Source: a phage. From it: DNA of 64,000 bases. Of this stretch, positions 1 to 64,000 are shown one piece after another. How positions within the stretch are numbered: position 1 is the first letter of the stretch; each line of letters opens with the position of its first letter. The translations under genes were made by a program, and so were the position numbers. Below the pieces are notes generated by a model that was not told the origin of the DNA, did no database searches, and saw only the letters and a list, made by a program, of their open reading frames with translations. The DNA is taken from the sequence record PX104378.1. The stretch is one strand, 5' to 3'.

Positions 1-401
1 ACAATTTCTGATATCTCGTCGGTCATGTCTTCTTCCCCTAAGAGAGCACCATTTACCCATTCGTATTGTTCAGACACATAATCACAGATTGCATTATATT
101 CTGCTGGGGTTATGTTGTTATGTTTGTAATATTTGAATACATTATCTCCAAAATCTTCGGAGTGTACTTCATACATCACATTAATGATTTTCTTGACAAA
201 TCCATAATCTTGTGTCTCGCGCTCAAGGAAGCGGATAATCTTCACATAATCATCAAAGTTAATCTGATCGCTGATCATCTCAGTGATCATGTAACCATTA
301 ATACCCTCAATGCCATATGTTTCGATGTAATTATCCATACGTTCCATCATTGATTCGCGTGAATCTTCTGAAAGACGAAAATCCTGTAATTGTTTGAACA
401 T
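1..401 (-). CDS. hypothetical acidic protein, 3' end beyond window edge
   Basis: ATG at 401 with GGGAGG SD 8 nt upstream; frame open to position 1 (MFKQLQDFRLSEDSRESMMERMDNY...). Confidence 0.5.
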   Translation of the reverse strand, partial: MFKQLQDFRLSEDSRESMMERMDNYIETYGIEGINGYMITEMISDQINFDDYVKIIRFLERETQDYGFVKKIINVMYEVHSEDFGDNVFKYYKHNNITPAEYNAICDYVSEQYEWVNGALLGEEDMTDEISEI

Positions 402-423
402 TTTAAACCTCCCATATAACAGA

Positions 424-455
424 AAACGGGGCTAGTATAAAACTAGTCCCCGTTT
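424..455 (-). terminator. rho-independent terminator after alt
   Basis: near-perfect hairpin AAACGGGGCTAGT/ACTAGTCCCCGTTT followed on minus strand by UUUCUGUU. Confidence 0.6.
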
Positions 456-479
456 GAGTCAACCATTATTTCTTAAAAA

Positions 480-2531
480 TTACATTTTAAATTTATCTGG
501 CATTGCGTCTACAGATACCAGATCAGCGATAAGCTGACGTAGAGTTGCCTTATCTGCTTTCTTACGTTCGGTTTTAGCTTCGGTAATAAAGCTGGAGAAA
601 GACAGGTCAGAAGCAGGTTTAACAACACCTTCACGGATGAATGCATCACCGTCCGCGATCATCTCGCCAGATTCTTGTAATGCTGCCAGTTCATTTTTGT
701 TCATAATATGTGCCTCAATGTAATAAGTTTCTTGTGAATCCGTCGATGCCGTAGCACGAGTTACCGTATCAAAGGATAACACAACACCGCGAGGAAGTAA
801 AATCTCGCATTCTTTGTAAGCAAATGCTTTGTTACCTACTGGCAATACGGGGATGTTTTCCGCGCCAGCAATGGAGAAAGCAACATTAGCGCCACCTTCA
901 CCGCGAGATCCAGCCATAGAATCTACACCAGCAACGGCACTAGCCACGTTTGCATTCCAGCCGCCAAAAATGTTAGGTGCAAGGGAAGTGCTCACATAGT
1001 TTTTAAAGTAAAACGCTTTTTGCTTACGTGCAGTTTCCCACATTTGCGACCGGAAGTCCATACCACGATACAGAATAGTACCAGGATCAAGTTTAACGCC
1101 ATAGTTGGAGAAGGCATTATCCAGTGCATCGCACATCTTGACCAATTCTTCTGGATCTGCGATGCCTTCAAACTCTTCCAGCTTACGGTCGGTTAGGAAG
1201 TTGTTCATATTGATGTATGCTGCATCGGCATATTCGCTCAACACAAAACCTTCCGCGCCCGGCAGATCAAGATCAATATCTGCCATCATTTCACCCATGT
1301 TGCTAGCAATTGCTTCAAACATACCGGAAGCAACATTACGTAGGGCATCGGTTTTAATCTGTGTGATGTGACTACGCAGCATTTCAGCTTTTACATCTGC
1401 TGGCATAGACTGGTCTACTCGATCCATTGCCAGGGCGGTGATCTTGTTTTCGAATACTTCCTCGCTCATGATTTCTTTTAAGCGTTTGATTGATGCTGCG
1501 ATAACTTCCGCAGACAACGGATCATATTGATCCTGAACTTTTACCAGTTCGCTTACTGCATATTTTGCATCGGCTTCGCTTTCAAAAATAGTACGCATGA
1601 AACCATAGCGAGTGATAATATCACTTGTCCAGTCATTCAGAGAACGAGCGGTTGAACGTTCTAAGGCTTGACGATCAATCAGAGTATTAAACTGTTTCTT
1701 AGGTTCGGCTTCGGTGATATCTTCTTCTGGTTTAAGATTAATTTTTTCTGGATGATTCACGTAGTCGCTGTTATATGTCGCTTGAGTTTTCAGCATTTCT
1801 TCTTTAGTCAAACGAGATTTAGCCGCTACGCGTTGTTCCGCTTCCGCGTTTCGTTCTTCTTCTGACACAAGACTAGCCGCATACGCCTCATCTTTAGTCA
1901 GAGATTCACCAGTAGCCTTAGATACCCAGCGATCACCTAAATCACTTTCTACTTTAGTGAACAAGGATTCATCAAGTTTAATCCCTTTAATCTTATCAAT
2001 CGCCATCCCGCGACGCTTGACAACAACTAAAGCGATCTTTTTGCTGGTCATTACTTCCTGCTGGAATACTTCAAACTTCGGTGTACGACGCACCAAACGC
2101 TCTATAACGCGCTTAACCAGTTCGGTCTTACCTTTCATGCGGGATACGTTAAAACGGAACATAACAGCGTCTAATTGCGCTTTACGGGCTGTTTCCATAA
2201 CCACATCAAAAGCACTTGCCATAACTGCAATCGGGTTATCGCCTAGACCATTTTTAAGCTGTACAATACGACCGCTTTTGTTCATTTCGCACAGTACAAC
2301 ATGTGCGGTCTTGTCACCCATACGAATGATTTTAGGTGTTTTGTTGGTGAAGTTACAAAGACGGACAATCACATCTTTATCGCGTGTCTGTACTGCAAAA
2401 AGCTGTTTAGGATTCTGCTTAGGCTTTAAGCACTGTACCGGAGCAATACTGCCAAAGTTTTCTTCCTCTTCCGTCAACAGCCATTTCTCGAAAGATTCAA
2501 TCATTAGATCGTCGATTTCTAAGTTAAACAT
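480..2531 (-). CDS. alt: Alt-like ADP-ribosyltransferase (virion protein)
   Basis: 683 aa (T4 Alt 682 aa); C-terminal R-S-ExE ART signature (YRGMD, STS, ECEILLPRG); GAGGA SD. Confidence 0.85.
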   Translation of the reverse strand: MFNLEIDDLMIESFEKWLLTEEEENFGSIAPVQCLKPKQNPKQLFAVQTRDKDVIVRLCNFTNKTPKIIRMGDKTAHVVLCEMNKSGRIVQLKNGLGDNPIAVMASAFDVVMETARKAQLDAVMFRFNVSRMKGKTELVKRVIERLVRRTPKFEVFQQEVMTSKKIALVVVKRRGMAIDKIKGIKLDESLFTKVESDLGDRWVSKATGESLTKDEAYAASLVSEEERNAEAEQRVAAKSRLTKEEMLKTQATYNSDYVNHPEKINLKPEEDITEAEPKKQFNTLIDRQALERSTARSLNDWTSDIITRYGFMRTIFESEADAKYAVSELVKVQDQYDPLSAEVIAASIKRLKEIMSEEVFENKITALAMDRVDQSMPADVKAEMLRSHITQIKTDALRNVASGMFEAIASNMGEMMADIDLDLPGAEGFVLSEYADAAYINMNNFLTDRKLEEFEGIADPEELVKMCDALDNAFSNYGVKLDPGTILYRGMDFRSQMWETARKQKAFYFKNYVSTSLAPNIFGGWNANVASAVAGVDSMAGSRGEGGANVAFSIAGAENIPVLPVGNKAFAYKECEILLPRGVVLSFDTVTRATASTDSQETYYIEAHIMNKNELAALQESGEMIADGDAFIREGVVKPASDLSFSSFITEAKTERKKADKATLRQLIADLVSVDAMPDKFKM

Positions 2532-2564
2532 TTTATATCCTCTAGTTGATAACCTATAAACCTA

Positions 2565-2572
2565 TATTTATG
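2565..2572 (-). promoter_or_regulatory. possible late promoter for alt
   Basis: CATAAATA on minus strand (7/8 match to T4 late TATAAATA) about 34 nt upstream of alt ATG. Confidence 0.3.
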
Positions 2573-2573
2573 A

Positions 2574-2596
2574 AAAAGGGGCTTTACGCCCCTTTT
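2574..2596 (-). terminator. GC hairpin terminator
   Basis: GGGGC-TTTAC-GCCCC stem flanked by A/T runs, directly after stop of 2598..2810. Confidence 0.5.
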
Positions 2597-2597
2597 A

Positions 2598-2810
2598 TTA
2601 TAATGCACCATCAAGCAATTGCTCTAAGGTGTATCCTGAATAGTCTTTTTCAATCAGGATATATTTTCCTACTCGTTTAATCCAGCCACGCATTTCAACG
2701 TATTCTGCGTAGTTGATGGTACGAGTTGTTCCATCTTCCAGTAATGCAGTACCGATTTCGTTGATGCGGTCATAAGTTACGTCGGTAATGATGATTTCGA
2801 TGTTAGCCAT
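2598..2810 (-). CDS. hypothetical early protein (70 aa)
   Basis: ORF starting MANIE, preceded by conserved leader and GGAG SD of a promoter cassette. Confidence 0.55.
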   Translation of the reverse strand: MANIEIIITDVTYDRINEIGTALLEDGTTRTINYAEYVEMRGWIKRVGKYILIEKDYSGYTLEQLLDGAL

Positions 2811-2846
2811 TTGATACTCCTTAGTAGTTCGTTTCGGTATGTGTGC

Positions 2847-2875
2847 ATTATAGGGGATCGATGATCCCCTGTCAA
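2847..2875 (-). promoter_or_regulatory. sigma70-type early promoter cassette
   Basis: minus strand TTGACA-GGGGATCATCGATCCCC(17)-TATAAT; palindromic spacer with two GATC. Confidence 0.6.
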
Positions 2876-2882
2876 CAACTTT

Positions 2883-3401
2883 TTAGTTATTTTTTAATTG
2901 CTCATCTTGCAATAAAGCAATCACATGCTGGCGATGTTCTTCCGATTGAGGCACACCGAAAAAGTTTGTTTTGTAGAAATACTCTAATCGGTCTTCTCGT
3001 GTGCTCTCTTCCATCATGATCGCGGGTAGTCCGAGATTTCGGAAACGTCGCTTTTCTGCTGGCGTAAAATCGCTGTAATACAGCATAGAATCATCATTAC
3101 CAGCAATGCTAAACTCATCCTTCATGAAGGAGAATATTGCGTTTAAACGCTGTTTACCGTCCACTATTTCGATTTCATAGCGAGAGCCATCATCAATCTT
3201 AGCCATTGCGATAGCACCAACCGGAAAATCATTAATCAGGTTTTCGATAAACATACGTTTGTTTTCGGTGTCCCATACCAAAGGACGCTGATAATCTGGG
3301 TTCATGTTGATATAGCCATCTTCTAACCACGCCTCATAAACAGAGATGACAAAGTTTTTAGTATTGGTATAGTAACGGCGTTTAGGAGTTAAACGGTTCA
3401 T
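2883..3401 (-). CDS. standalone DUF262 / ParB-like domain protein
   Basis: 172 aa; YQRPLVW and IVDGKQRLNAIF match the DUF262 QR..VW and DGQQR motifs; no DUF1524/HNH partner domain. Confidence 0.6.
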   Translation of the reverse strand: MNRLTPKRRYYTNTKNFVISVYEAWLEDGYINMNPDYQRPLVWDTENKRMFIENLINDFPVGAIAMAKIDDGSRYEIEIVDGKQRLNAIFSFMKDEFSIAGNDDSMLYYSDFTPAEKRRFRNLGLPAIMMEESTREDRLEYFYKTNFFGVPQSEEHRQHVIALLQDEQLKNN

Positions 3402-3577
3402 AGTGTGCTTACCTTTTCAATATATGCGTCCGCATACTGGCGAATGCTCATTTCTTCTCGTACTGCTGCTACAAATTCTTTCATGGATTCAAACCATTTG
3501 TAGGTGTCGCGATACATGACCAACTCTTCCCAAGTAAGATCGCAAATCTCTTTACCGTGTAGTTGTGGTGTTATCAT
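3398..3577 (-). CDS. small hypothetical protein (59 aa)
   Basis: ATGA start/stop overlaps with both neighbours (translational coupling); not in ORF track because under 60 aa. Confidence 0.4.
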   Translation of the reverse strand: MITPQLHGKEICDLTWEELVMYRDTYKWFESMKEFVAAVREEMSIRQYADAYIEKVSTL

Positions 3578-3912
3578 AATATAGTTCTCCTGAATGGATC
3601 ATCACGTAAATCAATATCTTTTAAGAACTCATCCCATGAATAGCGGATATTGTTCTTAATTCTCCAGATAAGCGCAGGGATTGAACGCTCTCCCATCTGG
3701 AAGTATGGATCGTATGATCCGTATGCCCAATATGCTACTACAATTCCACAATCAGCGCAATAGTATTCTATTTCACTTGCTGGCGACAAAAGTCCATCAA
3801 TATGATCAGTGATCTTGCTTTCGATGTTATGGCTATGACAATCAGGGCAACGGATGCAATGACCTTGTTTATCGTAATTTGACGTTAGCGAATACTTAAA
3901 CAATCTCATCAT
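3574..3912 (-). CDS. Cys/His-rich Zn-binding protein (112 aa)
   Basis: CIRCPDCHSH ... CADCG cysteine/histidine cluster; 4-nt overlaps with flanking genes. Confidence 0.5.
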   Translation of the reverse strand: MMRLFKYSLTSNYDKQGHCIRCPDCHSHNIESKITDHIDGLLSPASEIEYYCADCGIVVAYWAYGSYDPYFQMGERSIPALIWRIKNNIRYSWDEFLKDIDLRDDPFRRTIL

Positions 3913-4625
3913 AGATCCTTATTGGCTTCAAATACTGCCTTTGCGAATCCTCGCGGGGTAAGTGACCTGATAGTCTTTGTTCTGGTTCCTTTCCCGCCTA
4001 GCTTAGAATGCTGTTTACTGTACCCTTTCTCAATCGGCAACGGTTTCTTTTCTGGCATTATAAAGCCTTGTCCGGTCCATAAGCAAGTCTTTTTCGGGTA
4101 CATATCACGGGCGGCAATATACTCAGGAAACGTAGGATGTATATCATCTTCCGGCAAATAACCGCCATATTCCCACGGGTGGAACATGTAATCAGGCTTA
4201 CGCCACATGCTAGAGATAACGCTTACAGGATTCTCTATCATGTAGGGAACTCCTAGCCATTCACCCAAATAAGCGGTTATTTTAGCTGCCCGTACATCAT
4301 GAACTTGAATTAATGGTCCTTGCTCTCGTTTCTTTCGTTCAAAGTGTGCAGCGCCACTAACAGCTAAATTGGTACACGGTGGGAATGCAAAGATAATATC
4401 CGGTTTCCCCCATTCAAGGTCCATTGCTCTTTCCAGCCAATTCAAATCAATCCATGTGTTTACATAGGTAATGTTTGGATGTTCAAATCGGGTATTATAT
4501 TTTTTGTATGTACCGTGGTCGCCGTCGTCAGCATTGAAGCAGATCACCTTATGACCTGCTTTAGCCCATTCTAGCCCCATTATCCCCGATCCGTCAAAGT
4601 TGCAGAATATTAATTTTTGTTTCAT
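3909..4625 (-). CDS. truncated C5-cytosine methyltransferase-like protein
   Basis: 238 aa; FCNFDGSGIMG (motif I FxGxG), FPPCTNLAVSG (motif IV PC), YMIENP (motif VI ENV-like); no TRD or motifs IX-X. Confidence 0.5.
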   Translation of the reverse strand: MKQKLIFCNFDGSGIMGLEWAKAGHKVICFNADDGDHGTYKKYNTRFEHPNITYVNTWIDLNWLERAMDLEWGKPDIIFAFPPCTNLAVSGAAHFERKKREQGPLIQVHDVRAAKITAYLGEWLGVPYMIENPVSVISSMWRKPDYMFHPWEYGGYLPEDDIHPTFPEYIAARDMYPKKTCLWTGQGFIMPEKKPLPIEKGYSKQHSKLGGKGTRTKTIRSLTPRGFAKAVFEANKDL

Positions 4626-4867
4626 ATACGCCCCTTTAACCCAACACAGATTTTAGAAGGTTCTTTACCGTGCCACATTAAGTAAAGTCCGTTAGTGCGG
4701 CCTTGTTTTGTATATGATTCTTTTCTAATCTTCTTATAGTGTCGTGCTTCCTCAACCGATTGTTTAGAATACCAATCATAAAGGAAGATGAACAAAGGCC
4801 AACCATTAGCGGCCTTAATGCAGTTATTAAGAAATTCCTTATTGCGTTTAATTAATTTTCTTTTCAC
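4622..4867 (-). CDS. hypothetical basic protein (81 aa)
   Basis: ORF with 4-nt overlaps to both neighbours. Confidence 0.5.
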   Translation of the reverse strand: MKRKLIKRNKEFLNNCIKAANGWPLFIFLYDWYSKQSVEEARHYKKIRKESYTKQGRTNGLYLMWHGKEPSKICVGLKGRI

Positions 4868-5115
4868 GCTGCCCCCGTTGGTTTGATAGTAACAGAATCT
4901 AAAAGACCTTTGTTAGCCAGTTCGCGGCAAGTTTTCAGATCCGCAACTTCCCAGCCAGCCGCAATCAGGTTATCTATGAGGCTGTTAGCAACTTCCTCGC
5001 TCATGAAAGAGCACTGTTTGCCGATGGTGTAGCGTACACGCTGTAATTTCAGTTTACGGAAGCCTTTAACGTTCAGGTCTTTAGCGATTTTCTTTGCGGT
5101 TTCGATGTTAGCCAT
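4864..5115 (-). CDS. hypothetical protein (83 aa), first gene of coupled operon
   Basis: starts MANIE; conserved leader AGGAGAATCAAACAATG downstream of promoter cassette. Confidence 0.55.
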   Translation of the reverse strand: MANIETAKKIAKDLNVKGFRKLKLQRVRYTIGKQCSFMSEEVANSLIDNLIAAGWEVADLKTCRELANKGLLDSVTIKPTGAA

Positions 5116-5155
5116 TGTTTGATTCTCCTAAGTGGTATCTCGTCTTGATGGTTGT

Positions 5156-5184
5156 ATTGTAGGGGAGTTATCCTCCCCTGTCAA
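5156..5184 (-). promoter_or_regulatory. sigma70-type early promoter cassette
   Basis: TTGACA-GGGGAGGATAACTCCCC(17)-TACAAT on minus strand. Confidence 0.55.
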
Positions 5185-5198
5185 CACTTTTTATAAAA

Positions 5199-5366
5199 TT
5201 ATTTGTTAATTTCTGGTGCGTTGCTAGGATAGTAACCTTCTTTAACTCCGAGGTATTTCGCAACCATCCCTACAATCTTCTGTGCTACTACAATGTCAAA
5301 TTTCAGATAATCTTCGCCGTGGGTTTCAATGATATATGCTTCACATGCTGCTTTAGTCTCGAACAT
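5199..5366 (-). CDS. small hypothetical protein (55 aa), paralog of 8461..8628
   Basis: MFETKAACEAYIIETHGEDYLKFDIVVAQKIVGMVAKYLGVKEGYYPSNAPEINK; nearly identical to the 8461..8628 product. Confidence 0.5.
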   Translation of the reverse strand: MFETKAACEAYIIETHGEDYLKFDIVVAQKIVGMVAKYLGVKEGYYPSNAPEINK

Positions 5367-5399
5367 TTTGATTCTCCTATTTCGTTTCGGTATGTGTGT

Positions 5400-5428
5400 A
5401 TTATAGGGGATCTCCCGATCCCCGTCAA
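5400..5428 (-). promoter_or_regulatory. sigma70-type early promoter cassette
   Basis: TTGACG-GGGATCGGGAGATCCCC(17)-TATAAT on minus strand. Confidence 0.55.
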
Positions 5429-5442
5429 CAACTTTTTTAAAA

Positions 5443-5724
5443 TTATTCGTGATTAGTTTCGATGTTGTACATTTTGCACCAGTTCAGCCAATCGCCCAGA
5501 TCTTGATAGTTGATGCTTTTATCTGCGGCCATCGTTTTTGTCTTGATACCCATATGTGCGTTATGAGTAAGCATTTTTACAGTGAACTCAATTTTATCGC
5601 CTTTAGCTTTAACATCAACCAGTTTGGTCCACTGGCTACCAGCACCGCGAATGTTCATACCAACGATGTTTCCGATGTATGCTTCTTTGTTTTTCAGGAT
5701 TTCGGTTGCTTTGATGAATTTCAT
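5443..5724 (-). CDS. hypothetical protein (93 aa)
   Basis: ORF behind cassette leader GGAGAATCAAAAATG. Confidence 0.55.
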   Translation of the reverse strand: MKFIKATEILKNKEAYIGNIVGMNIRGAGSQWTKLVDVKAKGDKIEFTVKMLTHNAHMGIKTKTMAADKSINYQDLGDWLNWCKMYNIETNHE

Positions 5725-5757
5725 TTTTGATTCTCCAGTTCGTTTCGGTATGTGTGT

Positions 5758-5786
5758 ATTATGCTATGTTCTTACTTTGGTGTCAA
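5758..5786 (-). promoter_or_regulatory. sigma70-type early promoter cassette
   Basis: TTGACA-N17-CATAAT on minus strand. Confidence 0.55.
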
Positions 5787-5795
5787 CAACTTTTT

Positions 5796-6065
5796 TTAGA
5801 TATTTTCAGAAATAAATTTTAAAACTTGACGTAAATGTTTCTCATCTTTGATGGTAGCCGGAAGTTCTTCTTTTACTTCCTGTGCAAGATAGATATTTCC
5901 GTTCCAAGTGAAAGATCCGTCTTCGTTTACTCGATAGCTGAACATCCACTCGCAATCATTTTCGATTTCATATACACACAGAAGGGTGTAATCGTTAAAG
6001 CTATTGATTTCAAGGTCGAAGCCGTGACGTTTTGCAAAGTTGGTAGTGGTTTTAGTCAGTGCCAT
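5796..6065 (-). CDS. hypothetical protein (89 aa)
   Basis: ORF behind cassette leader AGGAGAATCAAACAATG. Confidence 0.55.
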   Translation of the reverse strand: MALTKTTTNFAKRHGFDLEINSFNDYTLLCVYEIENDCEWMFSYRVNEDGSFTWNGNIYLAQEVKEELPATIKDEKHLRQVLKFISENI

Positions 6066-6105
6066 TGTTTGATTCTCCTAAGTGGTATCTCGTTTCGATG
6101 TGTGT

Positions 6106-6134
6106 ATTATGCTATAGGCTAGACCAGGTGTCAA
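6106..6134 (-). promoter_or_regulatory. sigma70-type early promoter cassette
   Basis: TTGACA-N17-CATAAT on minus strand. Confidence 0.55.
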
Positions 6135-6160
6135 CAACTTTTTTTAATTTTTTTGGAAAT

Positions 6161-6185
6161 AAAAAAGCCGACGCTAAGGTCGGCT
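6161..6185 (-). terminator. rho-independent terminator
   Basis: AGCCGAC-GCTAAG-GTCGGCT hairpin followed on minus strand by UUUUUU. Confidence 0.6.
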
Positions 6186-6192
6186 AATAAAA

Positions 6193-6501
6193 TCATTTAG
6201 ACAAATAATCATTCTGTGCAATCCGGTCGGCGTATGCTGGTGTTACGTCAATCGCAATCACTTTAACGCGTGCTTTCTTGCGACCTGGGTTTTCTCGTAA
6301 CCAGTGCTCATGACCGTGAACATTTTTATACTGCGATGCTTCTTCGAAGGTACGGATCGGACCTGGGTAATCAGCGTAAAGGATCTCTAGATCTTCGGTG
6401 ATGTAAAAATATACATCGTAATTGCTGTTCTCTAGCTTAAGCAGAGACTTTCGGAACATTGGGAGATTTTCGCGGGTAAATTCAAAGATATTATCTTTCA
6501 T
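6193..6501 (-). CDS. HxHW-family small protein, copy 1 (102 aa)
   Basis: HGHEHW ... VKVIAIDV motif shared with five paralogs; GAGGA SD. Confidence 0.6.
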   Translation of the reverse strand: MKDNIFEFTRENLPMFRKSLLKLENSNYDVYFYITEDLEILYADYPGPIRTFEEASQYKNVHGHEHWLRENPGRKKARVKVIAIDVTPAYADRIAQNDYLSK

Positions 6502-6515
6502 AGTATTATCCTCAA

Positions 6516-6536
6516 TAGTTGGATGAAAAGGGGGCT
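6516..6536 (-). terminator. GC hairpin terminator
   Basis: GGGGGC-TTAAC-GCCCCC followed on minus strand by UUUU. Confidence 0.55.
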
Positions 6537-6551
6537 TAACGCCCCCATATA

Positions 6552-6839
6552 TTAAAACAGTCCTTCTTGTACGCCGTAGTAGAGTTCGTCGCTGATAATT
6601 TCATTAATGCGACGGTGTGCATATTCCTGATTTGCGAAGTTGTCAGCAAGTTCTACTTTAGTTTCGCCGTCATGAGTCCATTTAGTGATAACTTTACCAT
6701 CTGCAAATTTGAAGTTGAACTCTTTAGCTACTGCATCGCGTACCAGACGTGCAAACTTGTTGTTACGGATTGCATTATCGGTTTCGTGTGCAGCGTGAGC
6801 AAATTTGTTAACTTTCAGCGTGATAGTGATGTATGCCAT
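6552..6839 (-). CDS. hypothetical protein (95 aa)
   Basis: ORF behind cassette leader TAGGAGAATCAAATTATG. Confidence 0.55.
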   Translation of the reverse strand: MAYITITLKVNKFAHAAHETDNAIRNNKFARLVRDAVAKEFNFKFADGKVITKWTHDGETKVELADNFANQEYAHRRINEIISDELYYGVQEGLF

Positions 6840-6885
6840 AATTTGATTCTCCTAGTTAGAAAGTGTATCTCGTTTCGATGGGTGT

Positions 6886-6914
6886 ATTATGCTATACACC
6901 CGATCTTATGTCAA
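6886..6914 (-). promoter_or_regulatory. sigma70-type early promoter cassette
   Basis: TTGACA-N17-CATAAT on minus strand. Confidence 0.55.
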
Positions 6915-6920
6915 CACTTT

Positions 6921-7199
6921 TTATAAAATAATTTTTTGATATTTTTCTATGATGTTCGTGTAATCCACATCAACCGCTATCACCGTTGCTTCGAATCCAC
7001 CGTTTAGCCAATGGCTATGGTCATGATCGTGAAAGAAACCAAGACCAGTACGAAGACCTTCTTTATATTCGGCGCGTACATTTAGATCATCATCGATAAA
7101 CAGATAAAACCATGAATTTTTACTAGGATTGATGATACAACCTTTCAGATTAGGGAGAATATCACGACTAAGAATAAACTTATCACCTACTTTGAACAT
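6921..7199 (-). CDS. HxHW-family small protein, copy 2
   Basis: HDHDHSHW ... TVIAVDV; start moved to internal ATG (MFKVGDKF) that has a GAGGA SD. Confidence 0.55.
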   Translation of the reverse strand: MFKVGDKFILSRDILPNLKGCIINPSKNSWFYLFIDDDLNVRAEYKEGLRTGLGFFHDHDHSHWLNGGFEATVIAVDVDYTNIIEKYQKIIL

Positions 7200-7203
7200 A
7201 ATA

Positions 7204-7524
7204 TTAGTCCTCACTTATAAGGTCAAACCAATTGTTTTTCGCATAATGCTTAATGCGTGCTTGATCTGCTTCTGCTGGTGATAGATTCCATGCAACCACT
7301 ACAACTTCTGACGCATCGTCATCCGTTTCTGATACCCAATGATTATGATTCATACAATTGTTTGCTATCGCGTGAGCAAATGATTTCATCACTGGAGACG
7401 TATAATCATAGTAACGGATTTTCAGATTTTCATCAACGTACAAATAGATCGTATAAGGTTTATATTCAGTAACCAGTAACAGACAGTTACGCAATTCTGG
7501 GAAAATATTTTTAGTTAATTTCAT
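7204..7524 (-). CDS. HxHW-family small protein, copy 3 (106 aa)
   Basis: NHNHW ... VVVVAWN; GGAGAA SD. Confidence 0.55.
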   Translation of the reverse strand: MKLTKNIFPELRNCLLLVTEYKPYTIYLYVDENLKIRYYDYTSPVMKSFAHAIANNCMNHNHWVSETDDDASEVVVVAWNLSPAEADQARIKHYAKNNWFDLISED

Positions 7525-7739
7525 ATTCTAGTTCTCCGTAATACACGGTAATCCATTTTTTCTTCATACTTTGTATCTTTCCAACACACAATCCCGTTTA
7601 CTGTGCAATCTTTGGAATTGACGAATGATTCATATTGTTCTGCATCTTCCATCATTGCATGAGCGGTCTTTTCATCGAATATATCGCAGATCGCTTTATA
7701 TGCTCGATAATCTTTAAATTTGCTCATAATTAAGACCAC
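7521..7739 (-). CDS. hypothetical protein (72 aa), tandem paralog A
   Basis: MSKFKDYRAYK... shares N-terminus and C..W..T.Y pattern with 7730..7939. Confidence 0.5.
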   Translation of the reverse strand: MVLIMSKFKDYRAYKAICDIFDEKTAHAMMEDAEQYESFVNSKDCTVNGIVCWKDTKYEEKMDYRVLRRTRI

Positions 7740-7939
7740 TCAAGAGTTTTTGAAAACACATCTATCCATTGTTGAGTATATGCGGTTTCTTTCCATGATA
7801 CAATACCAGTCGAATAATGGTTTTTGTTTCCAGAAAAGGACGGGCATTTTGAGGCATCTTCCATCATCTTTTCGGCGAACTCTGGTTCGTATACTCGCAA
7901 GATCTGTTGATATGCTTTATAATCTTTAAATTTGCTCAT
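7730..7939 (-). CDS. hypothetical protein (69 aa), tandem paralog B
   Basis: MSKFKDYKAYQ... paralog of 7521..7739. Confidence 0.5.
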   Translation of the reverse strand: MSKFKDYKAYQQILRVYEPEFAEKMMEDASKCPSFSGNKNHYSTGIVSWKETAYTQQWIDVFSKTLEWS

Positions 7940-8204
7940 AATTGTTAACTACCTTATCAGCTTCTTTTATTGTTTTTACATCAACTGCGATAATCCGTAA
8001 AGGTTCGTCGAAGGTCCACCAATGATCGTGATTATCAGCTTGTGATTTATCACCAAAGGAATCACGAATATCATTTTTACATTTATAGCTAATGTGACCT
8101 TCATAGTCAACATAAAGGTAATTATCAAAAATCGGCGTTTTTAAGATCATACCGAAAAATCTTTCTTTGTGTGTCTTATCCAGCGTTGCAGTAATTCGCA
8201 TCAT
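7926..8204 (-). CDS. HxHW-family small protein, copy 4 (92 aa)
   Basis: DNHDHWW ... RIIAVDV; AGAGGA SD. Confidence 0.6.
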   Translation of the reverse strand: MMRITATLDKTHKERFFGMILKTPIFDNYLYVDYEGHISYKCKNDIRDSFGDKSQADNHDHWWTFDEPLRIIAVDVKTIKEADKVVNNYEQI

Positions 8205-8216
8205 AATATATTCCTC

Positions 8217-8396
8217 TTAGAAAGGGATGGTCATTTCTTGAGCTTGTACATTCTCGTTAGGATTAAACTTCATCCAACCGATATTGTCTACCAGCATATG
8301 CACATTTTTATCATATCCTACGTGAGTAGTCAATACTGTATGTGCTTTACCTTCAACGATGATTTCCATGTACTTCTGAACTTCGATAGCTTTCAT
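8217..8396 (-). CDS. small hypothetical protein (59 aa)
   Basis: MKAIEVQKYMEIIVEGKAHTVL...; cassette leader GGAGAATCAAAATG. Confidence 0.45.
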   Translation of the reverse strand: MKAIEVQKYMEIIVEGKAHTVLTTHVGYDKNVHMLVDNIGWMKFNPNENVQAQEMTIPF

Positions 8397-8428
8397 TTTG
8401 ATTCTCCGTTTGTTGTCTTGATGGGAGT

Positions 8429-8457
8429 ATCTTACTACTCCCTTTAATCATTGTCAA
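8429..8457 (-). promoter_or_regulatory. sigma70-type early promoter cassette
   Basis: TTGACA-N17-TAAGAT on minus strand. Confidence 0.5.
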
Positions 8458-8460
8458 CGA

Positions 8461-8628
8461 TTATTTGTTAATTTCCGGTGCGTTGCTTGGATAGTAACCT
8501 TCTTTAACACCCAGATATTTTGCAACCATTCCGGTGATCTTCTGTGCTACTACGATATCGAATTTCAGGTAGTCTTCACCGTGGTTTGCTACAATGTATG
8601 CTTCGCATTCTGCTTTAGTCTGGAACAT
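8461..8628 (-). CDS. small hypothetical protein (55 aa), paralog of 5199..5366
   Basis: MFQTKAECEAYIVANHGEDYLKFDIVVAQKITGMVAKYLGVKEGYYPSNAPEINK; start taken at internal ATG behind the cassette leader. Confidence 0.5.
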   Translation of the reverse strand: MFQTKAECEAYIVANHGEDYLKFDIVVAQKITGMVAKYLGVKEGYYPSNAPEINK

Positions 8629-8662
8629 TTTTGATTCTCCTATATCTCGTTGGTATGTGTGC

Positions 8663-8692
8663 ATTATAGGGGATCGGTGACCCCCCTGTCAA
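8663..8692 (-). promoter_or_regulatory. sigma70-type early promoter cassette
   Basis: TTGACA-GGGGGGTCACCGATCCCC(18)-TATAAT on minus strand. Confidence 0.55.
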
Positions 8693-8699
8693 CAACTTT

Positions 8700-9002
8700 T
8701 TATTCTTCGTCTTTATCTTTATATGCGTATTTCATAAATTTGTCTGCCACTTCGTCCGCGTTTTCAGGTTCTACGTCTGACGCTAGGACAACAGCTAGTT
8801 CGGTTTTGTCGTTTCCATCATACCAATGATTATGAGTGTCGTTTTCTTCGATATAAAACGAATCATTTGGATATGGGCGACAATATACGTCTAAATTCCC
8901 ATCGATATAAAAGATCCAATCCGAATACAAAATGATTGTTTTAGCCAGATTTTTATTGTCTCTTACAAAAGGTTCCGCGACAAATAGCTTAGTTTGTTCC
9001 AT
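8700..9002 (-). CDS. HxHW-family small protein, copy 5
   Basis: THNHW ... LAVVLASDV; start at internal ATG (MEQTKLF) with GAGGAG SD. Confidence 0.55.
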   Translation of the reverse strand: MEQTKLFVAEPFVRDNKNLAKTIILYSDWIFYIDGNLDVYCRPYPNDSFYIEENDTHNHWYDGNDKTELAVVLASDVEPENADEVADKFMKYAYKDKDEE

Positions 9003-9018
9003 AGTAATCTCCTCAAAA

Positions 9019-9210
9019 TTATACAACTTCGTAAACTTCCCAATGTCCAACACCGGAACGCTTAACGAAAAGGTTTTCTTTGATGTTATTCATAAACGTC
9101 TGGATGGATTTAATGCGGTTGGAAGGTTTCCAGTCTTCGTTGGCATTGCGGCGATACATAATAACATTACCAGTTCTCTTATATTCAGCAACCATTTTAA
9201 GACCACACAT
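9019..9210 (-). CDS. hypothetical protein (63 aa)
   Basis: ORF with GAGGA SD 9 nt upstream. Confidence 0.4.
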   Translation of the reverse strand: MCGLKMVAEYKRTGNVIMYRRNANEDWKPSNRIKSIQTFMNNIKENLFVKRSGVGHWEVYEVV

Positions 9211-9267
9211 AATATTATCCTCAATTTATGGGAGAGTATTACCCCTCCCAATGATTGTTATATTACA

Positions 9268-9588
9268 TCACACAAAATGGCGTTTCAATGCTTCTTTTGC
9301 GGTTCCGCTAAGACTTTCGATCTCGCCTGGCATAACATCAACTGCCAGAACTTCTACAACATCCTCTGACCCCAACCAGTGAGTATGACCTTTGTAGAAC
9401 TTGATAACCAGACTACCTTCCTCATCCCATTTAACGCTATCGCTAGCCCACCACACATCACCGTCGATAAAGTTGATGTAAAGCACACTACGCCACATTG
9501 AATTAATTACTTTCAATACTGCGCCTTTCATATCTTCCACGGTGTGGTCTTCCATTTTGAAGACCTCGCCTACCTGAACTTTTGCCAT
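9268..9588 (-). CDS. HxHW-family small protein, copy 6 (106 aa)
   Basis: GHTHW ... VLAVDV; GAGGTGA SD. Confidence 0.6.
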   Translation of the reverse strand: MAKVQVGEVFKMEDHTVEDMKGAVLKVINSMWRSVLYINFIDGDVWWASDSVKWDEEGSLVIKFYKGHTHWLGSEDVVEVLAVDVMPGEIESLSGTAKEALKRHFV

Positions 9589-9605
9589 TTAGTCACCTCT
9601 CTTTA

Positions 9606-9785
9606 TTACATAACAATCACGCCAGCCGTTGAAAGTTGATGTTTCAACTGAGCATTTTCTGCTACTGTCAAATCAATGATTTCTTGTGACGCTGCAATCA
9701 TATAACCATTGGTGATATTGTTTTGCATCAGTTCAATGGTTTCTTCGTTGTAGCGGATTTTAGCGATGATTTCGTTGAAGTTCAT
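9606..9785 (-). CDS. small hypothetical protein (59 aa)
   Basis: MNFNEIIAKIRYNEETIELMQ...; cassette leader TAGGAGAATCAAACATG. Confidence 0.45.
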   Translation of the reverse strand: MNFNEIIAKIRYNEETIELMQNNITNGYMIAASQEIIDLTVAENAQLKHQLSTAGVIVM

Positions 9786-9819
9786 GTTTGATTCTCCTAG
9801 TTCGTTTCGGTATGTGTGT

Positions 9820-9848
9820 AGTATAGGGGATCACCGATCCCCTGTCAA
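9820..9848 (-). promoter_or_regulatory. sigma70-type early promoter cassette
   Basis: TTGACA-GGGGATCGGTGATCCCC(17)-TATACT on minus strand. Confidence 0.55.
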
Positions 9849-9861
9849 CAACTTTTTTGAA

Positions 9862-10338
9862 TTATTTTTCTTGATGCTCGCGCTCGTACTTTTCGAAATA
9901 AAATTCTACTGGCTGGTCGTGGATTGACAGTAAGCCAAAGCGTTTAGCCGCTCGCAACCCCATATTGCGCTGAATGTACTTCTGGAAGTTCTCGCGTATA
10001 CACTTACGCCAGTATTCTAAGCCCATACAGCTTTTATAAAGATTGCATTGCACACACGCCGGATTCATGTTATCAAGTATATCATGCTCCGGTTTATGCA
10101 TTCCTACAACCTTATACTTCCACGATCCATCATCATTACGGGCAATTCGTCCATTTTCATCATAGACTACTTTTGAGCGTCGTAATACTGGTTTGATGTG
10201 GTCTGCGTGCCAGCGATCCCCTAGTTCCTCGCCACAATAGGCACAACGTCCACCATATTTCATTTTCAGGATCTGGCGTTGCTCTTTCTTTGACAATTTT
10301 TTAGGTTTAGGGGCTTTCGCCCCTTCATTATCACACAT
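9862..10338 (-). CDS. HNH endonuclease (homing-endonuclease-like)
   Basis: 158 aa; CAYCG ... WHADHIKP ... NMNPACVQCN (HNH with flanking Cys pairs); start overlaps ligase stop by 8 nt. Confidence 0.7.
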   Translation of the reverse strand: MCDNEGAKAPKPKKLSKKEQRQILKMKYGGRCAYCGEELGDRWHADHIKPVLRRSKVVYDENGRIARNDDGSWKYKVVGMHKPEHDILDNMNPACVQCNLYKSCMGLEYWRKCIRENFQKYIQRNMGLRAAKRFGLLSIHDQPVEFYFEKYEREHQEK

Positions 10339-11833
10339 CGAATACCTCTTTTACTGTATTTGCAGTGGTCTTGTCGTAGCGAATACGTTTGATGATCGGG
10401 AGAAATAAAGAGAACTCCGGTTCATCTTCTTTACGTGATTTGCTGCGGATATACCCGTTGCATGTCATCTCAATGACTTTTCCAATCAGGTTATGACGGT
10501 CAGCCCATAACATTTCTCGGTCAAGTTCATTTCGACGATCGAACGGAATTACACGTTCGATACCATCATCACCTTTTTCGGTTGTAGTGTCGGTTAATCC
10601 CGATCCGGTGTTAGTCATCATTCGTCCACACGCACTACGGACAGTAAAACCGCCTACCTTATTGGGGTCTTTACTATGCGGATATACATCAACAATTTCC
10701 GCGTCGAAGTCAATCACTTCTTTAAATTTAACCTGATCTTTACTACGGCGATCTTCAAATACACCATGCAGATTTTTAAGGATAATACCTTCTAAGCCCA
10801 TGTTTACATAGCGATGATATACTTCGCGAGCTTCATCGATATTGTTAACTACAGTATTTTCGATTATCTGAACACGAGGATCGTTAAGTTCTTCAACAAT
10901 CTGTTTTAGTTCTTCGAATCGATCTTTATATTGCTTCGTTGCTCTCTCGTTTCCGTAATACACATCACGGTCGATAACATCCCAGACAGTGTAAACAATA
11001 CATTGGGCTTCTTCTTTTGGAATAGTTCCTTTCAGTGATTTGTTGAGGATACCATTTCCGGTCTGACGATCCGCAACAACGGATTCTTTTACTGCTTCCG
11101 CTACTGGCGTTAATGGTATTTCCTCTTCTTCAAATATCCATGACAGAGTACCATCATAAACGCTCTCAACGAAGTTCTGCGCTGGTGTTTGCGAAAGGGT
11201 AGGCATATATACCAATTCGCCATCTAGAACAATTCCACGGCCTCGTAGACGCTCTAAAACAGAAAACAAATCATCCAGCCCCTGGTAGGTATTACCTGAA
11301 CGGGTATAGATTGCTAATGTTTCCCCGTCAATATCAGCCATACCACGAGCGCCATCACTTTTAAGCTGTGCATATGCCGGATATTTGATATTAGCAATAG
11401 CCTTATCAGAATATGACGATGCAAGGTGGCATGGTTGCTGGGGGATCAGTTTCTTCCATACCTTGTTTGCAGTGGTAGCGGAACAACCGCATTCCAGATC
11501 ACGATTCAGGACCATCATTGCAACTTTAGCATCATCTTCTGACAAGCAAGTCAGAGTATCGGTAACTAGCTGTAATGCTGCATTACCAGTTACTTGACGC
11601 GTGGCAAGTTTATTTTTAAAGACCTGCAATGCACCGGATAAAGACAATACAGACGAATAGCGCGATGGTTTATCGTATTTCTTTACGCCAAACGTAACCT
11701 GTTTGCAATATGCCAGATAAAAGCATTCTTTCAGCGTTTCATTGCTTGCAGATTCTTTCAGGATCTTTTCTTTCAGCGATGTTTTGTCGGTCGCTGCAAG
11801 CTGGTTAATGATATTAAGAATTGACATTTTCAC
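10331..11833 (-). CDS. 30: ATP-dependent DNA ligase
   Basis: 500 aa; KSDGARG adenylation motif (KxDG); N-terminal half aligns with recalled T4 gp30 (...TGNAA..., ...RDLECG..., LASSY). Confidence 0.9.
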   Translation of the reverse strand: MKMSILNIINQLAATDKTSLKEKILKESASNETLKECFYLAYCKQVTFGVKKYDKPSRYSSVLSLSGALQVFKNKLATRQVTGNAALQLVTDTLTCLSEDDAKVAMMVLNRDLECGCSATTANKVWKKLIPQQPCHLASSYSDKAIANIKYPAYAQLKSDGARGMADIDGETLAIYTRSGNTYQGLDDLFSVLERLRGRGIVLDGELVYMPTLSQTPAQNFVESVYDGTLSWIFEEEEIPLTPVAEAVKESVVADRQTGNGILNKSLKGTIPKEEAQCIVYTVWDVIDRDVYYGNERATKQYKDRFEELKQIVEELNDPRVQIIENTVVNNIDEAREVYHRYVNMGLEGIILKNLHGVFEDRRSKDQVKFKEVIDFDAEIVDVYPHSKDPNKVGGFTVRSACGRMMTNTGSGLTDTTTEKGDDGIERVIPFDRRNELDREMLWADRHNLIGKVIEMTCNGYIRSKSRKEDEPEFSLFLPIIKRIRYDKTTANTVKEVFDV

Positions 11834-12293
11834 CTCGTTTTGTTAAACGTTCACGAATATCATTGAGGATACTACAAAATTCCGATTCGGTCAATATGGT
11901 CTTTAACGGATCAGTTCCACCTATGCTATGACGCAATTTCTTATTTCCGGTAGCGAGTAATGCTTTACAAAATTCTGGGTTATTCCGTGCCATCGTAACA
12001 AATGCCAGATGTACCAGTCTGTAATAATGCTCACTCATTCTATGAATCGGGCGACCCTGAAAATATAGCATGTGATTCTCTATCTTTTCAGCCCTTCCGG
12101 TTCTTTTTGCTTTGCCACCGTGCATCAAAAAGATTTCTCTTTGTCTCTGAGGGTTCTTAAATCTTAGCCCCTGTAAAAATCCTTCTGTGCTGTTAATATC
12201 GCAACCAAATAGACGGAATGGTCTTTTATTGAAATTACTCAATTCACCCGATGGATAAGGTCCACCCGCATAGATATCAATTTCAGAAGTCAT
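11814..12293 (-). CDS. NADAR / YbiA-like (DUF1768) protein
   Basis: 159 aa; ELSNF ... STEGFLQGLRF ... ALLATGNKKLRH parallels E. coli YbiA FSNF ... TSEHYFQAQKF ... ALLLATAPAKLVEH. Confidence 0.55.
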   Translation of the reverse strand: MTSEIDIYAGGPYPSGELSNFNKRPFRLFGCDINSTEGFLQGLRFKNPQRQREIFLMHGGKAKRTGRAEKIENHMLYFQGRPIHRMSEHYYRLVHLAFVTMARNNPEFCKALLATGNKKLRHSIGGTDPLKTILTESEFCSILNDIRERLTKRGENVNS

Positions 12294-12447
12294 TGAAACT
12301 AATCTCGCTAATCATAGAGAACGGATCATAATCGTCATGAGGAATATCGATAGTAATCGAATGAGGATTTACCCATACACCAAACTGGTCTTCTTCGGTG
12401 AATACTTCGGTATGGATTTCGTGGATGTTTACATTCATAGTTTTCAT
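12283..12447 (-). CDS. small acidic hypothetical protein (54 aa)
   Basis: AAGGAA SD; stop overlaps start of NADAR-like gene. Confidence 0.4.
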   Translation of the reverse strand: MKTMNVNIHEIHTEVFTEEDQFGVWVNPHSITIDIPHDDYDPFSMISEISFNDF

Positions 12448-12499
12448 AATAAAATTCCTTAATAATCAATAACTTACAAAATCATATAGCCAAAATATA

Positions 12500-12518
12500 G
12501 GCGGGATTATTTCCCGCC
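12500..12518 (-). terminator. rho-independent terminator after gene 31
   Basis: GGCGGGA-TTATT-TCCCGCC hairpin directly after stop. Confidence 0.5.
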
Positions 12519-12529
12519 GTTTAAAATCA

Positions 12530-12853
12530 TTAACCGTAAACTACCACAATATTCTGTTTGTGCGTTACAGTCCATTTCAGGTCGATCTCTTCTTCCTTCT
12601 TAACGCCGTTAATAACGTCTGGATGAGGAACTTTATTCATCTTGCCATGTGGCAGTAGAACAATTTTACCCAGCAATTCTTTATCTACAGTTTCACCAAT
12701 ATCAATAATCTTACCTACCAGCGGAATCTCGCCCATAGTGCGCTTTTGCTCAATAATGATCCCCATAGAGCTTTTTACTTCGGTCCCTGCGCTTTCTGCT
12801 TTAGCTTCGATAATTACATAATCACCAAGTGCTTTAGGAGTTTTAACGGTCAT
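12530..12853 (-). CDS. 31: co-chaperonin GroES-like gp31
   Basis: 107 aa; GDYVII, SMGIII, KVPHPDV parallel T4 gp31 GEYVIL, SGLIIG, NVPHPFV. Confidence 0.8.
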   Translation of the reverse strand: MTVKTPKALGDYVIIEAKAESAGTEVKSSMGIIIEQKRTMGEIPLVGKIIDIGETVDKELLGKIVLLPHGKMNKVPHPDVINGVKKEEEIDLKWTVTHKQNIVVVYG

Positions 12854-12894
12854 AATTTTATTACCTCTTCAAATCAATACAGTTTAATGATGAA

Positions 12895-13215
12895 TTATTT
12901 ATAAATTTCGACGATCTGCGCTGGAGTCAGCCCGTCTACATTAATCAGACTATCAAGCCCAAAACTACGGAAACCTTCAACTGCAATTTCATATACTGGC
13001 AAAGATGTTTCTGATTCTTTACGCGGTTTTTCAACATTCGGAACTAACCACTTTTCGTATGTTTCAAACGGCATCAGTGCCGGATCTCTCGTAGCGATCA
13101 TCTCGCGGACAGTACCATCTTTCTTAGTAAACTGCAAAGAGTGAGTACCGACCGAAAACATTTTCTTTAGTGCTTCACGAAGTGCGATATTATCAATTTG
13201 TTCGGTCATTATCAA
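12895..13215 (-). CDS. hypothetical protein (106 aa)
   Basis: ORF overlapping the 3' end of cd by 23 nt. Confidence 0.5.
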   Translation of the reverse strand: MIMTEQIDNIALREALKKMFSVGTHSLQFTKKDGTVREMIATRDPALMPFETYEKWLVPNVEKPRKESETSLPVYEIAVEGFRSFGLDSLINVDGLTPAQIVEIYK

Positions 13216-13708
13216 TACCCTTCAAATCAGTCAATAATGCTTTTGGAATACGCGTGATCGTAATATCTGCATTATTAAGAATATCAGCCCAATCACGCCC
13301 ACCATTTCGATCATATGTGTCGCAATAGTATAGATGTTTAATTCCACTGTTTGCAATTGCTTTAGCGCAATCTGGACACGGTGAAGCAGTACACCACATA
13401 CTAGCACCTTCAATCGATACACCGCTACGGGCAGCAAACAAAATAGCATTTAATTCAGCATGGATCTCGTTTTTCTGTGACCATGCACTATGTTCTGGTC
13501 GTTTTTCTGGGATCATTTTGCCGTCATCATCCAGCCAACCGCTTTTATGTGCATGACAGCTACAATTTACTTGCCCTGCTGGAGTGCCGTTAAATCCAGT
13601 AGAAATGATTCGCCCGTCTTTTTCAATTAGTGCGCCTACCTTCCACGAAACGCATTTAGAGTTCTTTGCGATTAGATAGGCGATCTGCATGTAAGTTTGT
13701 GACAACAT
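13193..13708 (-). CDS. cd: dCMP deaminase
   Basis: 171 aa; HAELNAI and SPCPDCAKAI zinc-ligand motifs (HAE ... PCxxC). Confidence 0.9.
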   Translation of the reverse strand: MLSQTYMQIAYLIAKNSKCVSWKVGALIEKDGRIISTGFNGTPAGQVNCSCHAHKSGWLDDDGKMIPEKRPEHSAWSQKNEIHAELNAILFAARSGVSIEGASMWCTASPCPDCAKAIANSGIKHLYYCDTYDRNGGRDWADILNNADITITRIPKALLTDLKGIDNDRTN

Positions 13709-13729
13709 AATATAATCCTCACATATTAA

Positions 13730-13933
13730 TTAACCGTATACGCGAAAGTATTCTACTGATCCGTCGCTATACTGTTTTACATTGAATGTATTCACACCAT
13801 GATCATTGCTCATAATGACATATACACTACGACGCTCATCACCAAACGGGTTAACTGGTGCGGGTTCAATTTCAACATTAAAACCACGTTTAGCAAGTGC
13901 TTCGCCTAATTGCTTGAGTTTATCGGTAAACAT
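13730..13933 (-). CDS. hypothetical protein (67 aa)
   Basis: ORF; stop overlaps pseT start region. Confidence 0.5.
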   Translation of the reverse strand: MFTDKLKQLGEALAKRGFNVEIEPAPVNPFGDERRSVYVIMSNDHGVNTFNVKQYSDGSVEYFRVYG

Positions 13934-14832
13934 TAAAAGTCTCCGTAGTTAACCTGAAAACATTCTACACCAATTGATCGGTACATGTCAACCACTTGAT
14001 CACGGTCATCTACTGCCAACACAACATGATAACGCGGTGCAATTTCAGAGAAGAAAATCTCTTTCTTCACTTCATGATCAGGACGACGATCATTAGTTTC
14101 ACGTTGAAAGTGATCACTAGGTTCGATACCTTGTTCACGCAACCATTGCAGCGTATCTTCCTCGCAAACATCCTCACGTCCTGAGCACGTAATGATACGA
14201 TAGCCATTATCACGATACAGTTTAAGCATTTCGATCACTTGCGGACGCGGTTTATCTTCTTTGACCTTTGTCCAGTCAAACGGATGACGACCGCCCTTAT
14301 CCGCTAATGTTCCATCAATATCAAAGATCACTGCCTTCGGCAGCATGGTATTCGGTTTGTATACTTCTTGACCCATATATTCCTGCATCAGATAAAATTG
14401 GTTACGCAAATGAGAAAGTGGAATTGCTTTCTCGCCGCGATAGAAATTACGTTTCTTTAGTGTCTCAAATGATTCATTGAACACTTGTTCAGTATACACC
14501 GCGTTAAATTCTTTTGCAAGTTCTTTGTAGAATACACGATGTTTTTCTTTCAGGTTGGTATCGGAGATAATGATACTCAATCCGCGTGATAGAGTCTCAC
14601 GAGCAATCATTCTCTGAATAGACTCTACCAGCTTTTCTTTTTCCTTAGTATACTTGTATTTCAAAAGTGAGTCAACACCAAACAACATAAGACGAAGATC
14701 ATCGCGATTCACATTACGATAATTACTAAACCGTTTACATGTTTCCATAGCCCATGTAGTTTTACCGGACCCAGAACAACCAACGGTTAAAATCACTTCA
14801 CATTTCGGCATTATTTCTCCTTCGGTTTGCAC
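13933..14832 (-). CDS. pseT: polynucleotide 5'-kinase / 3'-phosphatase
   Basis: 299 aa; P-loop GCSGSGKTT; phosphatase DxDGT (VIFDIDGTLA); collinear with recalled T4 Pnk to the C-terminal QVNYGDF. Confidence 0.9.
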   Translation of the reverse strand: MQTEGEIMPKCEVILTVGCSGSGKTTWAMETCKRFSNYRNVNRDDLRLMLFGVDSLLKYKYTKEKEKLVESIQRMIARETLSRGLSIIISDTNLKEKHRVFYKELAKEFNAVYTEQVFNESFETLKKRNFYRGEKAIPLSHLRNQFYLMQEYMGQEVYKPNTMLPKAVIFDIDGTLADKGGRHPFDWTKVKEDKPRPQVIEMLKLYRDNGYRIITCSGREDVCEEDTLQWLREQGIEPSDHFQRETNDRRPDHEVKKEIFFSEIAPRYHVVLAVDDRDQVVDMYRSIGVECFQVNYGDF

Positions 14833-15263
14833 CGTTCCTCATTAAGTTCTTTGCGATAATAACACATGATCAACTTACTTTCAAGTGTATATCTCTTAAT
14901 ATCCGCAAGCCAGACTCTGAATTTTTGGGAGTCCTCCCACGACATAGAAACTCTAGGTTTACCGTCTATTGTATCCACTTTCAGGTTAATGTCAACTTTT
15001 TCTATTGGTGCTGGTAGTGGAGGATGTAATTTCGGTTCCTGTGAATAATGGTCCATTGTACACGAAGAAAGAGCAAATACAATAGGCACAGCGAAGACAT
15101 GGATTATGGCGGTCTGAAAATTCTTATGTGCTTTCTTAAACATCCAGTGTATCACGAAAATTGAAAACACCATAAGGATAATAATGCTTGCACCTATCCC
15201 CAGATAATCAACCAGATTAAAATTGCTTATCTGCTCTTGCGTAGGCAATATTTCTATGCTCAT
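14811..15263 (-). CDS. membrane protein, possible o-spanin-like component
   Basis: two hydrophobic segments; internal Met followed by a lipobox-like FALSSC and Pro-rich PPLPAPIEK; GGAGG SD at first ATG. Confidence 0.4.
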   Translation of the reverse strand: MSIEILPTQEQISNFNLVDYLGIGASIIILMVFSIFVIHWMFKKAHKNFQTAIIHVFAVPIVFALSSCTMDHYSQEPKLHPPLPAPIEKVDINLKVDTIDGKPRVSMSWEDSQKFRVWLADIKRYTLESKLIMCYYRKELNEERCKPKEK

Positions 15264-15583
15264 TTAGTAGCCTCCTTTAATTCTTCGGTAAACTCCTTAA
15301 ATGAATCATTAAGCTGTTTCTCTACCAACTTGGGTTTTTGTGCTACTACATAGCCTCGTGTAGCGTCTTTCATTGCTTTGTTTTGTTCTTCGGCAAACTT
15401 AGTTCTTATTCCGTACATCTCCTTTTGTAGTGAGTCTACGACCTTCATCTTTTCATCTGTCTTTTTCTTATACTCTGTAAATTCCTGATTCAGTCGATCT
15501 ACCTCCTTTTTATTTTCCCACCACATATTGCCACCTATCCCCAACAACACAGATATGATAACAATGTATATCAGCTTTGACAT
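15260..15583 (-). CDS. i-spanin-like protein (N-terminal TM plus coiled coil)
   Basis: start at internal ATG (MSKLIYIVIISVLLGIGG) downstream of terminator hairpin; the predicted Lys/Glu-rich helix is periplasmic. Confidence 0.45.
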   Translation of the reverse strand: MSKLIYIVIISVLLGIGGNMWWENKKEVDRLNQEFTEYKKKTDEKMKVVDSLQKEMYGIRTKFAEEQNKAMKDATRGYVVAQKPKLVEKQLNDSFKEFTEELKEATK

Positions 15584-15603
15584 ATTACCCCCAACGACAA
15601 AAG

Positions 15604-15621
15604 GCGGGGAACTAGCCCCGC
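15604..15621 (-). terminator. rho-independent terminator after rnlA
   Basis: GCGGGG-AACTAG-CCCCGC hairpin followed by UUUUGUCG. Confidence 0.55.
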
Positions 15622-15627
15622 TTATTA

Positions 15628-16797
15628 TTACCAATCAATCTTATCAGCCGGAATTAGTTTCTTATAATTCCGTAGATAGTAAGTTTTCATTGAAGCCAGA
15701 ATACGGTCATAATCAAGACCATCAAATGCAATCATCAGACACATGAAAATATATGCTTGTGCATCACCATGTTTACGTGATTCGATAGTCGCATTGGATG
15801 CATATGTCTTTCTGTCTTCTCCCGCGTGTGCGTTATAAAATTCTGTTGCTGTCGTAAAGGCATTGCGAAGAATGGACCTGAATGCTTCCTCGAATAGCTC
15901 GATTCGTTCCAGTGCTTCCGGTTCGCCTTCATATGCAGCACGCAAATCATCGGTTTCGCTTTCTACGACATAGTAGATCAGGTTATTAGGAAACATCGAT
16001 GTGTTTTTAATGTTATGCACACCAATATACCATTCACTCTTCACCTTGAACATTTGACCGTCTTTAGTGCGTGCAACAATTCCTTCGATACCTTCTGCGG
16101 TCCTAACTTCATCAAGAATATTGCTAAAACGCGCTGAATCAACCTGTAACGCATTTACCATATGAGGACGTAGGATTGCATCAGCAAATAGCATTTGATG
16201 CGGTACATACTCTCCTGTGACGTTATGGCGTACATTCAGAAGTGTCAGCGACGGTTCAGAATATTCTACAACAATTCGGTTGCTGGGTGCTGTATATTCA
16301 AAGTTGAAAGTATAATCAGACCCAATATCGGCGATCTTAGCGCGTAGATCCGCATACTTCTCTGAATACAGAAGACCGTTTGCTCTCTCTGCCTGGCTTG
16401 AGTACAAGGCCGCTTTAGACTTCAACTGAACATAGCCGTTATCAATGTATGTGCTTACTAGACTACCGTCCATTTTGTCCATGACCATTTCCACATCTTC
16501 CGGCTTAAAGCGAGCGCGATCATTCTCACCCAAATTAAAAAACTTCTCCATAGGACGAGATGCAATGCGGACCGGACGACCTTTATCGTCAATTTCAAAC
16601 ATGATCCCGCGACACTCTAACGCATCTGGTTTATTCCACATTTCCGGTTTGCTCAAGTACAGATAGCTAAAAATGCGCATACGGGTTTGCATCGCCGTAA
16701 TTTCATCTTTGTAATAGAACGTATCAGATCCGTCACATAGTGCCATCAGATTTTTGAACAATGCTAAAATTTTTTTGTTGTTTTCTTTTGTTGACAT
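15628..16797 (-). CDS. rnlA: RNA ligase 1
   Basis: 389 aa; DALECRGIMFE..VRIASRPMEKFFNLGEN and FEYTAPSNRIV match recalled T4 Rnl1 (gp63). Confidence 0.9.
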   Translation of the reverse strand: MSTKENNKKILALFKNLMALCDGSDTFYYKDEITAMQTRMRIFSYLYLSKPEMWNKPDALECRGIMFEIDDKGRPVRIASRPMEKFFNLGENDRARFKPEDVEMVMDKMDGSLVSTYIDNGYVQLKSKAALYSSQAERANGLLYSEKYADLRAKIADIGSDYTFNFEYTAPSNRIVVEYSEPSLTLLNVRHNVTGEYVPHQMLFADAILRPHMVNALQVDSARFSNILDEVRTAEGIEGIVARTKDGQMFKVKSEWYIGVHNIKNTSMFPNNLIYYVVESETDDLRAAYEGEPEALERIELFEEAFRSILRNAFTTATEFYNAHAGEDRKTYASNATIESRKHGDAQAYIFMCLMIAFDGLDYDRILASMKTYYLRNYKKLIPADKIDW

Positions 16798-17194
16798 AAT
16801 TTGTGTTCCATTCCGGTTTAAATTTGGTGATCAAAACAGGTTCTTCGATATCGGCAGTGCTTATAATATCTTTACCCGTTGGATTCTCTATGTACAACTC
16901 AAAGCACTGGCGGTAATAGAATGTTACTGTCTTCCCTTCCTCTAGCGCCTTATGAATATTCTTACTCTTGCGAGTATCCGCCGTTGGTGTCTGTCTGTTA
17001 ATGCTAGTCCGGTAATAGTTGATCCGCTTTCTGAGATTAACAGTCTGACCAATATATACCAGTTCATCATCAACCACAATAGCGTAAAGAACATTTAAAC
17101 GGTTCTTCTGAGGCGGTAGAATCACATCACCATCTTTACACTCTAAACATGAATATTTAACGAATCCATAGTTTTCTATTAGCTCATTAATCAT
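16733..17194 (-). CDS. denA: endonuclease II (GIY-YIG)
   Basis: VLYAIVVDDELVYIGQTVNLRKRINYYRTSINR nearly identical to recalled T4 DenA; 3' end overlaps rnlA start by 65 nt. Confidence 0.8.
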   Translation of the reverse strand: MINELIENYGFVKYSCLECKDGDVILPPQKNRLNVLYAIVVDDELVYIGQTVNLRKRINYYRTSINRQTPTADTRKSKNIHKALEEGKTVTFYYRQCFELYIENPTGKDIISTADIEEPVLITKFKPEWNTNYVNKRKQQKNFSIVQKSDGTM

Positions 17195-17218
17195 TATCCT
17201 TTCCTCACGTCACAACAA

Positions 17219-17238
17219 AGGCGGGATTTCTCCCGCCC
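17219..17238 (-). terminator. rho-independent terminator
   Basis: GGCGGGA-TTTC-TCCCGCC hairpin followed by UUUGUUGUG. Confidence 0.55.
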
Positions 17239-17244
17239 ACCTTA

Positions 17245-17643
17245 TTAACTTTCCAGAATATCGCGAGCTTCGTTACGCTCCTTGATGATTTTCAGGACAA
17301 ATTCCAGTTTTTCTTTGTTCAGTGTTCCGTTTTCCATTGCTTCTTTGACGGTAAACACTCCGCCACCTTGCCCGTATACAGTGACAGTGATTTCACCTAA
17401 CATCGTGGTATGAAAACCGCCAATTTTCGGTGATTCGAAAGAAACAATTACCTCGCGGACAGTATTACCGTCGTTGATTTCTGAGAGGGTAATGTCGTTT
17501 TTGTAGGCGGTTGCTTTAACCATACGGATCAGCATAGTCTGATCTGGGGAGATGGTCATTTTGTCCATTGCATGTTGCAATGCAGCGTAACCGAAAACTT
17601 TAACGAAATCCAGAACGTCTTTGCGAGTTTGAAATTTAATCAT
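17245..17643 (-). CDS. hypothetical protein (132 aa)
   Basis: ORF behind cassette leader TAAGGAGTATCAAGATG. Confidence 0.55.
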   Translation of the reverse strand: MIKFQTRKDVLDFVKVFGYAALQHAMDKMTISPDQTMLIRMVKATAYKNDITLSEINDGNTVREVIVSFESPKIGGFHTTMLGEITVTVYGQGGGVFTVKEAMENGTLNKEKLEFVLKIIKERNEARDILES

Positions 17644-17684
17644 CTTGATACTCCTTAGTAAGTTAGTTTCGTTTCGATGGGGGT

Positions 17685-17713
17685 ATATTACTACCCCCGT
17701 TCCATGCTGTCAA
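17685..17713 (-). promoter_or_regulatory. sigma70-type early promoter cassette
   Basis: TTGACA-N17-TAATAT with GGGGGTAGTAATATACCCCC stem-loop. Confidence 0.5.
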
Positions 17714-17932
17714 CTACTTTTTAATGACAAGTTCGAATTTTGCTACCTTGCGTCCTCTTTTATTGAAAGCAACCCACGGACGGTTTTCAATGTAGAACAA
17801 TTCTTCGCCAATAAAGAATACTGGCTGATTGTAAAGGCGACCCATCAGGTCACGCTGGCGAATGGTAGTAGATTCGTATACTTCTCCTACTACAAAGTGT
17901 TTGCTGATAGAGTCGGTGCAAGTAAATTTCAT
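17714..17932 (-). CDS. hypothetical protein (72 aa)
   Basis: ORF behind cassette leader AGGAGAATCAAAATG. Confidence 0.5.
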   Translation of the reverse strand: MKFTCTDSISKHFVVGEVYESTTIRQRDLMGRLYNQPVFFIGEELFYIENRPWVAFNKRGRKVAKFELVIKK

Positions 17933-17965
17933 TTTGATTCTCCTTTGTTTCTTTTCGATGGGGGT

Positions 17966-17994
17966 ATATTACTACCCCCGTTATTCAGTGTCAA
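17966..17994 (-). promoter_or_regulatory. sigma70-type early promoter cassette
   Basis: TTGACA-N17-TAATAT; near-duplicate of the cassette at 17685. Confidence 0.5.
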
Positions 17995-18001
17995 CTACTT
18001 T

Positions 18002-18220
18002 TTACTTGTTGTATTCATTCCACCATTGGGTGAGCTTATCAATTATTTTTGTGTTTCTATCCAACTTATCCCACCGTTTTCGAGGGTTTATCAACCGGAA
18101 TAGGTAAGGTGTACTTGTTAAGTGGACTCGGTCAATATAGTGATTGATGTACTGTTTTTCGATTCTAAGTTTCATCTTTTTACGATGAAAATATGCAATG
18201 ACTTGTTCTTCTGTTTCCAT
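18002..18220 (-). CDS. hypothetical protein (72 aa)
   Basis: ORF with GGAGGAA SD. Confidence 0.5.
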   Translation of the reverse strand: METEEQVIAYFHRKKMKLRIEKQYINHYIDRVHLTSTPYLFRLINPRKRWDKLDRNTKIIDKLTQWWNEYNK

Positions 18221-18244
18221 ATGTTCCTCCGTTTCGATGTGCGT

Positions 18245-18273
18245 ATTATGCTATGGCAAGATCCTATTGTCAA
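18245..18273 (-). promoter_or_regulatory. sigma70-type early promoter cassette
   Basis: TTGACA-N17-CATAAT on minus strand. Confidence 0.5.
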
Positions 18274-18320
18274 CACCCAATAACAAAAAAGTCGCCACTA
18301 TGGGCGACTTTGAACAAACA

Positions 18321-18797
18321 TTAATCATGACCGTGATTTGCAATATCCGCTCGCGTCGTATCTTTGTGATTTCCTACGTCAAAGACACGATAACCATTTT
18401 CACGCAAAACTTTAATCACTTCTGGGTTATCTTCGAATACTCCCACCACTTCATCTTTATCAAATGATTTAATTACTTCCAGTTTGATGTGATAGTCTTT
18501 ACGGGAATCGGTACGGCCTCTCATAAAGATTTTATCAAAACACACCCCGTTAGAAATTAACCAATCCAGTGTTTCCATGTAAGCATGTGAACTTCGTCCG
18601 GTGAGGATGTAAATCAAATGCCCGTTGTCGGAAAGAGCATTGATAACACGGATTACATCGTAAATGGGGGAATCTCCCCCACATGCCTTGTTATATTCGA
18701 TCCATGACTCGACTTTATCAAGATTTTCGGTTGGCATCTTTGCTAGTCGATGCGTTGGATCTGTGATCGTAAAATCTAAATCGACAAAATATATCAT
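18321..18797 (-). CDS. HAD-superfamily phosphatase-like protein
   Basis: 158 aa; N-terminal FVDLDFTIT (DxDxT), later LTGRS and DNPEV; resembles the Pnk phosphatase domain; 4-nt overlap with nrdB. Confidence 0.55.
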   Translation of the reverse strand: MIYFVDLDFTITDPTHRLAKMPTENLDKVESWIEYNKACGGDSPIYDVIRVINALSDNGHLIYILTGRSSHAYMETLDWLISNGVCFDKIFMRGRTDSRKDYHIKLEVIKSFDKDEVVGVFEDNPEVIKVLRENGYRVFDVGNHKDTTRADIANHGHD

Positions 18798-19954
18798 AGA
18801 TATTTCCCGAATCGGTTGTAGTCGTCGTCTGTTAAATCGGTATTAACCTGAGATACCAGATACATGATCTCTACTTCTTGCGCCGCGTTTTGAACTTCGT
18901 CAGAGTTTAACCACTTACGCATCCACGGTAAAGGATGACGACGAACACTAAACGGGCTTTTCAGTCCGGCAGCACGCATACGGGAATCTGCCAGGTATTC
19001 TACATAGGTTTTCAGAATTTCCGGTGACAGATTAGGAATTGCCCCCATTGCGAATAAGTGATCTACCCATTCTTTTTCTTGCTCGACAACATCCAGAAAG
19101 ATTTTCGTTGCTTCGTCTTCAAGTTCTTCCGCAATCTGTTTCCACTCATCACCATCAGCCCCCGTTTGCCATTGACGAATAATGTATTGTGTGCCTTTTA
19201 AGTGAAGTTGTTCATCACGCGCAATAAATTTCATGATCTTCGCGTTGCCTTCCAGTAAACCACGTTCGGCAAAGCTGAAAGTACACGCAAAGGACACATA
19301 AAAACGGATTGCTTCCAGTGCATTGACGCAGTGTGCACACAGATAAATCGAAGCCATCAGATCTCGTTTTGTATCTTCAAAAAATCTTCTTGCATCATCT
19401 AATGCTGTCGGGTCGTCTCGTTCTTCCCAATAGCGGAGATCTTCTTTTGCGTTCTCATACTTACGAATCCAATAGAGAACATCATCATAATATTGCCCGA
19501 TAGATTCTGCTCGCTTCATGATAGCCGGGTTATCGATGATCTGGTCGAACTCACTAGCCGGATCAATGAAACAGTTACGCATAATGTGAGTATAACTGCG
19601 GCTATGAATCGTTTCGCTGAATGTCCATGTTTGCAACCATGTATCAAGAGTCGGATCGGATACAATTGGACCAAATGCTGCGGACGGTGCGCGACCTTGA
19701 ATAGAATCAAGTAATGTCTGATACTTCAAGTTTTCTGTGAAGAAACGCTTTTCAACGTCACCCATATTAAGATATTGAATACGGTCGGTTGCAAGTGAAA
19801 TTTCTTCGGGACGCCAGAAAAATGACAGAGATTTTTCGATCAGTTCTTCAAATACTTGATGACGCTGAATATCATAGCGAGCGATACCCAACCCACTACC
19901 CAGAAACATCGGTTCGTTCATAATATCAACATGTTCGCGGTTAAATACGCTCAT
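18794..19954 (-). CDS. nrdB: ribonucleotide reductase beta subunit
   Basis: 386 aa; uninterrupted ORF, so no intron as in T4 nrdB; class Ia R2 size and sequence character. Confidence 0.85.
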   Translation of the reverse strand: MSVFNREHVDIMNEPMFLGSGLGIARYDIQRHQVFEELIEKSLSFFWRPEEISLATDRIQYLNMGDVEKRFFTENLKYQTLLDSIQGRAPSAAFGPIVSDPTLDTWLQTWTFSETIHSRSYTHIMRNCFIDPASEFDQIIDNPAIMKRAESIGQYYDDVLYWIRKYENAKEDLRYWEERDDPTALDDARRFFEDTKRDLMASIYLCAHCVNALEAIRFYVSFACTFSFAERGLLEGNAKIMKFIARDEQLHLKGTQYIIRQWQTGADGDEWKQIAEELEDEATKIFLDVVEQEKEWVDHLFAMGAIPNLSPEILKTYVEYLADSRMRAAGLKSPFSVRRHPLPWMRKWLNSDEVQNAAQEVEIMYLVSQVNTDLTDDDYNRFGKYL

Positions 19955-19969
19955 TAATTCACCTCACTA

Positions 19970-20137
19970 TCACTTTTTAACACAAAAGAACTTAGTATTT
20001 CTGTTTATTTCGTTATCCTGTTGCAATTCCTGCACGGCTTCAAAACAACTTTGATGTGATGAAAACTCCACGCTGGTAACAGTTCCTTTATTATATAAGC
20101 CTACGCTAACGGAAAGCAATAACCATATTGTGGCCAT
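19970..20137 (-). CDS. small protein with hydrophobic N-terminus (55 aa), paralog A
   Basis: MATIWLLLSVSVGLYNKG...; 1-nt stop/start overlap with paralog B. Confidence 0.4.
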   Translation of the reverse strand: MATIWLLLSVSVGLYNKGTVTSVEFSSHQSCFEAVQELQQDNEINRNTKFFCVKK

Positions 20138-20310
20138 TAGTTCACCTTCTGCTTTTCAACACAGTACAGATTCATAAAGCGTTTATTGTCTTCGCGGATA
20201 ATCTCGCGAGCTTTAACGCAATCCTGCTTTGTTGCAAATTCAATGCTTGACATATTTCCGTAATTATACATTGAATTGCTGATTGCAATCAATAACCATA
20301 CAGTAGCCAT
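20137..20310 (-). CDS. small protein with hydrophobic N-terminus (57 aa), paralog B
   Basis: MATVWLLIAISNSMYNYG...; shares MAT-WLL, S-EF and C..K pattern with paralog A. Confidence 0.4.
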   Translation of the reverse strand: MATVWLLIAISNSMYNYGNMSSIEFATKQDCVKAREIIREDNKRFMNLYCVEKQKVN

Positions 20311-20477
20311 TATTCGACAACCTCAAAGCATTTATCATCAGGAAGAATAGCCCATTCTACGCCGTATTCATCCTCAACGTAGTAGCAAGCCCCATCATGT
20401 CGAGCATCATATACATCACCGACAACAAAGCTATCGGCTAGTTCAAAATCTACAGCAACACATTTTAATTTGATCAT
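20310..20477 (-). CDS. small hypothetical protein (55 aa)
   Basis: start at internal ATG (MIKLKC) with GAGGA SD. Confidence 0.45.
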   Translation of the reverse strand: MIKLKCVAVDFELADSFVVGDVYDARHDGACYYVEDEYGVEWAILPDDKCFEVVE

Positions 20478-20508
20478 AATAAAATCCTCACTTGTTTTTG
20501 ATGGTTGA

Positions 20509-20537
20509 ATTATAGCGGGGATTTCTCCCCGCGTCAA
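20509..20537 (-). promoter_or_regulatory. sigma70-type early promoter cassette
   Basis: TTGACG-CGGGGAGAAATCCCCGC(17)-TATAAT immediately after nrdA stop. Confidence 0.55.
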
Positions 20538-20545
20538 CACTTATT

Positions 20546-22789
20546 TTACAGCTTGCAAGATGAACATTCGCTAGCGTCTTCCGTACCATCAGCACCATCA
20601 CGCACGTTAGCGTAATACAGTGTCTTGAGGCCGTAATATTGAGCAAACAACATATCATCTAATACATCAGCAATATCGACTTTACCAGTCTTATAAGTGC
20701 TTGGATCGTAGGATGTATTGGAACTAATCGCCTGATCTACAAACTTCTGCATGATCGCTGCCAGTGTCAGATAAGGCTTGTTACCTTTCTTGATCAGTGT
20801 CCAAAGCAGGTCAATAACATCAGCATTATTCTCTACGTTCGGAATAACCTGATTAAATTGCCCTTCTTTCGATCCTTTAACCGATACAATCCCGCGAGGC
20901 GGTTCAATACCGTTTGTACTGTTAGACACCTGAGAAGACGACTCACAAGGCATCAGCGCCGAAAGCGTACTGTTACGAATGCCATATTTTTTCAGGTCTT
21001 CGCGCAGTTCTTCCCAATCCATCTCATACACCGGGTCAACCAGTTCATCTACTGTCTTTTTGTACCAGTCGATAGGCAGTTCACCGCGTCCATAACGTGT
21101 TTCGTGTATCAGTTCGCAAGCACCTTTCTCTTTAGCCAGTTGCACACTAGCCTTAATCAGAGCATATTGCAAGCGTTCAAACGTTTTATGCGTAAACTCG
21201 TTAGCGTCTTCATATGTGAAGAAATTATCCGCCAGATATGATGCAAAGTTAGTCACACCAACACCCAGAGAGCGACGTTTTTTGGCTGTCAGAGCTTGTT
21301 CTACAGGATAATCCTGATAATCTAACAGGTTGTCAAGTGCACGCACCATAACCATAGCGATCCGCTCTACTTCTTCCATATTTTCGATATCGAAATTACC
21401 TAAAACATATGCTGCCAAAGTACATAGGCTGATCTCTGAATCATCACGACCCATCGGTTTTGTCGGCAGAGCAATTTCACAACACAGGTTAGATTGTTTA
21501 ATCGGTGCTACATTACGAATAAACGCCCCGTGATTGTTCATGTTGTCTGTGAACGCTGGATAGATTCGACCAGTGTTAAAACGTTCAATTGCCACCGCTA
21601 AAAACAGGTCTTCGGCTTTAACACGAGTTTTACGAACACTCGGATCTTTTTCCAGTTTTTCGTAAAGCTGGCGGAAACCTTCCTCATCTCGGAAGTACAG
21701 ATCCCACAACAAGCCACCCGCAACATCTGGACTAAACAGAGTAATGTAATCCCGTTTAAGGAATCGCTCTACCATCAGGTTATTAATCTGTACGCCGTAG
21801 TCAAGATGGCGAATGCGGTTATCTTCCACGCCCTTATTGTTCTTTAACACAATCAGACTTTCAAACTCTAAATGCCACATTGGGTAATAGAGTGTCGCTG
21901 CCCCGCCACGAATACCGCCTTGTGAGCATGACTTAACGGCAGTCTGAAAATGTTTCCAGAATGGGATAACGCCAGTATGACGAACTTCACCATGCCCGAT
22001 CTTAGATCCTTCCGCGCGAATCATACCAGCATTGATACCGATGCCAGCACGCTTGCTAATATACTTGATGATTGCATTTGCGGTTTCATTAATACCCTGC
22101 AATGAATCATCAGATTCGATCACCACACACGAACTAAATTGTCGTGTTGGAGTACGCACACCAGCCATAATCGGAGTAGGCAGAGAGATTTGCTTATTCG
22201 CAACAGCATTATAAAAATCAATCACATGTTCAAGTCGATTTTCTGTCTCTTCTTGATGCAAGCACATACCGATCAGCATATACGCAAATTGCGGTGTTTC
22301 GATGATTTTCTTAGTGCTGCGATCCTGAACAAGATACTTCTCTTTTAACTGCATTGCACCCGCATAGGTCATTTTAAAATCAAGTTTATGGTCGATGAAT
22401 TTCTCCAGATATTCCACTTCTTCACGGGAATATTTTTGCAGAATTTCGCGATCATATTTTCCGGTTGCAATATTACGCTCAATATGGCTATAAAAATCAA
22501 TAGGTTGGAATTGACCGTATACTGATTTACGAAGTGCGAACATTGCAAGGTTACTTGCTACATATTGATAATCAGGTGTTTCTACAGTAATGTTATCTGC
22601 GGCGACCTTAATCAATACTTTCTGGATATCATTGGTAGACATACCTTCTGTCAGAAGTGGTTCAACCATATCAAACAATTCATATGGATCAACGTTATGA
22701 CCTTCGGCTGCCGCTTCCAGAATTTTCATTACTTTTTCTTTTTCAAACGGAACAGTCAGACCGGAAGACTTAACAACATTTTTAATCAT
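20546..22789 (-). CDS. nrdA: ribonucleotide reductase alpha subunit
   Basis: 747 aa (T4 NrdA about 754); N-terminal ATP-cone; C-terminal Cys pair in SECSSCKL. Confidence 0.9.
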   Translation of the reverse strand: MIKNVVKSSGLTVPFEKEKVMKILEAAAEGHNVDPYELFDMVEPLLTEGMSTNDIQKVLIKVAADNITVETPDYQYVASNLAMFALRKSVYGQFQPIDFYSHIERNIATGKYDREILQKYSREEVEYLEKFIDHKLDFKMTYAGAMQLKEKYLVQDRSTKKIIETPQFAYMLIGMCLHQEETENRLEHVIDFYNAVANKQISLPTPIMAGVRTPTRQFSSCVVIESDDSLQGINETANAIIKYISKRAGIGINAGMIRAEGSKIGHGEVRHTGVIPFWKHFQTAVKSCSQGGIRGGAATLYYPMWHLEFESLIVLKNNKGVEDNRIRHLDYGVQINNLMVERFLKRDYITLFSPDVAGGLLWDLYFRDEEGFRQLYEKLEKDPSVRKTRVKAEDLFLAVAIERFNTGRIYPAFTDNMNNHGAFIRNVAPIKQSNLCCEIALPTKPMGRDDSEISLCTLAAYVLGNFDIENMEEVERIAMVMVRALDNLLDYQDYPVEQALTAKKRRSLGVGVTNFASYLADNFFTYEDANEFTHKTFERLQYALIKASVQLAKEKGACELIHETRYGRGELPIDWYKKTVDELVDPVYEMDWEELREDLKKYGIRNSTLSALMPCESSSQVSNSTNGIEPPRGIVSVKGSKEGQFNQVIPNVENNADVIDLLWTLIKKGNKPYLTLAAIMQKFVDQAISSNTSYDPSTYKTGKVDIADVLDDMLFAQYYGLKTLYYANVRDGADGTEDASECSSCKL

Positions 22790-22859
22790 ATTACCTCACT
22801 TCATATTTTAGCAGGAACAAGTTTATCCTCCATATTGGGGGGCTTTCGCCCCCTTTTGT

Positions 22860-24092
22860 TTATACTGCCATTTGAGCGGTGATTGCTGGATGGCTTTGAT
22901 AGTTGTGAATTTTAAAGTCTTTCGGAGTCTTTGTCAATACCTCATCTAAAGATTTAAATTCCGGCAACTCAATTGTTGGTTTATCAAACGGAACACGGCT
23001 TAACTGTTCAATAACTTGATCAAAATGGTTTTTGTAAATGTGAGTATCTCCACCAGAGAAAATCAGTTCTCCTACCTCAAGATCACACATTTTCGCTATG
23101 ATGTGAGTTAACAGCGCATAGCTGGCAACATTAAAGGGCAAGCCCAAAAAGCTGTCTACGCTTCGCTGAAACCACATACAAGACAGTTTACCTTCATTGA
23201 CATAGAATTGCACGAACGGATGACATACACCTAATACAGCATTATGTGTTCCTTGTACGTTCCATGAGTCAATAATGATCCGGCGATCCGTTGGATTGTT
23301 TTTAATTTGTTCAATCACGTTTTGTAATTGGTCTTCCCAAATCTTCGGGCGATAGACATATTCTTCATCGTCTTTAGTGCTCGATGTGTCTACGTCCATA
23401 CTAGCAAAAATCGTGGTATCTGGTGCTAAAATATCCCCACCCAGATAATCACTATCAAGTAGATAACCGAAATAACCATCATCTACCCATTCCTGGAATC
23501 CCCACAAGCAATATGCATCATTAACAAAATTAGATTGAGTCTTCCAGTGGTCTGCTACTAAGAATAGATTATATTCAGAATCAAACTCTTCATAACGCAT
23601 ACCACGCCAGATAGCACATAAACGGTCTTCTGTGTCGTTGGTTGGCGTAAAGTCTTCTACCCACGGGTGTTTAAATGTATGTGTATATTTGCTCTTAACG
23701 CGCTTAATTTTGATTTCACCGTGTGGGTGAATCGGTTTGCGTCGCCACGCCATACCATACATATTGCCGACATTATAACCATTGAATCGCAAAGGATTCT
23801 TTTCTTTCATATCAAGACAGTTGCCGCGCCAAATGTCGAAGGCTTCTTCGTCAAACTTACCGCGTGTAATTTCCTGTAAGCGACGGCGGTCAAGTGATCC
23901 CTCCATAAACCATATCAACTCGCCAATTACAGAGGCTGTAGCCATCTTTTTAGTGGTCAGTAAGGGGAAACCCTTTCTTAAATCAATTCGCATCTCTGCG
24001 CCGAATTTAGAGAGCGTACCTACCCCCGTGCGGTCTTCACGAGGCCAGCCATTATCAAGAACATCACGCAACAGTTTCAAATATTCTTTCAT
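22860..24092 (-). CDS. td: thymidylate synthase with large internal insertion
   Basis: 410 aa; TS motifs DRTGVGT, TTKK, DRRIIIDSWN, VCHPFVQFYV, GLPFNVASYALL; about 115 extra residues between the YG.AWRR and QLQNVIEQIK blocks. Confidence 0.8.
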   Translation of the reverse strand: MKEYLKLLRDVLDNGWPREDRTGVGTLSKFGAEMRIDLRKGFPLLTTKKMATASVIGELIWFMEGSLDRRRLQEITRGKFDEEAFDIWRGNCLDMKEKNPLRFNGYNVGNMYGMAWRRKPIHPHGEIKIKRVKSKYTHTFKHPWVEDFTPTNDTEDRLCAIWRGMRYEEFDSEYNLFLVADHWKTQSNFVNDAYCLWGFQEWVDDGYFGYLLDSDYLGGDILAPDTTIFASMDVDTSSTKDDEEYVYRPKIWEDQLQNVIEQIKNNPTDRRIIIDSWNVQGTHNAVLGVCHPFVQFYVNEGKLSCMWFQRSVDSFLGLPFNVASYALLTHIIAKMCDLEVGELIFSGGDTHIYKNHFDQVIEQLSRVPFDKPTIELPEFKSLDEVLTKTPKDFKIHNYQSHPAITAQMAV

Positions 24093-24333
24093 CCCACATC
24101 ACCTTTTTCTTATTGATTGCTTTCTTACGCAGTTTTGCGACTGTCTCGTCAATATCGATAAAGACAACGCCAGGATCGAATACAGTAACAGGTCTTGAAA
24201 TGTCGCTATTTTCCTGTACTGGAAGCCATGACGCTTTAGCTTCATCATAGAGATATTGTAACCCGTAATAATCTACGGCTACTGCGTAGTTTTCACTGGT
24301 AGCTGACCATAATTGAATAATGGTTATTTTCAT
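24064..24333 (-). CDS. hypothetical protein (89 aa)
   Basis: ORF overlapping td start by 29 nt; start taken at MKITIIQ. Confidence 0.4.
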   Translation of the reverse strand: MKITIIQLWSATSENYAVAVDYYGLQYLYDEAKASWLPVQENSDISRPVTVFDPGVVFIDIDETVAKLRKKAINKKKVMWDERIFETVA

Positions 24334-24425
24334 TATTGTTCCCGTCCACAATGTAAACACCGACTACCAGCAAACATCAAAGATTCACCACAATGTTTGC
24401 ACTCATAATCTGTCAGAATTTTCAT
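24333..24425 (-). CDS. tiny zinc-ribbon peptide (30 aa)
   Basis: MKILTDYECKHCGESLMFAGSRCLHCGREQ (two CxxC pairs); 1-nt overlaps with both neighbours; speculative. Confidence 0.3.
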   Translation of the reverse strand: MKILTDYECKHCGESLMFAGSRCLHCGREQ

Positions 24426-24426
24426 G

Positions 24427-24996
24427 TTACGCCTTCTTACGTTCCAAAATTTGCTCACTGATCAGGTAATTATCAAGGAAGTAATTATGTTCTTCTTTGG
24501 TTACAAAGTCAAAATATAATTCCTGAATCATTTCCTTAGAGATACCAACATCATATTCAAATGGATCGTTGATTCCTGAACGTTGAACATACGTTAACAC
24601 AATACGGTCCGAAAAGTCAACCGCTTTTTCAATCAGGGAAGGTCCACCGATAACACTTACCAAACCTTGCGTTTTCTCCAGGACTTTTAACAGATCCTTT
24701 AATTCAATTCCAGTATACACATCTGGTTGGTCGCCGTTTTTGGCTTTCGGTGTCGGCTTGCTGGCATCGGTACTAATAACCACATTCACACGACCTTCCA
24801 GTGCTTTAGGAAGACTTTCAAAGGTATTACGTCCCATTACAACCGCCGCAAGACCAACATCTCCCATAGTGCGCATTTTAAAGTTTTCCATATCTTTTTT
24901 GATTGGACGACCCCACGGTAAACCGCCTTTAAAACCAAACGCCCAATTTTCATCTGACATTTTAGTGTCACCAATCGCAAATACACATTGAATCAT
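24427..24996 (-). CDS. frd: dihydrofolate reductase
   Basis: 189 aa; GGLPWGRPIKKDMENFK, VVMGRNTFESLP, VIGGPSLIEKA (DHFR motifs). Confidence 0.85.
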   Translation of the reverse strand: MIQCVFAIGDTKMSDENWAFGFKGGLPWGRPIKKDMENFKMRTMGDVGLAAVVMGRNTFESLPKALEGRVNVVISTDASKPTPKAKNGDQPDVYTGIELKDLLKVLEKTQGLVSVIGGPSLIEKAVDFSDRIVLTYVQRSGINDPFEYDVGISKEMIQELYFDFVTKEEHNYFLDNYLISEQILERKKA

Positions 24997-25009
24997 AATA
25001 TATCTCCTA

Positions 25010-25339
25010 TCAGATCATTTTAAAGTAGTTTTCGTTAACGTTTTCTTCATTAATTTCTGATTTAAACACTGTGCCATCATCAGGACAGACATAATATCGT
25101 TCTGAATAGTCACGATACTTTTTCAGTAGGCTGACACCAACGTTAACACCATTTTCCCAGAAACGAAAGATAATTTTATCGGCAGTGTAACGATAATCAC
25201 TTTGAATCAGGCTACCATCACCGCGACGAGACTCATAAATTGTAATACAATTGCGGTTGGCTGTATTAAGACATTCCTCAATAGTACCACAAGACAGAAT
25301 TTCGATTGATCCGTTAACTTCTTGTTCTACAGTCCACAT
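25010..25339 (-). CDS. hypothetical protein (109 aa)
   Basis: ORF with GAGGA SD. Confidence 0.5.
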   Translation of the reverse strand: MWTVEQEVNGSIEILSCGTIEECLNTANRNCITIYESRRGDGSLIQSDYRYTADKIIFRFWENGVNVGVSLLKKYRDYSERYYVCPDDGTVFKSEINEENVNENYFKMI

Positions 25340-25361
25340 AATGTAATCCTCACTTTGTATT

Positions 25362-25691
25362 TCACTGTTTTTTGCTCATATTATATGCTTCTAGTGACAG
25401 GTCGTCAACCATCGAAGAAATCTCATTAAGAAAATCTTTTTCCATATATGCCATCAAAGAGTTTGATTCTTTGATATGTTGTATAGCAGTCTCACTTAGA
25501 ACTCCTTCCCCTAAAAATAATGCAACAAGAACACTATCTGGGATATGAATCTCATCATAATCATCGATTCCTTTCTGTACTCGAATAGTGGCTTTTGTTG
25601 TGTTGTGTGTCATGTCTAATTTTGAGAAAAGTTCTACGTTCGGATACTTGTTACTTTTCTTATGCAGTGTCGCGTTCAATAACATAGGCAA
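25362..25691 (-). CDS. hypothetical protein (109 aa)
   Basis: ORF with GGAGGAA SD behind promoter cassette. Confidence 0.5.
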   Translation of the reverse strand: MPMLLNATLHKKSNKYPNVELFSKLDMTHNTTKATIRVQKGIDDYDEIHIPDSVLVALFLGEGVLSETAIQHIKESNSLMAYMEKDFLNEISSMVDDLSLEAYNMSKKQ

Positions 25692-25715
25692 GTTCCTCCA
25701 TTGTTTCGATGTTTG

Positions 25716-25743
25716 TATTATACAATACTATGTTACTTTGTCA
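25716..25743 (-). promoter_or_regulatory. sigma70-type early promoter cassette
   Basis: TTGACA-N16-TATAAT on minus strand. Confidence 0.5.
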
Positions 25744-26362
25744 ACTCTTTTTCAAAAGATTTTACGATATACATGATAGTGCTCAATTCGGACGGTGCTA
25801 CTGTTTCTGTGTAGCCATCCGGCATATCTTTTTTTGAGATATAGGAAGTTTTACCTTTCATCGCTTCCTTGATCTTGTTCTCTAATTCTAAGATCTTTTG
25901 ACCGTCTTGTAAAGTCAATTCATAAAAGATCTCATGGTCGAATTTAGAAACACGAGATTGGTCTTTCATTCGTGCTTTAGTTGTTAAGTTAGTTATTCCA
26001 AATTTAACACCAACAAAATTATTATTGTTGATTAGTCTCTGGATATACAGAGTTCCAATTTTTAATGTATTGTATCCATAGTGGGCACATTTAGGGCAAC
26101 GTCTTCCTTTCTGAAACTCCATTATTGGTTGAGTGTATGTATGCCCTTCGCTACATGTCAAATTTAATTTTGTCTTATTACCTTTCCATTCTCCAATGAA
26201 TCCATTGAAGGTTATATTTTCTTTTTCAAAGACTGGTTTCAATCTTTCATAATATTCAATTGGCGATATAGAACGATTGCTTTTTCTTACCCATTCAATC
26301 TCATGTGCTTGACGTACTAACATAATTTTATCCTCCGTTGTTTCGATGAGTTCATTATACAT
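25733..26362 (-). CDS. Zn-finger protein, possibly nuclease-like (209 aa)
   Basis: CSEGH ... CPKCAH Cys/His cluster, then LYIQRL ... GVKFGIT block loosely resembling GIY-YIG. Confidence 0.45.
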   Translation of the reverse strand: MYNELIETTEDKIMLVRQAHEIEWVRKSNRSISPIEYYERLKPVFEKENITFNGFIGEWKGNKTKLNLTCSEGHTYTQPIMEFQKGRRCPKCAHYGYNTLKIGTLYIQRLINNNNFVGVKFGITNLTTKARMKDQSRVSKFDHEIFYELTLQDGQKILELENKIKEAMKGKTSYISKKDMPDGYTETVAPSELSTIMYIVKSFEKELTK

Positions 26363-26382
26363 TACCTCGCCAACATGTCAAC
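26355..26382 (-). promoter_or_regulatory. sigma70-type early promoter cassette
   Basis: TTGACA-N16-TATAAT on minus strand. Confidence 0.5.
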
Positions 26383-26405
26383 ACCTTTTTCATAAATTTT
26401 TAGGC

Positions 26406-26433
26406 AATAAAAAAGCCTCCCCGAAGGGAGGCT
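26406..26433 (-). terminator. rho-independent terminator after gene 32
   Basis: GCCTCCC-CGAA-GGGAGGC hairpin followed on minus strand by UUUUUUAUUG. Confidence 0.7.
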
Positions 26434-26443
26434 GTAAAATTCA

Positions 26444-27391
26444 TTACATCGCTAACAGAGAGTCCAGGTCATCCAGATCAGAAGCGGAGGAAGTACCGCC
26501 ACCCAGGTCCAGAGATGCCATCAGATCATCAGCGGAAGAATCGGATGTTGTGCTAGTTGCGGTAGTACCAGCGTCGAATGCATTCATCTGTGCATCGAAA
26601 TCGTCAAGCTGGTTGTTAATCGCTGCCGCAGCACCAGAAGCCGCAGCACCAGCTACCAGGCTTACACCTTTAACTTTCTTAAATTTAGCATCCAGTTCCT
26701 CGAAAGATTTAAACTGGTCTTTTGCTACGATAACATCAATATCTACCATGTTTTCGAACAGATATTTCTGGAATGCTTCATCTTCGATGTTCGGAATCGC
26801 TGATTGCTGCATGAAACGTGAATCATCGTAGTTCAGGAATTTATCTACTTTCTTAGCTTTCAGAAGGAAGTTAGCGCCTTCGAACGGACATACGATGTTT
26901 ACAGGTTTTTCGCCCAATTCCGTGTTTACGTTGCTCATTGCCAGAATCTTATCATAAATTTTCTTACCGAAGCGGTATTTAAATACTTTACCTTCGTTTT
27001 CCGGCGCTTTCGGATCTTTCATTACCAGAATGTTTGCGAAGTAAGAAGATTTACGCTTAACATCTTGATATTCTTTATTGTTGGTGTTGTACAGATCATT
27101 TTCGCTAATGTATTTGCACACAGGGCAAGAATCAAAATCACCGTGGGTGCTAGGGCAGTTTTCCCAATAATACTTACCATTTACTTTGAAAGAATGGTTT
27201 ACAAGGTTGATGATCGGTAAACCGTCTTCGGTGCGTGCTGGAAGAAAACGAATCACCGCTTCACCGTTACCCGCCGCGTCAGTTTTAATCTTCCACTCTT
27301 TCGGATCTTCTTTGGAGAAGCCGTTGCTACCTTTCAGTGCTGCCAGTTGAGCTTGCAGTTTGGAAGAATCTTGACGACGAAAAATGTTCAT
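26444..27391 (-). CDS. 32: ssDNA-binding protein gp32
   Basis: [35 protein letters not shown] and acidic C-terminal tail match recalled T4 gp32; start at MNIF with AGAGG SD. Confidence 0.9.
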
Positions 27392-27433
27392 AATTATACC
27401 TCTTTTATACATTAACTATTAATTTGCTAGACT

Positions 27434-27461
27434 ATTATACAGATTTAAATTTACTTGTCAA
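27434..27461 (-). promoter_or_regulatory. sigma70-type promoter upstream of gene 32
   Basis: TTGACA-N16-TATAAT overlapping the 3' end of gene 59. Confidence 0.5.
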
Positions 27462-28138
27462 CTATTTGTTTCGGCTTTTAATTGAGATATTTCTTTACAC
27501 TCTTTAACTACTTTAACAAATAATGCTCTTGCTTTTGCGGCGTCAATAACAAGTAGTTTCTTGTACGCCTTCATTTTAACACTATAAGTTTGCCAAATCA
27601 AGTCTTTGGCTACCTTGTCGTGTTCGTCGATTATATTTAGAAAGCTATCTAACAACATAAACGACTCAAACGATATAATCCGATTTTGCAGTAGTTTAAA
27701 GATACCGCTAGTTTCGGTTGCGGGATTGTATGTAATTAGCTCTTTAAGAGTAACCCCGCGTTTCTCTGAGAAGTATACCAGACTTTTAATGTCATCGTCA
27801 AATCGTGTTGCAGCATCAGTGATCTTACCGATATACTCCATGTAAAATCCGTATGCGTCAACATCGGTGATTTCACCTACCCATGCATCGGTATTAGCTA
27901 CCAGATTGCTTAGGAATAGGAAGTATAATTCTCTTAGATTGTACTTTTCCGCTAATTTTGCGAAATAATACTTATCTCTGCGTTTATTGAATGCGGCATC
28001 AGACAACCGCATCCTCCAATTGTATTTTACGCAATCATAACGCCCGTTCATATGAGCTTTCATCATGCAATATAACATATACACAGATTTAGCATTAATT
28101 CGCATATCTGGATCTGGAGGAAGACGGTTTCTGATCAT
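27458..28138 (-). CDS. 59: helicase loader gp59
   Basis: 226 aa; KSVYMLYCMMKAHMNGRYDCVKYNW, FLSNLVANTDAWVG, SFESFMLLDSFLNIIDEHD match recalled T4 gp59. Confidence 0.85.
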   Translation of the reverse strand: MIRNRLPPDPDMRINAKSVYMLYCMMKAHMNGRYDCVKYNWRMRLSDAAFNKRRDKYYFAKLAEKYNLRELYFLFLSNLVANTDAWVGEITDVDAYGFYMEYIGKITDAATRFDDDIKSLVYFSEKRGVTLKELITYNPATETSGIFKLLQNRIISFESFMLLDSFLNIIDEHDKVAKDLIWQTYSVKMKAYKKLLVIDAAKARALFVKVVKECKEISQLKAETNS

Positions 28139-28147
28139 ACATACCCC

Positions 28148-28417
28148 TTAAATATCGAGAGTGTTGGTCGGTTCGTCGATCACTCCCTTCCTGAGCGTTC
28201 TATTCACTATACATTCTTGTGTGATCTTGTCAATAATGGACACCGGAATATACTTCTGATAGTGACCATATTCTATAGAGTTTTCCTCTACAAACTGAGT
28301 TGTCGCTTCAAGATAAGTCAATCCCTCTTCAACAACCAGTTTTTCGATTGCAAGACCGTTTGCTGTTTTATTCGCGGCTTTTACCGCATGTTCATTAAGC
28401 ATTGAACACCCGATCAT
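28148..28417 (-). CDS. 33: late transcription co-activator gp33
   Basis: YLEATTQFVEENSI and C-terminal PTNTLDI match recalled T4 gp33; N-terminus shorter than T4. Confidence 0.65.
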   Translation of the reverse strand: MIGCSMLNEHAVKAANKTANGLAIEKLVVEEGLTYLEATTQFVEENSIEYGHYQKYIPVSIIDKITQECIVNRTLRKGVIDEPTNTLDI

Positions 28418-28670
28418 AGAGTTCTACCGCTTCATCGCGTTCTGCTTCGAAGGTTTCTCGCTGTTGCTGGTGATACAGTTTAAACAGAATGCCCCACATT
28501 TTACCATCTACGCCTAATTCTTCTTTAGCACGCTGTTTGATCTCTTTGATCTTATCGCCATATGCTTCTTGAATGGTTTTCTGATCGCTGGCTTCTTTAA
28601 TCAGTTGTGCCAGGGTATTTCCGTGCACTGCTTCGTCAAATACTACTTTTTCTTTTTTCTGTTCAGTCAT
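28395..28670 (-). CDS. dsbA: dsDNA-binding protein DsbA-like
   Basis: 91 aa, position between 33 and rnh, helical charged protein; assignment mainly by synteny. Confidence 0.55.
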   Translation of the reverse strand: MTEQKKEKVVFDEAVHGNTLAQLIKEASDQKTIQEAYGDKIKEIKQRAKEELGVDGKMWGILFKLYHQQQRETFEAERDEAVELYDRVFNA

Positions 28671-28674
28671 AATA

Positions 28675-29274
28675 TTAACCCTCTTTAGTCATTAATTGAA
28701 AACCACGTTCAGCTTTTGAGATTTCGCTAGGACTTAAATCGTCACCCACATATTCTAGCATCATTTCTCGGATAATGTCAAGTGCTTTTTCATCACCTGA
28801 TTTTAACTCGAACTCAAGTTCATAATGAGCAGTGTCGCCCAATCCTTCGCCTACTTTGCCATAATAGAAAGTGTCTTTGCACATTTCCACTATACCGCAA
28901 CCCATATCTAGAGTCAATGACTTGCGATATGTCATTACTTGCATTATTGTAGTGATATAGTCGGAGTTTACCCCTAGACTATCAATAAAATGGACGAACT
29001 CATCCCAATTTGAAAATGTCATTTCCTCGCGGTTGAATAGTCCAGATTCATTATCACCCATTTTGACCATGATCTCTGATTTTCGACAGTCAAGTCGTGC
29101 ATAAATTCCTTTTTGACGTAGCGCATGATCTTCGGTATCATAATAAAATTCGTGTTTTAGAATGTTATCACGGTCTACGAGATTGTACCCGTCATACATT
29201 GCTACCCACAAATCACAGATGGTTTCGACGCCAATTTGTGAGTGTGCATAGTATTTTAATTCAAGTTCTTTCAT
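28675..29274 (-). CDS. CYTH-domain (triphosphate tunnel metalloenzyme) protein
   Basis: 199 aa; N-terminal ELELKYY (CYTH EIExK-type motif) and later YELEFELK acidic strand. Confidence 0.5.
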   Translation of the reverse strand: MKELELKYYAHSQIGVETICDLWVAMYDGYNLVDRDNILKHEFYYDTEDHALRQKGIYARLDCRKSEIMVKMGDNESGLFNREEMTFSNWDEFVHFIDSLGVNSDYITTIMQVMTYRKSLTLDMGCGIVEMCKDTFYYGKVGEGLGDTAHYELEFELKSGDEKALDIIREMMLEYVGDDLSPSEISKAERGFQLMTKEG

Positions 29275-29284
29275 GTGTCAACCC

Positions 29285-30232
29285 TTAGAACTCACCAATT
29301 TTCTGCAACATTTTAACTAACGCATTTGTTACAAAATAGTTATAAATTTTACCGCGTGGTGCTGGTTTAGATTTTTCCCATGACTCCAGAATCTGATTCT
29401 GAATATTGTCTGGGATGTAATCGAAATCAATAAGTTCGCGGTTTTCATCAAATCGACGTGCTTCTTCCTCTGTCATCAAAGACTTTGGATCTTCGGCATC
29501 GAAGATTTGCTCTAACCATTTGGTCGCAACTGGTTTAGCTCGTTCACCTTCCAATCGAGAGATAATAAAATCACTACGGCACTTGACAGAAGCTACACCG
29601 TCTTTTGCGTCACCCTTAACACATTTTACCATAAGGTCTTTGTACGGGCTACCGTATTTGCATTTCTTCCATGCTTTTTGTACTGGTGCCCACTGCTTCA
29701 CATTTTTGTATTTGTGCAACTGTGTGTAGTCACCATCGCCGGAGTTGATCAGCACCTGACGACCTTCTACAGAAAACTTTTTAGTTAGCACAGCGATTAT
29801 ATCATCCGCTTCAACTTTGTCAACCTTAATAACGTGATAAGGCATGTTCTCTTTAAACTCTTCGGTGATCTTATTGATCGCAGCAAAGATCATCTCCCAA
29901 TCACGCGGATCTGCGTCTCGTTTTTCCTTACGGTTGCGTTTATAGTAAGGGGCGATATCACGTCGCCAGTAACCTTTGCTTGAATCAAAAGCAAGTACCG
30001 TAATAGGGTATTGCTCTTTGAATTTTGTCATATTATAACGCATGGTGTCAAGAATAAGATGACGGATCATGCCTTCACTAATAGGATCTTCCGGTTTAAA
30101 GGTATGCGAGATAGTAGCAATCATAAGCTGCGACATATCAATCAAATGCACACCTTCCGGTAGTTTATCTTCTGGGTCATCGAAGAAATCATTAAGTGTA
30201 GCGGTAGTTTTTGTAAACGGGTTATACGTCAT
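29285..30232 (-). CDS. rnh: RNase H (5'-3' exonuclease / flap endonuclease)
   Basis: 315 aa; GYWRRD, YYKRNR, VEADDIIAVL, NSGDGDYTQLHKY.NVKQW, IDFDYIPDNI match recalled T4 RNase H. Confidence 0.9.
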   Translation of the reverse strand: MTYNPFTKTTATLNDFFDDPEDKLPEGVHLIDMSQLMIATISHTFKPEDPISEGMIRHLILDTMRYNMTKFKEQYPITVLAFDSSKGYWRRDIAPYYKRNRKEKRDADPRDWEMIFAAINKITEEFKENMPYHVIKVDKVEADDIIAVLTKKFSVEGRQVLINSGDGDYTQLHKYKNVKQWAPVQKAWKKCKYGSPYKDLMVKCVKGDAKDGVASVKCRSDFIISRLEGERAKPVATKWLEQIFDAEDPKSLMTEEEARRFDENRELIDFDYIPDNIQNQILESWEKSKPAPRGKIYNYFVTNALVKMLQKIGEF

Positions 30233-30234
30233 AA

Positions 30235-30420
30235 TTAAGTTCTCTCCACTCTCACAACAACATATTCGCCAAACGAGTTAGATACTTCACGATCATAACC
30301 GTACTTCTCCATAACTCGCAGAATTGCATTGTTTAATTCGGCACGGAAATAATTGTAATCCTTATCTGGGATTCTGTCAACTATCCATTTTGCACCGTCT
30401 GACAAATCAACTTTAACCAT
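30235..30420 (-). CDS. small hypothetical protein (61 aa)
   Basis: ORF directly downstream of rnh. Confidence 0.4.
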   Translation of the reverse strand: MVKVDLSDGAKWIVDRIPDKDYNYFRAELNNAILRVMEKYGYDREVSNSFGEYVVVRVERT

Positions 30421-30458
30421 AATATATCATCCTCTTTTGTTTCTATCAAGCCTTATTT

Positions 30459-30466
30459 TATAAATA
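30459..30466 (+). promoter_or_regulatory. T4-type late promoter
   Basis: exact TATAAATA about 29 nt upstream of gp34 ATG; AAGGAG SD at 30481. Confidence 0.7.
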
Positions 30467-30494
30467 TGAACATACTATAAAAGGAGACCCAATA

Positions 30495-33400
30495 ATGGCA
30501 GATTTTTCTCAACATTTCAAGGCCACATTTGGCTTTGACGCTGGTAATGAAAAGGTCGTCAATGTAGCATTGGCTGATAAGAATGTCAACACCGATGCGG
30601 TCAACGTTGAATTTTTCAATTACCATAATGGTATTACTCAGTATGACACAACTCGCGGTTATGATCAATACGGAACTACAATCTATCAAAACCGTCCGTA
30701 TTATGCAAAAGAAGATATCACAAAGCCAGCAGGTGATTTTGACCCGACTAAATGGCAAGCACTGCGCACCGATCCACGTTGGGATTATATTGCAGCAACT
30801 TCCGGTGATACTCCTTTAAAGTCTGGTGATTATATCGCAGCAGATGGTCAATTTGCAAACTTGACTTTCTCCATGCCAAACAAACCAGCAGAGGGAGACA
30901 CTATAACAGTAAAAGATATCGGTGGCAAGTGTGGTGTTAATGAATTATCGTTCTTGAGTTCAGGTCATGAGTTTTATCATAACGGTAATGTGTATAACCG
31001 CAAATGGTATTGCACTACCCCGTATGCAATGAACTATTTCATCTTTGTTCGTAATCGTTGGCATGTTTATCAGACAGGAACAGAGCCACGCGGTGTGTAC
31101 GCACAGCCAGCGATTGATGCTATTCAAATGCAGAATGGTGATCAGGTATTTCGTCGTAGTTCGTTGGGTAATATTACCTTAGTGCTTCCTAAGTTTGCCA
31201 ACAATGGCGACATGATCCAGACCACAGACCTTGACGGGTTAACCGCAACCAACCACGTTACGGTTAAAGTTCATGAGCACGCAGAAGAACAATCAATTGG
31301 CACGTTCGGATTAAAAGAGATTATCGGTAAGCGTAGCGGTCATGGTGTATTCATCTTTGATAAGCCTGAAAACTTATGGCGTGTGTGGGATGGTGATCAG
31401 TCTGTTCGTCTTAAACCGATCATCGATGACACTCGCTTGCAACCTAATAGTTATGTTGCTGTATTTGGTGATCATGATGTTACTCTGACGCTACCGACCA
31501 ATGTCGAGCCGGGTGATCGTATTCAAGTTTCTATGCAGTATATGCACGGAAACCAGAATTGCCGTATTATCACCGCCGCAGAGGATACAAAAATCCTTAT
31601 GCAGAAAAATATGGTTCAGTTTCCTAAGCGTAGCGAGTACCCATTCAACGGGACCGAGACATGGAAGGAAGTGTCTGAATTGTCGTTCAATGCGGCTAGT
31701 GATTATGTACCTTATCTGGAGTTCTCTTATTCAGAAGGTGATGATGGTAAAAAACACTGGTTGGTAGCACATGCTCACCCGATTGTAGAACGAGTAGATC
31801 CGACTCGTAAAGCGCGTGTTGGTGTAATTGCACTGGCTACCCAGACTGAAACGAATAAAAACCATGAAGAGAATCCTAGCGACGAAGTTGCAGTAACACC
31901 AAAAATGCTGGCTAATAAAACCGCCAACGAAACTCGACGCGGTATTGCTCGCATTGCGACTCAGGAGGAAACGCATCAAGATACTGGTTCCAGCTTCCTG
32001 GATGATGTTATCGTTACGCCTAAAAAGTTAAATGATTGTGTTGCTACCGAAGCCCGTCGTGGTGTGATGGAAATTGCAACTCAACATGAAACCAACGAAG
32101 GTTTAGACGATACTCGCGCAATAACTCCTAAGAAGTTAGAAGAACGTCGCGCGTCCGAGGATCTTGCTGGTATTGCTGAAATTGTTCAGGTAGGCGGTAA
32201 TGCTGCCGCTCGAAGGGGTGAAGCTGGCACGGGGATCTATAACATAAACGACCACGCTAAAATCGTTACTCCGCAAAACATCAACGAAGTCAAGGCGACA
32301 GAAACTTCCCGTGGTGTTGGCTATCTGGCAACTGACGCGGAAGTGCAAGGGGCTACAGAATCAACCCCGCAAGATGCTTTACTAATCACGACTCGCACGC
32401 TAACGAAACGTACTGCTACAGAATCGCGTACTGGTATCGCTGAAATTGCAACTCAGGAAGAAACAAACTTAGGTCAGAGTGATAACCATATCATCACGCC
32501 TAAAAAGCTGCATACTCGCCGCGCAACGGAAACTTTACATGGTTTAGCAGAAATTGCAACTCAGCCGGAATTTGACGCAGGTCGTGACGATGCTCGCATT
32601 TCTACCCCATTGAAGATTAAAACCTTCTTTGAGAATGCACAGCGTTTGAAAGTAGATCCGACTCAGGGGCTTAACCTTACTGGTGATTTGTGGCAAGGTA
32701 TCATGATCAGCGGTCTGGATGCAACCGAAGACACAAAAGGTGTCGCTAAAGTTGCTACTACTCAGCTTACGGATGCTGGTCAAGATGATACTACAATCAT
32801 TACTCCTAAAAAGCTGCAAGGCAAAAAGGCCACCGAAGGTAAAGAAGGTATTATCCGAGTTGGTACTCAAGCCGAAACCGTGGCTGGTGTACTGGCTAAT
32901 GTAGCAATTTCTCCGAAGAACTTCAAATATGTTGTTCAGACAGAGGATACATGGAAAGCAACCGAAGCGCGTCGTGGTTTCTTGAAAGTTGCTACTCAGG
33001 AAAACTGTTTTGTTGGTGATAATCTGCAAGGTTCTACTCAAGAACTAGGAAACTACCAGCATGACGGAATTGCTGTTACCCCGAAAGGATTAAACTACGC
33101 ACTTGCTAATTTCTTACCTAAGATGGCAACCGCTCAGAATAGTTTGAAATTGGGTAACGTAGAGGCCGCTAAATGGGCGCGTAGAGACATTGACCAGACC
33201 ATTGAGAGCAATTACACGTTTAATAAAAACGTTAACGTGAAGGGCGATTTAGAGTGCTTAAAATCTGGTTCCTTTGAAACTCTGTTTGTGACTAAGAACT
33301 CGACTGATGATCCGAGTAATGGTCATCTGGTGTTGGGTGAGCGTGGAGTTGACGGTCACACCGGAATTACTCTGCACGGCACAACCGCATCGGAAGGTAT

Positions 33401-34235
33401 GGAAAACTCATGGTCTATTATCGTTGGTGGTACTGGAACAGCGCAAGTTGTTGATAGTGACGCTATCGCTTTCGGTAAAATCAATGATGGTGGATTCGTC
33501 GAGCATTACGCCTTTGCTATGGAACACAATGGCGACGCGGCAGCATATAGAGACTTTATTGCAGGTCGTAACCTGTATGCGAAACAAGGCGGTTTATACA
33601 TTGTTGACCAGTCTAATCCGGCAATGACTCGTTCCCCAGATGGTATGCTGAATATCGGTCACGGTGGAAGTGTTAATATCAAGGCAGGTTATCAAACGTT
33701 AACTACAGAGATCGCCGGACAGAAATATCAGATCGTACACGCAGGAAACGCAGACGAAGTTCTTAACCGTCAGTTTGTTAAGAATGCTGGCGATACAATG
33801 GTCGGTAAGCTGATTATGGATAATGCGCCTATTGTTTCTGTTAAGCATGAAGCTAGCGCGGCAACCGCTCCGGCAATCGGTAACATCGGTTTCTGGAATA
33901 TGCGCGTTACTACCCAGAACATCAAAGAAACTTATCCAGAGAAGAAAAACGGTACTCTGATGCAATGGGGTACTGACGAGGACGGGCTTACCCAGCTTTG
34001 GTCCCCTGATGGTACTCATAAACATTATATCCGTTCCGGTACTGGTGGTCAATGGACCGCATGGGGTGAAATTTACACCAAACAGAATAAGCCTACCGCT
34101 CAGGAAATCGGGGCAGTAGTTGCAGAAGGTGGTTTAATGAACTCTATGACGGTTCGTGATTGGATCAAAGTTGGTAATGTTAAAATCATCGCCAATAATC
34201 TGACTCGTACCGTAGACTTTATCTGGGAAGACTAA
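30495..34235 (+). CDS. 34: long tail fibre proximal subunit gp34
   Basis: 1246 aa; N-terminus ...DAGNEKVVNVALADKNVNTDAVNVE...YDTTRGY matches recalled T4 gp34; internal GIAEIATQ...TPKKL repeats. Confidence 0.85.
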   Translation: MADFSQHFKATFGFDAGNEKVVNVALADKNVNTDAVNVEFFNYHNGITQYDTTRGYDQYGTTIYQNRPYYAKEDITKPAGDFDPTKWQALRTDPRWDYIAATSGDTPLKSGDYIAADGQFANLTFSMPNKPAEGDTITVKDIGGKCGVNELSFLSSGHEFYHNGNVYNRKWYCTTPYAMNYFIFVRNRWHVYQTGTEPRGVYAQPAIDAIQMQNGDQVFRRSSLGNITLVLPKFANNGDMIQTTDLDGLTATNHVTVKVHEHAEEQSIGTFGLKEIIGKRSGHGVFIFDKPENLWRVWDGDQSVRLKPIIDDTRLQPNSYVAVFGDHDVTLTLPTNVEPGDRIQVSMQYMHGNQNCRIITAAEDTKILMQKNMVQFPKRSEYPFNGTETWKEVSELSFNAASDYVPYLEFSYSEGDDGKKHWLVAHAHPIVERVDPTRKARVGVIALATQTETNKNHEENPSDEVAVTPKMLANKTANETRRGIARIATQEETHQDTGSSFLDDVIVTPKKLNDCVATEARRGVMEIATQHETNEGLDDTRAITPKKLEERRASEDLAGIAEIVQVGGNAAARRGEAGTGIYNINDHAKIVTPQNINEVKATETSRGVGYLATDAEVQGATESTPQDALLITTRTLTKRTATESRTGIAEIATQEETNLGQSDNHIITPKKLHTRRATETLHGLAEIATQPEFDAGRDDARISTPLKIKTFFENAQRLKVDPTQGLNLTGDLWQGIMISGLDATEDTKGVAKVATTQLTDAGQDDTTIITPKKLQGKKATEGKEGIIRVGTQAETVAGVLANVAISPKNFKYVVQTEDTWKATEARRGFLKVATQENCFVGDNLQGSTQELGNYQHDGIAVTPKGLNYALANFLPKMATAQNSLKLGNVEAAKWARRDIDQTIESNYTFNKNVNVKGDLECLKSGSFETLFVTKNSTDDPSNGHLVLGERGVDGHTGITLHGTTASEGMENSWSIIVGGTGTAQVVDSDAIAFGKINDGGFVEHYAFAMEHNGDAAAYRDFIAGRNLYAKQGGLYIVDQSNPAMTRSPDGMLNIGHGGSVNIKAGYQTLTTEIAGQKYQIVHAGNADEVLNRQFVKNAGDTMVGKLIMDNAPIVSVKHEASAATAPAIGNIGFWNMRVTTQNIKETYPEKKNGTLMQWGTDEDGLTQLWSPDGTHKHYIRSGTGGQWTAWGEIYTKQNKPTAQEIGAVVAEGGLMNSMTVRDWIKVGNVKIIANNLTRTVDFIWED

Positions 34236-34269
34236 TTAAAGGGGGGCGAAAGCCCCCTATGGGGTTATT

Positions 34270-35409
34270 ATGACACAAGAGATAGAATTACGCAATACTG
34301 GAATTAAGTTTGCGCATTTCGACGAAGACTCTGCGACATTTACCAGCATTTCAGAAAATAACTCTGTAATGTATAAACTTGAGGTTAGAGGATCTAATGC
34401 GGATTCTACCAAACCAGCAAGGATTAGATTTAATGGAGTGGAGATCGTTGGCACTGGCTATGAAAATGGCCTAAATTTTAAAGTTCTTACTCCAACTGGA
34501 CAATTACACGAAGAAAAGGTATTCTATGGTCGCGGTGCTGTTTTGGCAATGCGTGATTATCTTTCTTTGCTGAAAGGTGATTATATCATTGCGATGGCAA
34601 CGCATGGAGAATTGTTTGCAGATCCGGTAAGTGATGATGTATTCTCTAAGCTGGGATCTGTATCATTCCCGAATCACATTTTGTTACAGCAAATGCCTCG
34701 TGTATCATATGCAGCAATTTATTCTACGAAAATGGGTAAAATTGTTTGTGAGGGTATGCAAGCGACCCACGGGGAAGGGCAAGATTCATCTATACAAATT
34801 GAGAAAGTCTATGATACTATAGATGATCTTGCTATAACAGGAACACCACAACGATTTTTAGATTATCCGGTTGAGTATGTTAGCGAAGATGCCGAACATT
34901 TCGAGCTAATACAATGGCCTCATGATGAGATCAGCGCACCACTTGAAGATTTTAACATAAAGACAGGTGACAAACTATCAATATCTTTTGAATTGTTCCG
35001 TGATAGTGCCGCAGCCGCAGCCAACGTAACAGCGCGTTTCTATCACAACTACTTCACCGATGGACAATATAAAACTGGTGTTCGATACAATGCCAGCAAA
35101 AAAGATCAATGGGAAAAGTTTGAAGCCGTCTATACCGTACCGGAAGGAGTTGATAGTGTTACCACTGGTTGCGTTAGATATCCAACCAACTCAAATGAAG
35201 GTATTGTTAAAGTTAGAAACATACTAATAACGCCGATCAGTGGAGTTGTCAAAACGACTGGTCCTACTTCCTTTGGTGTTAACGGTGTTAGAACAACTCA
35301 CATTCAGGATAACGGTGATTTTACTAACCCTGTAATGAGTCTTCTTAAACTACCCAGAGACAATAAACATATCACATCCAACAACTTTAAAGAGTTCGAT
35401 GTTGATTAA
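34270..35409 (+). CDS. 35: long tail fibre hinge protein gp35
   Basis: 379 aa (T4 gp35 372 aa); position between 34 and 36. Confidence 0.6.
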   Translation: MTQEIELRNTGIKFAHFDEDSATFTSISENNSVMYKLEVRGSNADSTKPARIRFNGVEIVGTGYENGLNFKVLTPTGQLHEEKVFYGRGAVLAMRDYLSLLKGDYIIAMATHGELFADPVSDDVFSKLGSVSFPNHILLQQMPRVSYAAIYSTKMGKIVCEGMQATHGEGQDSSIQIEKVYDTIDDLAITGTPQRFLDYPVEYVSEDAEHFELIQWPHDEISAPLEDFNIKTGDKLSISFELFRDSAAAAANVTARFYHNYFTDGQYKTGVRYNASKKDQWEKFEAVYTVPEGVDSVTTGCVRYPTNSNEGIVKVRNILITPISGVVKTTGPTSFGVNGVRTTHIQDNGDFTNPVMSLLKLPRDNKHITSNNFKEFDVD

Positions 35410-35420
35410 CATTTTTAACA

Positions 35421-35450
35421 AGCCGATCCATGTGGTCGGCTTTATTTTTA
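35421..35450 (+). terminator. rho-independent terminator after gp35
   Basis: AGCCGA...TCGGCT hairpin followed by TTTATTTTTA. Confidence 0.5.
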
Positions 35451-35569
35451 TACAGTTGGTTAAAATGTAACCAAAACGAAGAAAGATCTTTAGAATATAG
35501 AAAATTTGTTTCGGTTAAAAATTAGTCAGTGCCTCCGGCACGTCGCGAAGCGATATTTTGTTAACATTC

Positions 35570-35577
35570 TATAAATA
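35570..35577 (+). promoter_or_regulatory. T4-type late promoter
   Basis: exact TATAAATA 34 nt upstream of gp36 ATG. Confidence 0.7.
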
Positions 35578-35610
35578 CTCGGAACTATAACTAATTTTTG
35601 AGGTTACTTT

Positions 35611-37101
35611 ATGGCAGATTTGAAACATGGATCTACTGTAGGTGGATCTCCCATTTGGACGCAAGGAAACTTGACGATCCAGCCAGCGGGGGACCAGCTT
35701 TTCTACAAAGGTCATAAAATCTATACCGCTTTTGATAGACCTTCGGCTACCGATTTTGATGCTGTTAGTGCATCCGAAGGTGGCACATTTCAAAAGCAAG
35801 TTCATTTCGAGGAAGGTTTAAGCGTAGGTAGCGCATCGGCTGGAGAAACCAAAAAGAACGGTATCTTTAAAGGCCAGAGCGATGCCGCTAATTTTGACGG
35901 CGTAAGCTGGGGTTTGCATTCATGGAAGTCAATCGGCTTTGTTAATGCCCGTGATGGCGTTATAATGGCGTATATTGACACCACAACGGGCGAATTTAAG
36001 TCTAAAGGGACTATCGAAGGGACAACCATTAAAGACACTGGTCAACGCGTCTATAGCCCTGTTAATAAACCAACGAATAATGATTTGGATTTAGTTTCCC
36101 GTCGCGGTGATACTCTCACAGGAACATATAATTTAAACACTGTCACTGTTAAACTATCGGTTGATTCGAAATTAATTGCAAGGGAACGTGATTTAATTAA
36201 TTTTGATGCGACTAAGATCTATTATGGTAACGTTCTTGACACGTTGGTCTTCCGAAGTAAAGATGAGCCTACCATTTTTGTTAATGGCAAAGAAGGTCGT
36301 TTTTATCACACCAACAATAAACCAACTAAAGCCGATGTTGGACTAGGCAATGTCACCAATGATGCACAGGTTAAACGTGCTGGTGATATTATGGAAGGTA
36401 ACTTGCAAGCGCCTAGAATGTTGGCGACAAACGATCCTGCTGGTCCTAATGAATTGGTTCGTTTGAGCTACTTTGAGAAAAAATCAATGGTAGCAAATCC
36501 AACAATCATTGGAAACGTTGATTGGAACACTCTTATTAATCGCGGTATCTATCGTGTGGAAAATGCTGGATCAGGTACTAATAAACCGTCTGATAGCTAT
36601 TATAACGGCGTTTTGATGGTATATCGCCCAGAAGATGCGGTCGGTACTCGTCGAATTGTTCAGGTTTATTATCCTGAATCTATTGACCATCCGATGTGCT
36701 GGCGTTCGTGTTCTAATGAATCATGGACTGCATGGAACTATGTAGATCACCGTAAATTAGCCGATATTCGCTATGTTAACGTAACTGGCGATACCATGAC
36801 AGGACCGTTAACTGTTCCTGCTGCAAATGGCGTTAGAACAGCTAAAACTAACTATAACGGGGATAACTGTTATGCGGCGTTAAGCGGTGCTGATGGCACT
36901 GCTATGATTCACCGCATTAGTGATATTAAAGGGACCGAAAAGCTGGGGATCACCCACGACTCAAAGGTCGTGTTTTTCCGTTCTAGAAACAATACTCAAA
37001 CCGTGGACCGCTATCAGCTTTATCATGAAGGCAATAAACCTACTCCGGCTGATGTTGGAGCAGTTCCACTTAATGCGGTGATTGATTTTGGTACTTTCTA
37101 A
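35611..37101 (+). CDS. 36: long tail fibre distal connector gp36 (enlarged)
   Basis: 496 aa; N-terminus MADLKHGSTVGGSPIWTQGN matches T4 gp36 MADLKVGSTTGGSVIWHQGN; more than twice T4 length. Confidence 0.75.
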   Translation: MADLKHGSTVGGSPIWTQGNLTIQPAGDQLFYKGHKIYTAFDRPSATDFDAVSASEGGTFQKQVHFEEGLSVGSASAGETKKNGIFKGQSDAANFDGVSWGLHSWKSIGFVNARDGVIMAYIDTTTGEFKSKGTIEGTTIKDTGQRVYSPVNKPTNNDLDLVSRRGDTLTGTYNLNTVTVKLSVDSKLIARERDLINFDATKIYYGNVLDTLVFRSKDEPTIFVNGKEGRFYHTNNKPTKADVGLGNVTNDAQVKRAGDIMEGNLQAPRMLATNDPAGPNELVRLSYFEKKSMVANPTIIGNVDWNTLINRGIYRVENAGSGTNKPSDSYYNGVLMVYRPEDAVGTRRIVQVYYPESIDHPMCWRSCSNESWTAWNYVDHRKLADIRYVNVTGDTMTGPLTVPAANGVRTAKTNYNGDNCYAALSGADGTAMIHRISDIKGTEKLGITHDSKVVFFRSRNNTQTVDRYQLYHEGNKPTPADVGAVPLNAVIDFGTF

Positions 37102-37105
37102 TTTT

Positions 37106-37129
37106 AGCGGGGATTATCTCCCCGCTTTT
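37106..37129 (+). terminator. hairpin after gp36 (attenuator or terminator)
   Basis: AGCGGGGA-TTATC-TCCCCGCT followed by TTTTC. Confidence 0.5.
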
Positions 37130-37171
37130 CTAAATAATATTATTCTAATAACCGTTTAAGGATTTTATAAA

Positions 37172-39940
37172 ATGGCAGATTTAAGCAGAATCCAATTTAA
37201 ACGCACTAGCACTAAAGGTCGTCGACCTGATGCTGGTACGATGAATCCGGGTGAGTTGGCGATCAACTTAGCCGACCAATATTTGCTTACTAAAAACGAC
37301 TCAGGTGCTATTATCAATTTAAGTTGTCCTCCGGTGTATGACCGCGATGTTACAATGGCTGGTAAAGTTAAAGGTAATAATTATATCTTAAGTAAAACCG
37401 CTAACTATCTGGAAGATCAGACAGCGCGAGATCTTAACTACTTTGGTGCTTTCCGTACCAATGGTCTTGATGGTTTTCTAGAACTAACGCTAAACGTTCC
37501 TCATTCTTCTGGTGTTCAGCATGGTCGAGGATTTACTTTCCAGTATGGTCACACTGGATCGCGAGTAGAAACCTATGGCTATAATAGAGAAGGTCAAAAA
37601 GCATTCAGCTATAAAATGTATCACGAAGGTGATAAACCAACTCCAGGAGAATTGAACGTTTATAGCAAACAAGAAGTAGATAGAATGTTTGTTAAGAACG
37701 TTAAACTTGCTACAGTTCCTGGTGATACAGTTGAAGGCTATTTTAAATTAGCAACTGCAATGATTCCACAAAATGGTCGTAGTGTATTTTTCCGTATTCA
37801 TGGTGGTAACGGATATAACGTTACTGCATACGATCAAGTTGATATTGTAGAAATTGTTATTCGCAGTGGAAATAATCGCCCTAAAGGTGTTAACGTTATT
37901 GCATATCGCCGAAATACAAACAAATCATTTGATGTTTTGGCTGTTAATACTTCTGGTGATAACTATGATATCTATGTGAAATATCAGCGTTACACTGATA
38001 ACGTTATTGTTGAATTTGGTAAAAGTGTTGATGTTAATCTGGTAGTTCATGACGTTCCAGATTTTGTTGCTGAACGTCCTGCTGGTGATAATGTTATTGG
38101 CGGTCGCGCGGTAACTCTTTTCAACACCGAAAATAAACGTGGTGTGTTGAGTTTTGACGATAACACACAAAATAGCTATGATATTGTTCACTTGAGTAAT
38201 GATAAAGGTACTGGACGAAAATATATTCGTAAATTCCGTAGCAACTATAATGAAATGATCTGGCATGAGACTGTTCAAGGTTCCAGTTATCGTCTGGCTA
38301 CTGGTAGCACTGATGCTCAGGAAATTATGACTATTGAATCTAGTAGCTCAATTGCTGGAACTCATAAAGGTAATATTATTTCTGGTCGTATGCTGTTAAA
38401 TGGCGGATCTAATGCCATTACACTACGCCGACCTGCTGGTCAATCTAATCATATTGCGTTTCAAGATAATCGTACTGGAGATATTACCCGTCAAGGATGG
38501 ATCGGTTATGCAAACGCCGATACTGACGTTTTTGAATGGTATAGTGATGTAGGTGGCAGTTCTATTCGTCAACATATCGACGGACAGATCGAATTTCAGA
38601 CAGGTAACATGAAGCGAGTTTATACCAACGGTCAATTCATTTCTTTATATGCTGATGGCTTCCGTACTGTATATGGTAACTATGGATCATGGTGGCGAAA
38701 TGACGGTAGTAACGTTTATCTGATGAGCACAAAATCAGGCGACGCTATGGGTCCGTGGAATACCTTTAGGCCGTTCATATACAGTCTCGCCAATGGAAAC
38801 GTTACTCTAGGTGGTAGCGATGCTGGCAATCATTTAATGCGTCTCAATAATGAAAATCGTCAAGTAGAAATAAATGCAACAACACATTTAGGGTCTCGAT
38901 TATATTGGGAACGTAGCGAAGGATCGGCATCTAGATTTTTTATTAAGAATTGGGGTAATGGAACTTCTCGCGCTCAAGTGTGGGAACTTGCTGACGAGAC
39001 AGGTTATCATGTATATTCTCAGCGAAACGACGCGGGTGTTCTTCAATTCCGTACTGCTGGTAATTTTGAGACTGGTGGTGATGCTCAAGTAAACGGGACT
39101 TTACGTGTCACCAATGTTCTTCGAACAGATAACCAAATTCAGATTTATCGCGATAACAACAAAGAACTCTGGTTTAAGGATGCTAATGGTACTAACCGTG
39201 GTGTTATCTGGGGTGATAGCACAGGTCAAATGCGCATTCGAAACTATAACAGCGGAGAATTTGACCATGTTTTCCAGACTGGTATGATTCGCTTAGAACG
39301 TGGGTATGCAAACGGTAGCGACCGTGGTTTGATTCGCGGAGAAGTACAAGGTGGTGCTTGGTCAGAATGGAAAACTCGCGCTGCTGGCTTATTGGTTGAC
39401 TGTCCAGCTGCTCAAACTTCCGCATATAACGTATGGAAAGCGACCAAATGGGGTTTAGACCACATCGCGGCAATGGGCGTTCATGTTCCTAGTGGTGTTA
39501 TTACTAATGCTATGGCACGTCTTCATATTCATACCACAAACTTTGACTTTAACGCATCTGGTGATTTCCAAGCTGGTCGCAATGGTAACTTTAACGATGT
39601 TTACATTCGCTCTGATGCTCGCCTGAAAATCAATAAGGAAGAGTATAAGGAGAATGCCACCGATAAAGTTAATCGCTTGACGGTATACACCTATGACAAG
39701 GTTAAATCTTTAACCGACCGTACTGTCATTGCTCATGAAGTCGGTATTATTGCTCAGGATCTTGAAAAAGAATTGCCGGAAGCAGTAACAACTTCTAAGG
39801 TCGGCGATCCTGATAAGCCAGAAGAGATCTTAACAATTTCTAACTCTGCTGTCAACGCTCTTTTAATTAAGGCGTTTCAGGAAATGAGCGAAGAATTGAA
39901 AGTCGTTAAAGCTGAACTAGCGGAACTTAAAAAGAATTAA
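37172..39940 (+). CDS. 37: long tail fibre distal subunit gp37 with C-terminal intramolecular chaperone domain
   Basis: 922 aa; N-terminus QFKRTS..GRRPDAG...GELAINL matches T4 gp37; C-terminal SDARLKINKEE...GIIAQDLEKELPEAV resembles peptidase S74 domain. Confidence 0.8.
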   Translation: MADLSRIQFKRTSTKGRRPDAGTMNPGELAINLADQYLLTKNDSGAIINLSCPPVYDRDVTMAGKVKGNNYILSKTANYLEDQTARDLNYFGAFRTNGLDGFLELTLNVPHSSGVQHGRGFTFQYGHTGSRVETYGYNREGQKAFSYKMYHEGDKPTPGELNVYSKQEVDRMFVKNVKLATVPGDTVEGYFKLATAMIPQNGRSVFFRIHGGNGYNVTAYDQVDIVEIVIRSGNNRPKGVNVIAYRRNTNKSFDVLAVNTSGDNYDIYVKYQRYTDNVIVEFGKSVDVNLVVHDVPDFVAERPAGDNVIGGRAVTLFNTENKRGVLSFDDNTQNSYDIVHLSNDKGTGRKYIRKFRSNYNEMIWHETVQGSSYRLATGSTDAQEIMTIESSSSIAGTHKGNIISGRMLLNGGSNAITLRRPAGQSNHIAFQDNRTGDITRQGWIGYANADTDVFEWYSDVGGSSIRQHIDGQIEFQTGNMKRVYTNGQFISLYADGFRTVYGNYGSWWRNDGSNVYLMSTKSGDAMGPWNTFRPFIYSLANGNVTLGGSDAGNHLMRLNNENRQVEINATTHLGSRLYWERSEGSASRFFIKNWGNGTSRAQVWELADETGYHVYSQRNDAGVLQFRTAGNFETGGDAQVNGTLRVTNVLRTDNQIQIYRDNNKELWFKDANGTNRGVIWGDSTGQMRIRNYNSGEFDHVFQTGMIRLERGYANGSDRGLIRGEVQGGAWSEWKTRAAGLLVDCPAAQTSAYNVWKATKWGLDHIAAMGVHVPSGVITNAMARLHIHTTNFDFNASGDFQAGRNGNFNDVYIRSDARLKINKEEYKENATDKVNRLTVYTYDKVKSLTDRTVIAHEVGIIAQDLEKELPEAVTTSKVGDPDKPEEILTISNSAVNALLIKAFQEMSEELKVVKAELAELKKN

Positions 39941-39982
39941 GGAAAACTCCCAGGGAAGGGAAACTACTAAGGAGAAACGGCT

Positions 39983-40222
39983 ATGGTCTATAATATCGTC
40001 ATTGGTGCTTTGTCTAATTTCGGAATGAAACTATTGTCAAAGTTAATTAGTGAAAAGATGCTCACTAAAATTTTCTTCTACTGCGCTCGTCGTCTTGCGG
40101 CTTATACCAATACGCCAATTGATGATCGTTTCGTGGAAGAACTTTATAAGGAGTTTAATAAAGATCAGTCAGAAGATAGTAACGAGCAAGATAAACCTAG
40201 TGATAGTCAAGTACCTAAATAA
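39983..40222 (+). CDS. hypothetical protein with hydrophobic N-terminus (79 aa)
   Basis: AAGGAG SD; sits where T4 has gene 38. Confidence 0.45.
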   Translation: MVYNIVIGALSNFGMKLLSKLISEKMLTKIFFYCARRLAAYTNTPIDDRFVEELYKEFNKDQSEDSNEQDKPSDSQVPK

Positions 40223-40255
40223 GAGTACACTGTCATAGTTATCTTAGGGCATTAT

Positions 40256-40912
40256 ATGCAAGTTTCTGAAAAAGAGAAAGACTTTGCTATCTCAAATGTC
40301 CTGCGCGCTATTTTCACAACTAAAAGCACGGAGTTGCTCGTACTTCGTGTTTTTGCTGCCGTCGTGTTGTCCATATTAGCATTTGTCGTTTATAGTAAAA
40401 ACGAGTTATTTGCGCTTTATAAAGAGACTCGTTATGAGACTTATGCTCACGTTCTCCAGGTAGAGAAAGACCGCAATTTTGATAATGCAGCACAGGAGCA
40501 GTTACAGATAGTTCATGTGTCGGCTGATGCCGATTTTTCTGCTGTTTTTAGTTTTCGTCCGAAAAACCTAAACTATTTTGTTGATTTGGTGGCATATGAA
40601 GGAAAGCTACCGCATACAATTGACGAAAAGAATTTAGGCGGATTCCCTATCAATAAAACGAGTGAAGAATATCGTAGGCATCTTTTAGGTAAATCCTATT
40701 TTACTGATAAAGATTTCCAGTATATTCCATCGAGGGAGAAAAAATTAGAGAATATCGATATAGGGTTTATGTATTCTTGTCCTATATTCAATCTCGATAA
40801 TGTCTATTCTGGTAGTATCGCCATTGCATGGAGGAATAAACCAGATATTGACATTGAGAATTTAGATACTCTTTGCAATCAATCTGCCAGAATCCTCGGA
40901 AGGATCAGATAA
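40256..40912 (+). CDS. t: holin
   Basis: 218 aa (same as T4 T); one TM segment; EQLQIVH.S..ADFSAV.SFRPKNLNYFVD..AYEGKLP and ARILGR match recalled T4 holin. Confidence 0.85.
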   Translation: MQVSEKEKDFAISNVLRAIFTTKSTELLVLRVFAAVVLSILAFVVYSKNELFALYKETRYETYAHVLQVEKDRNFDNAAQEQLQIVHVSADADFSAVFSFRPKNLNYFVDLVAYEGKLPHTIDEKNLGGFPINKTSEEYRRHLLGKSYFTDKDFQYIPSREKKLENIDIGFMYSCPIFNLDNVYSGSIAIAWRNKPDIDIENLDTLCNQSARILGRIR

Positions 40913-40916
40913 CTTA

Positions 40917-40950
40917 AAGGGGAAGCCTTTCGGCCTCCCCTTCTTTTTTA
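40917..40950 (+). terminator. bidirectional rho-independent terminator
   Basis: AAGGGGAAGCC-TTTC-GGCCTCCCCTT hairpin followed by TCTTTTTTATT, between convergent genes. Confidence 0.7.
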
Positions 40951-41196
40951 TTGGCGCATAGAAGCCCCTGAATCACATTTTGACGCTGTATGATGAAAAC
41001 ATGTAGCGTACCAGTCATCGGCTTGCTTGTCTTCGTCAGAGAACGCGTAATTTCGTTGTATACCGTTTTCTACTTTGACCAGTGCAATAGCTGTTTCTGG
41101 AAGATCAATCAATCGGACAAAATCACCATCTTCCCATTCTACACGAGCAATATCATAACCCATCTCAAAATAAACAATCGCTTGCTCTAATCTCAT
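40948..41196 (-). CDS. hypothetical protein (82 aa)
   Basis: ORF; last gene of minus-strand block converging on t. Confidence 0.45.
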   Translation of the reverse strand: MRLEQAIVYFEMGYDIARVEWEDGDFVRLIDLPETAIALVKVENGIQRNYAFSDEDKQADDWYATCFHHTASKCDSGASMRQ

Positions 41197-41525
41197 TCTG
41201 GAAACTTCCCGTAAATGTTCTCTGCCAACATACGCGCATCGCTAATGATATCTTTCATGCTATGACCGTAGTGTTCAGCCATTGAGTTGACACAATCAAC
41301 AAAGAAATTATAACGGCGACGGTTTAAGATTTCTTCTCTGCTATAGTTTTCATATTTGACGGTCGAGTGTGCTTTCTCGATTGCCTTTATCGCTATATTG
41401 ACTTCATTGATAATGGTTTTAGCATTGTATGCACCACGACGGATCAGGATATTTGTCAATTCTCTTGCAATATCTTGCAATTCTTCATATTCATGTTCAA
41501 ACATAATCAACCTCTCAAAATACAA
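41193..41525 (-). CDS. hypothetical protein (110 aa)
   Basis: ORF with 4-nt overlap to downstream gene. Confidence 0.5.
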   Translation of the reverse strand: MYFERLIMFEHEYEELQDIARELTNILIRRGAYNAKTIINEVNIAIKAIEKAHSTVKYENYSREEILNRRRYNFFVDCVNSMAEHYGHSMKDIISDARMLAENIYGKFPE

Positions 41526-41529
41526 TCCC

Positions 41530-41862
41530 TTACAGATGAAAACCTGTTACGATCACCGCATCGATCGTACCGCTAGGAATAAACGGTTCGCCCTCTTTTA
41601 TTTCAACTTTGAATTGATGCCATTTCGCTAATACTTCTTCCGGTACACCCAGCGATTCGGCGTCTGCTTTAGTTTCATCCATAATCCAACTAGGCTGCAT
41701 GAGAGCATAGTTTACATAGTCCATTTCTGGTGTCATGTCATCAATGTTAATATATTTGCAGTTGACGCGTTTCAGAATTTCAAATTCTTTATTGTCAACC
41801 TGTACCATGTATAATTCAGTAGTTTCTGGAATCAGTTCCCACACAATCAGTACATTTTTCAT
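41530..41862 (-). CDS. hypothetical protein (110 aa)
   Basis: ORF. Confidence 0.5.
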   Translation of the reverse strand: MKNVLIVWELIPETTELYMVQVDNKEFEILKRVNCKYINIDDMTPEMDYVNYALMQPSWIMDETKADAESLGVPEEVLAKWHQFKVEIKEGEPFIPSGTIDAVIVTGFHL

Positions 41863-41870
41863 AGTTCACC

Positions 41871-42239
41871 TCACTTAACAAAGATTTTCTTTAATGCTTT
41901 CAGGATCGTTGCTTCCGGCGCTTCTTCCGGTGGAGGAAGCAATTCTACCACTTCCTCTTCCAACTCGATATAGTCTACCAGATATTCTACATAGAATGCA
42001 AGTGCTTCCATGAAATTAGATGCTACATCCGATTCACCACAAGCTCCTACATGCATTGTATAAACATCACTGCGATCAAGTTTGTGGATGCTTCCCAGAT
42101 AGTTTCGGTTATACCAGACTTCCCACACTTTCAGCTTTCCGGTTTTGGTTGCTGTTTTATAATCGGTTTCGTAATGATGCAATTGACGTTGCAAATCATT
42201 GATAATAACACATTTTTCGTAATTGCTTTGAATTTCCAT
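41871..42239 (-). CDS. hypothetical protein (122 aa)
   Basis: ORF. Confidence 0.5.
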   Translation of the reverse strand: MEIQSNYEKCVIINDLQRQLHHYETDYKTATKTGKLKVWEVWYNRNYLGSIHKLDRSDVYTMHVGACGESDVASNFMEALAFYVEYLVDYIELEEEVVELLPPPEEAPEATILKALKKIFVK

Positions 42240-42249
42240 GATGTAATCC

Positions 42250-42441
42250 TCACTTATCGTTAAGAAGTTCTAAAACTTTCTGTCGTACTTTGTCAATATT
42301 AGTTGATTCAAAAACTGTACGGTATCCCCAGCGTTGACCGTATGAGCGCGAGCAATCCCCATATCCCCATTGTTCAACCTGATAGTATTCAAGGAATGGG
42401 TGTTGCCGAACTATGATACCATCACGGTTAAAAATTACCAT
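42250..42441 (-). CDS. hypothetical protein (63 aa)
   Basis: ORF. Confidence 0.4.
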   Translation of the reverse strand: MVIFNRDGIIVRQHPFLEYYQVEQWGYGDCSRSYGQRWGYRTVFESTNIDKVRQKVLELLNDK

Positions 42442-42464
42442 AATATAATCCTCATGTCAACAAC

Positions 42465-42764
42465 TTATTTTCGGTTGTGGTCACGATATGTTTTAAAATA
42501 TCCCTCGTACCACGGTAAAACATCTGGATTTTTACCACTATACAGACCTTTAACCATCATGTCAATAAGACCGTCCGGTGTTTGATAATTACCAGCTTTT
42601 ATAAGCTCTCTGATTAAAATTTCCTTGTATATGTCTTTCGGATCTTCGTAATCAACTTGTATTGTGGTTGTTGTCCCGCTTAATTTGGTTTCTGGAGTAT
42701 CTTGCATCGCCTTCCACCAATCTTTTGTAATCTTCATGCTGTTGAATTTCATAATTATCTGCAC
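42465..42764 (-). CDS. hypothetical protein (99 aa)
   Basis: ORF overlapping the 3' end of 42755..43522. Confidence 0.45.
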   Translation of the reverse strand: MQIIMKFNSMKITKDWWKAMQDTPETKLSGTTTTIQVDYEDPKDIYKEILIRELIKAGNYQTPDGLIDMMVKGLYSGKNPDVLPWYEGYFKTYRDHNRK

Positions 42765-43522
42765 CCGTACTGGTCAACATAGGTTTTAGAGTGTCCTTGT
42801 TCGCGGACTTCTAAGCGAATGATATCGCTATCCTGTTCACGCCACACATAATACTTTTTATTTTCTTTCCAGCCGCTAAAAACGATCATTCCGTTGTCAT
42901 CAACTACTCGTTTTGTGTTTGCCTTATGAACATCATTATTGTCGATGTATGTAAAATGGATAATCTGACCATCTTTTACTTTCAGAGTCAATTCACCTGG
43001 ATTGTATTCTTTATAAAAAGGCTGTTCTTTCGGCTTAGTGTTTGCTCCGTCGATATTTTTCCATTTAAAGTGAGATTCACATTGCAAGGTAAACTCGCTG
43101 GTTTGTGGTTTCTTTTCTTTCTTCGGTTGCTCTACCACTTTTTCTTCCTGTTTCGGTTGTTCTTCTTCAACCTTCGCAGAAGTCTCTGAATCGCTTTCTG
43201 ACGCTGTTTCTTCTTTAGGTAATACATTCATCAAGTTTTGGATTTGAGCGTTATATACAGCCTCCAGTGGCTGAATCTGCCCGATATTGATCATTGTATC
43301 ACGAACGGTTTTATTCCAGTTGCGTTGCTCTTGTTTCAGAGACGGATCAATCTTAACAGCCTTAACATATACTTCATGGAGTTTAGAATCCAGTGCGGAG
43401 ATTGACTCATTAGCACAAATAAACTTCTCTGATTTGGTAGTGGCTTTAGCGCAATCGAAGGACGCAGCATTAGCACCGAATGCAGTAGCAGAAAGAACGA
43501 TAGCAGCGATAATGTTTTTCAT
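42755..43522 (-). CDS. secreted protein with DUF1311 (LprI-like) N-terminal domain
   Basis: signal peptide MKNIIAAIVLSATAFGANA; then FDCAKATT.SEKFICANESISALDSKLHEVY ... EQRNW typical of DUF1311. Confidence 0.55.
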   Translation of the reverse strand: MKNIIAAIVLSATAFGANAASFDCAKATTKSEKFICANESISALDSKLHEVYVKAVKIDPSLKQEQRNWNKTVRDTMINIGQIQPLEAVYNAQIQNLMNVLPKEETASESDSETSAKVEEEQPKQEEKVVEQPKKEKKPQTSEFTLQCESHFKWKNIDGANTKPKEQPFYKEYNPGELTLKVKDGQIIHFTYIDNNDVHKANTKRVVDDNGMIVFSGWKENKKYYVWREQDSDIIRLEVREQGHSKTYVDQYGCR

Positions 43523-43556
43523 AATATATTCCTCAGTGTTTTGTCTTGATGTGAGT

Positions 43557-43585
43557 ATCTTACTACTCCCTTAATCCGGTGTCAA
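43557..43585 (-). promoter_or_regulatory. sigma70-type early promoter cassette
   Basis: TTGACA-N17-TAAGAT on minus strand. Confidence 0.5.
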
Positions 43586-43592
43586 CTACTTT

Positions 43593-43748
43593 TTAAATTT
43601 CTTCTACAGTAAAGTCTTCAATGTTGTTGTGCTCGGCGAACGTTGCCAGACCAGCATTCCATGCATCATCCTCAGAGAAGAATACACCGTAACGTTCATA
43701 TCCCTTAGCGCCTTCAAATTTAACCAGTAATTTGTGAGTATGTTTCAT
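43593..43748 (-). CDS. small hypothetical protein (51 aa)
   Basis: start at MKHTHKL behind cassette leader GAAGGAGAATCAAAATG. Confidence 0.4.
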   Translation of the reverse strand: MKHTHKLLVKFEGAKGYERYGVFFSEDDAWNAGLATFAEHNNIEDFTVEEI

Positions 43749-43779
43749 TTTGATTCTCCTTCGTTGTCTTGATGAGTTC

Positions 43780-43808
43780 ATTGTAGGGGATCGCCGATCC
43801 CCTGTCAA
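43780..43808 (-). promoter_or_regulatory. sigma70-type early promoter cassette
   Basis: TTGACA-GGGGATCGGCGATCCCC(17)-TACAAT on minus strand. Confidence 0.55.
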
Positions 43809-43818
43809 CAACTATTTT

Positions 43819-44031
43819 TTAATTTTTACCCGCTCGTGCATTAATACGCATTTTCTGAATAGCCATGATCTGGCTTACTGCTTCTTCTTTACGTTCTTGC
43901 GTGATAACGTGACCAGATTCCGCAAACTCTCCCGCAACTTCTTCTACGATCTCGCGAACTTGAGAACATCCAAAGATGCGGTTTCCTTCGTAGCTCATAA
44001 ATTCAGTCACTACTTGCTCAATAGATTTCAT
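43819..44031 (-). CDS. hypothetical protein (70 aa)
   Basis: ORF behind cassette leader GAAGGAGAATCACATG. Confidence 0.5.
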   Translation of the reverse strand: MKSIEQVVTEFMSYEGNRIFGCSQVREIVEEVAGEFAESGHVITQERKEEAVSQIMAIQKMRINARAGKN

Positions 44032-44064
44032 GTGATTCTCCTTCTTTCGTTTCGGTATGGGAGT

Positions 44065-44093
44065 ATATTACTACTCCCGTTTCTTTACGTCAA
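44065..44093 (-). promoter_or_regulatory. sigma70-type early promoter cassette
   Basis: TTGACG-N17-TAATAT on minus strand. Confidence 0.5.
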
Positions 44094-44100
44094 CTGGTTT

Positions 44101-44343
44101 TTAGAAATTTTTCGCTTCTTCTTCGGTCATCATAACCGCGCATTCGTGCATAACTTTGAAAACCGGATCAATCATGTCAAATGCTTCACGGGACAGTTTA
44201 CGAGAAGCGATTTTGATTGCTTCTACGTCTTCTACTACAGGAACAAAAACAGTTTTCAGTTCGTCGAGGACGGCAGCTTCTTTTTCATTCAGGAAGATCC
44301 CAGCGTCGTACAGTGCAACTTCGATAACATTAACTTTAACCAT
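44101..44343 (-). CDS. hypothetical protein (80 aa)
   Basis: start at MVKVNVIEV with GGAGGAA SD. Confidence 0.5.
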   Translation of the reverse strand: MVKVNVIEVALYDAGIFLNEKEAAVLDELKTVFVPVVEDVEAIKIASRKLSREAFDMIDPVFKVMHECAVMMTEEEAKNF

Positions 44344-44377
44344 TTTTATTTCCTCCAGTTCGTTTCGGTATGGGAGT

Positions 44378-44406
44378 ATAATACTACCGATGACCTTTGG
44401 CGTCAA
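44378..44406 (-). promoter_or_regulatory. sigma70-type early promoter cassette
   Basis: TTGACG-N17-TATTAT on minus strand. Confidence 0.45.
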
Positions 44407-44608
44407 CTGCTTTTTTATTATTTTCGTGAAAATTTTTCGTCGCCTCATGTGCTTTTCGCTGGGCTTCTTGTTGTGCTTGCTGGCGTGCTGCCTCTTGCGA
44501 TGCCATAACGGAAGCATTTGCGGCAGTTACAGCCGCTACCATCGCTGCGGTATTGGCATTTACAGTACATGCGCTCGCCAACAAAGCAATTGCAATCATT
44601 TTCTTCAT
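44384..44608 (-). CDS. small secreted protein (74 aa)
   Basis: N-terminal signal-like MKKMIAIALLASACTVNA; AGGGGA SD; 3' end overlaps next promoter cassette. Confidence 0.45.
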   Translation of the reverse strand: MKKMIAIALLASACTVNANTAAMVAAVTAANASVMASQEAARQQAQQEAQRKAHEATKNFHENNKKAVDAKGHR

Positions 44609-44775
44609 AATTTCCCCTTTAGGTTATCTTCGACCTTCATCCATTCCGCATATTCTTGCGCGGCTACTTTCGGAATTAGGCCGTCTTCGTACATTGCCTC
44701 AAGTAATTCTTCGTCGGTGGGCTTATACCCCAGATAAGCCGCAACCTGATTTTTCCAAATCTTATACCAGTTCAT
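44605..44775 (-). CDS. hypothetical protein (56 aa)
   Basis: start taken at MNWYKIW; weak SD. Confidence 0.35.
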   Translation of the reverse strand: MNWYKIWKNQVAAYLGYKPTDEELLEAMYEDGLIPKVAAQEYAEWMKVEDNLKGKL

Positions 44776-44779
44776 ATTA

Positions 44780-45052
44780 TCACCAATCAAGAGCGCGTGT
44801 CTCTGCGTCTTCCCATGCTTGATCCATAACAGCCTTGAAAACATATTCTAAGGTATCATCTTTCGAGAATCCGAAGATCTTAGACGGAATATCTTCAATT
44901 GCTACTCCAGCAACTTCCGCATTACGTGCCTGGCAATAATGCAACTCTAAGTTATCGAGATAACGACCGCCTAATTTCTCCATATCGTCCCAGCATTTCC
45001 AGTAACCTACTTTATCGGCAATTGCTAACACTTTGCTGTTTTTGTTGCTCAT
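44780..45052 (-). CDS. hypothetical protein (90 aa)
   Basis: start at MSNKNSK behind cassette leader AAAGGAGAATCAAAGATG. Confidence 0.5.
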   Translation of the reverse strand: MSNKNSKVLAIADKVGYWKCWDDMEKLGGRYLDNLELHYCQARNAEVAGVAIEDIPSKIFGFSKDDTLEYVFKAVMDQAWEDAETRALDW

Positions 45053-45083
45053 CTTTGATTCTCCTTTTGTTTGGTATGTGTGT

Positions 45084-45112
45084 ATTATGCAATGTTTGAT
45101 TATGGAAGTCAA
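45084..45112 (-). promoter_or_regulatory. sigma70-type early promoter cassette
   Basis: TTGACT-N17-CATAAT on minus strand. Confidence 0.5.
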
Positions 45113-45125
45113 CAACTTTTCAAAT

Positions 45126-45151
45126 AAAAAAGCCGACCACAAGGATCGGCT
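45126..45151 (-). terminator. rho-independent terminator
   Basis: AGCCGA...TCGGCT hairpin followed on minus strand by UUUUUUAUUUG. Confidence 0.5.
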
Positions 45152-45161
45152 TAATAATCAG

Positions 45162-45554
45162 TTACTTACTAAATTTCTTTTTGGCTTCGTCTACTGCATG
45201 AGATGCCAGTACCGCCGCCGCATGTGCGCTTTTATCTGTGTTACAGAGAACACCCAAATAAACATCACGCCAAAGTTTAATCATCTCATAGATCATATCA
45301 ATATCATTTTCTTGTTTGTTGGCGATGCTACTTGTCGTTATCTGGTAAGGCAACGGTTTAATCTGTACTGGATCTGCCATTGGGCTAATCGGTTTCGGTT
45401 CGGTCATAATAGGTGCTGTTGGTGATGTTTTCCATACGCTATCATGCCACGGTTTAATCGTTGTATCGTACAGTTTGTAAGGATTTTTATCTGGATTAAC
45501 CATCCATGCATGATGATTACCCAAACCATTTGAAGTGATGCGTCGTTCAGTCAT
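45162..45554 (-). CDS. hypothetical protein (130 aa)
   Basis: ORF. Confidence 0.5.
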   Translation of the reverse strand: MTERRITSNGLGNHHAWMVNPDKNPYKLYDTTIKPWHDSVWKTSPTAPIMTEPKPISPMADPVQIKPLPYQITTSSIANKQENDIDMIYEMIKLWRDVYLGVLCNTDKSAHAAAVLASHAVDEAKKKFSK

Positions 45555-45557
45555 AAT

Positions 45558-45761
45558 TTATTTCCTCTCTGAAAACTCTTTCATCAAGTTGTCGATCTTT
45601 GCTCTGTGATCTGGCGTGTTTGTCATCTCTGCTAATTTGCTCAGAGATTCACTGGTGATCCGGTTGGATTCTTCCAGTGTTTCAACGACCATTGGCACAA
45701 TCTTTTTATTTTTGTACACAAATGCAATATAACCGCCTTCTGGATATTCTTTCATAATCAA
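45558..45761 (-). CDS. hypothetical protein (67 aa)
   Basis: ORF with 4-nt overlap to gene 52. Confidence 0.5.
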   Translation of the reverse strand: MIMKEYPEGGYIAFVYKNKKIVPMVVETLEESNRITSESLSKLAEMTNTPDHRAKIDNLMKEFSERK

Positions 45762-47119
45762 CCCTTCTTAAGTTCTTTAAGATCTTTCTTATATTCTTTC
45801 ATTGCGGTCGTCTTTGTCCAATACTCATATTCACTATGATGTTTATCGGCATCTTTGACCAGTCGATCATACTCTTCTTGAGTAACGCTATACAATGGCA
45901 TAGAAACGAGCTTATCGGCGTATGGACGCAGTTTTTCATGTCCATTGATGGATTGCATTACCTCGGCCTTTTTCTTGCCCTGTATCGCGATTTCGCCCTT
46001 AATTACGCGGTCGATAAATTCGGCTTTAGCCATTGCATAATTGTATGCTTCCAGTGTTTCCGCTTGCATCAATTCAATGCGTTTATCAACATACCCTAAG
46101 CGGATTTCGACGAATCGGCGAATCAGGTCGCTAGCTTTCTCGAATACTTCTACTAAACCACGTTCGTTAACTACTACGATATTCTGGGCTACTAACTGCG
46201 TTAGTTTAAAATCCTTCATGATTTGCTCATGTCGAGCGGATTCATCTTCGCTTTTGAAATAATCACGTTTCAGTGTTACCTCAAATCTGAATCCGTCCTT
46301 AGAGCAACGGTCATTATACGATACAATCAGATCTTTTTCTTCCAGTGCATCCAGTACCGCTACATATTCTTCACGGTCGAACTTATAAGGAACTTCTGAT
46401 ATTGTCAGTTTAGTCTTGCCGTTTAGTTCATATGTACCCTCAAGAATCACACCATCGCGATCATCTCGCGGGATAACTTTACCCGTGAATTTCGGGAATT
46501 GAACACTAGGTTCTTTATCCAGTTTTCCGGCAAGTGCTAGCTCTGTGCATTCAATAAGGCTTTCCAGTGAATGCGGTAAAATGTCAGTTTTATACCCTGT
46601 AGCAATACCACTAATACCATTAGCCAATACCATTGGCACAACTGGCAAGTAGAACGCTGGCGGGATGTGTTCCAGATCTTCGTGCTTAGGTGCGCAATTC
46701 ATATCTTTATAGATTTTAAAGAAGTTTTCATGCACACGAGCAAAGATATAACGTGCCGCACCTGCTTTCTGGACTAAACGCGATCCGAAGTTACCTTGAC
46801 CGTCAAGCAGTGGAGTATTATTGCTCCATGTATTTGCCATGAGTGATCCGGCTTCTACGGCATTAGTTTCCCCGTGGTGATACCCCAACTCAGCGACACC
46901 AGATCCAATATCTGCCATCTTACGGAATTTCTTACGGTCGCCTTTACTCTTTTGCAAAGCACATTCCATAACAAAGCGTTGCACTGGTTTAAGACCATCC
47001 ACTAATTGAGGAATCCCGCGTTCCTCGGCAGAATAGATCGCATATTCCTTAGCTTCATTATGTACAATGCTTTCAAGGCTACGGTAAGTAACTGATTTAT
47101 TCATCTTCACCTCATACAC
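45758..47119 (-). CDS. 52: DNA topoisomerase II medium subunit (GyrA-like)
   Basis: 453 aa; KPVQRFV, GELGYHHGE, LLDGQGNFGSR, RYIFAR, IPPAFYLP match recalled T4 gp52. Confidence 0.9.
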   Translation of the reverse strand: MYEVKMNKSVTYRSLESIVHNEAKEYAIYSAEERGIPQLVDGLKPVQRFVMECALQKSKGDRKKFRKMADIGSGVAELGYHHGETNAVEAGSLMANTWSNNTPLLDGQGNFGSRLVQKAGAARYIFARVHENFFKIYKDMNCAPKHEDLEHIPPAFYLPVVPMVLANGISGIATGYKTDILPHSLESLIECTELALAGKLDKEPSVQFPKFTGKVIPRDDRDGVILEGTYELNGKTKLTISEVPYKFDREEYVAVLDALEEKDLIVSYNDRCSKDGFRFEVTLKRDYFKSEDESARHEQIMKDFKLTQLVAQNIVVVNERGLVEVFEKASDLIRRFVEIRLGYVDKRIELMQAETLEAYNYAMAKAEFIDRVIKGEIAIQGKKKAEVMQSINGHEKLRPYADKLVSMPLYSVTQEEYDRLVKDADKHHSEYEYWTKTTAMKEYKKDLKELKKG

Positions 47120-47474
47120 GCTTACAAATCACATTCTTTACTTTATCAGATTTATCAGCCCAATCCAATAGCCATTTTAACGGAAGGATTGAAACAATAA
47201 ACGGGGCAGCAATCAAAGCAAACATGATACACCTGATAATCAGGAAAACGCAAGTGACAAAACTAGCGATAGTGATCCCGACAAAACAAAATACCATAGA
47301 AAACAGAGTAATGATATAGAAAGGCCAGAATACCCACTCCCGCATCTTAACGCCTTTGTATTCTCTGAATTGCTTAAAATCTACAAACAACTCTCGGATA
47401 GACGCGTACAGGACTGAAAAATCATCTTTCATTGCTCTGAATGAGCAATCTTCTATTTTAGAATGACCTAGCAT
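47112..47474 (-). CDS. membrane protein (120 aa)
   Basis: two to three hydrophobic segments (FWPFYIITLFSMVFCFVGITIASFVTCVFLII...). Confidence 0.5.
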   Translation of the reverse strand: MLGHSKIEDCSFRAMKDDFSVLYASIRELFVDFKQFREYKGVKMREWVFWPFYIITLFSMVFCFVGITIASFVTCVFLIIRCIMFALIAAPFIVSILPLKWLLDWADKSDKVKNVICKRV

Positions 47475-47476
47475 TA

Positions 47477-47770
47477 TTAACCGCCTTTAACCATTGATAC
47501 CGGAATTGTTTTCTGATTTGTGTATAACTGGCCTACTTCAATTTTTTCTTGAATCACCACGACGTTACAATATCCACTGTCTTTAAGTTTTCTGATAATG
47601 ACTCGCTTTTGTTCGTCGGTGATAGGATTGACTGTTCTCACCAATTCACCACAAATAATAGCACCATCTTTACAATTACCAGTAACTTTCATGCTACGAC
47701 CGTGAACAACAACCACGTCACCGTAAATCACATTTTCGTCGTCGTATTTGGTAATAATCGTGACCGTCAT
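47477..47770 (-). CDS. hypothetical protein (97 aa)
   Basis: ORF. Confidence 0.5.
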   Translation of the reverse strand: MTVTIITKYDDENVIYGDVVVVHGRSMKVTGNCKDGAIICGELVRTVNPITDEQKRVIIRKLKDSGYCNVVVIQEKIEVGQLYTNQKTIPVSMVKGG

Positions 47771-47785
47771 AATGTTATTCCCTCT

Positions 47786-47809
47786 AAGAAAGGCCGCGCA
47801 AAGCGGCCT
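47786..47809 (-). terminator. hairpin terminator
   Basis: AGGCCGC-GCAAA-GCGGCCT hairpin after stop of 47817..48143. Confidence 0.45.
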
Positions 47810-47816
47810 ATGTTTA

Positions 47817-48143
47817 TTATTGTTCTACAGTATAGCCGTTGTTTTCAAGCCATGCAATAACAATCTTTTCGCCAATTTCATCGAGCATTTCATCAGCGCC
47901 ATATTCTTTAATGAAAGTCGATGGATCATTATTGCTTACTACGTGCTGGATCACAACATGTTCAGGAATTGCGTCTAGCAGTTCACTATGATCATACTCA
48001 TTAACGATATCTTCAACACTAACATTATTAACCAAATCAACATCATCCATAGTCACAGTAACGCGACCGGACGGACGCAATGAATATTGGCTACTTTCAA
48101 CTTCAACATGTGCACTTTCGCAAGTAACTTTAATATCAATCAT
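47817..48143 (-). CDS. hypothetical acidic protein (108 aa)
   Basis: ORF. Confidence 0.5.
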   Translation of the reverse strand: MIDIKVTCESAHVEVESSQYSLRPSGRVTVTMDDVDLVNNVSVEDIVNEYDHSELLDAIPEHVVIQHVVSNNDPSTFIKEYGADEMLDEIGEKIVIAWLENNGYTVEQ

Positions 48144-48157
48144 AATTAATTCCTCTA

Positions 48158-49159
48158 TTAGTAATGGCTAAAACCTTCGGTTACATCTTCAACCACATAG
48201 TAACGATGACAGCGCATTTTGGCATTCGCATAATCTTTCGGGATACTTACAACGTGACGCGGATCAACTTTGCATTTAATGATTCGGCCTCGCCCACCGC
48301 CATAGTGCGGAATATAGTGTTTCGCTGCAACGTGGAGGCCATTAGAGCAAGTGCGATCATCATCTGGGTCCACGTCTTTACGTTTCATTTTAACCGTGCG
48401 CCCTGGGCTATTATCAAACGTATGCGTAAAGAAATCTTTATAATCAACATCAACACGTTTCCATGCATAGAAACAACCATCTTCCCCGATCTCAATGTCG
48501 TTGTGCTCTAAGAAGTCAAACAGACGATCTACCGCCTTACGGCTAGGATTCTTCTTGCACTTCTCAAAGAAGTTCAGATAGTGCGTATATGGCTTATTCT
48601 CTTTAATCGACTCCACAACTCGACGAGTCAGATTATTATCAAGAACAATATTATGATAATACACAATGCCATTTTCGATACGGAAAGCGCCGTGATAATA
48701 TACTTCAACCGCTTTCTTAATGTCAATCAGCGTAATAGCTTTGATGAAATCATTCTGTTTAATCGCTTCCAGTGCTTCATTAAAGTTAACATGTGATGGA
48801 TCAGCAGTATAAACAATGTCACCACATGTAATAGTAATGAATTTAGATGAGGCTATTGCTACGATTTTTGAGGAAGTAGTTACGGGCTTTTTTGCGCGTT
48901 CACCGCCTTTTCCTTTACTGGTTTTACGGCGTGCTTTACGTTTTTCTAGTGCCTTGCGACCTTCCGCTACTGCGTCTTTCTGAATCAGTAATACACGGGA
49001 GGCAGTGCGACGAGATACACCAAATGCTGCCGCAAGTGCTTCGCGGGTAGTAAACTTACCTTCACCCCACTGTTTAGCCAGTTTGATTTGTTTTGCAGAG
49101 TCCAGACATTGAACGTTACGGTCAGAGACGGTGATTTTTGCTTTAGTCATATTATTCAT
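48158..49159 (-). CDS. rIIB: rIIB-like membrane-associated protein
   Basis: 333 aa; AVDRLFDFLEHNDIEIGEDGCFYAWK, TFDNSPGRTVKM, SIPKDYANAKMRCHRYYVVEDVTE match recalled T4 rIIB. Confidence 0.7.
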   Translation of the reverse strand: MNNMTKAKITVSDRNVQCLDSAKQIKLAKQWGEGKFTTREALAAAFGVSRRTASRVLLIQKDAVAEGRKALEKRKARRKTSKGKGGERAKKPVTTSSKIVAIASSKFITITCGDIVYTADPSHVNFNEALEAIKQNDFIKAITLIDIKKAVEVYYHGAFRIENGIVYYHNIVLDNNLTRRVVESIKENKPYTHYLNFFEKCKKNPSRKAVDRLFDFLEHNDIEIGEDGCFYAWKRVDVDYKDFFTHTFDNSPGRTVKMKRKDVDPDDDRTCSNGLHVAAKHYIPHYGGGRGRIIKCKVDPRHVVSIPKDYANAKMRCHRYYVVEDVTEGFSHY

Positions 49160-49212
49160 TCCTCTATTAGTTGGGCGACTCTCGCCGCCCGATTCACATC
49201 ATTATACCAGAA

Positions 49213-49344
49213 TTATTTTGCTTCTACAACCTTGCGGATTGTGCGGTCTGATACATTATAGATTCGTGCCAGTTCGCCTTTAGTCAAGCCGCGAGCGTAT
49301 TGTTTACGGATGGTTTCTTTCTGGATAGCGGTCAGTTTAGTCAT
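49213..49344 (-). CDS. small helix-turn-helix protein (43 aa)
   Basis: MTKLTAIQKETIRKQYARGLTKGELARIYNVSDRTIRKVVEAK; HTH-like; between rIIA and rIIB. Confidence 0.4.
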   Translation of the reverse strand: MTKLTAIQKETIRKQYARGLTKGELARIYNVSDRTIRKVVEAK

Positions 49345-49355
49345 AATATCACCTC

Positions 49356-51464
49356 TTAAAATTTAACATTCTTAACCAGTTTCATAAAGTCTTGTGCGCG
49401 TTTGTCGTTATGCAGAATACGATACCAGTTATCTACAATATCATACAGTAACGGGCTATTCTCTTTAAACTTCGCACAAACTGCTTTAATTCGTTCGTTT
49501 GCTGCCGTGAATTTTTCATCACAAATCTTTTTAGTTTCTTCGTCCATAATCCAACGAGTACGAAGGAGTAACTTGGAAACCTCTTTATTATAATGACGAC
49601 CGTACAGTCTGTCAATAAATTCTGGAATACAGCGTTCTAATTCATCGTCATGAAACAACATAGTGATCACACCCAGATATTCGCCATACCCCAGATGATT
49701 GGTCTTAACCTTCTTAGCCAGACCAGCCAGCTTACCGCGAACAAATTCTAGCGCACATTCCAATTGTTCGTCAACGAGATATTTTTGTGTCTCATTACGG
49801 GTAATAATATACTTTGTTACCCCGAAGTAGTCAAGCGCTGTGTGTAATGTATTTTCACTATAGATCGATTGACGGCTACGGCTTTCGAATGCATCACCCA
49901 CGCGGAACATGTGCAAGCCTGATAACTCGCGAATCTCTGCCGCTTTCATGTGATGGCTGGTTTTATGCCAACTGTCACCAATCTTTTCCATGATATACAC
50001 GTTAGGCAGCTTAGGAGTAGCTTCACGCTGTACACGTTCGGCCTTCTCCGGCTTAACTGCTTTAGCACGCAGATCATCGGCCTCGGACACTTTAATCACG
50101 GTCATTTCCGATTCATCATAATACTGTTTGATGTACTCGAAAGTCTCCATATGTTTTTCGTTTCTCTGACGGAACACCAGTACCTTTTTATTGATGCCGT
50201 ATTCTTGGACCATGCCGTTAAGAGTCAGTGCACGTAGTTTCGGTTTATCGGTATCATCAATTACACACAGAATATCTTCTTTATGCATCCATACAAAATG
50301 CGTAATGTTGTATTGACTGCTAACGAAAGCAGGGCGCAATTTACTGATTGTGTGACGAGTACGATACAGAGTATACACCTGTCCTTCTACGTCATTTGGC
50401 GAATCTTTACCCGCATTCACAAACTTATTATAGATTGCTACCGGATCATCCCACTGTCCGATCTTACCCATTTTGCTAATAATATTGCGTTGAGTCGATG
50501 AATACTCGCTCATAAATTGCGCAAGTTTACGCTCTGTTTCAATGCTGGCGATCTTTTCTTTAACCTTTTCCAACATCATTTCATTGATTTCTGCAATGCG
50601 TTTTTCGATGTTCGCTTTAGTCTCAATTGACAAGTGAACTTCTTCACGCGATGGCATCAGGTCCAGATCACCTAACTCGAAATTGATGTAAATGGTCTGG
50701 TGCTGGCGGTTTACAGCTTCTAACCATGTTCCGCGAACATATTCATACGGGATCGGATACTGGATCTTACCCATGATTGCATATACCACATAGGAATCGT
50801 TATCACGTCCATTACACACATAATAATTATCAAAGCTAGGGAAATAATTAATTTCGATGGCATTGATATTAGGTTTGTGTTCCCCAAAATGACGCAGTAC
50901 AAATTGTGCTTCTCGATGCCATGTCTGAATATCTTTTTCCTTCACCGGAATAGTGATTTTCAGACCGTTGTCTTCATAGGTCGGTTCGTCGAAAATCTGC
51001 ACCATTTTCGGCATAGAGTTTTGCACGAATGCAGTAAAGCCATAAGCGCGACCATTGTAGTAGTTTACGATTGTAAAGGTGTCGGTGTAGCTATAAGCAG
51101 ATTTCGCACCTAAACCAAAAGATCCGATATAATCATTAGTCTGGTCTTTGGTTGATTCAAAGTAAACAGTAAACAGTTGTTCTAATTCTTTCTTAGACGG
51201 AATACCCGTACCATAATCACGCACAGAGAAATACGGTTCGATTGCAGTCGGTAAATGAATATCAAACGGACGATCTAAGGTTCCGGCTTCTTTGTGAGTG
51301 TCGGTAGCATTACATGAATACTCACGGACGCAAGCACGCTCACAATATTGATAAGTGTTCTTAGAAAGCACCATAAAAGCCTTGCTACTTGCTTTCAGAG
51401 AAAAATCAACCGCACCGCTCAGGTCACTACCAAATACTTCTTCATTATCAATATGCATTTTCAT
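49356..51464 (-). CDS. rIIA: rIIA-like protein (GHKL ATPase-like N-terminus)
   Basis: 702 aa (T4 rIIA 725); DYGTGI and GSFGLGAKS GHKL-type motifs; adjacent to rIIB. Confidence 0.75.
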   Translation of the reverse strand: MKMHIDNEEVFGSDLSGAVDFSLKASSKAFMVLSKNTYQYCERACVREYSCNATDTHKEAGTLDRPFDIHLPTAIEPYFSVRDYGTGIPSKKELEQLFTVYFESTKDQTNDYIGSFGLGAKSAYSYTDTFTIVNYYNGRAYGFTAFVQNSMPKMVQIFDEPTYEDNGLKITIPVKEKDIQTWHREAQFVLRHFGEHKPNINAIEINYFPSFDNYYVCNGRDNDSYVVYAIMGKIQYPIPYEYVRGTWLEAVNRQHQTIYINFELGDLDLMPSREEVHLSIETKANIEKRIAEINEMMLEKVKEKIASIETERKLAQFMSEYSSTQRNIISKMGKIGQWDDPVAIYNKFVNAGKDSPNDVEGQVYTLYRTRHTISKLRPAFVSSQYNITHFVWMHKEDILCVIDDTDKPKLRALTLNGMVQEYGINKKVLVFRQRNEKHMETFEYIKQYYDESEMTVIKVSEADDLRAKAVKPEKAERVQREATPKLPNVYIMEKIGDSWHKTSHHMKAAEIRELSGLHMFRVGDAFESRSRQSIYSENTLHTALDYFGVTKYIITRNETQKYLVDEQLECALEFVRGKLAGLAKKVKTNHLGYGEYLGVITMLFHDDELERCIPEFIDRLYGRHYNKEVSKLLLRTRWIMDEETKKICDEKFTAANERIKAVCAKFKENSPLLYDIVDNWYRILHNDKRAQDFMKLVKNVKF

Positions 51465-51478
51465 AATATAATCCTCAC

Positions 51479-51736
51479 TTAATTAAAATCTTCTTTGTCC
51501 ATCTCTGCGTAGATTACATCCCACGCCCATAAATCAATAAACGCATTATATGTCACGGTGCAATCGTTGTCAATCACTTCTTTCGCATATTTCTTGATGT
51601 TTTCGTAGGAAACTTGCGGATCAATTTTGTTCTTCCGAAGGTGCGCATATTCATACCTCAAACATTTCATAAACAGGTCCATCGATTTCTTTTCTCGATG
51701 ACACTTGGCGAACATAAAATCAAAACTTCGACTCAT
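51479..51736 (-). CDS. hypothetical protein (85 aa)
   Basis: ORF. Confidence 0.45.
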   Translation of the reverse strand: MSRSFDFMFAKCHREKKSMDLFMKCLRYEYAHLRKNKIDPQVSYENIKKYAKEVIDNDCTVTYNAFIDLWAWDVIYAEMDKEDFN

Positions 51737-51746
51737 TTTCTACTCC

Positions 51747-51941
51747 TTACACATTTTCAATCACCCATTGCAGATGGGCTTCTGCGTCAACCAGTTCAGC
51801 GCGGCTTTTCTCTAAGCACTTGCTGTATTCTTTACGTTCCCAATCAGCAATTTCGTTTTTCAGGACTTCTTCATAGTAAGCAATTACGCCTTTCAGATCG
51901 GAAACTCTACGGCTTGCCAGTTCGATGTAATGGTTACGCAT
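51747..51941 (-). CDS. hypothetical protein (64 aa)
   Basis: ORF. Confidence 0.4.
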   Translation of the reverse strand: MRNHYIELASRRVSDLKGVIAYYEEVLKNEIADWERKEYSKCLEKSRAELVDAEAHLQWVIENV

Positions 51942-52182
51942 TTTGATTCTCCTTTGTTACTAGATAACGAATTTGGTCTTGCATTGCGATCAGTTCCCAG
52001 CGTGCTACTTTCATCATGGAAACTGACTCTTTGAACATAATATTAGCTTTTTCCTTTTCCCCTGTCAAGTAGATTTCTGAAATTTTTTCACAAAATTTTT
52101 GAGTTTCTTCATTCTTAAACGGTTTCATATAAGTCAACCTTTTGTTTTCGATGGGGATATTATGATATATCCCCGATCTCAT
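51934..52182 (-). CDS. hypothetical protein (82 aa)
   Basis: ORF. Confidence 0.45.
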   Translation of the reverse strand: MRSGIYHNIPIENKRLTYMKPFKNEETQKFCEKISEIYLTGEKEKANIMFKESVSMMKVARWELIAMQDQIRYLVTKENQNA

Positions 52183-52194
52183 GTCAACAACTTT

Positions 52195-52494
52195 TTAATC
52201 TTTTTTCAGTGCATCCATTACTCGCGCTGCGATCAGTTCTCGTAAGCACTGATAACCATGATATTTGATGGCAATGTCACGCAGATCATTAACCAGTTCC
52301 CGTACTTCATGGTCTTTCAAATCGTCTCTGTATTTCGATTTAACCGTGTCTTTAGGTGGATTGCGGATAACCTGAAAACCTTGTTCTGCAATCACTGCGG
52401 CTTCGCGCTGGCGTTCATGTTGTACTGTATTTTTGATCAGGTCTGCTTCCATGAACTTTGCCATACTCATCATCATGTTATTCTTTTTGCTCAT
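52195..52494 (-). CDS. hypothetical protein (99 aa)
   Basis: start at MSKKNNMMM with GAGGA SD downstream of promoter cassette. Confidence 0.45.
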   Translation of the reverse strand: MSKKNNMMMSMAKFMEADLIKNTVQHERQREAAVIAEQGFQVIRNPPKDTVKSKYRDDLKDHEVRELVNDLRDIAIKYHGYQCLRELIAARVMDALKKD

Positions 52495-52528
52495 CGTTAA
52501 ATCCTCATAAAAGAAAAGGGAGACTCCC

Positions 52529-52556
52529 ATTATAGAGAATCTCCCTTGTATGTCAA
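52529..52556 (-). promoter_or_regulatory. sigma70-type early promoter cassette
   Basis: TTGACA-N16-TATAAT directly after gp39 stop. Confidence 0.5.
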
Positions 52557-52559
52557 GTG

Positions 52560-54383
52560 TTATGATTGCATCCAAATTTTGCGTTGATCTGCATCTTCAC
52601 TATAGAGCAAATCGAATAGCTCTTTATAGTTTTCCGGCAACGTGATGATCTCCATTACAGGATCGTTGATCACGCGATGATAGTCTGATTCTGTGAGCGA
52701 TGCTAAACCTTTGATATATCGAATGTTGTAACCTTTGATATTATCGCGATCGTTCTCAAAATCTTCTAGGTCATAATACCATCGAACATCATCACCTTTC
52801 TTTGGTTCCGCAATGATAATAGGTGTTTTGATAAACCGGATTCGACCATCTTCGAACAATTCAGGCCAACGTGCAAAGAAAGAGATCAGACTAGGCTTAA
52901 TAGACCCGATCCCGTCAGTATCAGCGTCTGTCATAATCGCAATATTTTTGTATTGCATAACTTCCAATGCATCAACACCAAATTGCAGACCAGTGATCGC
53001 CATGATGTTAAAAATTTCGGCGTTCTTAACGATCTTTGCCTCCGGTTGTTCCCACGTTGTAAGAGTTTTGCCTCGCAACGGGAAACCGCCATGTAAATCT
53101 TGATCACGTACAGAGATCAGATAGTTGATCGCGGAATCACCTTCCGTCAAAAACAGGGTAGTTTCTGCGTCAGTTCCAATAAGGTTAGCTTTAACGTGTT
53201 TTGCTACCTTAGCCCGTTTCGCTGCCTTTGCTGCCTTAGTCGCTGCCGCTTTATCTGCTGCCTCTTTGCGTGCCAGGACTACAGCAATAATAGGCATGAT
53301 AATGTTTTCTTTCTTCGCAATGACTTTAGCCAGTTTTTTAAAATCCAGATCAATGTGTCGCTTGATATCACCAGTTGGATTAGTCAAGCGTTCTTTTGTC
53401 TGTGAATCAAAACGAAGATTAGGCAATTCACGAACAATAAGAATACAGGTCAATCCAGACTTAACCGCAGCTTTAGTAACATCAACCTTATATTCTTTCT
53501 TGATTCGTTTTACAATCTCTTCACAAAGATCATCTGTCACGTAGTCTACGTGCGTTCCCCCGTTTTTGGTAAACAGACCATTAGCAAAGGATACTGATTT
53601 AAAACCTTCTCCCTCGACCGCAGGAACTAGGGCAAGTGAAAAGTTTTTATCTTCAATGACAAACGGATCATCATTGTATAGTTTAGCATAATCCTTGAAC
53701 TTACTAACAATACGTTTACCATTAAACTTAAACGTGATCTTAGGAAAGATTACGCTCAATGATTGCAGACGATCATGAACAATATCTAAAACAGAGTTGT
53801 CCATCATATAACCTTCGAAGTGGTCGAAGTCTGGGCAAAATGTAACCTTCGTTCCCTTCAATTTTGATGGTTTCGACGACCATGTGATATTTTCAGCACC
53901 GTTTGTGCATTGAACGGTCATTTCTGTTTCACCGTCACAGGTCACACCAGTAAACCAATCGCTAAAGAAGTTTGACAACGACGATCCTACGCCGTTCATC
54001 CCTTGCGTTAGTCGATTTGTATCATCAAAGTTAGACCCTGCTTTTGTTCGTGTCCATGCGGCTACAGGTTGCGGAATCTGCGTACCCTCTGGGGTAGTAA
54101 CCATATGTTGAGGAATACCGCGACCATTGTCTGTTACCGTAACAATATTGTTTTGGATATCGACGCTAATCACATTGGCAAATTCAAAGTTAGTGCGGAT
54201 CGCCTCGTCTACAGAGTTGTCGATGATCTCATCAATGATTTTAACCAGTCCAGGAACGTATGAAATTTTTGTCCATTTACCGAACAGGAAACGTTGATGT
54301 TCTTCGTAAGTTGTTGATCCTATATACATTCCTGCACGCTTAAGGACATGTTCACGATCAGATAAAATGCGGAACTCACTCAT
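52560..54383 (-). CDS. 39: DNA topoisomerase II large subunit, fused 39/60 form (GyrB-like)
   Basis: 607 aa; GHKL ATPase motifs (EIIDNSVDEA, DNGRGIP, GLTQGMNGVGSSL) plus TOPRIM region in one ORF. Confidence 0.9.
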   Translation of the reverse strand: MSEFRILSDREHVLKRAGMYIGSTTYEEHQRFLFGKWTKISYVPGLVKIIDEIIDNSVDEAIRTNFEFANVISVDIQNNIVTVTDNGRGIPQHMVTTPEGTQIPQPVAAWTRTKAGSNFDDTNRLTQGMNGVGSSLSNFFSDWFTGVTCDGETEMTVQCTNGAENITWSSKPSKLKGTKVTFCPDFDHFEGYMMDNSVLDIVHDRLQSLSVIFPKITFKFNGKRIVSKFKDYAKLYNDDPFVIEDKNFSLALVPAVEGEGFKSVSFANGLFTKNGGTHVDYVTDDLCEEIVKRIKKEYKVDVTKAAVKSGLTCILIVRELPNLRFDSQTKERLTNPTGDIKRHIDLDFKKLAKVIAKKENIIMPIIAVVLARKEAADKAAATKAAKAAKRAKVAKHVKANLIGTDAETTLFLTEGDSAINYLISVRDQDLHGGFPLRGKTLTTWEQPEAKIVKNAEIFNIMAITGLQFGVDALEVMQYKNIAIMTDADTDGIGSIKPSLISFFARWPELFEDGRIRFIKTPIIIAEPKKGDDVRWYYDLEDFENDRDNIKGYNIRYIKGLASLTESDYHRVINDPVMEIITLPENYKELFDLLYSEDADQRKIWMQS

Positions 54384-54482
54384 TATTAAACCTCTTCATA
54401 ACATAACCATAACTTACTGCAACCGCCACAAAGACGGCTGCAACAATCATATTAAAAATTGAGTGATTGTCAAGTATATGAC

Positions 54483-54656
54483 TCATGACACGCGCACATT
54501 TTTATCGTAATACCCGCCATTAATCCCGCGCGGGGCAGTCAATCCCTGTTTGCATTCTTTACCACATTCAGGGCATTCTGCCTTTTCACGCTCGGAAATT
54601 TTGCGGATTTTCTGAAATTGACCGTGTTCTTCACAAGAATAATCATATAATGGCAT
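54483..54656 (-). CDS. FmdB-type zinc-ribbon protein (57 aa)
   Basis: MPLYDYSCEEHGQF ... CPECGK (CxxH ... CxxC); GGGGA SD. Confidence 0.5.
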   Translation of the reverse strand: MPLYDYSCEEHGQFQKIRKISEREKAECPECGKECKQGLTAPRGINGGYYDKNVRVS

Positions 54657-54657
54657 A

Positions 54658-55326
54658 TTATCCCCTTTGTTTCTTAACTGAATTTGGATCTGGATTTTCT
54701 GGTAGGTCTTCCAGACCCATAGCATAACGTTGTGCATAGATTAGCATAAGAATATCGCGAGCGCAATCATGAATTGCATCATGCGCGATAAATCCGTCTA
54801 GCGTACCCATTGGTAACGGACACTCACACATCCCGCGATGCATCAATGTACGCTCAATGGCGGTGCGAACATCTCGGATGTTCCAGAATCGCACAGGTTC
54901 AAGGCTGAACGTCTCTCGTGTATTGTGTGCACGGCGGATCATATCAACTAGTAACGGAATATCAAACGCATTACCGCGTGACCACATTACTGATTTAACC
55001 GGATCTACTCCTACAGATTCACAGAATGCGTTAAAACGCGCTAAACCTTCTTTAGTTGATACTTCCGTACCATTTGTAATTAATTGCTTTCTCATGCCTT
55101 CTGAGGCGGTATTCTTCCACCATTCAACCACACCATGATCAAAGATCCTTACACCTTTCTGGGAAGGAATATCAAATTTTACCAGAAAGGAATTGTCAAC
55201 CAGTTCTTTAAAAGTCGGTGGATTATGTGGGTCTTCTTTAAATCCGATTGCCGCCATATTGATCACCGCCCCATCAGGCGGATAACCTAAACTTTCAAAG
55301 TCAATCATTAAATCCATTGGAAGCAT
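54658..55326 (-). CDS. dexA: exonuclease A (DnaQ-like 3'-5' exonuclease)
   Basis: MIDFESLG (Exo I DxE), EWWKN, FDIPLLVD, TLDGFIAHDAIHDCARDI, RYAMGLED; position between 39 and dda. Confidence 0.75.
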   Translation of the reverse strand: MLPMDLMIDFESLGYPPDGAVINMAAIGFKEDPHNPPTFKELVDNSFLVKFDIPSQKGVRIFDHGVVEWWKNTASEGMRKQLITNGTEVSTKEGLARFNAFCESVGVDPVKSVMWSRGNAFDIPLLVDMIRRAHNTRETFSLEPVRFWNIRDVRTAIERTLMHRGMCECPLPMGTLDGFIAHDAIHDCARDILMLIYAQRYAMGLEDLPENPDPNSVKKQRG

Positions 55327-55327
55327 T

Positions 55328-55570
55328 TTAAATATCCTCCGCGATGTGTCGGAATAACTCCAGATCGTTTTTATCCAGAATGAAACCGCTACAATCAATA
55401 ATTCCTTTACCGTAATTATCGGTTAATAGTCGGTCCGTTGCCATGTATGCGCGTACCTTGTGGTTAAAATTCATTACATGTTGTGTATAGTCACAATGAA
55501 TCTTTTGACGGTTCCACGCGACAATTGATTCAAGATGAATTACCTTAGAGATATCGTTAATAACAACCAT
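55328..55570 (-). CDS. hypothetical protein (80 aa)
   Basis: ORF between dda and dexA. Confidence 0.45.
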   Translation of the reverse strand: MVVINDISKVIHLESIVAWNRQKIHCDYTQHVMNFNHKVRAYMATDRLLTDNYGKGIIDCSGFILDKNDLELFRHIAEDI

Positions 55571-55571
55571 A

Positions 55572-55739
55572 TCAAAAACCTCGCTTAGTGAAATGTTCGA
55601 TCATTTTATTGATACATGCAGCTTCACTATCGCCGGACACGTTCCAGCCGTACAGACCCCATCTAAAGCACATGGTAACAGTTCCATTGTGACGGCTTAC
55701 CGTCACATCATTAAATTCTGGGATACTTCGCATAATCAT
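55572..55739 (-). CDS. small hypothetical protein (55 aa)
   Basis: MIMRSIPEFNDVTVSRHNG...; GAGGAAA SD. Confidence 0.35.
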   Translation of the reverse strand: MIMRSIPEFNDVTVSRHNGTVTMCFRWGLYGWNVSGDSEAACINKMIEHFTKRGF

Positions 55740-55749
55740 AATAATTTCC

Positions 55750-57141
55750 TCAAATATAGTCTACTCGATACCGCGCACGGGTAACACCCACATATAATAA
55801 CTGCATTGCCAATTCAAAGTCAACATTGTCTGTACACATGCAAGGAGTATACAGGAACACGCGGTCTACGCTGATCCCTTGTGACTTATGAATGGTGCAA
55901 GCTGGTAATGCTTTTACATTCAAGAACATACGTTTCATCGTCCAGAAGGAATCCCAATCTGGTTTAAATTTTGGATTCTCTTTCTTCATTTCGCGATATT
56001 GTCCGGCGACCGTATTCAGATAGATAGAGAAAATGTTCTTCTGACGTTGTTCTGTCAGAATGTTGATTTCTACTAAATCCGGTTTATCTGTAGTGATTCC
56101 GACTGCATCTAAACCGACTTTCTGATTTAGGATTTCTTTGTCTTCGTCATCATCGACGCTTTCCACTTTCAGAGTATAGCCTAAAACTGGTTGCGGATCT
56201 ACCCCCGTGCAACGTAATGTAAATTCACGCGGGATGACCTCTTTAACTCGGATCATCTCACCATTGTTAAAAATAACATTGGGAATCTTCTTCCCGCGTT
56301 CATCTCGCATATATTCGATCAACGGTTCCTGAGTAACCAGAATTTCATCTACAATCACTGGTTCATCGGTGTTATAAACGCGCTTACGTACAATTTCATT
56401 TAGTTTTTCGACGCTCTTGTTAGTGTAAGCCAGAATACGGTTTTCTAGAAGGTCTTCCGGCGTTTTAACGGTTTCGAAATAATGCTTCATAAACTCCGGC
56501 AGAGTTGAGCTATGGAATACACCCTCGTTACCGCACTGCTTTTCGAATACCCATTTACCGTTACGGACAGCGGTCGCCACATCAATTATTGGCGCATTAG
56601 ATCGTTTAATCTCTGTAAGTTCTACATTCTGGAATCTTTCATCTGTGAAGAAAGGAGAGATCGACGTTGCACCGCTCGGATCAACTGGTCGTAACTGGTA
56701 CAGATCACCCACGGCAATAATAACAATTCGACCGTTGATACTCTTCATGAGAATATCAAATAGTTTCTTATCGACCATACTCGCTTCATCAACAATGATG
56801 ATCTGAACATCATCTAGTTTAGGAGTATCCTTTTGCTCAAATACTTGAGTATCTTCATAGTTGGTCGGGTTTAGTCGCAGTAGTGCATGTAAAGTAAATG
56901 CTTGACGACCTACCGCCTTACTCAAAACTTTTTTAGCCTGGTGGGTAGGCGTTGCCAAAACCACACCAGTTACACCACGGCGGACCATTTCCTGGACAAT
57001 GAATTTCATCATTGCGGTTTTACCAGTACCCGCCGCACCACGGACAGTTGTATGCTTCTTTTGTTCAATGCGTTTCATTAGAACATCAAAAGCATGTTTT
57101 TGTCCGTCTGTCAACATATCGAAAGTTAATACTCTGCTCAT
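55750..57141 (-). CDS. dda: Dda DNA helicase (SF1B)
   Basis: 463 aa; Walker A GAAGTGKT, DEASMVD, KRSNAPIIDVATAVRNGKW, LYVGVTRARY match recalled T4 Dda. Confidence 0.9.
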   Translation of the reverse strand: MSRVLTFDMLTDGQKHAFDVLMKRIEQKKHTTVRGAAGTGKTAMMKFIVQEMVRRGVTGVVLATPTHQAKKVLSKAVGRQAFTLHALLRLNPTNYEDTQVFEQKDTPKLDDVQIIIVDEASMVDKKLFDILMKSINGRIVIIAVGDLYQLRPVDPSGATSISPFFTDERFQNVELTEIKRSNAPIIDVATAVRNGKWVFEKQCGNEGVFHSSTLPEFMKHYFETVKTPEDLLENRILAYTNKSVEKLNEIVRKRVYNTDEPVIVDEILVTQEPLIEYMRDERGKKIPNVIFNNGEMIRVKEVIPREFTLRCTGVDPQPVLGYTLKVESVDDDEDKEILNQKVGLDAVGITTDKPDLVEINILTEQRQKNIFSIYLNTVAGQYREMKKENPKFKPDWDSFWTMKRMFLNVKALPACTIHKSQGISVDRVFLYTPCMCTDNVDFELAMQLLYVGVTRARYRVDYI

Positions 57142-57455
57142 TATCCTAAAATCCTCACCTTGCGAACACAGATAGTATTGAGTTCTCGCCGTACCCGTTC
57201 TTTTTCATATTCAGGAATTTTGTATTCTATACCATCCCGAACAATTTCAGAAGACCGGATTATACCAAATTTTCGTTTAGGCACAACCTTGTATTTCGGT
57301 TCACCTGCCAATAGACTCTCACAATAATCTATCTGATCACACATTGACGCTAACGCAGCATCATGAGTTTCGCAAGTTAGGACGCGACCTTTCGCGTCCA
57401 CTGAGTATTGAAAGAATCCGTCTTTATCACGATAACATACAGCAAATACATGCAT
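57141..57455 (-). CDS. hypothetical protein (104 aa)
   Basis: ORF; start/stop abut neighbours. Confidence 0.5.
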   Translation of the reverse strand: MHVFAVCYRDKDGFFQYSVDAKGRVLTCETHDAALASMCDQIDYCESLLAGEPKYKVVPKRKFGIIRSSEIVRDGIEYKIPEYEKERVRRELNTICVRKVRILG

Positions 57456-58210
57456 TATAAACCTACCTTCGCTTTCATCAATTCAATCCACGACGCATCA
57501 ATCGGAAGCCCGTATTTCACGCGTTCTTTTTGTGCTGGCGTTAAGTTCTCATACTTAGAAAGAGATTCAATCAAAACGCTGGTATATTTTAGCACGATTT
57601 CGGTATTGTTTGCAATAGCCTTGAGTTTTTCCTCTTTCTTGTTGATTTCGCTAAGGGCTTGCTTGAGATCTGCAATTTTCTGATAACGTTCTTCCATACG
57701 GAAGAGAGTATTTTTAATCGCTCGCTCGGCTGCCTCTGCTTTCTCCGGTTCGTTGTGCTTTTTGTGGCGCTCGATTGCTAATTTCTTTTCTTCGATTGCC
57801 ATTTCCTGATTTTTGATGCGATTCTCGTTAAGTTCGATCCACTCGATGTACTTTGCACGTAGGGCGATCTCATCATCAGAAAGTTTACCGTTAGTTCCTA
57901 GTTCCTGGATCTCTTTAAGAGATTCGATAGTGTGATTGCCACGGAAAGAATTGTATTTCAGTTTAACCGGAATTACATTGCCATCAACATATCCCAGATT
58001 GCAATCAATGCGCTCTAAGGAGAGTCCGTCATCACCTTCACCGAAAGCCTCACCTGAATATGCGCAATGAGTCTGACGGTAAATGTTACGCACAGTGACT
58101 AAGCTCATAGAGAAGTCTTTGTTGCGACGTGAAGCGCCAGCCATGATAGAGTTCAGACGGAAAACAACCAGCGCCAATTCTTCGTTAGATTTAAAAGCAA
58201 ACAGTTTCAT
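57455..58210 (-). CDS. hypothetical coiled-coil protein (251 aa), srd-position
   Basis: Cys-containing N-terminal domain, Lys/Glu-rich central helix; sits where T4 carries srd; not recognised. Confidence 0.5.
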   Translation of the reverse strand: MKLFAFKSNEELALVVFRLNSIMAGASRRNKDFSMSLVTVRNIYRQTHCAYSGEAFGEGDDGLSLERIDCNLGYVDGNVIPVKLKYNSFRGNHTIESLKEIQELGTNGKLSDDEIALRAKYIEWIELNENRIKNQEMAIEEKKLAIERHKKHNEPEKAEAAERAIKNTLFRMEERYQKIADLKQALSEINKKEEKLKAIANNTEIVLKYTSVLIESLSKYENLTPAQKERVKYGLPIDASWIELMKAKVGL

Positions 58211-58271
58211 AATTGATTCTCCTTAGTTGGTATGTGTGTATTATTGTCTATCTGGTTTGTGCTGTCAACAC

Positions 58272-58775
58272 TTAAATTAAAGAAAATTTGTAAATCTCTA
58301 TCAGGTCGCCGTTACATGCGTAAACTTCCTCGATCTCATCAAGGATCATGGTCGTCCCTGTCTTGTATATGCACTCGCGCTCATCCGCCAACATAGCATA
58401 CAAAGACAGTCGAGTAGTCGGATTGTCATACTCTTTAGACACCACTCGATCAATAGCATGTTCGTAATAATTCATGCAAGGCTTGGTAGGTTTTATTGCA
58501 ATAATCTTTCCTGTTGCATAAACATCGGTTGCAAAGTCCTCTGCTGTTGATTGCAGTGGCGTAAAGCTCATAGGACGCTCTACAACGAAAGAATCGCCTA
58601 CAATTAAGGTATCCAGCTTACGGCCTTCTCTTTTGCTCACACCGCGATACAAGGCTTCATGATGCACTAACCGTTCAGTCTTTTCAATCAATCCATTAAG
58701 GATCGACATATCGATATTTTCTTTAGAGTTCATCACTTCATCAATGATGTTAAGTTCTTCTGGTGTAAATTGCAT
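58272..58775 (-). CDS. modA: ModA/ModB-like ADP-ribosyltransferase
   Basis: R-S-ExE pattern (LYRGV ... PLQSTAED ... ADERECIY); between dda and 56 as in T4; start at MQFTPEE with GGAGG SD. Confidence 0.6.
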   Translation of the reverse strand: MQFTPEELNIIDEVMNSKENIDMSILNGLIEKTERLVHHEALYRGVSKREGRKLDTLIVGDSFVVERPMSFTPLQSTAEDFATDVYATGKIIAIKPTKPCMNYYEHAIDRVVSKEYDNPTTRLSLYAMLADERECIYKTGTTMILDEIEEVYACNGDLIEIYKFSLI

Positions 58776-58808
58776 AATAAAAAGCCTCCAATCTTTCGAC
58801 GGGAGGCA

Positions 58809-58836
58809 TAATAAAACCATTATAGAGTAGTGTCAA
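58809..58836 (-). promoter_or_regulatory. sigma70-type early promoter
   Basis: TTGACA-N16-TATTAT on minus strand. Confidence 0.4.
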
Positions 58837-58843
58837 CTAATTT

Positions 58844-59368
58844 TTAGTAGCCGCGTTCTTGACGGGCGAAGTTTTCAGCATTTTTCAGATAGTACAGCTT
58901 GAAGATATCCTTAGCGGTTAAACCTAAGCCCAGCATTTTAATCAGCACAAAATGCCAGATATCGATCAATTCCATCGCAATTTCGGTTTTATCGTCATCT
59001 GACAGATCAGCAAATTTACGCGCTCGTGCTTCGCCGTGGTTCTTCTTCCACACTTTAGTAATTGCGCTTGCATCTTTGCCATTTGACATGCCACCCAGGG
59101 CAACATAAAGTTCTCGTGTCTCGTCGTCGATTGCGTCATCCCATAGCTTCATCCAATCAAGGATCTCCCCGCAAGTTTCCAGCTTATCAGGATGCGGCAC
59201 CCACTCAAATTTATCAGCTAGTGCGACCTGTAAGCCTTTTTGCATATCTAACATTACTTGCAGCGGATCTTTGCCGCTAGTGATTGCCTCGGAATACGCA
59301 ATACCAGCTTTAGACATAGTTTCGTCGCTAACCAGACCAGCACAAGAATTAAATTCTGACATATTCAC
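58844..59368 (-). CDS. 56: dCTP pyrophosphatase (dCTPase)
   Basis: 174 aa; DPLQVMLDMQ, HPDKLET, IFKLYYLKNAENFARQERGY nearly identical to recalled T4 gp56. Confidence 0.9.
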   Translation of the reverse strand: MNMSEFNSCAGLVSDETMSKAGIAYSEAITSGKDPLQVMLDMQKGLQVALADKFEWVPHPDKLETCGEILDWMKLWDDAIDDETRELYVALGGMSNGKDASAITKVWKKNHGEARARKFADLSDDDKTEIAMELIDIWHFVLIKMLGLGLTAKDIFKLYYLKNAENFARQERGY

Positions 59369-59376
59369 CTCATTAA

Positions 59377-60405
59377 TTAAAATTTACAATATTTCATAAA
59401 CCGCATTTTAGCCATCAGACCTTGTACGGTGTTCTCTTTGATATATTCCATGATCTGGTCGCGTGTAGCGCCCTCGTCCTGAATCATGGCGTTAACGTCT
59501 TTAGAATGCCACGGACAACGATCCCACAAAACAATCTTTTCCCCTGCATTGATAAACTTTTCCAGTCGGTGCATTGTATCGGCTGACCGTGGTTCCGCAT
59601 CAAGTACAAACACTCGCTGGTCTGGGAAAGGGATTTCATCTAATCCCAAAGTACCGCCAGTAATTGCACACCCGTTATCAATAAACAATGAATCGATCGG
59701 ACCTTCTAAGAAATACACTGGCTTGCTCGGATCGGCGCGTTCAAGACCATAGACCTTACTCGCTAACTCGTGAGTTTTAATCGTCATATATTTGGTCTTT
59801 CCGTAATCCTTTCTCAATGCTCGCCCCTGAATGGATTCTATCTTGTTCTCACGGTTAAAGATAGGAATCACTAAACGCGGTTCAGGTTGCGGATTCTTAA
59901 AAGTATCAGCCTTAATGTGATTTGCTACCTTTTGCCATTCTCTCGTGAAATACAGAAGATCCCATTTATCGTGGGGAATGCAACGATCACTGACATACTT
60001 TATTATAGGATGATTAGCCGGAAGAGTATCTAATCTCTCGCAGAAAGGCAATGTTTGCACTTTCTTAATCTCCGGCTTTTCTACCTTTTTCAGTGGCTTG
60101 ACCGTGGTGTTCTTGTGGTCGCCTTGTTCCTTCCGTCTCTCCATAAGCCATTCCCTGAATAGGTCCGGCTTATACTGTTTGAGAAATTCACCTAACGGCT
60201 GATTGTAGTTACAGTTGAAACATCCGGCTCGCAAACTATCTTTATAGGTATAGATACGGAATCGCGCTTGAGTATGATTTTTCTTTGAGTCACCGCAGAT
60301 CGGACAACTACAGACCAGCGTAAATGAGCTAGTATGCAACCGTTTAAAATTTCGTTCGCCGTATATGGCTTTTTCCGCTATTTCATAATCTGCGTAGTAA
60401 ATCAT
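59377..60405 (-). CDS. 61: DNA primase
   Basis: 342 aa (same as T4 gp61); zinc ribbon CPICGDSK ... CFNCNY; EPRLVIPI, LEGPIDSLFI, QGLMAKMR. Confidence 0.9.
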   Translation of the reverse strand: MIYYADYEIAEKAIYGERNFKRLHTSSFTLVCSCPICGDSKKNHTQARFRIYTYKDSLRAGCFNCNYNQPLGEFLKQYKPDLFREWLMERRKEQGDHKNTTVKPLKKVEKPEIKKVQTLPFCERLDTLPANHPIIKYVSDRCIPHDKWDLLYFTREWQKVANHIKADTFKNPQPEPRLVIPIFNRENKIESIQGRALRKDYGKTKYMTIKTHELASKVYGLERADPSKPVYFLEGPIDSLFIDNGCAITGGTLGLDEIPFPDQRVFVLDAEPRSADTMHRLEKFINAGEKIVLWDRCPWHSKDVNAMIQDEGATRDQIMEYIKENTVQGLMAKMRFMKYCKF

Positions 60406-60414
60406 ATTAACCTC

Positions 60415-60618
60415 TTATAGCTCAAATTTCATGAAAGTTCCCACACTTTCATTTTCATTCTCTCCGTTTTCATCTAAGCCAAATTTATAGACACTACCAT
60501 CTGGCGATGTGTAAGAGAATACACGAAAACGGCCTACCGGATCAAGTTCTGTAAATTCATATTCTTTTCCGGCTTCAAAAAGTGCATATGTGCTTTTAAG
60601 ACATTTCATCGTAATCAT
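60415..60618 (-). CDS. hypothetical protein (67 aa)
   Basis: ORF. Confidence 0.45.
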   Translation of the reverse strand: MITMKCLKSTYALFEAGKEYEFTELDPVGRFRVFSYTSPDGSVYKFGLDENGENENESVGTFMKFEL

Positions 60619-60806
60619 TTAAGCGCCACCGACAACAGAATGAGAACTACACCAACATACATTGTGATCTCGGATAACTTTTCTGTTTTTGTTTTGTGTC
60701 CAGATAATCCGAAAACAACAACACCGATAATAGCGGACAGCAAGCCAACGATAAACATGATGATACTAAGCACCGTCTTTCTCCTTCTTGCGTTTTTCTT
60801 TACCAA
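60615..60806 (-). CDS. small membrane protein, two TM segments (63 aa)
   Basis: LSIIMFIVGLLSAIIGVVVFGL and ITMYVGVVLILLSVAL hydrophobic helices. Confidence 0.5.
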   Translation of the reverse strand: MVKKNARRRKTVLSIIMFIVGLLSAIIGVVVFGLSGHKTKTEKLSEITMYVGVVLILLSVALK

Positions 60807-60938
60807 CTATACTAGGTCCACGATTGGTAATAGATCCGCTCGTTTCCCCTGCTGCGATCTTCTCAGGATTGCCGCCAGCATCGCCAGCGGTCATATCTTC
60901 TTTGAGTTTATTTTCTTCAACAAACTGTTTAAAGCCAA

Positions 60939-61313
60939 TCATAGAATAATCTCTTTTAGTAAGTCAACAATCTGGTCTTTCGTCAGTTTATCCTGATTCT
61001 CTACAATCTTGATAACACAAGCGTTAACATCTTTGCGAGTCACGCGGGAGATCGTTTTAATACGATGAAACGGTTCGTAGAAATATACTGCTTCATTATA
61101 GAGCGCAGCAATTTTTCGACGCATTTGATCTTTATCAGCCAGAAAAACAATTGCAGTTTTCGGATCTACACCAGCCACATCATAAAGTTCGGCGACTCCC
61201 CAGCGTCCTTCCGGTTCAACCATACCAGCATGTTTACCGTTAATAAAGATAAGAATGTCTCCGTTATTTGCGGTTTTAAATGCTACATCTTCCGGTGTAA
61301 TCATATTTTTCAT
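60939..61313 (-). CDS. hypothetical protein (124 aa)
   Basis: ORF. Confidence 0.5.
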   Translation of the reverse strand: MKNMITPEDVAFKTANNGDILIFINGKHAGMVEPEGRWGVAELYDVAGVDPKTAIVFLADKDQMRRKIAALYNEAVYFYEPFHRIKTISRVTRKDVNACVIKIVENQDKLTKDQIVDLLKEIIL

Positions 61314-61332
61314 AATATAGTCTCCTTATAGG

Positions 61333-61968
61333 TCAAGCGAACGTAGAAAGCAAATGTTTTGTTTCTTTCAGTTGTCGTTCAAGATCTTTGCGTTTCTCTT
61401 TAAGTTGCATTTTAGCATTGTTTCGCTGTTTTTCAACATCTTTATCGATGTGCTTAGTCCAATTATCAATATCAGAATAAGTTGGCATACCCAATTCTAA
61501 ACCTAATGCGGTTGGATACAGGGTAACAGTCCATAAACCGCTAATCTTCTTAAATAGGTCATGGTGTAGTGTACTACCTACATCTTCCGGTGTCAACTCT
61601 TTTTCTTCTTTCAGTGGTGGGATCTCGTCATATGGTTCCAGTGCATTTACTTTAATATCAGATACCTCATCAAAGAATCCGCGTACATCCGCAGGAAATA
61701 CACAAGCAATTTCCCAACCGTGATCACGCAGAGAAGTAATATTTTTCACTCCCCCACCATGTGTGATGATTGATGTGACATTGCCATCAAGGTCCACCGA
61801 ATTTACGAGAAATGGCTTATCGTCTGTCAGATCATTATAAAACTGTGCTTCGGCTGTAGTCATCTCCAGAAACAGATCTCGGATCGGACGACCATCAGGT
61901 GCGTTACCTTCCTTGAGAGTATAAAAGCGACTTACGATCCATTTTGGCGGTAAAGCATTAGCGATCAT
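61333..61968 (-). CDS. hypothetical protein (211 aa)
   Basis: ORF with basic coiled-coil C-terminus. Confidence 0.5.
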   Translation of the reverse strand: MIANALPPKWIVSRFYTLKEGNAPDGRPIRDLFLEMTTAEAQFYNDLTDDKPFLVNSVDLDGNVTSIITHGGGVKNITSLRDHGWEIACVFPADVRGFFDEVSDIKVNALEPYDEIPPLKEEKELTPEDVGSTLHHDLFKKISGLWTVTLYPTALGLELGMPTYSDIDNWTKHIDKDVEKQRNNAKMQLKEKRKDLERQLKETKHLLSTFA

Positions 61969-62018
61969 GTTATATCTCCTATCAAATCATTCACCAGCGC
62001 CCCGTAGGGCGCATTTTA

Positions 62019-63431
62019 TTAGAAAGTCATGTTATTTGCTAGCTCGTCGAGTTTTTCGCGTTTCTCGGCTTGCTGTGCGCTTTGTGGTTTAACTTGTGCA
62101 TTCTCCTGATCGGCGATCTGGTTTGGAACTTCATACCAACGCTGATTTCCTTTTTTCACACCAACATTAAACCGTGAATAGTAGTTCTTATCACCGTAAC
62201 GAGATTTAATCTGCTTGAGTAGTTGAACACCCATTTTTGCAAGGTCTTCGGTTTCAATTACACCCAACATAAAATCGGCTGTAGCCGGAAGACCTGCTGA
62301 TTCAGCGGTATCACTCATGTTAAGGTCGGAAGCATCCCAACCAGCACGGGTAGTCTGTGCCGCAGTCCAACCAACAACATCCCACTTAACAAAAAATCCT
62401 CGCAGTTCTTCCGCAATCGCCTTAACTAGTGTGTAACTATTTTCAGAGTATACACGCAAGCGAGACGATGCGCAAATCCCCAGATAGTCAACAATCACAA
62501 CATCAGGTTTAAACTGTTTCTTGAGTCGCAATTCATTCATTAACGCCTCAAAGTGATTGGAGTTCGCGCCACCAGTCGGATACTGCTTGATCATCAATTT
62601 TCCAACCGGACGATCTCCGATCTTCTTATTCTTAACACGCTTCATACGTGCGGAATATTCCGCAAAAGAAACATTACCATTATCCAATTCATCTAATGTA
62701 AGGTCAAGCAAGTTTGCGTCAATACGTTTGGCTACGACATGCTCTGCCATCTCCATTGAGATATACAATACATCATAACCACATTCCATATAATCCGCAG
62801 CAAGAGAACACAATCCAAGCGATTTACCAACGTTTACACCAGCAAGCAACACATTTAGCGTTTTTCTTTCCGCCCCTCCTTTCGTGATTTTGTTCAACAT
62901 CGGCAGTTTAAACGGGATCTTATTCGCTTTAGTCTGATATAGCAAGAATCGTTTTTCGAAGTCATTAAACCAGTCATGACCTACATCAGAATCAAACGTA
63001 ATGGATAGTGCTTCCTGCATGATCTCAGGAATAGCTCCCTCGCCAGGCAATTTCTTATTCTGTTTCTCTTTTGGTAGTTGTGCGTTCGCTTGAATCTCTA
63101 GCGCCCGTGACATTGCATTATACATGGCACGGTCACGAATAAATTTTTCGGTTTCCTTCATTAACCAATCAAGGTCTTCCGGTGTATTCTCAAGCGAATC
63201 AAGAAGAGTTTTAGCCCCTTCATATGTTGTCTGATTGCCTCTCTCCTTGTCTAAAGCAATCTGTAATGCAGTTGGCGTAGGAATATTGGAATATTCGTCT
63301 ACGTGCTTTTTAATCAGCTTATAAATCAGTTTTTCTTCGTCTTCGGTGAAGTAGTCCGCTTTAAGGTGAGGCCATACATTCGTAAAGAATGCGCCATTGT
63401 AAATCAACTGTGAAAAGATAGTTTTAATCAT
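62019..63431 (-). CDS. 41: replicative DNA helicase (DnaB-like)
   Basis: 470 aa; Walker A GVNVGKS, YISMEMAE, KQYPTGGA, VVIVDYLGIC, SAGLPATADFMLGVIETE match recalled T4 gp41. Confidence 0.9.
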   Translation of the reverse strand: MIKTIFSQLIYNGAFFTNVWPHLKADYFTEDEEKLIYKLIKKHVDEYSNIPTPTALQIALDKERGNQTTYEGAKTLLDSLENTPEDLDWLMKETEKFIRDRAMYNAMSRALEIQANAQLPKEKQNKKLPGEGAIPEIMQEALSITFDSDVGHDWFNDFEKRFLLYQTKANKIPFKLPMLNKITKGGAERKTLNVLLAGVNVGKSLGLCSLAADYMECGYDVLYISMEMAEHVVAKRIDANLLDLTLDELDNGNVSFAEYSARMKRVKNKKIGDRPVGKLMIKQYPTGGANSNHFEALMNELRLKKQFKPDVVIVDYLGICASSRLRVYSENSYTLVKAIAEELRGFFVKWDVVGWTAAQTTRAGWDASDLNMSDTAESAGLPATADFMLGVIETEDLAKMGVQLLKQIKSRYGDKNYYSRFNVGVKKGNQRWYEVPNQIADQENAQVKPQSAQQAEKREKLDELANNMTF

Positions 63432-63745
63432 ACATAGCCCCCAACTACACGCATAACAAAGGTCTTGAGTTTATACCAGAAAGTTTCTTTTTTCAACTTT
63501 TCTTCTGCTTCTTTGATCTGCGCTGTTAACGCCTTAATGACGTGAGGATATACCACATCACGATCTGACGGCGTGGAGTAGTCGACCACAATACCTTTAG
63601 TGTCTGGATCGTATTCAACATTATGAATATAGACAATATGATGCTCTCCCTCTTCATCAACAATTATCAGTTCCTGAATAACTGTCTTCATTGCTTCTTG
63701 AATCAAGCCGTGTGCTTCTTCTAAACTTGTTGGTTTCTTATCCAT
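63428..63745 (-). CDS. hypothetical protein (105 aa), gene-40 position
   Basis: between 41 and putative uvsX as T4 gene 40; sequence not recognised. Confidence 0.45.
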   Translation of the reverse strand: MDKKPTSLEEAHGLIQEAMKTVIQELIIVDEEGEHHIVYIHNVEYDPDTKGIVVDYSTPSDRDVVYPHVIKALTAQIKEAEEKLKKETFWYKLKTFVMRVVGGYV

Positions 63746-63800
63746 AATATAATCCTCTCTAGATATGAAAAAGGGGCACGTAGCCCCTTTACTACCATTG

Positions 63801-64000
63801 TTATGCTAACATATCTTCGATTTCTTTGTCAACTGCTTCGTCGCTGATCACTTGCCCCAGCTTATAATGATCGTTGATTGCTTCGTTAAACTTATCGTTT
63901 GTCAGAAGTGGTTTCCAGAACTCAATGCTATTGGTTTCTTTAGCACGGAACTTGCGTTCTTCGGTTTCCATCTCTCCGGTCTCAGTATTCAGGATTGAAC
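63801..64000 (-). CDS. uvsX: C-terminal fragment of an ORF, probably uvsX recombinase
   Basis: frame open to window edge; ...KFRAKETNSIEFWKPLLTNDKFNEAINDHYKLGQVISDEAVDKEIEDMLA*; called by synteny only. Confidence 0.45.
   Translation of the reverse strand, partial: SILNTETGEMETEERKFRAKETNSIEFWKPLLTNDKFNEAINDHYKLGQVISDEAVDKEIEDMLA

Follow-up and report, generated by a model that had tools for sequence, protein, structure and literature searches.

A T4-type spanin pair in a Krischvirus genome, with comparative evidence that the extra N-terminal helix of its o-spanin is translated

Between rnlA and pseT, the 64,000-nucleotide stretch of phage DNA analyzed here (sequence record PX104378.1; hereafter the window) carries two small overlapping genes that resemble a two-component spanin, except that the second encodes two hydrophobic segments with a lipobox behind both. 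This raises the question of whether the genes are a spanin pair and, if so, how an outer-membrane lipoprotein could arise from a protein whose lipobox lies so far from its start. The genes concerned are:

15260..15583, minus strand: i-spanin gene pseT.3, 107 amino acids and a TGA stop
14811..15263, minus strand: o-spanin gene pseT.2, 150 amino acids and a TAA stop
15628-16797: rnlA, neighbor of the pair (PF09511/PF20819)
pseT, the other neighbor of the pair (PF25109 and AAA_33)

The window belongs to a Krischvirus, and its DNA at this locus is 98-99% identical to that of ECD7, JK32, RB49, JSE, and Phi1, relatives on which spanin annotations are present (RefSeq labels the pair Rz-like spanins); the o-spanin protein is 100% identical to its RB49 counterpart. 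The i-spanin gene precedes the o-spanin gene, and the TGA of pseT.3 (15262-15260) overlaps the ATG of pseT.2 (15263-15261) in an ATGA at 15260-15263, giving the 'separated' architecture; pseT.2 also overlaps pseT, via TAATG. RB49, JSE, and Phi1 are members of the T4 i- and o-spanin families in SpaninDB (Kongari, 2018; PMC6139136), which places the RB49 pair at equivalent coordinates, lists its architecture as 'sep' with a distance of -4 (RB49 and JSE), and gives lengths of 107 amino acids for the i-spanin, 150 for the o-spanin, and 83 for the mature o-spanin. The spanin identity of the RB49-like genes is already known and catalogued in RefSeq and SpaninDB; our literature search found no experiment on them. 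Annotation varies between GenBank/RefSeq records: pseT.3 is shortened in several, so that its transmembrane domain (TMD) is lost from the annotated protein, and pseT.2 is 'hypothetical' in others.

Profile and pairwise comparisons agree with this assignment. PseT.3 matches PHROG 739 'Rz-like spanin' over residues 2-107 (E=1e-26) and T4 PseT.3 by BLASTP (E=1e-13; 35% local identity, best at the C-terminus), while PseT.2 matches PHROG 812 'Rz-like spanin' over residues 53-150 (E=1e-32) and T4 PseT.2 (E=1e-23; 48% local identity). Neither protein had a significant match in NCBIfam or in a Pfam-A release older than PF26831; that family, Phage_T4_Spanin, was found as a precomputed label on PseT.2 homologs. 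A search of IMG/VR for more diverged copies returned two near-identical loci only. The homology and the lipoprotein-rule matches of the pair are far beyond chance, and we regard its identity as a spanin pair as practically certain.

The i-spanin fits the topology expected of its class, one N-terminal TMD oriented N-in and, behind it, a mainly helical or coiled-coil periplasmic domain:

15518..15574, minus strand: N-terminal TMD of the i-spanin, residues 4-22, uncharged, LIYIVIISVLLGIGGNMWW

This segment is flanked by Lys3 on the cytoplasmic side and by ENKK on the periplasmic side, and the 85 residues that follow it are 35% Lys and Glu and 45% charged, with no Cys. SpaninDB gives the same 85-residue periplasmic domain for the near-identical RB49/JSE i-spanin, predicting 83.5% helix and placing a coiled coil at 25-56 (PMC6139136). 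The preliminary description had read this gene, from its letters, as an i-spanin with an N-terminal membrane helix and a Lys/Glu-rich coiled coil; the composition and the homology to PHROG 739 and T4 PseT.3 bear that out.

It had likewise proposed that the overlapping gene is o-spanin-like, with a lipobox-like FALSSC before a Pro-rich stretch, and that the pair sits where T4 keeps its spanins; both proposals hold, the former through PHROG 812 and T4 PseT.2, the latter since T4 carries pseT.3/pseT.2 in the matching slot between rnlA and pseT. FALSSC lies at residues 63-68 of PseT.2, five Pro occur in the next 25 residues, and L65-S66-S67-C68 is invariant in all nine long homologs while the flanking membrane residues vary. 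The core pattern of the PROSITE lipoprotein rule PS51257 matches at Cys68, and of the window's 302 long frames between stops, pseT.2 is one of only two that pass the full rule at any start. The mature protein would be:

14814..15062, minus strand: mature o-spanin, Cys68-Lys150, 83 amino acids

Its layout comprises a Thr at +2 (Ser in relatives; a non-Asp residue, as expected for outer-membrane sorting), a Pro-rich linker, a beta hairpin, and a C-terminal helix with C134 and C145. In the BLASTP alignment these align with C87 and C98 of T4 PseT.2, both of which are essential for spanin function (PMC6139136). Conservation across the mature domain is 88-96% and extends to both functional Cys.

What sets this o-spanin apart is the sequence before the lipobox. 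The preliminary description had found the gene atypical in having two hydrophobic segments, an oddity also noticed earlier by the SpaninDB curators; they are at residues 20-42 and 48-67 and form part of a 67-residue pre-sequence:

15207..15263, minus strand: acidic N-tail, residues 1-19, net charge -3, no Lys or Arg
15138..15206, minus strand: extra hydrophobic helix TM1, residues 20-42, Kyte-Doolittle 19-residue maximum 2.56
15141..15143, minus strand: internal ATG (Met41), the only Met start giving a canonical lipoprotein signal, without a Shine-Dalgarno sequence
15123..15137, minus strand: basic loop KKAHK, residues 43-47, net charge +3, predicted cytoplasmic
15060..15122, minus strand: TM2 (the signal-peptide h-region) and lipobox, residues 48-68, with LSSC at 15060-15071

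The positive-inside rule predicts a periplasmic N-tail; with an acidic tail and a basic loop, the loop should be cytoplasmic and Cys68 should face the periplasm, and KKAHK corresponds to a lipoprotein signal peptide's n-region. An AlphaFold2 (AF2) model of low confidence (pLDDT 65, from an alignment of only nine sequences) predicts helices at 17-44 and 47-67, disorder at 68-93, a beta hairpin, and a helix at 109-144. An LGIG motif occurs near the predicted periplasmic leaflet in both the pre-sequence and the i-spanin TMD.

The lipoprotein signal depends on where translation begins. A conventional signal has its Cys about 15-35 residues in, behind a basic n-region; from the start supported by a Shine-Dalgarno sequence, the Cys is not reached until residue 68, and residues 1-19 are acidic. 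The preliminary description had named the lack of a lipoprotein signal under any start as evidence against its reading; PS51257 in fact fails from Met1 and passes from Met41 or a GTG at codon 37, and from Met41 the Cys is at +28, while residues 2-7 behind that Met include three Lys. The SpaninDB curators likewise noted a 'too long signal sequence', with no LipoP match on the full-length form, and obtained a good LipoP match only from MFKKA, suspecting a downstream start for Phi1 (PMC6139136). In our search of the literature on the extra-helix anomaly and on lipoboxes preceded by a TMD, these supplementary notes, which leave the anomaly unexplained, were all that was found. The misplaced signal bears on the processing of the precursor, not on homology.

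One explanation is that the start has been mis-called: the true o-spanin would begin at codon 41 (MFKKAHK...) with a conventional 27-residue signal, and the upstream 120 nucleotides would be an untranslated spacer that is open by chance. The lipoprotein rule and the curators' LipoP result point this way, as does the position of the Cys at 14-27 in the other family members inspected (38 in P0087). Initiation signals point to codon 1 instead. The elements upstream of the two genes are:

15604..15621, minus strand: terminator-like G+C hairpin, GCGGGGCTAGTTCCCCGC, followed by CTTTTGT
15588..15592, minus strand: Shine-Dalgarno-like GGGGG, 4 nt upstream of the i-spanin ATG
15271..15277, minus strand: strong Shine-Dalgarno AAGGAGG, 7 nt upstream of the pseT.2 ATG

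AAGGAGG lies within the final codons of pseT.3 and is conserved in relatives; its predicted anti-Shine-Dalgarno duplex is worth -11.6 kcal/mol at codon 1, compared to -0.9 at codon 41, so that only codon 1 combines a Shine-Dalgarno sequence with ATGA coupling to pseT.3. Upstream, the G+C hairpin is directly 3' of the rnlA stop and 20 nt before the i-spanin start, and it is kept in all diverged relatives. The GGGGG before the i-spanin is also marked by SpaninDB for JSE (PMC6139136). A search upstream of the pair for a T4 late promoter (TATAAATA) found none nearby, and sigma-70-like matches near the pair were at background level only.

Comparison with four diverged metagenomic relatives (61-83% identical, including L004, L005, and L008) provides the evidence for translation of the extension that is new here. 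All four keep an open reading frame of 150-155 amino acids, the ATGA overlap, and the Shine-Dalgarno sequence, with in-frame indels; read in either of its two other forward frames, the stretch before the Cys contains 2-6 stops. In codons 1-40, pairs that include the window have pS of 0.62-0.87 vs. pN of 0.23-0.46 (Fisher p = 2e-8 to 2e-3); the L004-L005 and L004-L008 pairs showed no significant synonymous excess in these codons. Purifying selection is weaker there than on the mature domain, and close relatives differ non-conservatively in the extension (P7S, G22W, F57C). The topology signature is retained even at a sequence identity of only 30-47%: the N-tail carries a charge of -1 to -3, TM1 spans about 23 residues (a 15-residue uncharged core in P0007), the loop carries +2 to +4, and TM2 ends in the invariant LSSC. 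The codon equivalent to Met41 is ATG in the window, the RB49-like phages, L004, and L007, and TTG in JSE, but is ATT or ATA (Ile) in L005 and L008, where no alternative canonical start exists and no Met start satisfies PS51257. On these grounds the extension is very likely translated, and a mis-called start, against which stand the open frame, the synonymous excess, and the conserved pattern of charge and hydrophobicity, is very unlikely.

Alternatively, both starts might be used. In that case a 150-residue and a 110-residue product (from codon 41) would be made, with the long form regulating or inhibiting the short, canonical prolipoprotein, as with S107/S105 of lambda. The retention of the internal start in the RB49-like phages, L004, and L007 would suit this arrangement, and by PS51257 the short form is a classic lipoprotein precursor; the internal start has no ribosome-binding site, however, and L005 and L008 have lost it yet keep the whole extension. 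Initiation without a Shine-Dalgarno sequence within an actively translated reading frame is normally inefficient, which also counts against a dual start. We consider such an arrangement improbable. Even less credible is that full-length PseT.2 stays unprocessed, TM1 acting as an N-in signal anchor that holds the protein in the inner membrane, so that no canonical bridge from inner to outer membrane would form. TM1 is indeed more hydrophobic than TM2 (Kyte-Doolittle maxima 2.56 vs. 2.01), and both LipoP and PS51257 are negative on the full-length form, but the N-tail is acidic without Lys or Arg and the loop basic in every homolog, LSSC persists across the nine long homologs despite its variable surroundings, and the mature domain with both functional Cys is strongly conserved.

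Other assignments were tried and set aside. A unimolecular spanin of the T1 gp11 type does not fit, as both hydrophobic segments lie upstream of the lipobox and a separate i-spanin is present; this reading was rejected because there is no C-terminal TMD, residues 109-150 being a charged helix. TM1 is too hydrophobic, at its Kyte-Doolittle maximum of 2.56, to be read as a SAR domain. Nor is the pre-sequence a recognizable holin or antiholin: in a search for an independent origin of the extension, as in a gene fusion, isolated pre-sequences matched nothing in PHROGs below E=0.2, and no free-standing protein that matches profile positions 1-60 turned up in an exhaustive profile search.

That search (HMMER, 1.84 billion representatives) returned 82 family members, among which profile positions 1-50 were matched only by the RB49-like cluster and one truncated copy; TM1 is absent from 80 other family representatives, and the Cys lies at 14-27 in all 14 other members inspected except P0087. 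Apparent partial extensions in KIT01 and pf16, suggested by tblastn matches beginning at query residues 36-37, were rejected, their genes encoding ordinary proteins of 96-100 amino acids. Within the T4 o-spanin family, a lipobox behind an extra, conserved, translated transmembrane helix thus seems confined to the RB49 clade.

Taken as a whole, a two-component spanin whose o-spanin is translated as a hairpin pre-prolipoprotein is probably the best explanation of the locus. PseT.3 would be an inner-membrane protein of type II whose periplasmic domain is helical and rich in Lys and Glu, and PseT.2 would be translated from its first ATG, coupled to pseT.3 via ATGA and the strong Shine-Dalgarno sequence, as a 150-residue precursor with a 67-residue pre-sequence in the form of a helical hairpin. 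We infer the topology, the processing by Lgt and LspA, and whatever role the hairpin may have after its release. The acidic tail would be translocated to the periplasm, TM1 would run out-to-in, the KKAHK loop would remain cytoplasmic, and TM2 would run in-to-out to end in LSSC; TM2 would thus be oriented like an ordinary lipoprotein signal peptide. Lgt would then lipidate Cys68 and LspA would cut before it, yielding an ordinary 83-residue o-spanin that begins at Cys68 and, because of the Thr at +2, would be sorted to the outer membrane as a lipoprotein, while the 67-residue two-helix peptide would stay behind in the inner membrane. By analogy with T4 and lambda, the C-termini of PseT.3 and PseT.2 would bind across the periplasm, and after holin and endolysin action the complex would fuse the inner and outer membranes, releasing the phage. 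We consider processing along these lines likely, a shade less so than the explanation as a whole. Among documented LspA substrates, we are aware of none in which a transmembrane helix precedes the signal peptide.

The closest characterized system is T4, whose PseT.3/PseT.2 complement lambda Rz/Rz1 (Rzam Rz1am; PMC6139136). It shares the slot between rnlA and pseT, the ATGA-overlapped 'separated' architecture, a Cys-free i-spanin, and an o-spanin that has 83 amino acids when mature and carries two C-terminal Cys spaced 11 residues apart. In contrast, T4 PseT.2 has a 16-residue signal peptide before Cys17, compared to Cys68 after an acidic tail, a helix, and a basic loop in the window, which also has neither alc between rnlA and pseT.3 nor pseT.1 between pseT.2 and pseT. 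The RB49, JSE, and Phi1 genes are essentially identical and differ in nothing substantive. Lambda Rz/Rz1 is of the same class, a type II inner-membrane protein and an outer-membrane lipoprotein bridging the periplasm, but has no sequence similarity to the window pair; its genes are embedded rather than separated, and mature Rz1 is 40 residues long and unstructured, whereas the o-spanin here has 83 residues and is partly helical.

For the fate of the hairpin there are two partial parallels. The bacteriocin release protein of pCloDF13 is a small lipoprotein linked to lysis, and its signal peptide, once released by LspA, persists in the inner membrane with an activity of its own (van der Wal et al., 1994/1995, as cited in PMC5727409). 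That peptide is a single short hydrophobic segment, compared to a 67-residue two-helix hairpin here, and the two are analogous only, with no homology. Arenavirus GP-C has a stable signal peptide of 58 amino acids with two hydrophobic segments, which is retained as a subunit of the membrane-fusion complex. The likeness, an unusually long two-segment signal peptide on a membrane-fusion protein, is a purely conceptual parallel. GP-C comes from a eukaryotic virus, signal peptidase I cleaves it, and its hairpin has the opposite orientation. Tentatively, and at clearly lower odds than its processing, the pre-sequence might be a clade-specific functional membrane hairpin, produced 1:1 with the o-spanin and set free by LspA. 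As a 'stable signal peptide' persisting in the inner membrane, it might modulate lysis, for instance through contact with the i-spanin TMD, which likewise carries LGIG; alternatively, it might delay o-spanin maturation or, by analogy with the bacteriocin release protein signal peptide, perturb the membrane.

For genome annotation, the recognition of this pair is a routine and correct rediscovery of the RB49-like spanin genes. If the o-spanin precursor is processed as proposed, however, the known substrate range of Lgt/LspA lipoprotein maturation would be wider, the failure of automated lipoprotein predictors to recognize the RB49-clade o-spanin would be explained, and a lysis-related stable signal peptide would become possible. 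Should the hairpin prove functional, it would also mark the first case in nature of an LspA substrate whose signal peptide follows a transmembrane helix.

All genes in this region of the window lie on the minus strand, and the two putative spanin genes are situated between rnlA and pseT:

15628–16797, minus strand: rnlA, RNA ligase 1 (PF09511, PF20819, PHROG 562)
15260–15583, minus strand: upstream ORF (pseT.3), 107 aa
14811–15263, minus strand: downstream ORF (pseT.2), 150 aa
13933–14832 (ORF-tool listing), minus strand: pseT, polynucleotide kinase/phosphatase (PF25109, AAA_33)

The preliminary description had placed both ORFs at these coordinates, and its account of them agreed with the ORF listing and residue composition. 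The upstream product, described as i-spanin-like, has an uncharged stretch at aa 4–22, after which Lys+Glu make up 35% of the next 85 residues and Cys is absent; the downstream product has the o-spanin-like features ascribed to it, i.e., FALSSC at aa 63–68 and then a Pro-rich stretch. The two ORFs overlap as ATGA (15260–15263), and the o-spanin stop overlaps the pseT ATG at 14811 as TAATG, with AAGGAGA preceding that ATG. Given that these overlaps link the genes, pseT.3, pseT.2, and pseT make up an overlapping chain whose members are probably coupled in translation. The start of pseT is a GTG at 14832 in the mechanical ORF list (299 aa, minus strand); RB49 gene calls, like metagenomic ones, use the ATG at 14811 (292 aa). 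Further upstream, a 153-aa ORF (named denA in RB49) shares 65 nt with the beginning of rnlA (16733–16797, minus strand); the RB49 annotation shows the identical overlap, and some metagenomic gene calls begin rnlA later (372 or 354 aa).

Database comparisons support the proposed interpretation of these genes as a spanin pair. The 107-aa ORF matched PHROG 739 (Rz-like spanin) end-to-end (E = 1e-26) and the 150-aa ORF matched PHROG 812 (Rz-like spanin) over aa 53–150 only (E = 1e-32), while PF26831 (‘Phage_T4_Spanin’) is present on homologues. Direct BLASTP matched the products to T4 PseT.3 (E = 1e-13) and T4 PseT.2 (E = 1e-23; 48% identity over aa 79–146), and C134 and C145 of the o-spanin align with C87 and C98 of T4 PseT.2. 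Kongari et al. (2018; PMC6139136) found both of these periplasmic Cys to be essential in T4 PseT.2 and used lambda Rzam Rz1am to demonstrate complementation by the T4 pair. The interpretation is further supported by the shared T4 slot and by SpaninDB, which for RB49, JSE, and Phi1 records a ‘separated’ architecture, a distance of −4, lengths of 107 + 150 aa, and an o-spanin that measures 83 aa when mature. Among 59 phage records that match the 1-kb locus (95% identity or higher), the 40 listed show 97.8–99.1% identity to it; all come from Krischvirus or RB49-like T4-type coliphages (e.g., ECD7, JK32, RB49, JSE, Phi1). The genes are named pseT.3 and pseT.2 in these records, with ‘Rz-like spanin’, ‘i-spanin/o-spanin’, and ‘outer membrane lipoprotein Rz1’ increasingly used as labels, and RB49 PseT.2 is 100% identical to the 150-aa window protein. 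The spanin pair of this phage is already known and already annotated.

T4 carries pseT.3/pseT.2 in the same slot, as had been claimed, with alc on the rnlA side and pseT.1 on the pseT side. In contrast to T4 (L010, 570–1076 and 1713–1940), the window phage lacks alc between rnlA and pseT.3 (15584–15627) and pseT.1 between pseT.2 and pseT. A missing alc is in keeping with RB49-like phages, which are not known to use modified cytosine. A terminator-like G+C-rich hairpin (15604–15621, minus strand) followed by CTTTTGT, the two together spanning 15597–15621, lies directly after the rnlA stop and just ahead of the i-spanin Shine-Dalgarno (SD) sequence; it is kept in all four diverged relatives, with a conserved stem and a variable loop that is either CTAGTT or of a shortened TTG type. 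No T4 late-promoter box (TATAAATA) was found upstream of the pair, the nearest on the minus strand being at 12896, and the spanin genes therefore seem to rely on read-through or upstream early/middle promoters.

RefSeq/GenBank records of RB49 (L001, 2061–2327), JEP8 (L003, 861–1127), and JSE (L013, 861–1127) annotate a 267-nt pseT.3 (88 aa) begun at internal Met20, a start that deletes the i-spanin transmembrane domain (window 15518–15583). SpaninDB and phage Skers use the 324-nt ORF with a GGGGG SD. An LGIG motif occurs both in this transmembrane domain (aa 14–17, 15532–15543) and in the first hydrophobic helix of the o-spanin (aa 21–24, 15192–15203), each copy near the predicted periplasmic helix end. 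GxxG is mostly kept in i-spanins and GxG in the o-spanin helix of diverged relatives, with G22W in JEP8 and Phi1; the common motif may hint at helix-helix packing or be a coincidence.

The presence of two hydrophobic segments in the second ORF, which the preliminary description considered atypical, proved to be real, conserved, and clade-restricted. The segments belong to the following region ahead of Cys68:

aa 1–19: acidic tail, net charge −3, no Lys/Arg
aa 20–42: TM1, strongly hydrophobic helix (Kyte-Doolittle maximum 2.56)
between TM1 and TM2: basic loop KKAHK
aa 48–67: TM2, second hydrophobic segment
L65-S66-S67-C68: lipobox, invariant

In one lineage (L004 3001–3456; P0004), a lipobox-like IGAC lies inside TM1 (Cys27); the other lineages do not conserve it. 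We applied our own coding of the PROSITE lipoprotein rule PS51257, with T4 PseT.2 as positive control, at the possible starts of 14811–15263. The rule fails at Met1 because the Cys sits at residue 68, and passes at the internal Met41 (Cys at +28; three Lys in residues 2–7 after the start Met) and at a GTG at codon 37. Across the whole window, it is satisfied at any start in 2/302 long stop-to-stop frames; the other frame is at ~41425 (plus strand; 68 aa; MYAPRRIRIFVNSLAISC...). A curator note on JSE and Phi1 in the SpaninDB supplementary spreadsheet reads ‘Too long signal sequence’; the other ‘too long’ cases shown are 33–38-residue signals without a second transmembrane domain. The main text of Kongari et al. 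(2018; PMC6139136) leaves this anomaly undiscussed. The long pre-sequence was thus previously noticed by the SpaninDB curators.

Five lines of evidence indicate that the translated product is very probably the 150-aa ORF, extension included. Codon 1 is preceded by AAGGAGG 7 nt upstream (anti-SD duplex −11.6 kcal/mol), compared to −0.9 for codon 41 and no better than −2.8 for other in-frame starts. Among 5.8 billion proteins, a word-indexed search recovered relatives of 151–155 aa at 83, 74, 74, 62, and 63% identity, whose contigs are syntenic RB49-like genomes. In each of them the i-spanin is 107 aa long, the ATGA overlap is present, the SD sits at the equivalent position, and pseT follows downstream; extension indels among the diverged relatives are in frame, and the pre-Cys region contains 2–6 stops in the two other forward frames in every lineage. 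In codons 1–40, synonymous differences are near saturation but non-synonymous ones are not (window pairs: pS 0.62–0.87 versus pN 0.23–0.46; Fisher p = 2e-8 to 2e-3; two non-window pairs not significant), though constraint is clearly stronger in the mature domain (pN 0.06–0.15). Met41 is unconserved, being TTG in JSE and ATT or ATA (Ile) in two metagenomic relatives (L005 and L008) that keep the full extension yet have no Met start passing PS51257. Finally, the charge/hydrophobicity pattern persists where identity to the window falls to 30–47%: an N-tail of net −1 to −3, a TM1 of ~23 residues (uncharged core of 15 in P0007), a loop of net +2 to +4, and a TM2 leading to the invariant LSSC.

This comparative evidence argues that the hydrophobic extension belongs to the translated precursor rather than reflecting a mis-called start. 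Exclusive use of an internal start would yield a signal passing PS51257 at Met41, but the weak duplex at codon 41 and the loss of Met41 in relatives make it improbable. If both starts were used, the long form would be regulatory and the short form would carry the signal that passes PS51257; this reading encounters the same loss of Met41 and is somewhat less unlikely. Least plausible is an unprocessed o-spanin anchored in the inner membrane, which would suit the failure of the rule at Met1 but sits poorly with the invariant lipobox.

An exhaustive HMMER search of 1.84 billion representative proteins, using a profile from nine long homologues, found 82 family members. Profile positions 1–50 were matched only by the RB49-like cluster (P0004) and a truncated or chimeric copy (P0009); the remaining matches are 70–132 aa, with alignments starting in the signal-peptide or mature region. 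Ordinary signal peptides with the Cys at 14–27 were present in 14 of 16 inspected sequences (at 25–26 in P0080). The one other oddity, the metagenomic T4-family o-spanin homologue P0087 (125 aa), has its lipobox Cys at 38, after an acidic, non-basic lead of ~20 residues (MSIIDSIKDKIYYYSNDAIDAF...), and may have diverged from the usual signal in a separate event. P0073 (1832 aa) matched profile positions 97–122 in three separate stretches (E = 3e-5), which may be a repeat or compositional artefact. No stand-alone protein like the extension was found by this search or in PHROGs. As judged from these profile matches, the extension is an insertion specific to this clade, placed after the start codon and ahead of the signal peptide in a T4-type o-spanin.

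In small phage coat proteins, N-tails that are short and acidic undergo translocation. Most likely, the acidic N-tail of the o-spanin would likewise be translocated and the basic loop would remain cytoplasmic (positive-inside rule), giving an N-out/C-out hairpin in which TM2 is oriented exactly like a lipoprotein signal peptide, with the lipobox on the periplasmic side. From such a precursor, Lgt and LspA could yield the 83-aa mature lipoprotein, same as in T4, and Thr at +2 predicts Lol-dependent outer-membrane sorting. A weak AF2 model (nine sequences, pLDDT 65) contains helices at 17–44 and 47–67, a disordered Pro-rich linker (68–93), a beta hairpin (94–107), and a long helix (109–144) bearing both Cys. 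By analogy with lambda/T4, later steps would comprise a C-terminal complex and disulfide-linked o-spanin dimers, with the membranes fusing once the murein has been degraded (PMC6139136). We infer this topology and processing, as well as any role of the released 67-aa hairpin; if the pre-sequence has a function of its own, the upside would be modest.

What the first reader, a model, noticed from the sequence alone, without database searches (positions are those of the whole stretch)
23390..23750. Thymidylate synthase carries an insertion of about 115 aa in an otherwise canonical fold
All TS signature blocks are present and in order, but between the YG.AWRR block and the QLQNVIEQIKNNPTDRR block there are about 120 residues where T4 Td and E. 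coli ThyA have about 10. The insert has no stop codon and no intein-like boundaries (no Cys/Ser start, no HN end), and is acidic and aromatic-rich, so it looks like an inserted domain rather than an intron or intein.
Basis: partly seen in the sequence, partly recalled or inferred. Interest (0 to 1): 0.55.

Follow-up and report, generated by a model that had tools for sequence, protein, structure and literature searches.

The report
Fossil homing-endonuclease domain inside thymidylate synthase
The phage's thymidylate synthase really does carry one extra 126-residue domain in a surface loop, and it is the worn-down, in-frame and unspliced remnant of a homing-endonuclease-like module that many other phage thymidylate synthases carry in fuller form at the same spot.

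Summary
The td gene (window 22860-24092, minus strand, 410 aa) of this RB49-like Krischvirus has a single block of about 126 residues (TS 126-251; window 23340-23717). It lies between WRRKPIHPHG and WEDQLQ, where E. coli ThyA has 'RH'.

The block is neither an intron nor an intein. It folds on its own as a compact domain (AF2 pLDDT 94). It is homologous to larger inserts at the same site in other phage TS proteins, such as Klebsiella phage phiKp_21 and Vibrio phage D69. At least 136 clusters at 50% identity carry such an insert. The larger inserts are in turn homologous to free-standing phage 'IPA-HNH' putative homing endonucleases.

The window's copy is trimmed and degenerate:
- It has lost the N- and C-terminal parts and four Cys.
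- It has lost the invariant R, EE, K (of DKD), Y and N.
- Its core is strongly acidic (net -19).

It is therefore almost certainly not a nuclease. It evolves under purifying but relaxed selection (omega 0.13-0.3).

In Alcyoneusvirus, phages with and without the insert are 95-100% identical around td. Identity drops steeply toward the insertion site, which looks like a gene-conversion footprint.

I found no paper describing this. I rate it a new variant of a known kind, interest about 0.6.

The parts
22860..24092 (-). td gene: thymidylate synthase (ThyA type), 410 aa plus stop, with a nested domain
   Evidence: ORF list. PF00303 E 4e-84 in two stretches. E. coli ThyA structures E 2e-68. 98% nt identity to RB49 td.
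23718..24092 (-). TS core, N-terminal part (residues 1-125), ending ...YGMAWRRKPIHPHG
   Evidence: Aligns to E. coli ThyA 1-106. Invariants R21, E58, W88, Y112, W116 and R117 are present.
23340..23717 (-). Nested domain (residues 126-251, 126 aa): a degenerate, trimmed IPA-HNH-like module
   Evidence: Single-block gap against insert-less TS. tblastn of the insert gives E 1e-11 to the phiKp_21 TS insert and 7e-6 to the D69 TS insert. An HMM built only from long TS inserts hits about TS 130-243 at E 6e-19, the only hit among 1018 six-frame segments. AF2 pLDDT 93.9. Best BFVD fold matches are insert-bearing phage TS proteins and small homing-endonuclease-like proteins.
23703..23735 (-). Predicted N-terminal stalk strand (TS 120-130, PIHPHGEIKIK)
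   Evidence: AF2 secondary structure E3-13 of the 136-aa model, whose residue 1 is TS R118. The 'P.PHG....I.R' pattern is conserved in all insert-bearing TS.
23337..23360 (-). Predicted C-terminal stalk strand (TS 245-252, YVYRPKIW)
   Evidence: AF2 E128-135. 'V.RP.I' is conserved across insert-bearing TS.
23448..23456 (-). D213-S214-D215, the degenerate form of the family-invariant D-K-D motif
   Evidence: D96-K97-D98 is invariant in 116 of 116 free-standing relatives. The window has D-S-D.
23478..23519 (-). DAYCLWGFQEWVDD (TS 192-205), a signature segment shared by TS-nested modules
   Evidence: Ten residues (model positions 75-84) are present in all 24 other TS inserts and absent in 115 of 116 free-standing relatives.
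22860..23339 (-). TS core, C-terminal part (residues 252-410 plus stop), WEDQLQNVIEQIKNNPTDRR... with catalytic C290
   Evidence: Aligns to E. coli ThyA 110-264 with 165 bits. Invariants D254, R270, R271, C290, H291, R310, D313, N321, H351 and Y353 are present.

Best explanation
The extra residues form one independently folding domain in the surface loop of thymidylate synthase that corresponds to E. coli W101-I109. The domain is translated in frame and is not removed at the RNA or protein level (inferred). By descent it is the HNH-like core of an 'IPA-HNH' type homing-endonuclease module. Such a module became nested in frame in a phage td gene and is found at exactly this site, in fuller form, in many other phage TS proteins. 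The fuller form has an N-terminal beta domain, an HNH-like core and a C-terminal AP2-like part.

In the Krischvirus lineage the flanking DNA-binding parts were deleted. The core lost its four Cys and most family-invariant polar residues, and it became strongly acidic. It can therefore no longer bind or cut DNA (inferred). What remains is a folded passenger domain on an apparently active TS. Two terminal strands, predicted at its two ends, are inferred to pair as a stalk that closes the loop.

The domain persists because only a precise deletion would restore a working loop. Misfolding of an internal domain would also damage an important enzyme. A new role is possible as well. In short, this is the late 'fossil' stage of a homing-element life cycle, played out inside a protein without splicing.
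For: Shown:
- A single block at one loop.
- Not an intron or intein.
- A robust chain of homology. The window insert matches the phiKp_21 and D69 TS inserts (tblastn 1e-11 and 7e-6). A long-insert-only HMM hits the window at 6e-19. The long inserts match PHROG 'HNH endonuclease' families at 1.7e-33, 1e-25 and 2e-20. A free-standing-only HMM hits the long inserts at 1e-15 to 1e-29.
- Free-standing relatives sit in classic homing-endonuclease slots: after DNA polymerase, between terminase pieces, and between nrdA and nrdB. 29 of about 116 carry an AP2 domain. One is an ICP1 ORF downstream of the DNA polymerase gene, consistent with (but not confirmed as) gp59 of the IPA-HNH family of Barth, Dunham & Seed 2023 (PMC10448857).
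- Degeneration: the window keeps 12 of 23 family-invariant positions, mostly hydrophobic. It has R51E, C52E, C60F, C63A, E65H, K97S, Y105L, C110T and N118D. Long TS inserts keep 14-19.
- Charge is -19, against a median of +5 in free-standing relatives.
- Purifying but relaxed selection: omega 0.13-0.3 in most pairs (extremes 0.06 and 0.71 in low-count pairs) against 0.01-0.17 in the core.
- Mobility of the fuller form. phiKp_21 (insert) and Muenster (no insert) are 95-100% identical in flanking genes. Identity falls to 55-58% next to the insert and recovers at the gene ends. RaK2, K64-1 and Muenster have an empty td. A second syntenic pair differs by a clean block of about 840 bp.
- Prevalence: 136 of the best 150 cluster representatives (50% identity) are insert-bearing.
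Against: - A profile of free-standing relatives alone does not detect the window insert (E 1.6), so the link is transitive.
- The HNH assignment of the whole family is weak in my hands. There is no Pfam HNH hit, hhalign against I-HmuI is not significant, Foldseek against PDB finds nothing, and the family lacks the canonical catalytic His.
- No member has published nuclease or homing data that I found.
- All TS-nested modules, including the long ones, lack the free-standing family's invariant E64-E65 pair and C60. Even the long forms may therefore be inactive, and the mosaic td could reflect recombination driven by something else.
- Absence of splicing is inferred from sequence, not from protein or RNA data.
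- The insert is fixed in all Krischvirus records and omega is below 1, which fits an acquired function as well as mere tolerance.
- No full-length model was obtained, so the geometry relative to the active site and dimer interface is unverified (one search failed).
Confidence: 0.78

Rival explanations
1. Exapted domain. The remnant has acquired a new, selected function in Krischvirus TS. Its acidic, aromatic-rich surface could mediate protein-protein contacts (for instance in the T4-type dNTP-synthesising complex) or act as a nucleic-acid mimic. This overlaps with the best explanation on origin and differs only on why the domain is kept.
For: The insert is fixed in all 59 Krischvirus records and in metagenomic relatives with core identity of only 62-67% (P0003-P0006). 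Omega is 0.13-0.3, not about 1. Clade-specific motifs are strongly conserved (DAYCLWGFQEWVD, GGDI(L/I)APDT, YVYRPKIW). Charge has shifted wholesale from basic to -19.
Against: The insert evolves faster than the core (47-54% against 66-67% identity in P0003-P0005). It carries a 4-codon indel polymorphism and is further eroded in P0006. A fold constraint on an internal domain can by itself keep omega below 1. No partner or activity is known.
Confidence: 0.3
2. The window's insert is still an active homing endonuclease that works as part of the TS polypeptide.
For: It descends from a homing-endonuclease-like family.
Against: It has lost 11 of 23 family-invariant positions, including the K of DKD, R51, Y105, N118 and all four Cys. 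It lacks the N-terminal and AP2-like parts. Net charge is -19. There is no presence/absence polymorphism within Krischvirus.
Confidence: 0.03
3. An intein, or a group I intron hidden by an in-frame read-through or a sequencing frameshift.
For: T4 td famously has a group I intron, and phage nucleotide-metabolism genes host inteins (background knowledge). A sibling jumbo phage, RCIP0023, has td split by an 'intron-associated endonuclease' gene at a different site.
Against: No Rfam hit at E<=1. The 378-nt frame is open and conserved in 59 genomes, with omega below 1. There is protein-level homology to other proteins. No Hint domain is found at E<=10. The insert has no nucleophile at either junction and no terminal His-Asn (sequence). 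No alternative-frame ORF longer than 41 aa (same strand) or 70 aa (opposite strand) overlaps it. Nolan et al. 2006 also found no group I introns in RB49 (PMC1524935).
Confidence: 0.02
4. A lineage-specific elaboration of the variable TS 'small domain' loops, unrelated to mobile elements (like the 50-aa L. casei insert or the eukaryotic inserts).
For: This loop tolerates indels. Muenster TS has about 35 extra residues and P0028 about 25 at the same place. By my recollection, the second eukaryotic insert maps to the same loop.
Against: There is significant homology to modules that match free-standing homing-endonuclease-like families. A related module sits at a different TS loop in phage PTm5. 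There are presence/absence pairs and a mosaic td.
Confidence: 0.03

Closest known systems
[quoted passage not shown]
   Same: The insert's core descends from the same HNH-like domain (W..M..RCY ... VC.EW..F.NF ... LDKD..GNK.YSPE.C.F....N). Long TS-nested versions also keep the N-terminal beta region and a C-terminal AP2-like stretch.
   Different: The insert is nested in frame inside an enzyme instead of being a free-standing gene. The window copy lacks AP2, the N-terminal part, four Cys and R51/EE/K97/Y105/N118, and it is acidic. TS-nested copies have an extra 10-residue 'LWGFQE' segment. The paper does not mention thymidylate synthase and states that T4 has no IPA-HNH genes.
ShiLan domain and the lone LAGLIDADG insertion in an actinobacteriophage DNA methylase (Arsenault, Gosselin & Gogarten 2025, PMC11855218)
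   Same: An insertion read in frame with the host gene, with no detectable intein or intron, and predicted to stick out from the host protein. Its distribution is disjunct, suggesting homing.
   Different: In ShiLan the HNH endonuclease is encoded in another reading frame, and the in-frame product is poorly structured. Here the endonuclease-like domain is itself the in-frame product and folds confidently. No hidden ORF is present. The host gene here is td.
Inteins and mini-inteins (homing cycle: invasion, fixation, endonuclease decay, loss)
   Same: An in-frame selfish insertion in a conserved enzyme. There are size classes that look like stepwise loss of endonuclease parts, and sporadic presence among close relatives.
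   Different: There is no Hint splicing domain and no splice-junction residues. The passenger apparently stays in the mature enzyme (sequence).
T4 td group I intron with I-TevI, and free-standing mobE between nrdA and nrdB
   Same: The same gene neighbourhood (frd-td-nrdA) is a known target of homing elements. The divergence profile around the phiKp_21 insert resembles co-conversion of flanking exon sequence (background knowledge).
   Different: Those elements are removed as RNA or lie between genes. Their endonuclease families differ (GIY-YIG, canonical HNH), and so does their site in td.
Known length variation of ThyA: the L. casei 50-residue small-domain insert and the eukaryotic inserts
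   Same: Surface loops of the small-domain region tolerate extra residues without loss of activity (background knowledge).
   Different: The L. casei insert lies upstream of the YG.QWR block. That is the site used in phage PTm5, not in this window. Those inserts are not related to nucleases.

Membership tests
Thymidylate synthase ThyA (PF00303) | Profile match above the curated threshold over the whole fold | tested here: met
   282 bits against a cut-off of 24.3, in two stretches that together cover the profile. E. coli, L. casei and T4 TS structures match at E 1e-65 to 1e-68.
Thymidylate synthase ThyA (PF00303) | Catalytic and substrate-binding residues (E. coli R21, E58, Y94, R126/R127, C146, R166, D169, N177, H207, Y209) | tested here: met
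   All are present as R21, E58, Y112, R270/R271, C290, R310, D313, N321, H351 and Y353. Enzyme activity itself was not tested.
IPA-HNH homing endonucleases | Homology of the HNH-like core domain | tested here: inconclusive
   Homology is transitive and strong through the long TS inserts. The direct free-standing profile against the window gives E 1.6.
IPA-HNH homing endonucleases | Family-invariant polar and Cys residues (R51, C52, C60, C63, E64, E65, D96-K97-D98, Y105, C110, N118) | tested here: not met
   The window has E, E, F, A, D, H, D-S-D, L, T and D at these positions.
IPA-HNH homing endonucleases | C-terminal AP2 DNA-binding domain | tested here: not met
   No AP2 hit and no sequence after the core. 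AP2 is found in 29 free-standing members.
IPA-HNH homing endonucleases | Free-standing gene next to an essential gene, variably present | tested here: not met
   The module is nested inside td and fixed in all 59 Krischvirus records.
IPA-HNH homing endonucleases | Site-specific DNA cleavage and homing | not testable with these tools
   This needs biochemistry or phage crosses. I found no published evidence for any member.
Canonical HNH / beta-beta-alpha-Me nucleases | Recognisable HNH profile with the catalytic His | tested here: not met
Intein | Hint domain blocks; N-terminal Cys/Ser; C-terminal His-Asn followed by Cys/Ser/Thr | tested here: not met
   No Hint-type Pfam hit at E<=10. The junctions read G125|E126 and K250-I251|W252 (sequence).
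Group I intron | Covariance-model match; interruption of the reading frame | tested here: not met
   No Rfam match at gathering score in the window, or at E<=1 in 22700-24300. The frame is open, with omega below 1.
ShiLan-type hidden-endonuclease insertion | Endonuclease ORF in an alternative frame of the in-frame insertion | tested here: not met
   Only a 41-aa (same strand) and a 70-aa (opposite strand) ORF overlap the insert.

The most novel reading that the evidence does not exclude
The full-size versions (phiKp_21 type, 500-590-aa TS) may be a fourth lifestyle of homing endonucleases, beside intron-borne, intein-borne and free-standing ones. In this reading the nuclease-like module lives permanently as an internal domain of a working enzyme. 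As a TS fusion protein, it would cleave empty td alleles in co-infecting phages and copy itself in by gene conversion without any splicing. The Krischvirus insert would then be the fixed, decayed end stage of that cycle, possibly re-used as an acidic interaction domain.
Probability: 0.3. Interest if true: 0.8.

Novelty: new variant of a known kind. Interest (0 to 1): 0.6.

Why it matters
Selfish homing elements are thought to survive inside essential genes by splicing themselves out, as introns or inteins. Here a homing-endonuclease-like module appears to survive in a conserved enzyme simply by sitting in a permissive surface loop, and it does so in well over a hundred distinct phage TS lineages.

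Full, medium and short forms coexist, and sibling phages differ only by the insert. Together they give a natural series for studying how such elements invade, decay and perhaps get co-opted.

Practically, it explains why Krischvirus Td is 410 aa. It corrects annotations that call such TS genes 'HNH endonuclease' or 'hypothetical protein'. It also marks a TS loop that tolerates insertions of 126 to about 280 residues, which is useful for protein engineering.

Tried and rejected
- Insert alone against Pfam (E<=10): nothing.
- Insert alone in the word-indexed protein search: no candidates. This is a sensitivity limit of the index, since the full-length query later found relatives.
- PHROGs with the window insert: only E 0.65 to phrog_2081.
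- Single-sequence AF2 of the whole TS: pLDDT 37, unusable. I therefore have no full-length model and cannot state the insert's geometry relative to the active site.
- Profile of the family against PDB sequences: nothing.
- Foldseek against PDB: nothing.
- hhalign of the family against I-HmuI: not significant.
- Free-standing-only HMM against the window: not significant.
- Rfam on RCIP0023 td: no intron model hit, so the 'intron' there rests on the record's annotation only.
- I first recalled the L. casei 50-aa insert as the same site. Alignment shows that site lies upstream of the YG.QWR block, so it is a different loop.
- Junction microhomology in the P0024/P0033 pair: nothing informative.
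- Literature searches found no description of the td insert: RB49 + thymidylate synthase + insertion; HNH + ThyA; Krischvirus; in-frame homing endonuclease; IPA-HNH.

Full report
**What is there**

The window is an RB49-like Krischvirus, a T4-type coliphage. The td region is 97-98.5% identical to RB49 and its relatives, and 59 phage records carry the same full-length gene. td is the 410-aa ORF at 22860-24092 on the minus strand. It lies in the T4 order frd (24427-24996, DHFR) - small ORF - td - nrdA (20546-22789).

Pfam's thymidylate synthase model and the solved E. coli, L. casei and T4 enzymes all match in two pieces: residues 1-82 (extending to about 117) and 254-410. Multiple alignments with insert-less TS show one contiguous block, not scattered indels. 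The window reads WRRKPIHPHG-[E126...I251]-WEDQLQ, where E. coli has WRAWPTPDG-RH-IDQI. The insert is therefore 126 residues, at window 23340-23717 (-). All catalytic and substrate-binding residues of TS are in place. The description 'acidic and aromatic-rich' is also correct: core net charge is -19 with pI 4.05, and 22 of 126 residues are F/Y/W.

**Not an intron, not an intein, no hidden gene**

- No Rfam family matches the window at gathering score, or the td region at E<=1.
- The frame is open in 59 genomes.
- Nei-Gojobori estimates on eight Krischvirus td genes give omega of 0.13-0.3 in most pairs for the insert. Extremes of 0.06 and 0.71 occur in pairs with very few substitutions. The TS core gives 0.01-0.17. 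The insert is thus selected as protein, but less tightly than the core.
- No Hint/intein model matches even at E<=10, and the junction residues are wrong for protein splicing.
- Unlike the ShiLan element (PMC11855218), no sizeable alternative-frame ORF lies inside the insert.

**It is a domain**

A single-sequence AF2 run of the whole protein failed (pLDDT 37). The insert with short flanks (TS 118-253), given an alignment of 142 relatives, was predicted with pLDDT 93.9 and pTM 0.86. The model has a helical core, a small sheet, and long strands at the two termini (TS 120-130 and 245-252). This is what one expects of a domain plugged into a loop.

**What the domain is**

The insert alone has no Pfam match. 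tblastn against phage genomes found two hits outside Krischvirus: a 'hypothetical protein' of Klebsiella jumbo phage phiKp_21 (E 1e-11) and an 'HNH endonuclease' of Vibrio phages D69/D181 (E 7e-6). Both turned out to be thymidylate synthases themselves, of 517 and 477 aa, with larger inserts (245 and 197 aa) at the same loop.

Those larger inserts match PHROG families annotated as HNH endonuclease at E 1.7e-33, 1e-25 and 2e-20. They also match more than 1000 phage genomes by tblastn. The free-standing relatives are proteins of 180-270 aa that lie in classic homing-endonuclease slots:
- after the DNA polymerase gene (ICP1, Rhizobium phage);
- between two terminase pieces (Yersinia phage fPS-50);
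- between nrdA and nrdB (Escherichia phage VEcB).

About a quarter of them carry an AP2 domain, and none has a Pfam HNH domain. This fits the 'IPA-HNH' family named by Barth, Dunham and Seed (PMC10448857). That family comprises ICP1 gp59, gp115-116 and gp209. Its HNH-like domain is detectable only by HHsearch, it has a C-terminal AP2, and it is enriched next to DNA polymerase, RNR and terminase genes. Homing has not been shown experimentally. The ICP1 ORF I retrieved lies immediately downstream of the DNA polymerase gene, so it is probably gp59, but I could not confirm that identity.

I checked the chain of homology without circularity. An HMM built only from 116 free-standing proteins hits the long TS inserts at E 1e-15 to 1e-29. 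An HMM built only from long TS inserts, with loop flanks removed, hits the window TS at about residues 130-243 with E 6e-19, and hits nothing else among 1018 six-frame segments. The free-standing HMM does not reach the window insert directly (E 1.6).

**A decay series**

Insert-bearing TS proteins come in three sizes:
- Full (about 505-613 aa in this set): N-terminal beta region, core and C-terminal AP2-like stretch.
- Medium (about 470 aa): no N-terminal region.
- Short (401-418 aa): the window type, with the core only.

Of 23 positions that are nearly invariant in the free-standing family, most long TS inserts keep 14-19 and short ones keep 8-12. One 505-aa protein, P0020, keeps only 9. The window keeps 12, mostly hydrophobic core residues. 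It has lost R51, the four Cys (52, 60, 63, 110; probably a zinc site), E65, the Lys of the invariant D-K-D, Y105 and N118.

Charge has gone from basic (free-standing median +5, pI 8.8) to -19. Short forms arose at least twice, on different TS backbones: the window clade and P0009/P0013.

All TS-nested modules share a 10-residue segment (D..(S/C)LWGFQE) that is absent from 115 of 116 free-standing relatives, so they form one lineage. All of them also lack C60 and the intact E64-E65 pair (K/R-R in most). This leaves open whether even the long forms are active.

**Signs of mobility in the fuller forms**

In the genus Alcyoneusvirus, RaK2, K64-1, Muenster and one more record have an 'empty' td. 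RCIP0023 and W12-3 have td split by about 1 kb carrying an annotated intron-associated endonuclease. phiKp_21 and KP13-7 have the in-frame module.

phiKp_21 and Muenster are 95-100% identical through the flanking genes and the first 100 nt or so of td. Identity then falls to 75-82%, 70% and 56% toward the insert. It is 55-58% for about 240 nt beyond the insert and returns to 93-95% past the stop codon. This is the profile expected if the module arrived by gene conversion together with flanking td sequence from a divergent donor.

A second pair of syntenic metagenomic phage contigs differs by a clean block of about 840 bp. Their TS cores are 83-92% identical. A related module is nested at a different TS loop in Tenacibaculum phage PTm5, which indicates an independent event.

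An exhaustive profile search of 1.84 billion cluster representatives lists 136 insert-bearing proteins (at least 390 aa) among its best 150.

**Interpretation**

The window's insert is best read as the fixed, trimmed and inactivated remnant of an in-frame, non-spliced homing-endonuclease-like module. It is retained as a folded passenger on an otherwise canonical TS. Its origin is well supported (about 0.8). Why it is retained is open: mere tolerance plus a fold constraint, or a new function suggested by fixation, omega below 1, conserved clade-specific motifs and the charge reversal. That it is still a nuclease, an intein or intron, or an unrelated loop elaboration is very unlikely in each case.

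**Novelty**

Homing endonucleases, their decay, and even unspliced in-frame insertions (the ShiLan domain and the lone LAGLIDADG in a phage methylase, PMC11855218) are known. I found no description of a nested IPA-HNH-like domain in thymidylate synthase, of the Krischvirus td insert, or of the size series. Nolan et al. 2006 noted only that RB49 has no group I introns. I class it as a new variant of a known kind. The window's own copy is a fossil, but it led to a widespread and apparently undescribed arrangement.

Noticed in passing
window 25733-26362 (-): A 209-aa ORF in a low-GC patch (0.32-0.34). It has a CapR homology domain (PF21817, E 1.7e-9) and a weak treble-clef zinc finger hit (DUF4379). 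It looks like a free-standing homing-endonuclease-type gene three ORFs upstream of frd. It may correspond to RB49ORF239c, for which Nolan et al. 2006 listed a weak DUF723 hit.
   Followed up: partly
window 24064-24360 (-): A 98-aa ORF whose end overlaps the td start by 29 nt. The same position is annotated as hypothetical RB49ORF236c in RB49. It has no Pfam match.
   Followed up: partly
L007 (phage JSE td, 347-1570) vs window 22860-23339: The C-terminal TS core of JSE is mosaic. dS is 0.42-0.67 against every other Krischvirus, where other pairs give 0.07-0.29, and many amino-acid changes cluster after the insert. This suggests recombination inside td.
   Followed up: partly
window about 23565-23580 (-), TS residues about 172-176: A four-codon indel polymorphism inside the insert among Krischvirus phages (DSEYNLF versus D----YI or DC----I).
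   Followed up: partly
L020:1201-3158 (Klebsiella phage RCIP0023); L016:2501-3430 (Muenster); L001:2455-4008 (phiKp_21): td of one jumbo-phage genus exists in three states: empty, split by about 1 kb carrying an annotated 'intron-associated endonuclease 1', and carrying the in-frame module. Rfam did not detect a group I intron in RCIP0023.
   Followed up: partly
L017:2108-3691 (Tenacibaculum phage PTm5): A 527-aa TS/pyrimidine hydroxymethylase-like protein with a related endonuclease-like module nested in a different loop, upstream of the YG.QW block. It also has further large insertions downstream of the catalytic Cys.
   Followed up: partly
L002:2638-4071 (Vibrio phage D69) and L001:2455-4008 (phiKp_21): Insert-bearing TS genes are annotated as 'HNH endonuclease' and 'hypothetical protein' respectively. 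These are probably annotation errors caused by the nested module.
   Followed up: yes
L016:2501-3430 (Muenster TS) and P0028: Insert-less phage TS proteins still carry unrelated extra segments of about 25-35 residues in the same loop, so the loop is a general indel hot spot.
   Followed up: no

Follow-up and report, generated by a model that had tools for sequence, protein, structure and literature searches.

A putative CapR zinc-finger endonuclease gene between gene 32 and frd in a T4-like phage

What kind of gene occupies the slot between gene 32 and frd in a T4-like phage is the question raised by sequence record PX104378.1, from a coliphage of the RB49 type, of which one stretch of 64,000 nucleotides (the window) was analysed. 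The original prediction, made from the letters alone, described the open reading frame (ORF) in this slot as encoding a zinc-finger protein with a possible degenerate GIY-YIG-like block, either a degenerate homing endonuclease or a DNA-binding regulator. Sequence comparison and structure prediction make it probable that the gene is an active free-standing homing endonuclease gene (HEG) of the known CapR-zinc-finger/T5orf172-like class, and it is an ordinary, neatly organised example of a class known in other phages. Current concepts are left unchanged and a known class is extended, while a 'hypothetical protein' in a well-known T4-like slot becomes a testable nuclease with named residues, that is, R118, E148 and the zinc ligands.

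Gene model and zinc finger

The ORF exists as the original prediction had it. It is 209 aa long, is encoded on the minus strand and has gene 32 (26444..27412; Pfam gp32, E=1.9e-50) on one side and, on the other, frd (24427..24996; Pfam DHFR_1). Judged from its similarities it is far beyond chance, its product matching PHROG 681 'endonuclease' at E=1.9e-52 and its best homologs at E-values down to 8.5e-141. The start codon, however, probably lies 13 codons downstream of the ATG chosen by the ORF finder, at ATG 26323. The upstream ATG at 26362 falls in aTGTATAAT, which is the -10 box of a sigma-70 promoter (26381..26354) matching the consensus at 12/12 positions; inspection of the sequence revealed a ribosome-binding site (RBS), GGAGG at 26336..26332, 8 nt upstream of ATG 26323; MLVRQAHEIEW, the N-terminus read from there, begins nearly all full-length close homologs; and the gene callers give 196 aa in related contigs. 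Given the RBS spacing, the homolog starts, the gene calls and the position of ATG 26362 inside a -10 box, the real product is most likely 196 aa long, and the 209-aa model was discarded. Residues below are numbered in the 196-aa protein unless stated otherwise, and the features of the locus are collected in Table 1.

Table 1. Features of the endonuclease locus, in coordinates of the window
Feature	Position	Strand	Remarks
ORF, longest model	25733..26362	minus	209 aa; ORF of the original prediction
Endonuclease CDS, probable true	25733..26323	minus	196 aa plus stop; MLVRQAHEIEW start
5' extension of longest model, 13 codons	26324..26362	minus	Probably untranslated; contains RBS, overlaps -10 box
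CapR-homology zinc finger	26084..26230	minus	aa 32-80 of 196-aa protein; Pfam PF21817
T5orf172/MUG113-like (GIY-YIG superfamily) nuclease domain, predicted	25736..26077	minus	aa 83-196; invariant columns, hhalign, Pfam matches of homologs, AF2
Conserved 3' end, ~200 nt	25733..25933	minus	Most 30-nt windows 93-100% identical across RB49-type alleles
Consensus sigma-70 early-type promoter, TTGACA-16-TATAAT	26354..26381	minus	12/12 match; directly upstream of endonuclease gene
Gene 32 terminator stem-loop plus T run	26404..26433	minus	Terminator scan
Second consensus promoter, TTGACA-16-TATAAT	25717..25744	minus	12/12 match; serves next gene
70-nt direct repeat, upstream copy	26331..26400		Repeat search
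70-nt direct repeat, downstream copy	25694..25763		AT-rich region, promoter, leader, RBS

By its sequence, the 196-aa protein is composed of a short conserved leader, one CapR zinc finger and a predicted C-terminal nuclease domain of the GIY-YIG superfamily. The motifs on which the original prediction was based are all present in the 209-aa translation (CSEGH at aa 70-74, CPKCAH at aa 89-94, LYIQRL at aa 105-110 and GVKFGIT at aa 118-124), and its metal-binding C...H...CxxC cluster proved to be a CapR finger, with PF21817 scoring 38.1 bits (cutoff 24.2; E=about 1.7e-9 to 1.9e-9; aa 45-93 of the 209-aa ORF). The zinc ligands are C57-x3-H61 and C76-x2-C79, and the two pairs show the expected spacing of ~15-26 residues. 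Conservation was counted over the 145 representative proteins that matched the C-terminal domain best (E<=8e-19 in every case). C57 is kept in 140/145 of them, C76 in 137/145 and C79 in 129/145, and ~101/145 have a His at either position 60 or position 61. In the window protein the first pair is Cys/His, in contrast to the CxxC reported for PLE CapR (PMC8096241). The related Pfam model DUF4379 stayed below its cutoff on the window protein (19.2 against 24.5). The single finger is CapR treble-clef-like and a predicted DNA-recognition module. The CapR finger binds DNA in dependence on its cysteines, and zinc-dependent sequence-specific DNA binding has been demonstrated only for PLE CapR (PMC8096241). 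Further searches with the protein gave no NCBIfam family and no sequence match among PDB chains, and no paralogs of the endonuclease were found within the 64-kb window.

The predicted C-terminal nuclease domain

Several lines of evidence suggest that the C-terminal domain belongs, as a divergent member, to the T5orf172/MUG113 branch of the GIY-YIG superfamily. A profile search with the domain retrieved 2195 representative proteins at E<=1e-3, and among the 145 best homologs Pfam (E<=0.01) recognised MUG113 in 57/145, T5orf172 in 30/145 and GIY-YIG in 4/145; the tuntematon homolog gave sub-threshold T5orf172 and MUG113 matches at the equivalent position. Alignment of the family profile by hhalign to the T5orf172 domain of ICP1 Odn gave a probability of 81% (E=1.2e-5, 92 columns) and to ICP1 ORF121 one of 78%, and hmmsearch against the Pfam-defined T5orf172 regions of Odn and ORF121 gave E=6e-6 and 9e-6, respectively, in a four-sequence search. 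The window protein and its isolated domain did not match PF10544, PF13455 or PF01541 even at E<=10, and the isolated domain returned only noise from Pfam (AAA_12, Baculo_VP91_N and others), far under the cutoffs. Because the domain has diverged beyond detection by the Pfam T5orf172 and MUG113 models, Pfam-based censuses would miss it. The 145-homolog profile, searched against the PDB, retrieved zinc-ribbon proteins (DUF4379/mS66) alone, with no nuclease among them.

The key residues of the domain are Y93, K107-F108-G109, R118, Q122, E148 and G170-Y-T-E173-T, with K107, G109, R118, E148, G170 and E173 invariant in 145/145 homologs. The resemblance of LYIQ...KFGIT to the GIY and YIG strands, noticed in the original prediction, was borne out. 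Y93 in G-T-L-Y-I takes the place of the 'GIY'-strand Tyr on predicted strand beta1 (144/145), and F108-G109 appears to take the 'YIG' position on predicted strand beta2 (Phe in 106/145, Tyr in 24/145, Gly in 145/145), where Odn, as a T5orf172 member, has K-V-G. R118 follows beta2 at canonical spacing, and then E148 and E173. The distance of 10 from F108 to R118 is the same as that from Y17 to R27 in I-TevI, R118 being at the position of the helix-1 catalytic Arg, and in both hmmsearch and hhalign E148 aligns with the catalytic Glu of Odn, E180 (the I-TevI equivalent is E75). Odn is a T5orf172 nuclease that cuts DNA, and the E180A exchange abolishes cutting (PMC8263062).

The His/Tyr expected four residues past the catalytic Arg is absent, with Q122 in its stead (Gln in 108/145, His in 26/145), and the second Tyr is replaced by Phe. 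Together with the retention of one finger only, these losses could be explained by a domesticated DNA-binding repressor that no longer cuts, resembling I-TevI at its own operator or PLE CapR, a repressor that itself originated from HEGs of this kind (PMC8096241). This explanation is very improbable, however. Odn, whose homologous catalytic domain has an Arg corresponding to R118, likewise lacks the helix-1 His/Tyr and is active (PMC8263062), and R118, E148 and E173 are kept in all of the homologs with a dN/dS of 0.05-0.35 across the nuclease domain. Thus, of the two options in the original prediction, the homing endonuclease is favoured, and a pure DNA-binding regulator is less likely because of the invariant catalytic residues and the purifying selection.

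The fold predicted for the domain points in the same direction. The AF2 domain model (pLDDT 94.9) shows the order beta-beta-alpha-beta-alpha-alpha (E10-19, E22-31, H35-45, E49-58, H61-74 and H97-115), in which the GIY-YIG core order beta-beta-alpha-beta-alpha with a three-stranded sheet is present. Foldseek against the PDB gave E-values of at least 0.7, which are not significant, but the only matches with TMq >0.4 were GIY-YIG nucleases, namely Slx1 (6sei, 0.58 and 0.56; 7cq2/7cq4, 0.44) and HIGLE (7wme; 0.48, rmsd 3.2 over 78 columns). Some of the structural matches in BFVD bear the names GIY-YIG, homing endonuclease and T5 Orf172, and a two-domain model returned nothing meaningful from the PDB by Foldseek. 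The structure prediction called for in the original prediction therefore yielded no confident assignment to a non-nuclease fold.

The endonuclease gene is under purifying selection. Compared with three alleles of the same length, dN/dS is 0.17-0.23, and no frameshifts or premature stops were found in the gene. A dN/dS of ~0.2 indicates that it is not decaying, and the word 'degenerate' in the original prediction, which holds for a divergent T5orf172/MUG113-like subfamily, does not hold in the sense of decay, since the catalytic residues are invariant and selection is purifying.

The slot, its repeats and its alleles

The endonuclease gene is intergenic among conserved genes and shares its minus-strand orientation with gene 32 and the frd cluster. 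Two small ORFs, 25362..25691 (ORF B) and 25010..25339, lie between it and frd. Upstream, the gene 32 terminator (AGCCTCCC-TTCG-GGGAGGCT and a T run) and the consensus promoter form a typical PeSL-type cassette, as defined in PMC2839356. Downstream, the -35 box of the second consensus promoter sits in the last codons of the endonuclease gene, E-L-T-K, and the GEC-3S record has a promoter/-35 signal annotated at this position. Two direct repeats of 70 nt (71% identity, 637 nt spacing) bracket the gene, and each contains one of the 12/12 promoters.

As the original prediction had supposed, the slot varies. The gene was found in 28/59 RB49-type records, with about half lacking it at the slot, and ECD7 is without it, though its gene-32 side is 97.4% identical to that of the window; the match to G2248 falls short by the same ~600 bp. 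On the shared flank, ECD7 is essentially identical to the window as far as the promoter spacer. Comparison of the window with HEG-less ECD7 for a target-site or immunity polymorphism gave no candidate site; since the flank stays nearly identical as far as the insertion point, a target is not marked there by any evident immunity polymorphism, which speaks against homing. The flanks are mosaic, with their partner switching at the endonuclease gene, which thus forms the boundary of differently related flanks.

These patterns could also have arisen if the gene spread and was lost mainly through recombination between the flanking promoter/PeSL repeats, as cassette excision and insertion in which the nuclease is uninvolved. 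In RB49 and phi1, PeSL-type repeats mediate gain and loss of genes without a nuclease (PMC2839356), and for this reason the presence/absence pattern alone is no proof of homing. The repeat copies with their promoters on both sides of the gene and the PeSL character of the upstream copy with the gene 32 terminator fit this explanation, as do the single repeat/promoter copy of ECD7, which resembles a hybrid of the two in the window, and the variable presence of ORF B, whose 3' end likewise contains a promoter. It would, however, leave unexplained both the purifying selection on a nuclease with invariant catalytic residues and the occurrence of the protein family at many unrelated loci and in unrelated phage lineages, with homologs in T5, ICP1, jumbo phages and Vibrio/Aeromonas phages. 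Repeat recombination is unlikely as the main explanation, and it is in any case compatible with homing.

The alleles in the slot encode proteins of 196, 338, 392, 485 and 542 aa with one to six CapR units, of which the window allele has one. In the Delraymugoa allele, 213-nt tandem repeats correspond to the zinc-finger units, and alleles differ by their gain and loss. The window protein can be aligned to the 542-aa allele over the leader, the last unit and the nuclease, and 3-6 CapR units are present in its relatives from this slot. The gene might accordingly be taken for a non-functional remnant in decay, left when in-frame repeat deletion shortened a multi-finger endonuclease of the Delraymugoa/RB49 type. 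Such a remnant is scarcely credible in view of three other single-finger 196-aa alleles with ~80% identity, intact frames and the low dN/dS given above, the unbroken frame of the window gene itself and its confidently folded predicted structure. The single-finger allele represents this architecture in a minimal natural form and could help to find the fewest finger units needed for target recognition. One finger, where relatives have 2-6, may nevertheless be too unspecific for classical homing.

Variation among alleles is unevenly distributed. The 3' ~200 nt match 24 records at >=93.7% identity, always at one place per record, and have a dS of 0.11-0.25, whereas upstream dS is 0.8-2.6 and the 5' parts of RB49-type alleles are saturated or unalignable. 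A hypervariable, putatively DNA-binding part thus stands beside a constant catalytic end.

Proposed homing, rival readings and known systems

For the favoured homing endonuclease, the following course can be proposed. In a mixed infection, the predicted endonuclease would bind a specific sequence in a gene-less genome (e.g., of the ECD7 type), possibly in or near gene 32 or its downstream region, and cut nearby. Recombinational repair off the gene-carrying genome would then copy the gene and co-convert flanking markers, which would yield the presence/absence pattern and the mosaic flanks, and the promoter embedded in the end of the gene would penalise its precise loss. Genes combining CapR and T5orf172 domains have been treated as HEGs located at exchange boundaries (PMC10448857), and HEGs of T4 are more readily retained when they carry embedded promoters (PMC2988022). 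With its embedded promoter and the promoter repeats on both sides, the window gene would be a clear example of a HEG that spares the host genome and is hard to delete.

By its sequence context, the gene appears positioned to be expressed from an early promoter, unlike T4 HEGs such as the Seg genes, which are expressed from middle or late promoters and not early (PMC2988022); this position speaks against homing. It would better suit an early-expressed weapon that cuts competing phages, satellites or plasmids, or that causes marker exclusion. Odn, a T5orf172 nuclease repurposed against PLE (PMC8263062), is a precedent, and a hypervariable DNA-binding part with a constant catalytic end fits an arms race over targets. 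Nevertheless, RB49-type phages have no known satellite or competitor target, homing itself yields slot polymorphism and mosaic flanks, and the two overlap, since HEG cleavage produces marker exclusion as a side effect; a weapon of this kind is distinctly unlikely. In a broader reading, which is tentative and on balance doubtful, the place beside gene 32 would be a modular locus. The constant catalytic end and a 12-codon leader would serve as homology arms, between which arrays of one to six fingers and the first half of the nuclease are swapped in a target-specificity arms race, and the product would be an early-expressed weapon against phages and mobile elements and not only a selfish homing gene. 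If this were true, HEG censuses would have overlooked a Pfam-invisible T5orf172-like branch in T4-like phages.

Among characterised enzymes, the T4 Seg proteins and I-TevI share with the putative homing endonuclease the GIY-YIG superfamily and genes that are free-standing, intergenic, oriented like their neighbours and carry embedded promoters of downstream genes (PMC2988022). SegG is encoded next to gene 32, and its cleavage target is the T2 version of that gene (PMC2988022). The gene 32 neighbourhood is a target region. The SegG gene of T4 is located between 59 and 32, upstream of gene 32, whereas the slot of the window gene is downstream; in a metagenomic relative the 59-32 slot is taken by an HNH gene. 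Seg proteins and I-TevI have an N-terminal nuclease and other DNA-binding modules, whereas the window protein has its predicted nuclease at the C-terminus. The window protein showed no similarity to T4 SegG by BLASTP (E=3.2), and hhalign of the profile against the single sequences of I-TevI and SegG gave probabilities <1%; identity as a seg gene was therefore rejected. Odn (Gp88) differs from the window protein in its DNA-binding domain, which is RepA_N-type (DUF6945 in Pfam) instead of a CapR finger, and in its role, which is origin-directed anti-satellite defence and not homing (PMC8263062).

The PeSL cassettes of RB49 and phi1 likewise have a stem-loop terminator, an AT-rich region and a sigma-70 promoter upstream, with a related promoter copy downstream, and were described around ORFans and not a nuclease gene (PMC2839356). 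The downstream copy in the window differs from them, having no stem-loop and overlapping the coding end.

The closest counterparts are the ICP1 proteins Gp121, Gp130, Gp165 and Gp174 and the putative HEGs of T5-like and Aeromonas phages, which also have N-terminal CapR repeats and a C-terminal T5orf172-like nuclease (PMC8096241, PMC10448857). As in the window family, their repeat number varies by recombination, and like the window gene they are variably present and located at exchange boundaries. The window protein differs from the ICP1-class HEGs in that its nuclease domain is undetected by Pfam (T5orf172, MUG113), in having one finger only, and in its host, a T4-like phage (Straboviridae, Krischvirus-type); a 2023 survey stated T5orf172 genes to be absent only for T4 itself (PMC10448857). 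CapR/T5orf172-type HEGs of the kind found in ICP1 and T5-like phages thus appear to be common beside gene 32 in RB49-type coliphages, where their nuclease domain would escape surveys that rely on Pfam. The RB49 ortholog in the same slot, RB49p240 (RB49ORF239c), is 485 aa long, and T5.141 of T5, which is annotated as similar to RB49ORF239C, is 250 aa long with two CapR units and has the C-terminal domain in common; in both, finger number and the sequence over the 5' two-thirds differ from those of the window gene. In 2006 RB49ORF239c had a weak DUF723 match only (PMC1524935), and its RefSeq name is now 'endonuclease'. The record of ICP1 ORF130 also notes similarity to RB49p240.

A probable endonuclease gene between gene 32 and frd

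The 209-aa ORF of the original prediction was confirmed, and all the motifs quoted for it (CSEGH, residues 70-74; CPKCAH, 89-94; LYIQRL, 105-110; GVKFGIT, 118-124) were found in its translation. Its predicted location between gene 32 (Pfam gp32, E=1.9e-50) and frd (DHFR_1) also held; beyond the endonuclease gene the order is two 109-aa ORFs, frd and then td. The phage is a Krischvirus-type (RB49/phi1/ECD7-like) T4-like coliphage, and about 60 records of this type match the 8-kb stretch around the gene at 90-96% identity, none of them being identical. Because the first ATG falls within a promoter -10 box, a downstream methionine (MLVRQAHEIEW) is the start in nearly all full-length close homologs, and gene callers gave 196 aa on two related contigs, the 196-aa numbering is used below. 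No paralog of the gene was found within the window. Between td and the endonuclease gene lie two small conserved ORFs that match PHROG 16012 and PHROG 16287 (E about 4e-59 for each) and seem to be part of the RB49-type backbone. The 410-aa td product has two separate matches to Pfam Thymidylat_synt, with residues 254-410 aligned to profile positions 110-266 in the second, which implies that roughly 130 aa are inserted midway along thymidylate synthase; a 1233-nt td is likewise annotated in RB49, ECD7 and Delraymugoa.

Table. Features at and around the endonuclease gene in PX104378.1
Feature	Coordinates	Strand	Details
td	22860..24092	-	
PHROG 16012 ORF	24064..24360	-	
frd	24427..24996		
PHROG 16287 ORF	25010..25339	-	
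ORF B	25362..25691	-	109 aa, next gene downstream of the endonuclease gene
Promoter in ORF B 3' end	25408..25380		TTGACG-17-TATAAT, near-consensus
70-nt direct repeat, two copies	25694-25763 and 26331-26400		bracketing the gene; 71% identity, 637 nt apart
Endonuclease ORF, 209 aa	25733..26362	-	ATG 26362
Endonuclease, 196-aa model	25733..26323	-	ATG 26323, GGAGG 8 nt upstream
Sigma-70 promoter	26381..26354	coding strand of endonuclease gene	TTGACA-16-TATAAT, consensus 12/12; between gene 32 hairpin and endonuclease gene
Terminator hairpin	26433..26414	coding strand of endonuclease gene	after gene 32 stop
Gene 32	26444..27412		

Zinc finger and putative nuclease domain

The metal-binding cluster that had been proposed proved to be a CapR homology domain (residues 32-80), scoring 38 bits against a curated Pfam threshold of 24.2, with ligand columns conserved among 145 homologs (C57 in 140, H60/61 in about 101, C76 in 137 and C79 in 129). 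CapR is a repressor from the Vibrio cholerae satellite PLE that requires four cysteines for DNA binding, and its ancestry has been placed in ICP1, whose putative T5orf172 homing endonucleases have DNA-binding domains from which it derives (PMC8096241).

Residues 83-196 matched no Pfam nuclease model, either isolated or within the whole protein, and no NCBIfam model or PDB sequence. Five independent lines, however, assign them to the GIY-YIG superfamily, T5orf172/MUG113 branch: homolog census, profile alignment, catalytic residues, predicted fold and structure search. (i) A profile search of 1.84 billion proteins recovered 2195 representative proteins at E<=1e-3, the best 145 of which carried the finger domains CapR (100), DUF4379 (77) and DUF723 (36) and matched, at E<=0.01, the nuclease models MUG113 (57), T5orf172 (30) and GIY-YIG (4). 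(ii) The family profile aligns exactly at the Pfam-defined T5orf172 regions of the ICP1 nuclease Odn (Gp88; hhalign probability 81%, 92 columns) and ICP1 ORF121 (78%), pairing E148 with Odn E180, whose replacement by alanine abolished cleavage both in vitro and in vivo (PMC8263062). (iii) K107, G109, R118, E148, G170 and E173 are kept in all 145 homologs and Y93 in 144, while position 108 (F here, Tyr in 24) and position 122 (Q here, His in 26) vary; the F108-R118 spacing equals that of Y17-R27 in I-TevI. (iv) Structure prediction, suggested as a check, was confident (AlphaFold pLDDT 89.3 for the whole protein; 94.9 and pTM 0.86 for this domain alone), with the element order beta-beta-alpha-beta-alpha-alpha. 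(v) Foldseek E-values against the PDB were non-significant, and query-normalised TM exceeded 0.4 only for GIY-YIG nucleases (Slx1, 0.58, 0.56 and 0.44; At-HIGLE, 0.48, rmsd 3.2 Å, 78 columns). Predicted viral structures gave 104 hits at E<=1e-3, the top 50 all being phage proteins, whose named members are CapR-homology, zinc-ribbon, GIY-YIG, homing endonuclease or T5 Orf172 proteins. On these lines, LYIQ is indeed the counterpart of the GIY strand and KFGIT that of the YIG strand; the likeness suspected earlier therefore stands, but the block belongs to a subfamily that has diverged, not decayed.

Overall dN/dS among single-finger alleles is 0.17-0.23, indicating that selection maintains the short form as a protein. 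Both a decaying remnant and a regulator that binds without cutting are disfavoured, because the active-site residues are invariant and dN/dS is low.

Transitive homology makes the protein a member of the putative CapR/T5orf172 homing endonucleases known from ICP1, the T5-like phages and others, and its way of working would resemble theirs (PMC8096241, PMC10448857). The two-finger T5.141 of phage T5 has the C-terminal domain in common with it and carries an annotation of similarity to RB49ORF239C, and the record of ICP1 ORF130 notes similarity to RB49p240. Membership in the T4 Seg/I-TevI group was rejected, since similarity is undetectable and the domain order is reversed. T4 SegG lies between 59 and 32, on the opposite side of gene 32. 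The metagenomic contig SRR10874028_19257 (L012) has an HNH_3 endonuclease gene (1250..1846) between gp59 and gp32 as well as a 196-aa allele, and thus nuclease genes on both sides of gene 32.

Length alleles and a mosaic boundary

The match to PHROG 681 ('endonuclease', E=1.9e-52) is confined to positions 365-541 of the 576-position profile, indicating that family members are usually longer. Alleles in the same slot have 196 aa (here and in three metagenomic alleles of about 80% identity), 338 aa (W115), 392 aa (G37-3), 485 aa (RB49p240) and 542 aa (Delraymugoa, six CapR stretches). Within the Delraymugoa gene, a 213-nt unit is tandemly repeated at 3177..3931 of L002 (3.5 copies with 70% matches) and coincides with CapR finger units, which suggests that length variants are made by repeat recombination; similar repeat-mediated expansion and contraction is known for ICP1 gp174 (PMC10448857). 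Relatives were found by tblastn in 318 phage records, including jumbo coliphages and Vibrio, Aeromonas, Salmonella and Klebsiella phages, frequently at several sites per genome. In 2006, RB49ORF239c had a weak DUF723 match and nothing more (PMC1524935). The gene extends a known class, its orthologs already being named 'endonuclease' in RefSeq (one record: 'putative GIY-YIG nuclease family protein'); its instructive features are a nuclease domain invisible to Pfam, a minimal allele with one finger, the early-promoter setting and a 3' end that stays constant beside hypervariable fingers.

The slot varies, as had been supposed. On the gene 32/59/rnh side no relative is closer than ECD7 (97.4% identity, against about 91% for RB49), yet ECD7 lacks the gene, its gene 32 terminator being followed by one promoter-leader and the ORF B homolog. 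G2248 matches the window in two pieces across the same shortened span, indicating the same gap, and 28 of the 59 records matching the neighbourhood contain the gene's conserved 3' end, once in each. On the frd/td side RB49 is closer (94.2%, against 91.5% for ECD7), so that, within 22000..30000, the window is mosaic precisely at the endonuclease gene. ORF B is common to the window and ECD7 and absent in RB49, W115, G37-3 and Delraymugoa; it matched nothing in Pfam or PHROG. When alleles are compared in 30-nt windows, most windows in the last ~200 nt of the gene show 93-100% identity, whereas the 5' two-thirds are 60-80% identical or unalignable. Synonymous sites diverge by 0.11-0.25 in the 3' third and by 0.8-2.6 upstream, a contrast that reflects different histories through recombination, with constraint not the sole cause.

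Promoter context and possible mode of spread

The best-supported reading of the observed domain composition, conserved catalytic residues, purifying selection, slot polymorphism, mosaic boundary and promoter arrangement is that the gene encodes a putatively active free-standing homing endonuclease, for which we infer cleavage, a target and biased inheritance. The finger would recognise a particular site in a relative lacking the gene, the GIY-YIG-type domain would cut nearby via R118 and E148, and repair off the carrier genome would copy the gene together with neighbouring markers. One main rival is that recombination between promoter repeats alone drives spread and loss of the gene. Each 70-nt repeat copy comprises an AT-rich stretch, a perfect TTGACA-16-TATAAT promoter, a leader and GGAGG, and the terminator-promoter unit upstream of the gene fits the PeSL cassettes of RB49/phi1, through which genes are gained and lost by recombination (PMC2839356). 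Another main rival is use of the protein as a weapon that is expressed early and aimed at competitors or satellites, comparable to Odn. In T4, no endonuclease gene is driven by an early promoter (PMC2988022), whereas the window gene lies in an early-promoter context.

The -35 box of the downstream repeat copy sits within the endonuclease E-L-T codons, and a promoter at the same point is annotated in GEC-3S. Free-standing endonuclease genes of T4 are known to have promoters inside their 3' ends, an arrangement thought to aid gene retention (PMC2988022). The 3' end of ORF B carries a near-consensus promoter in the same layout.
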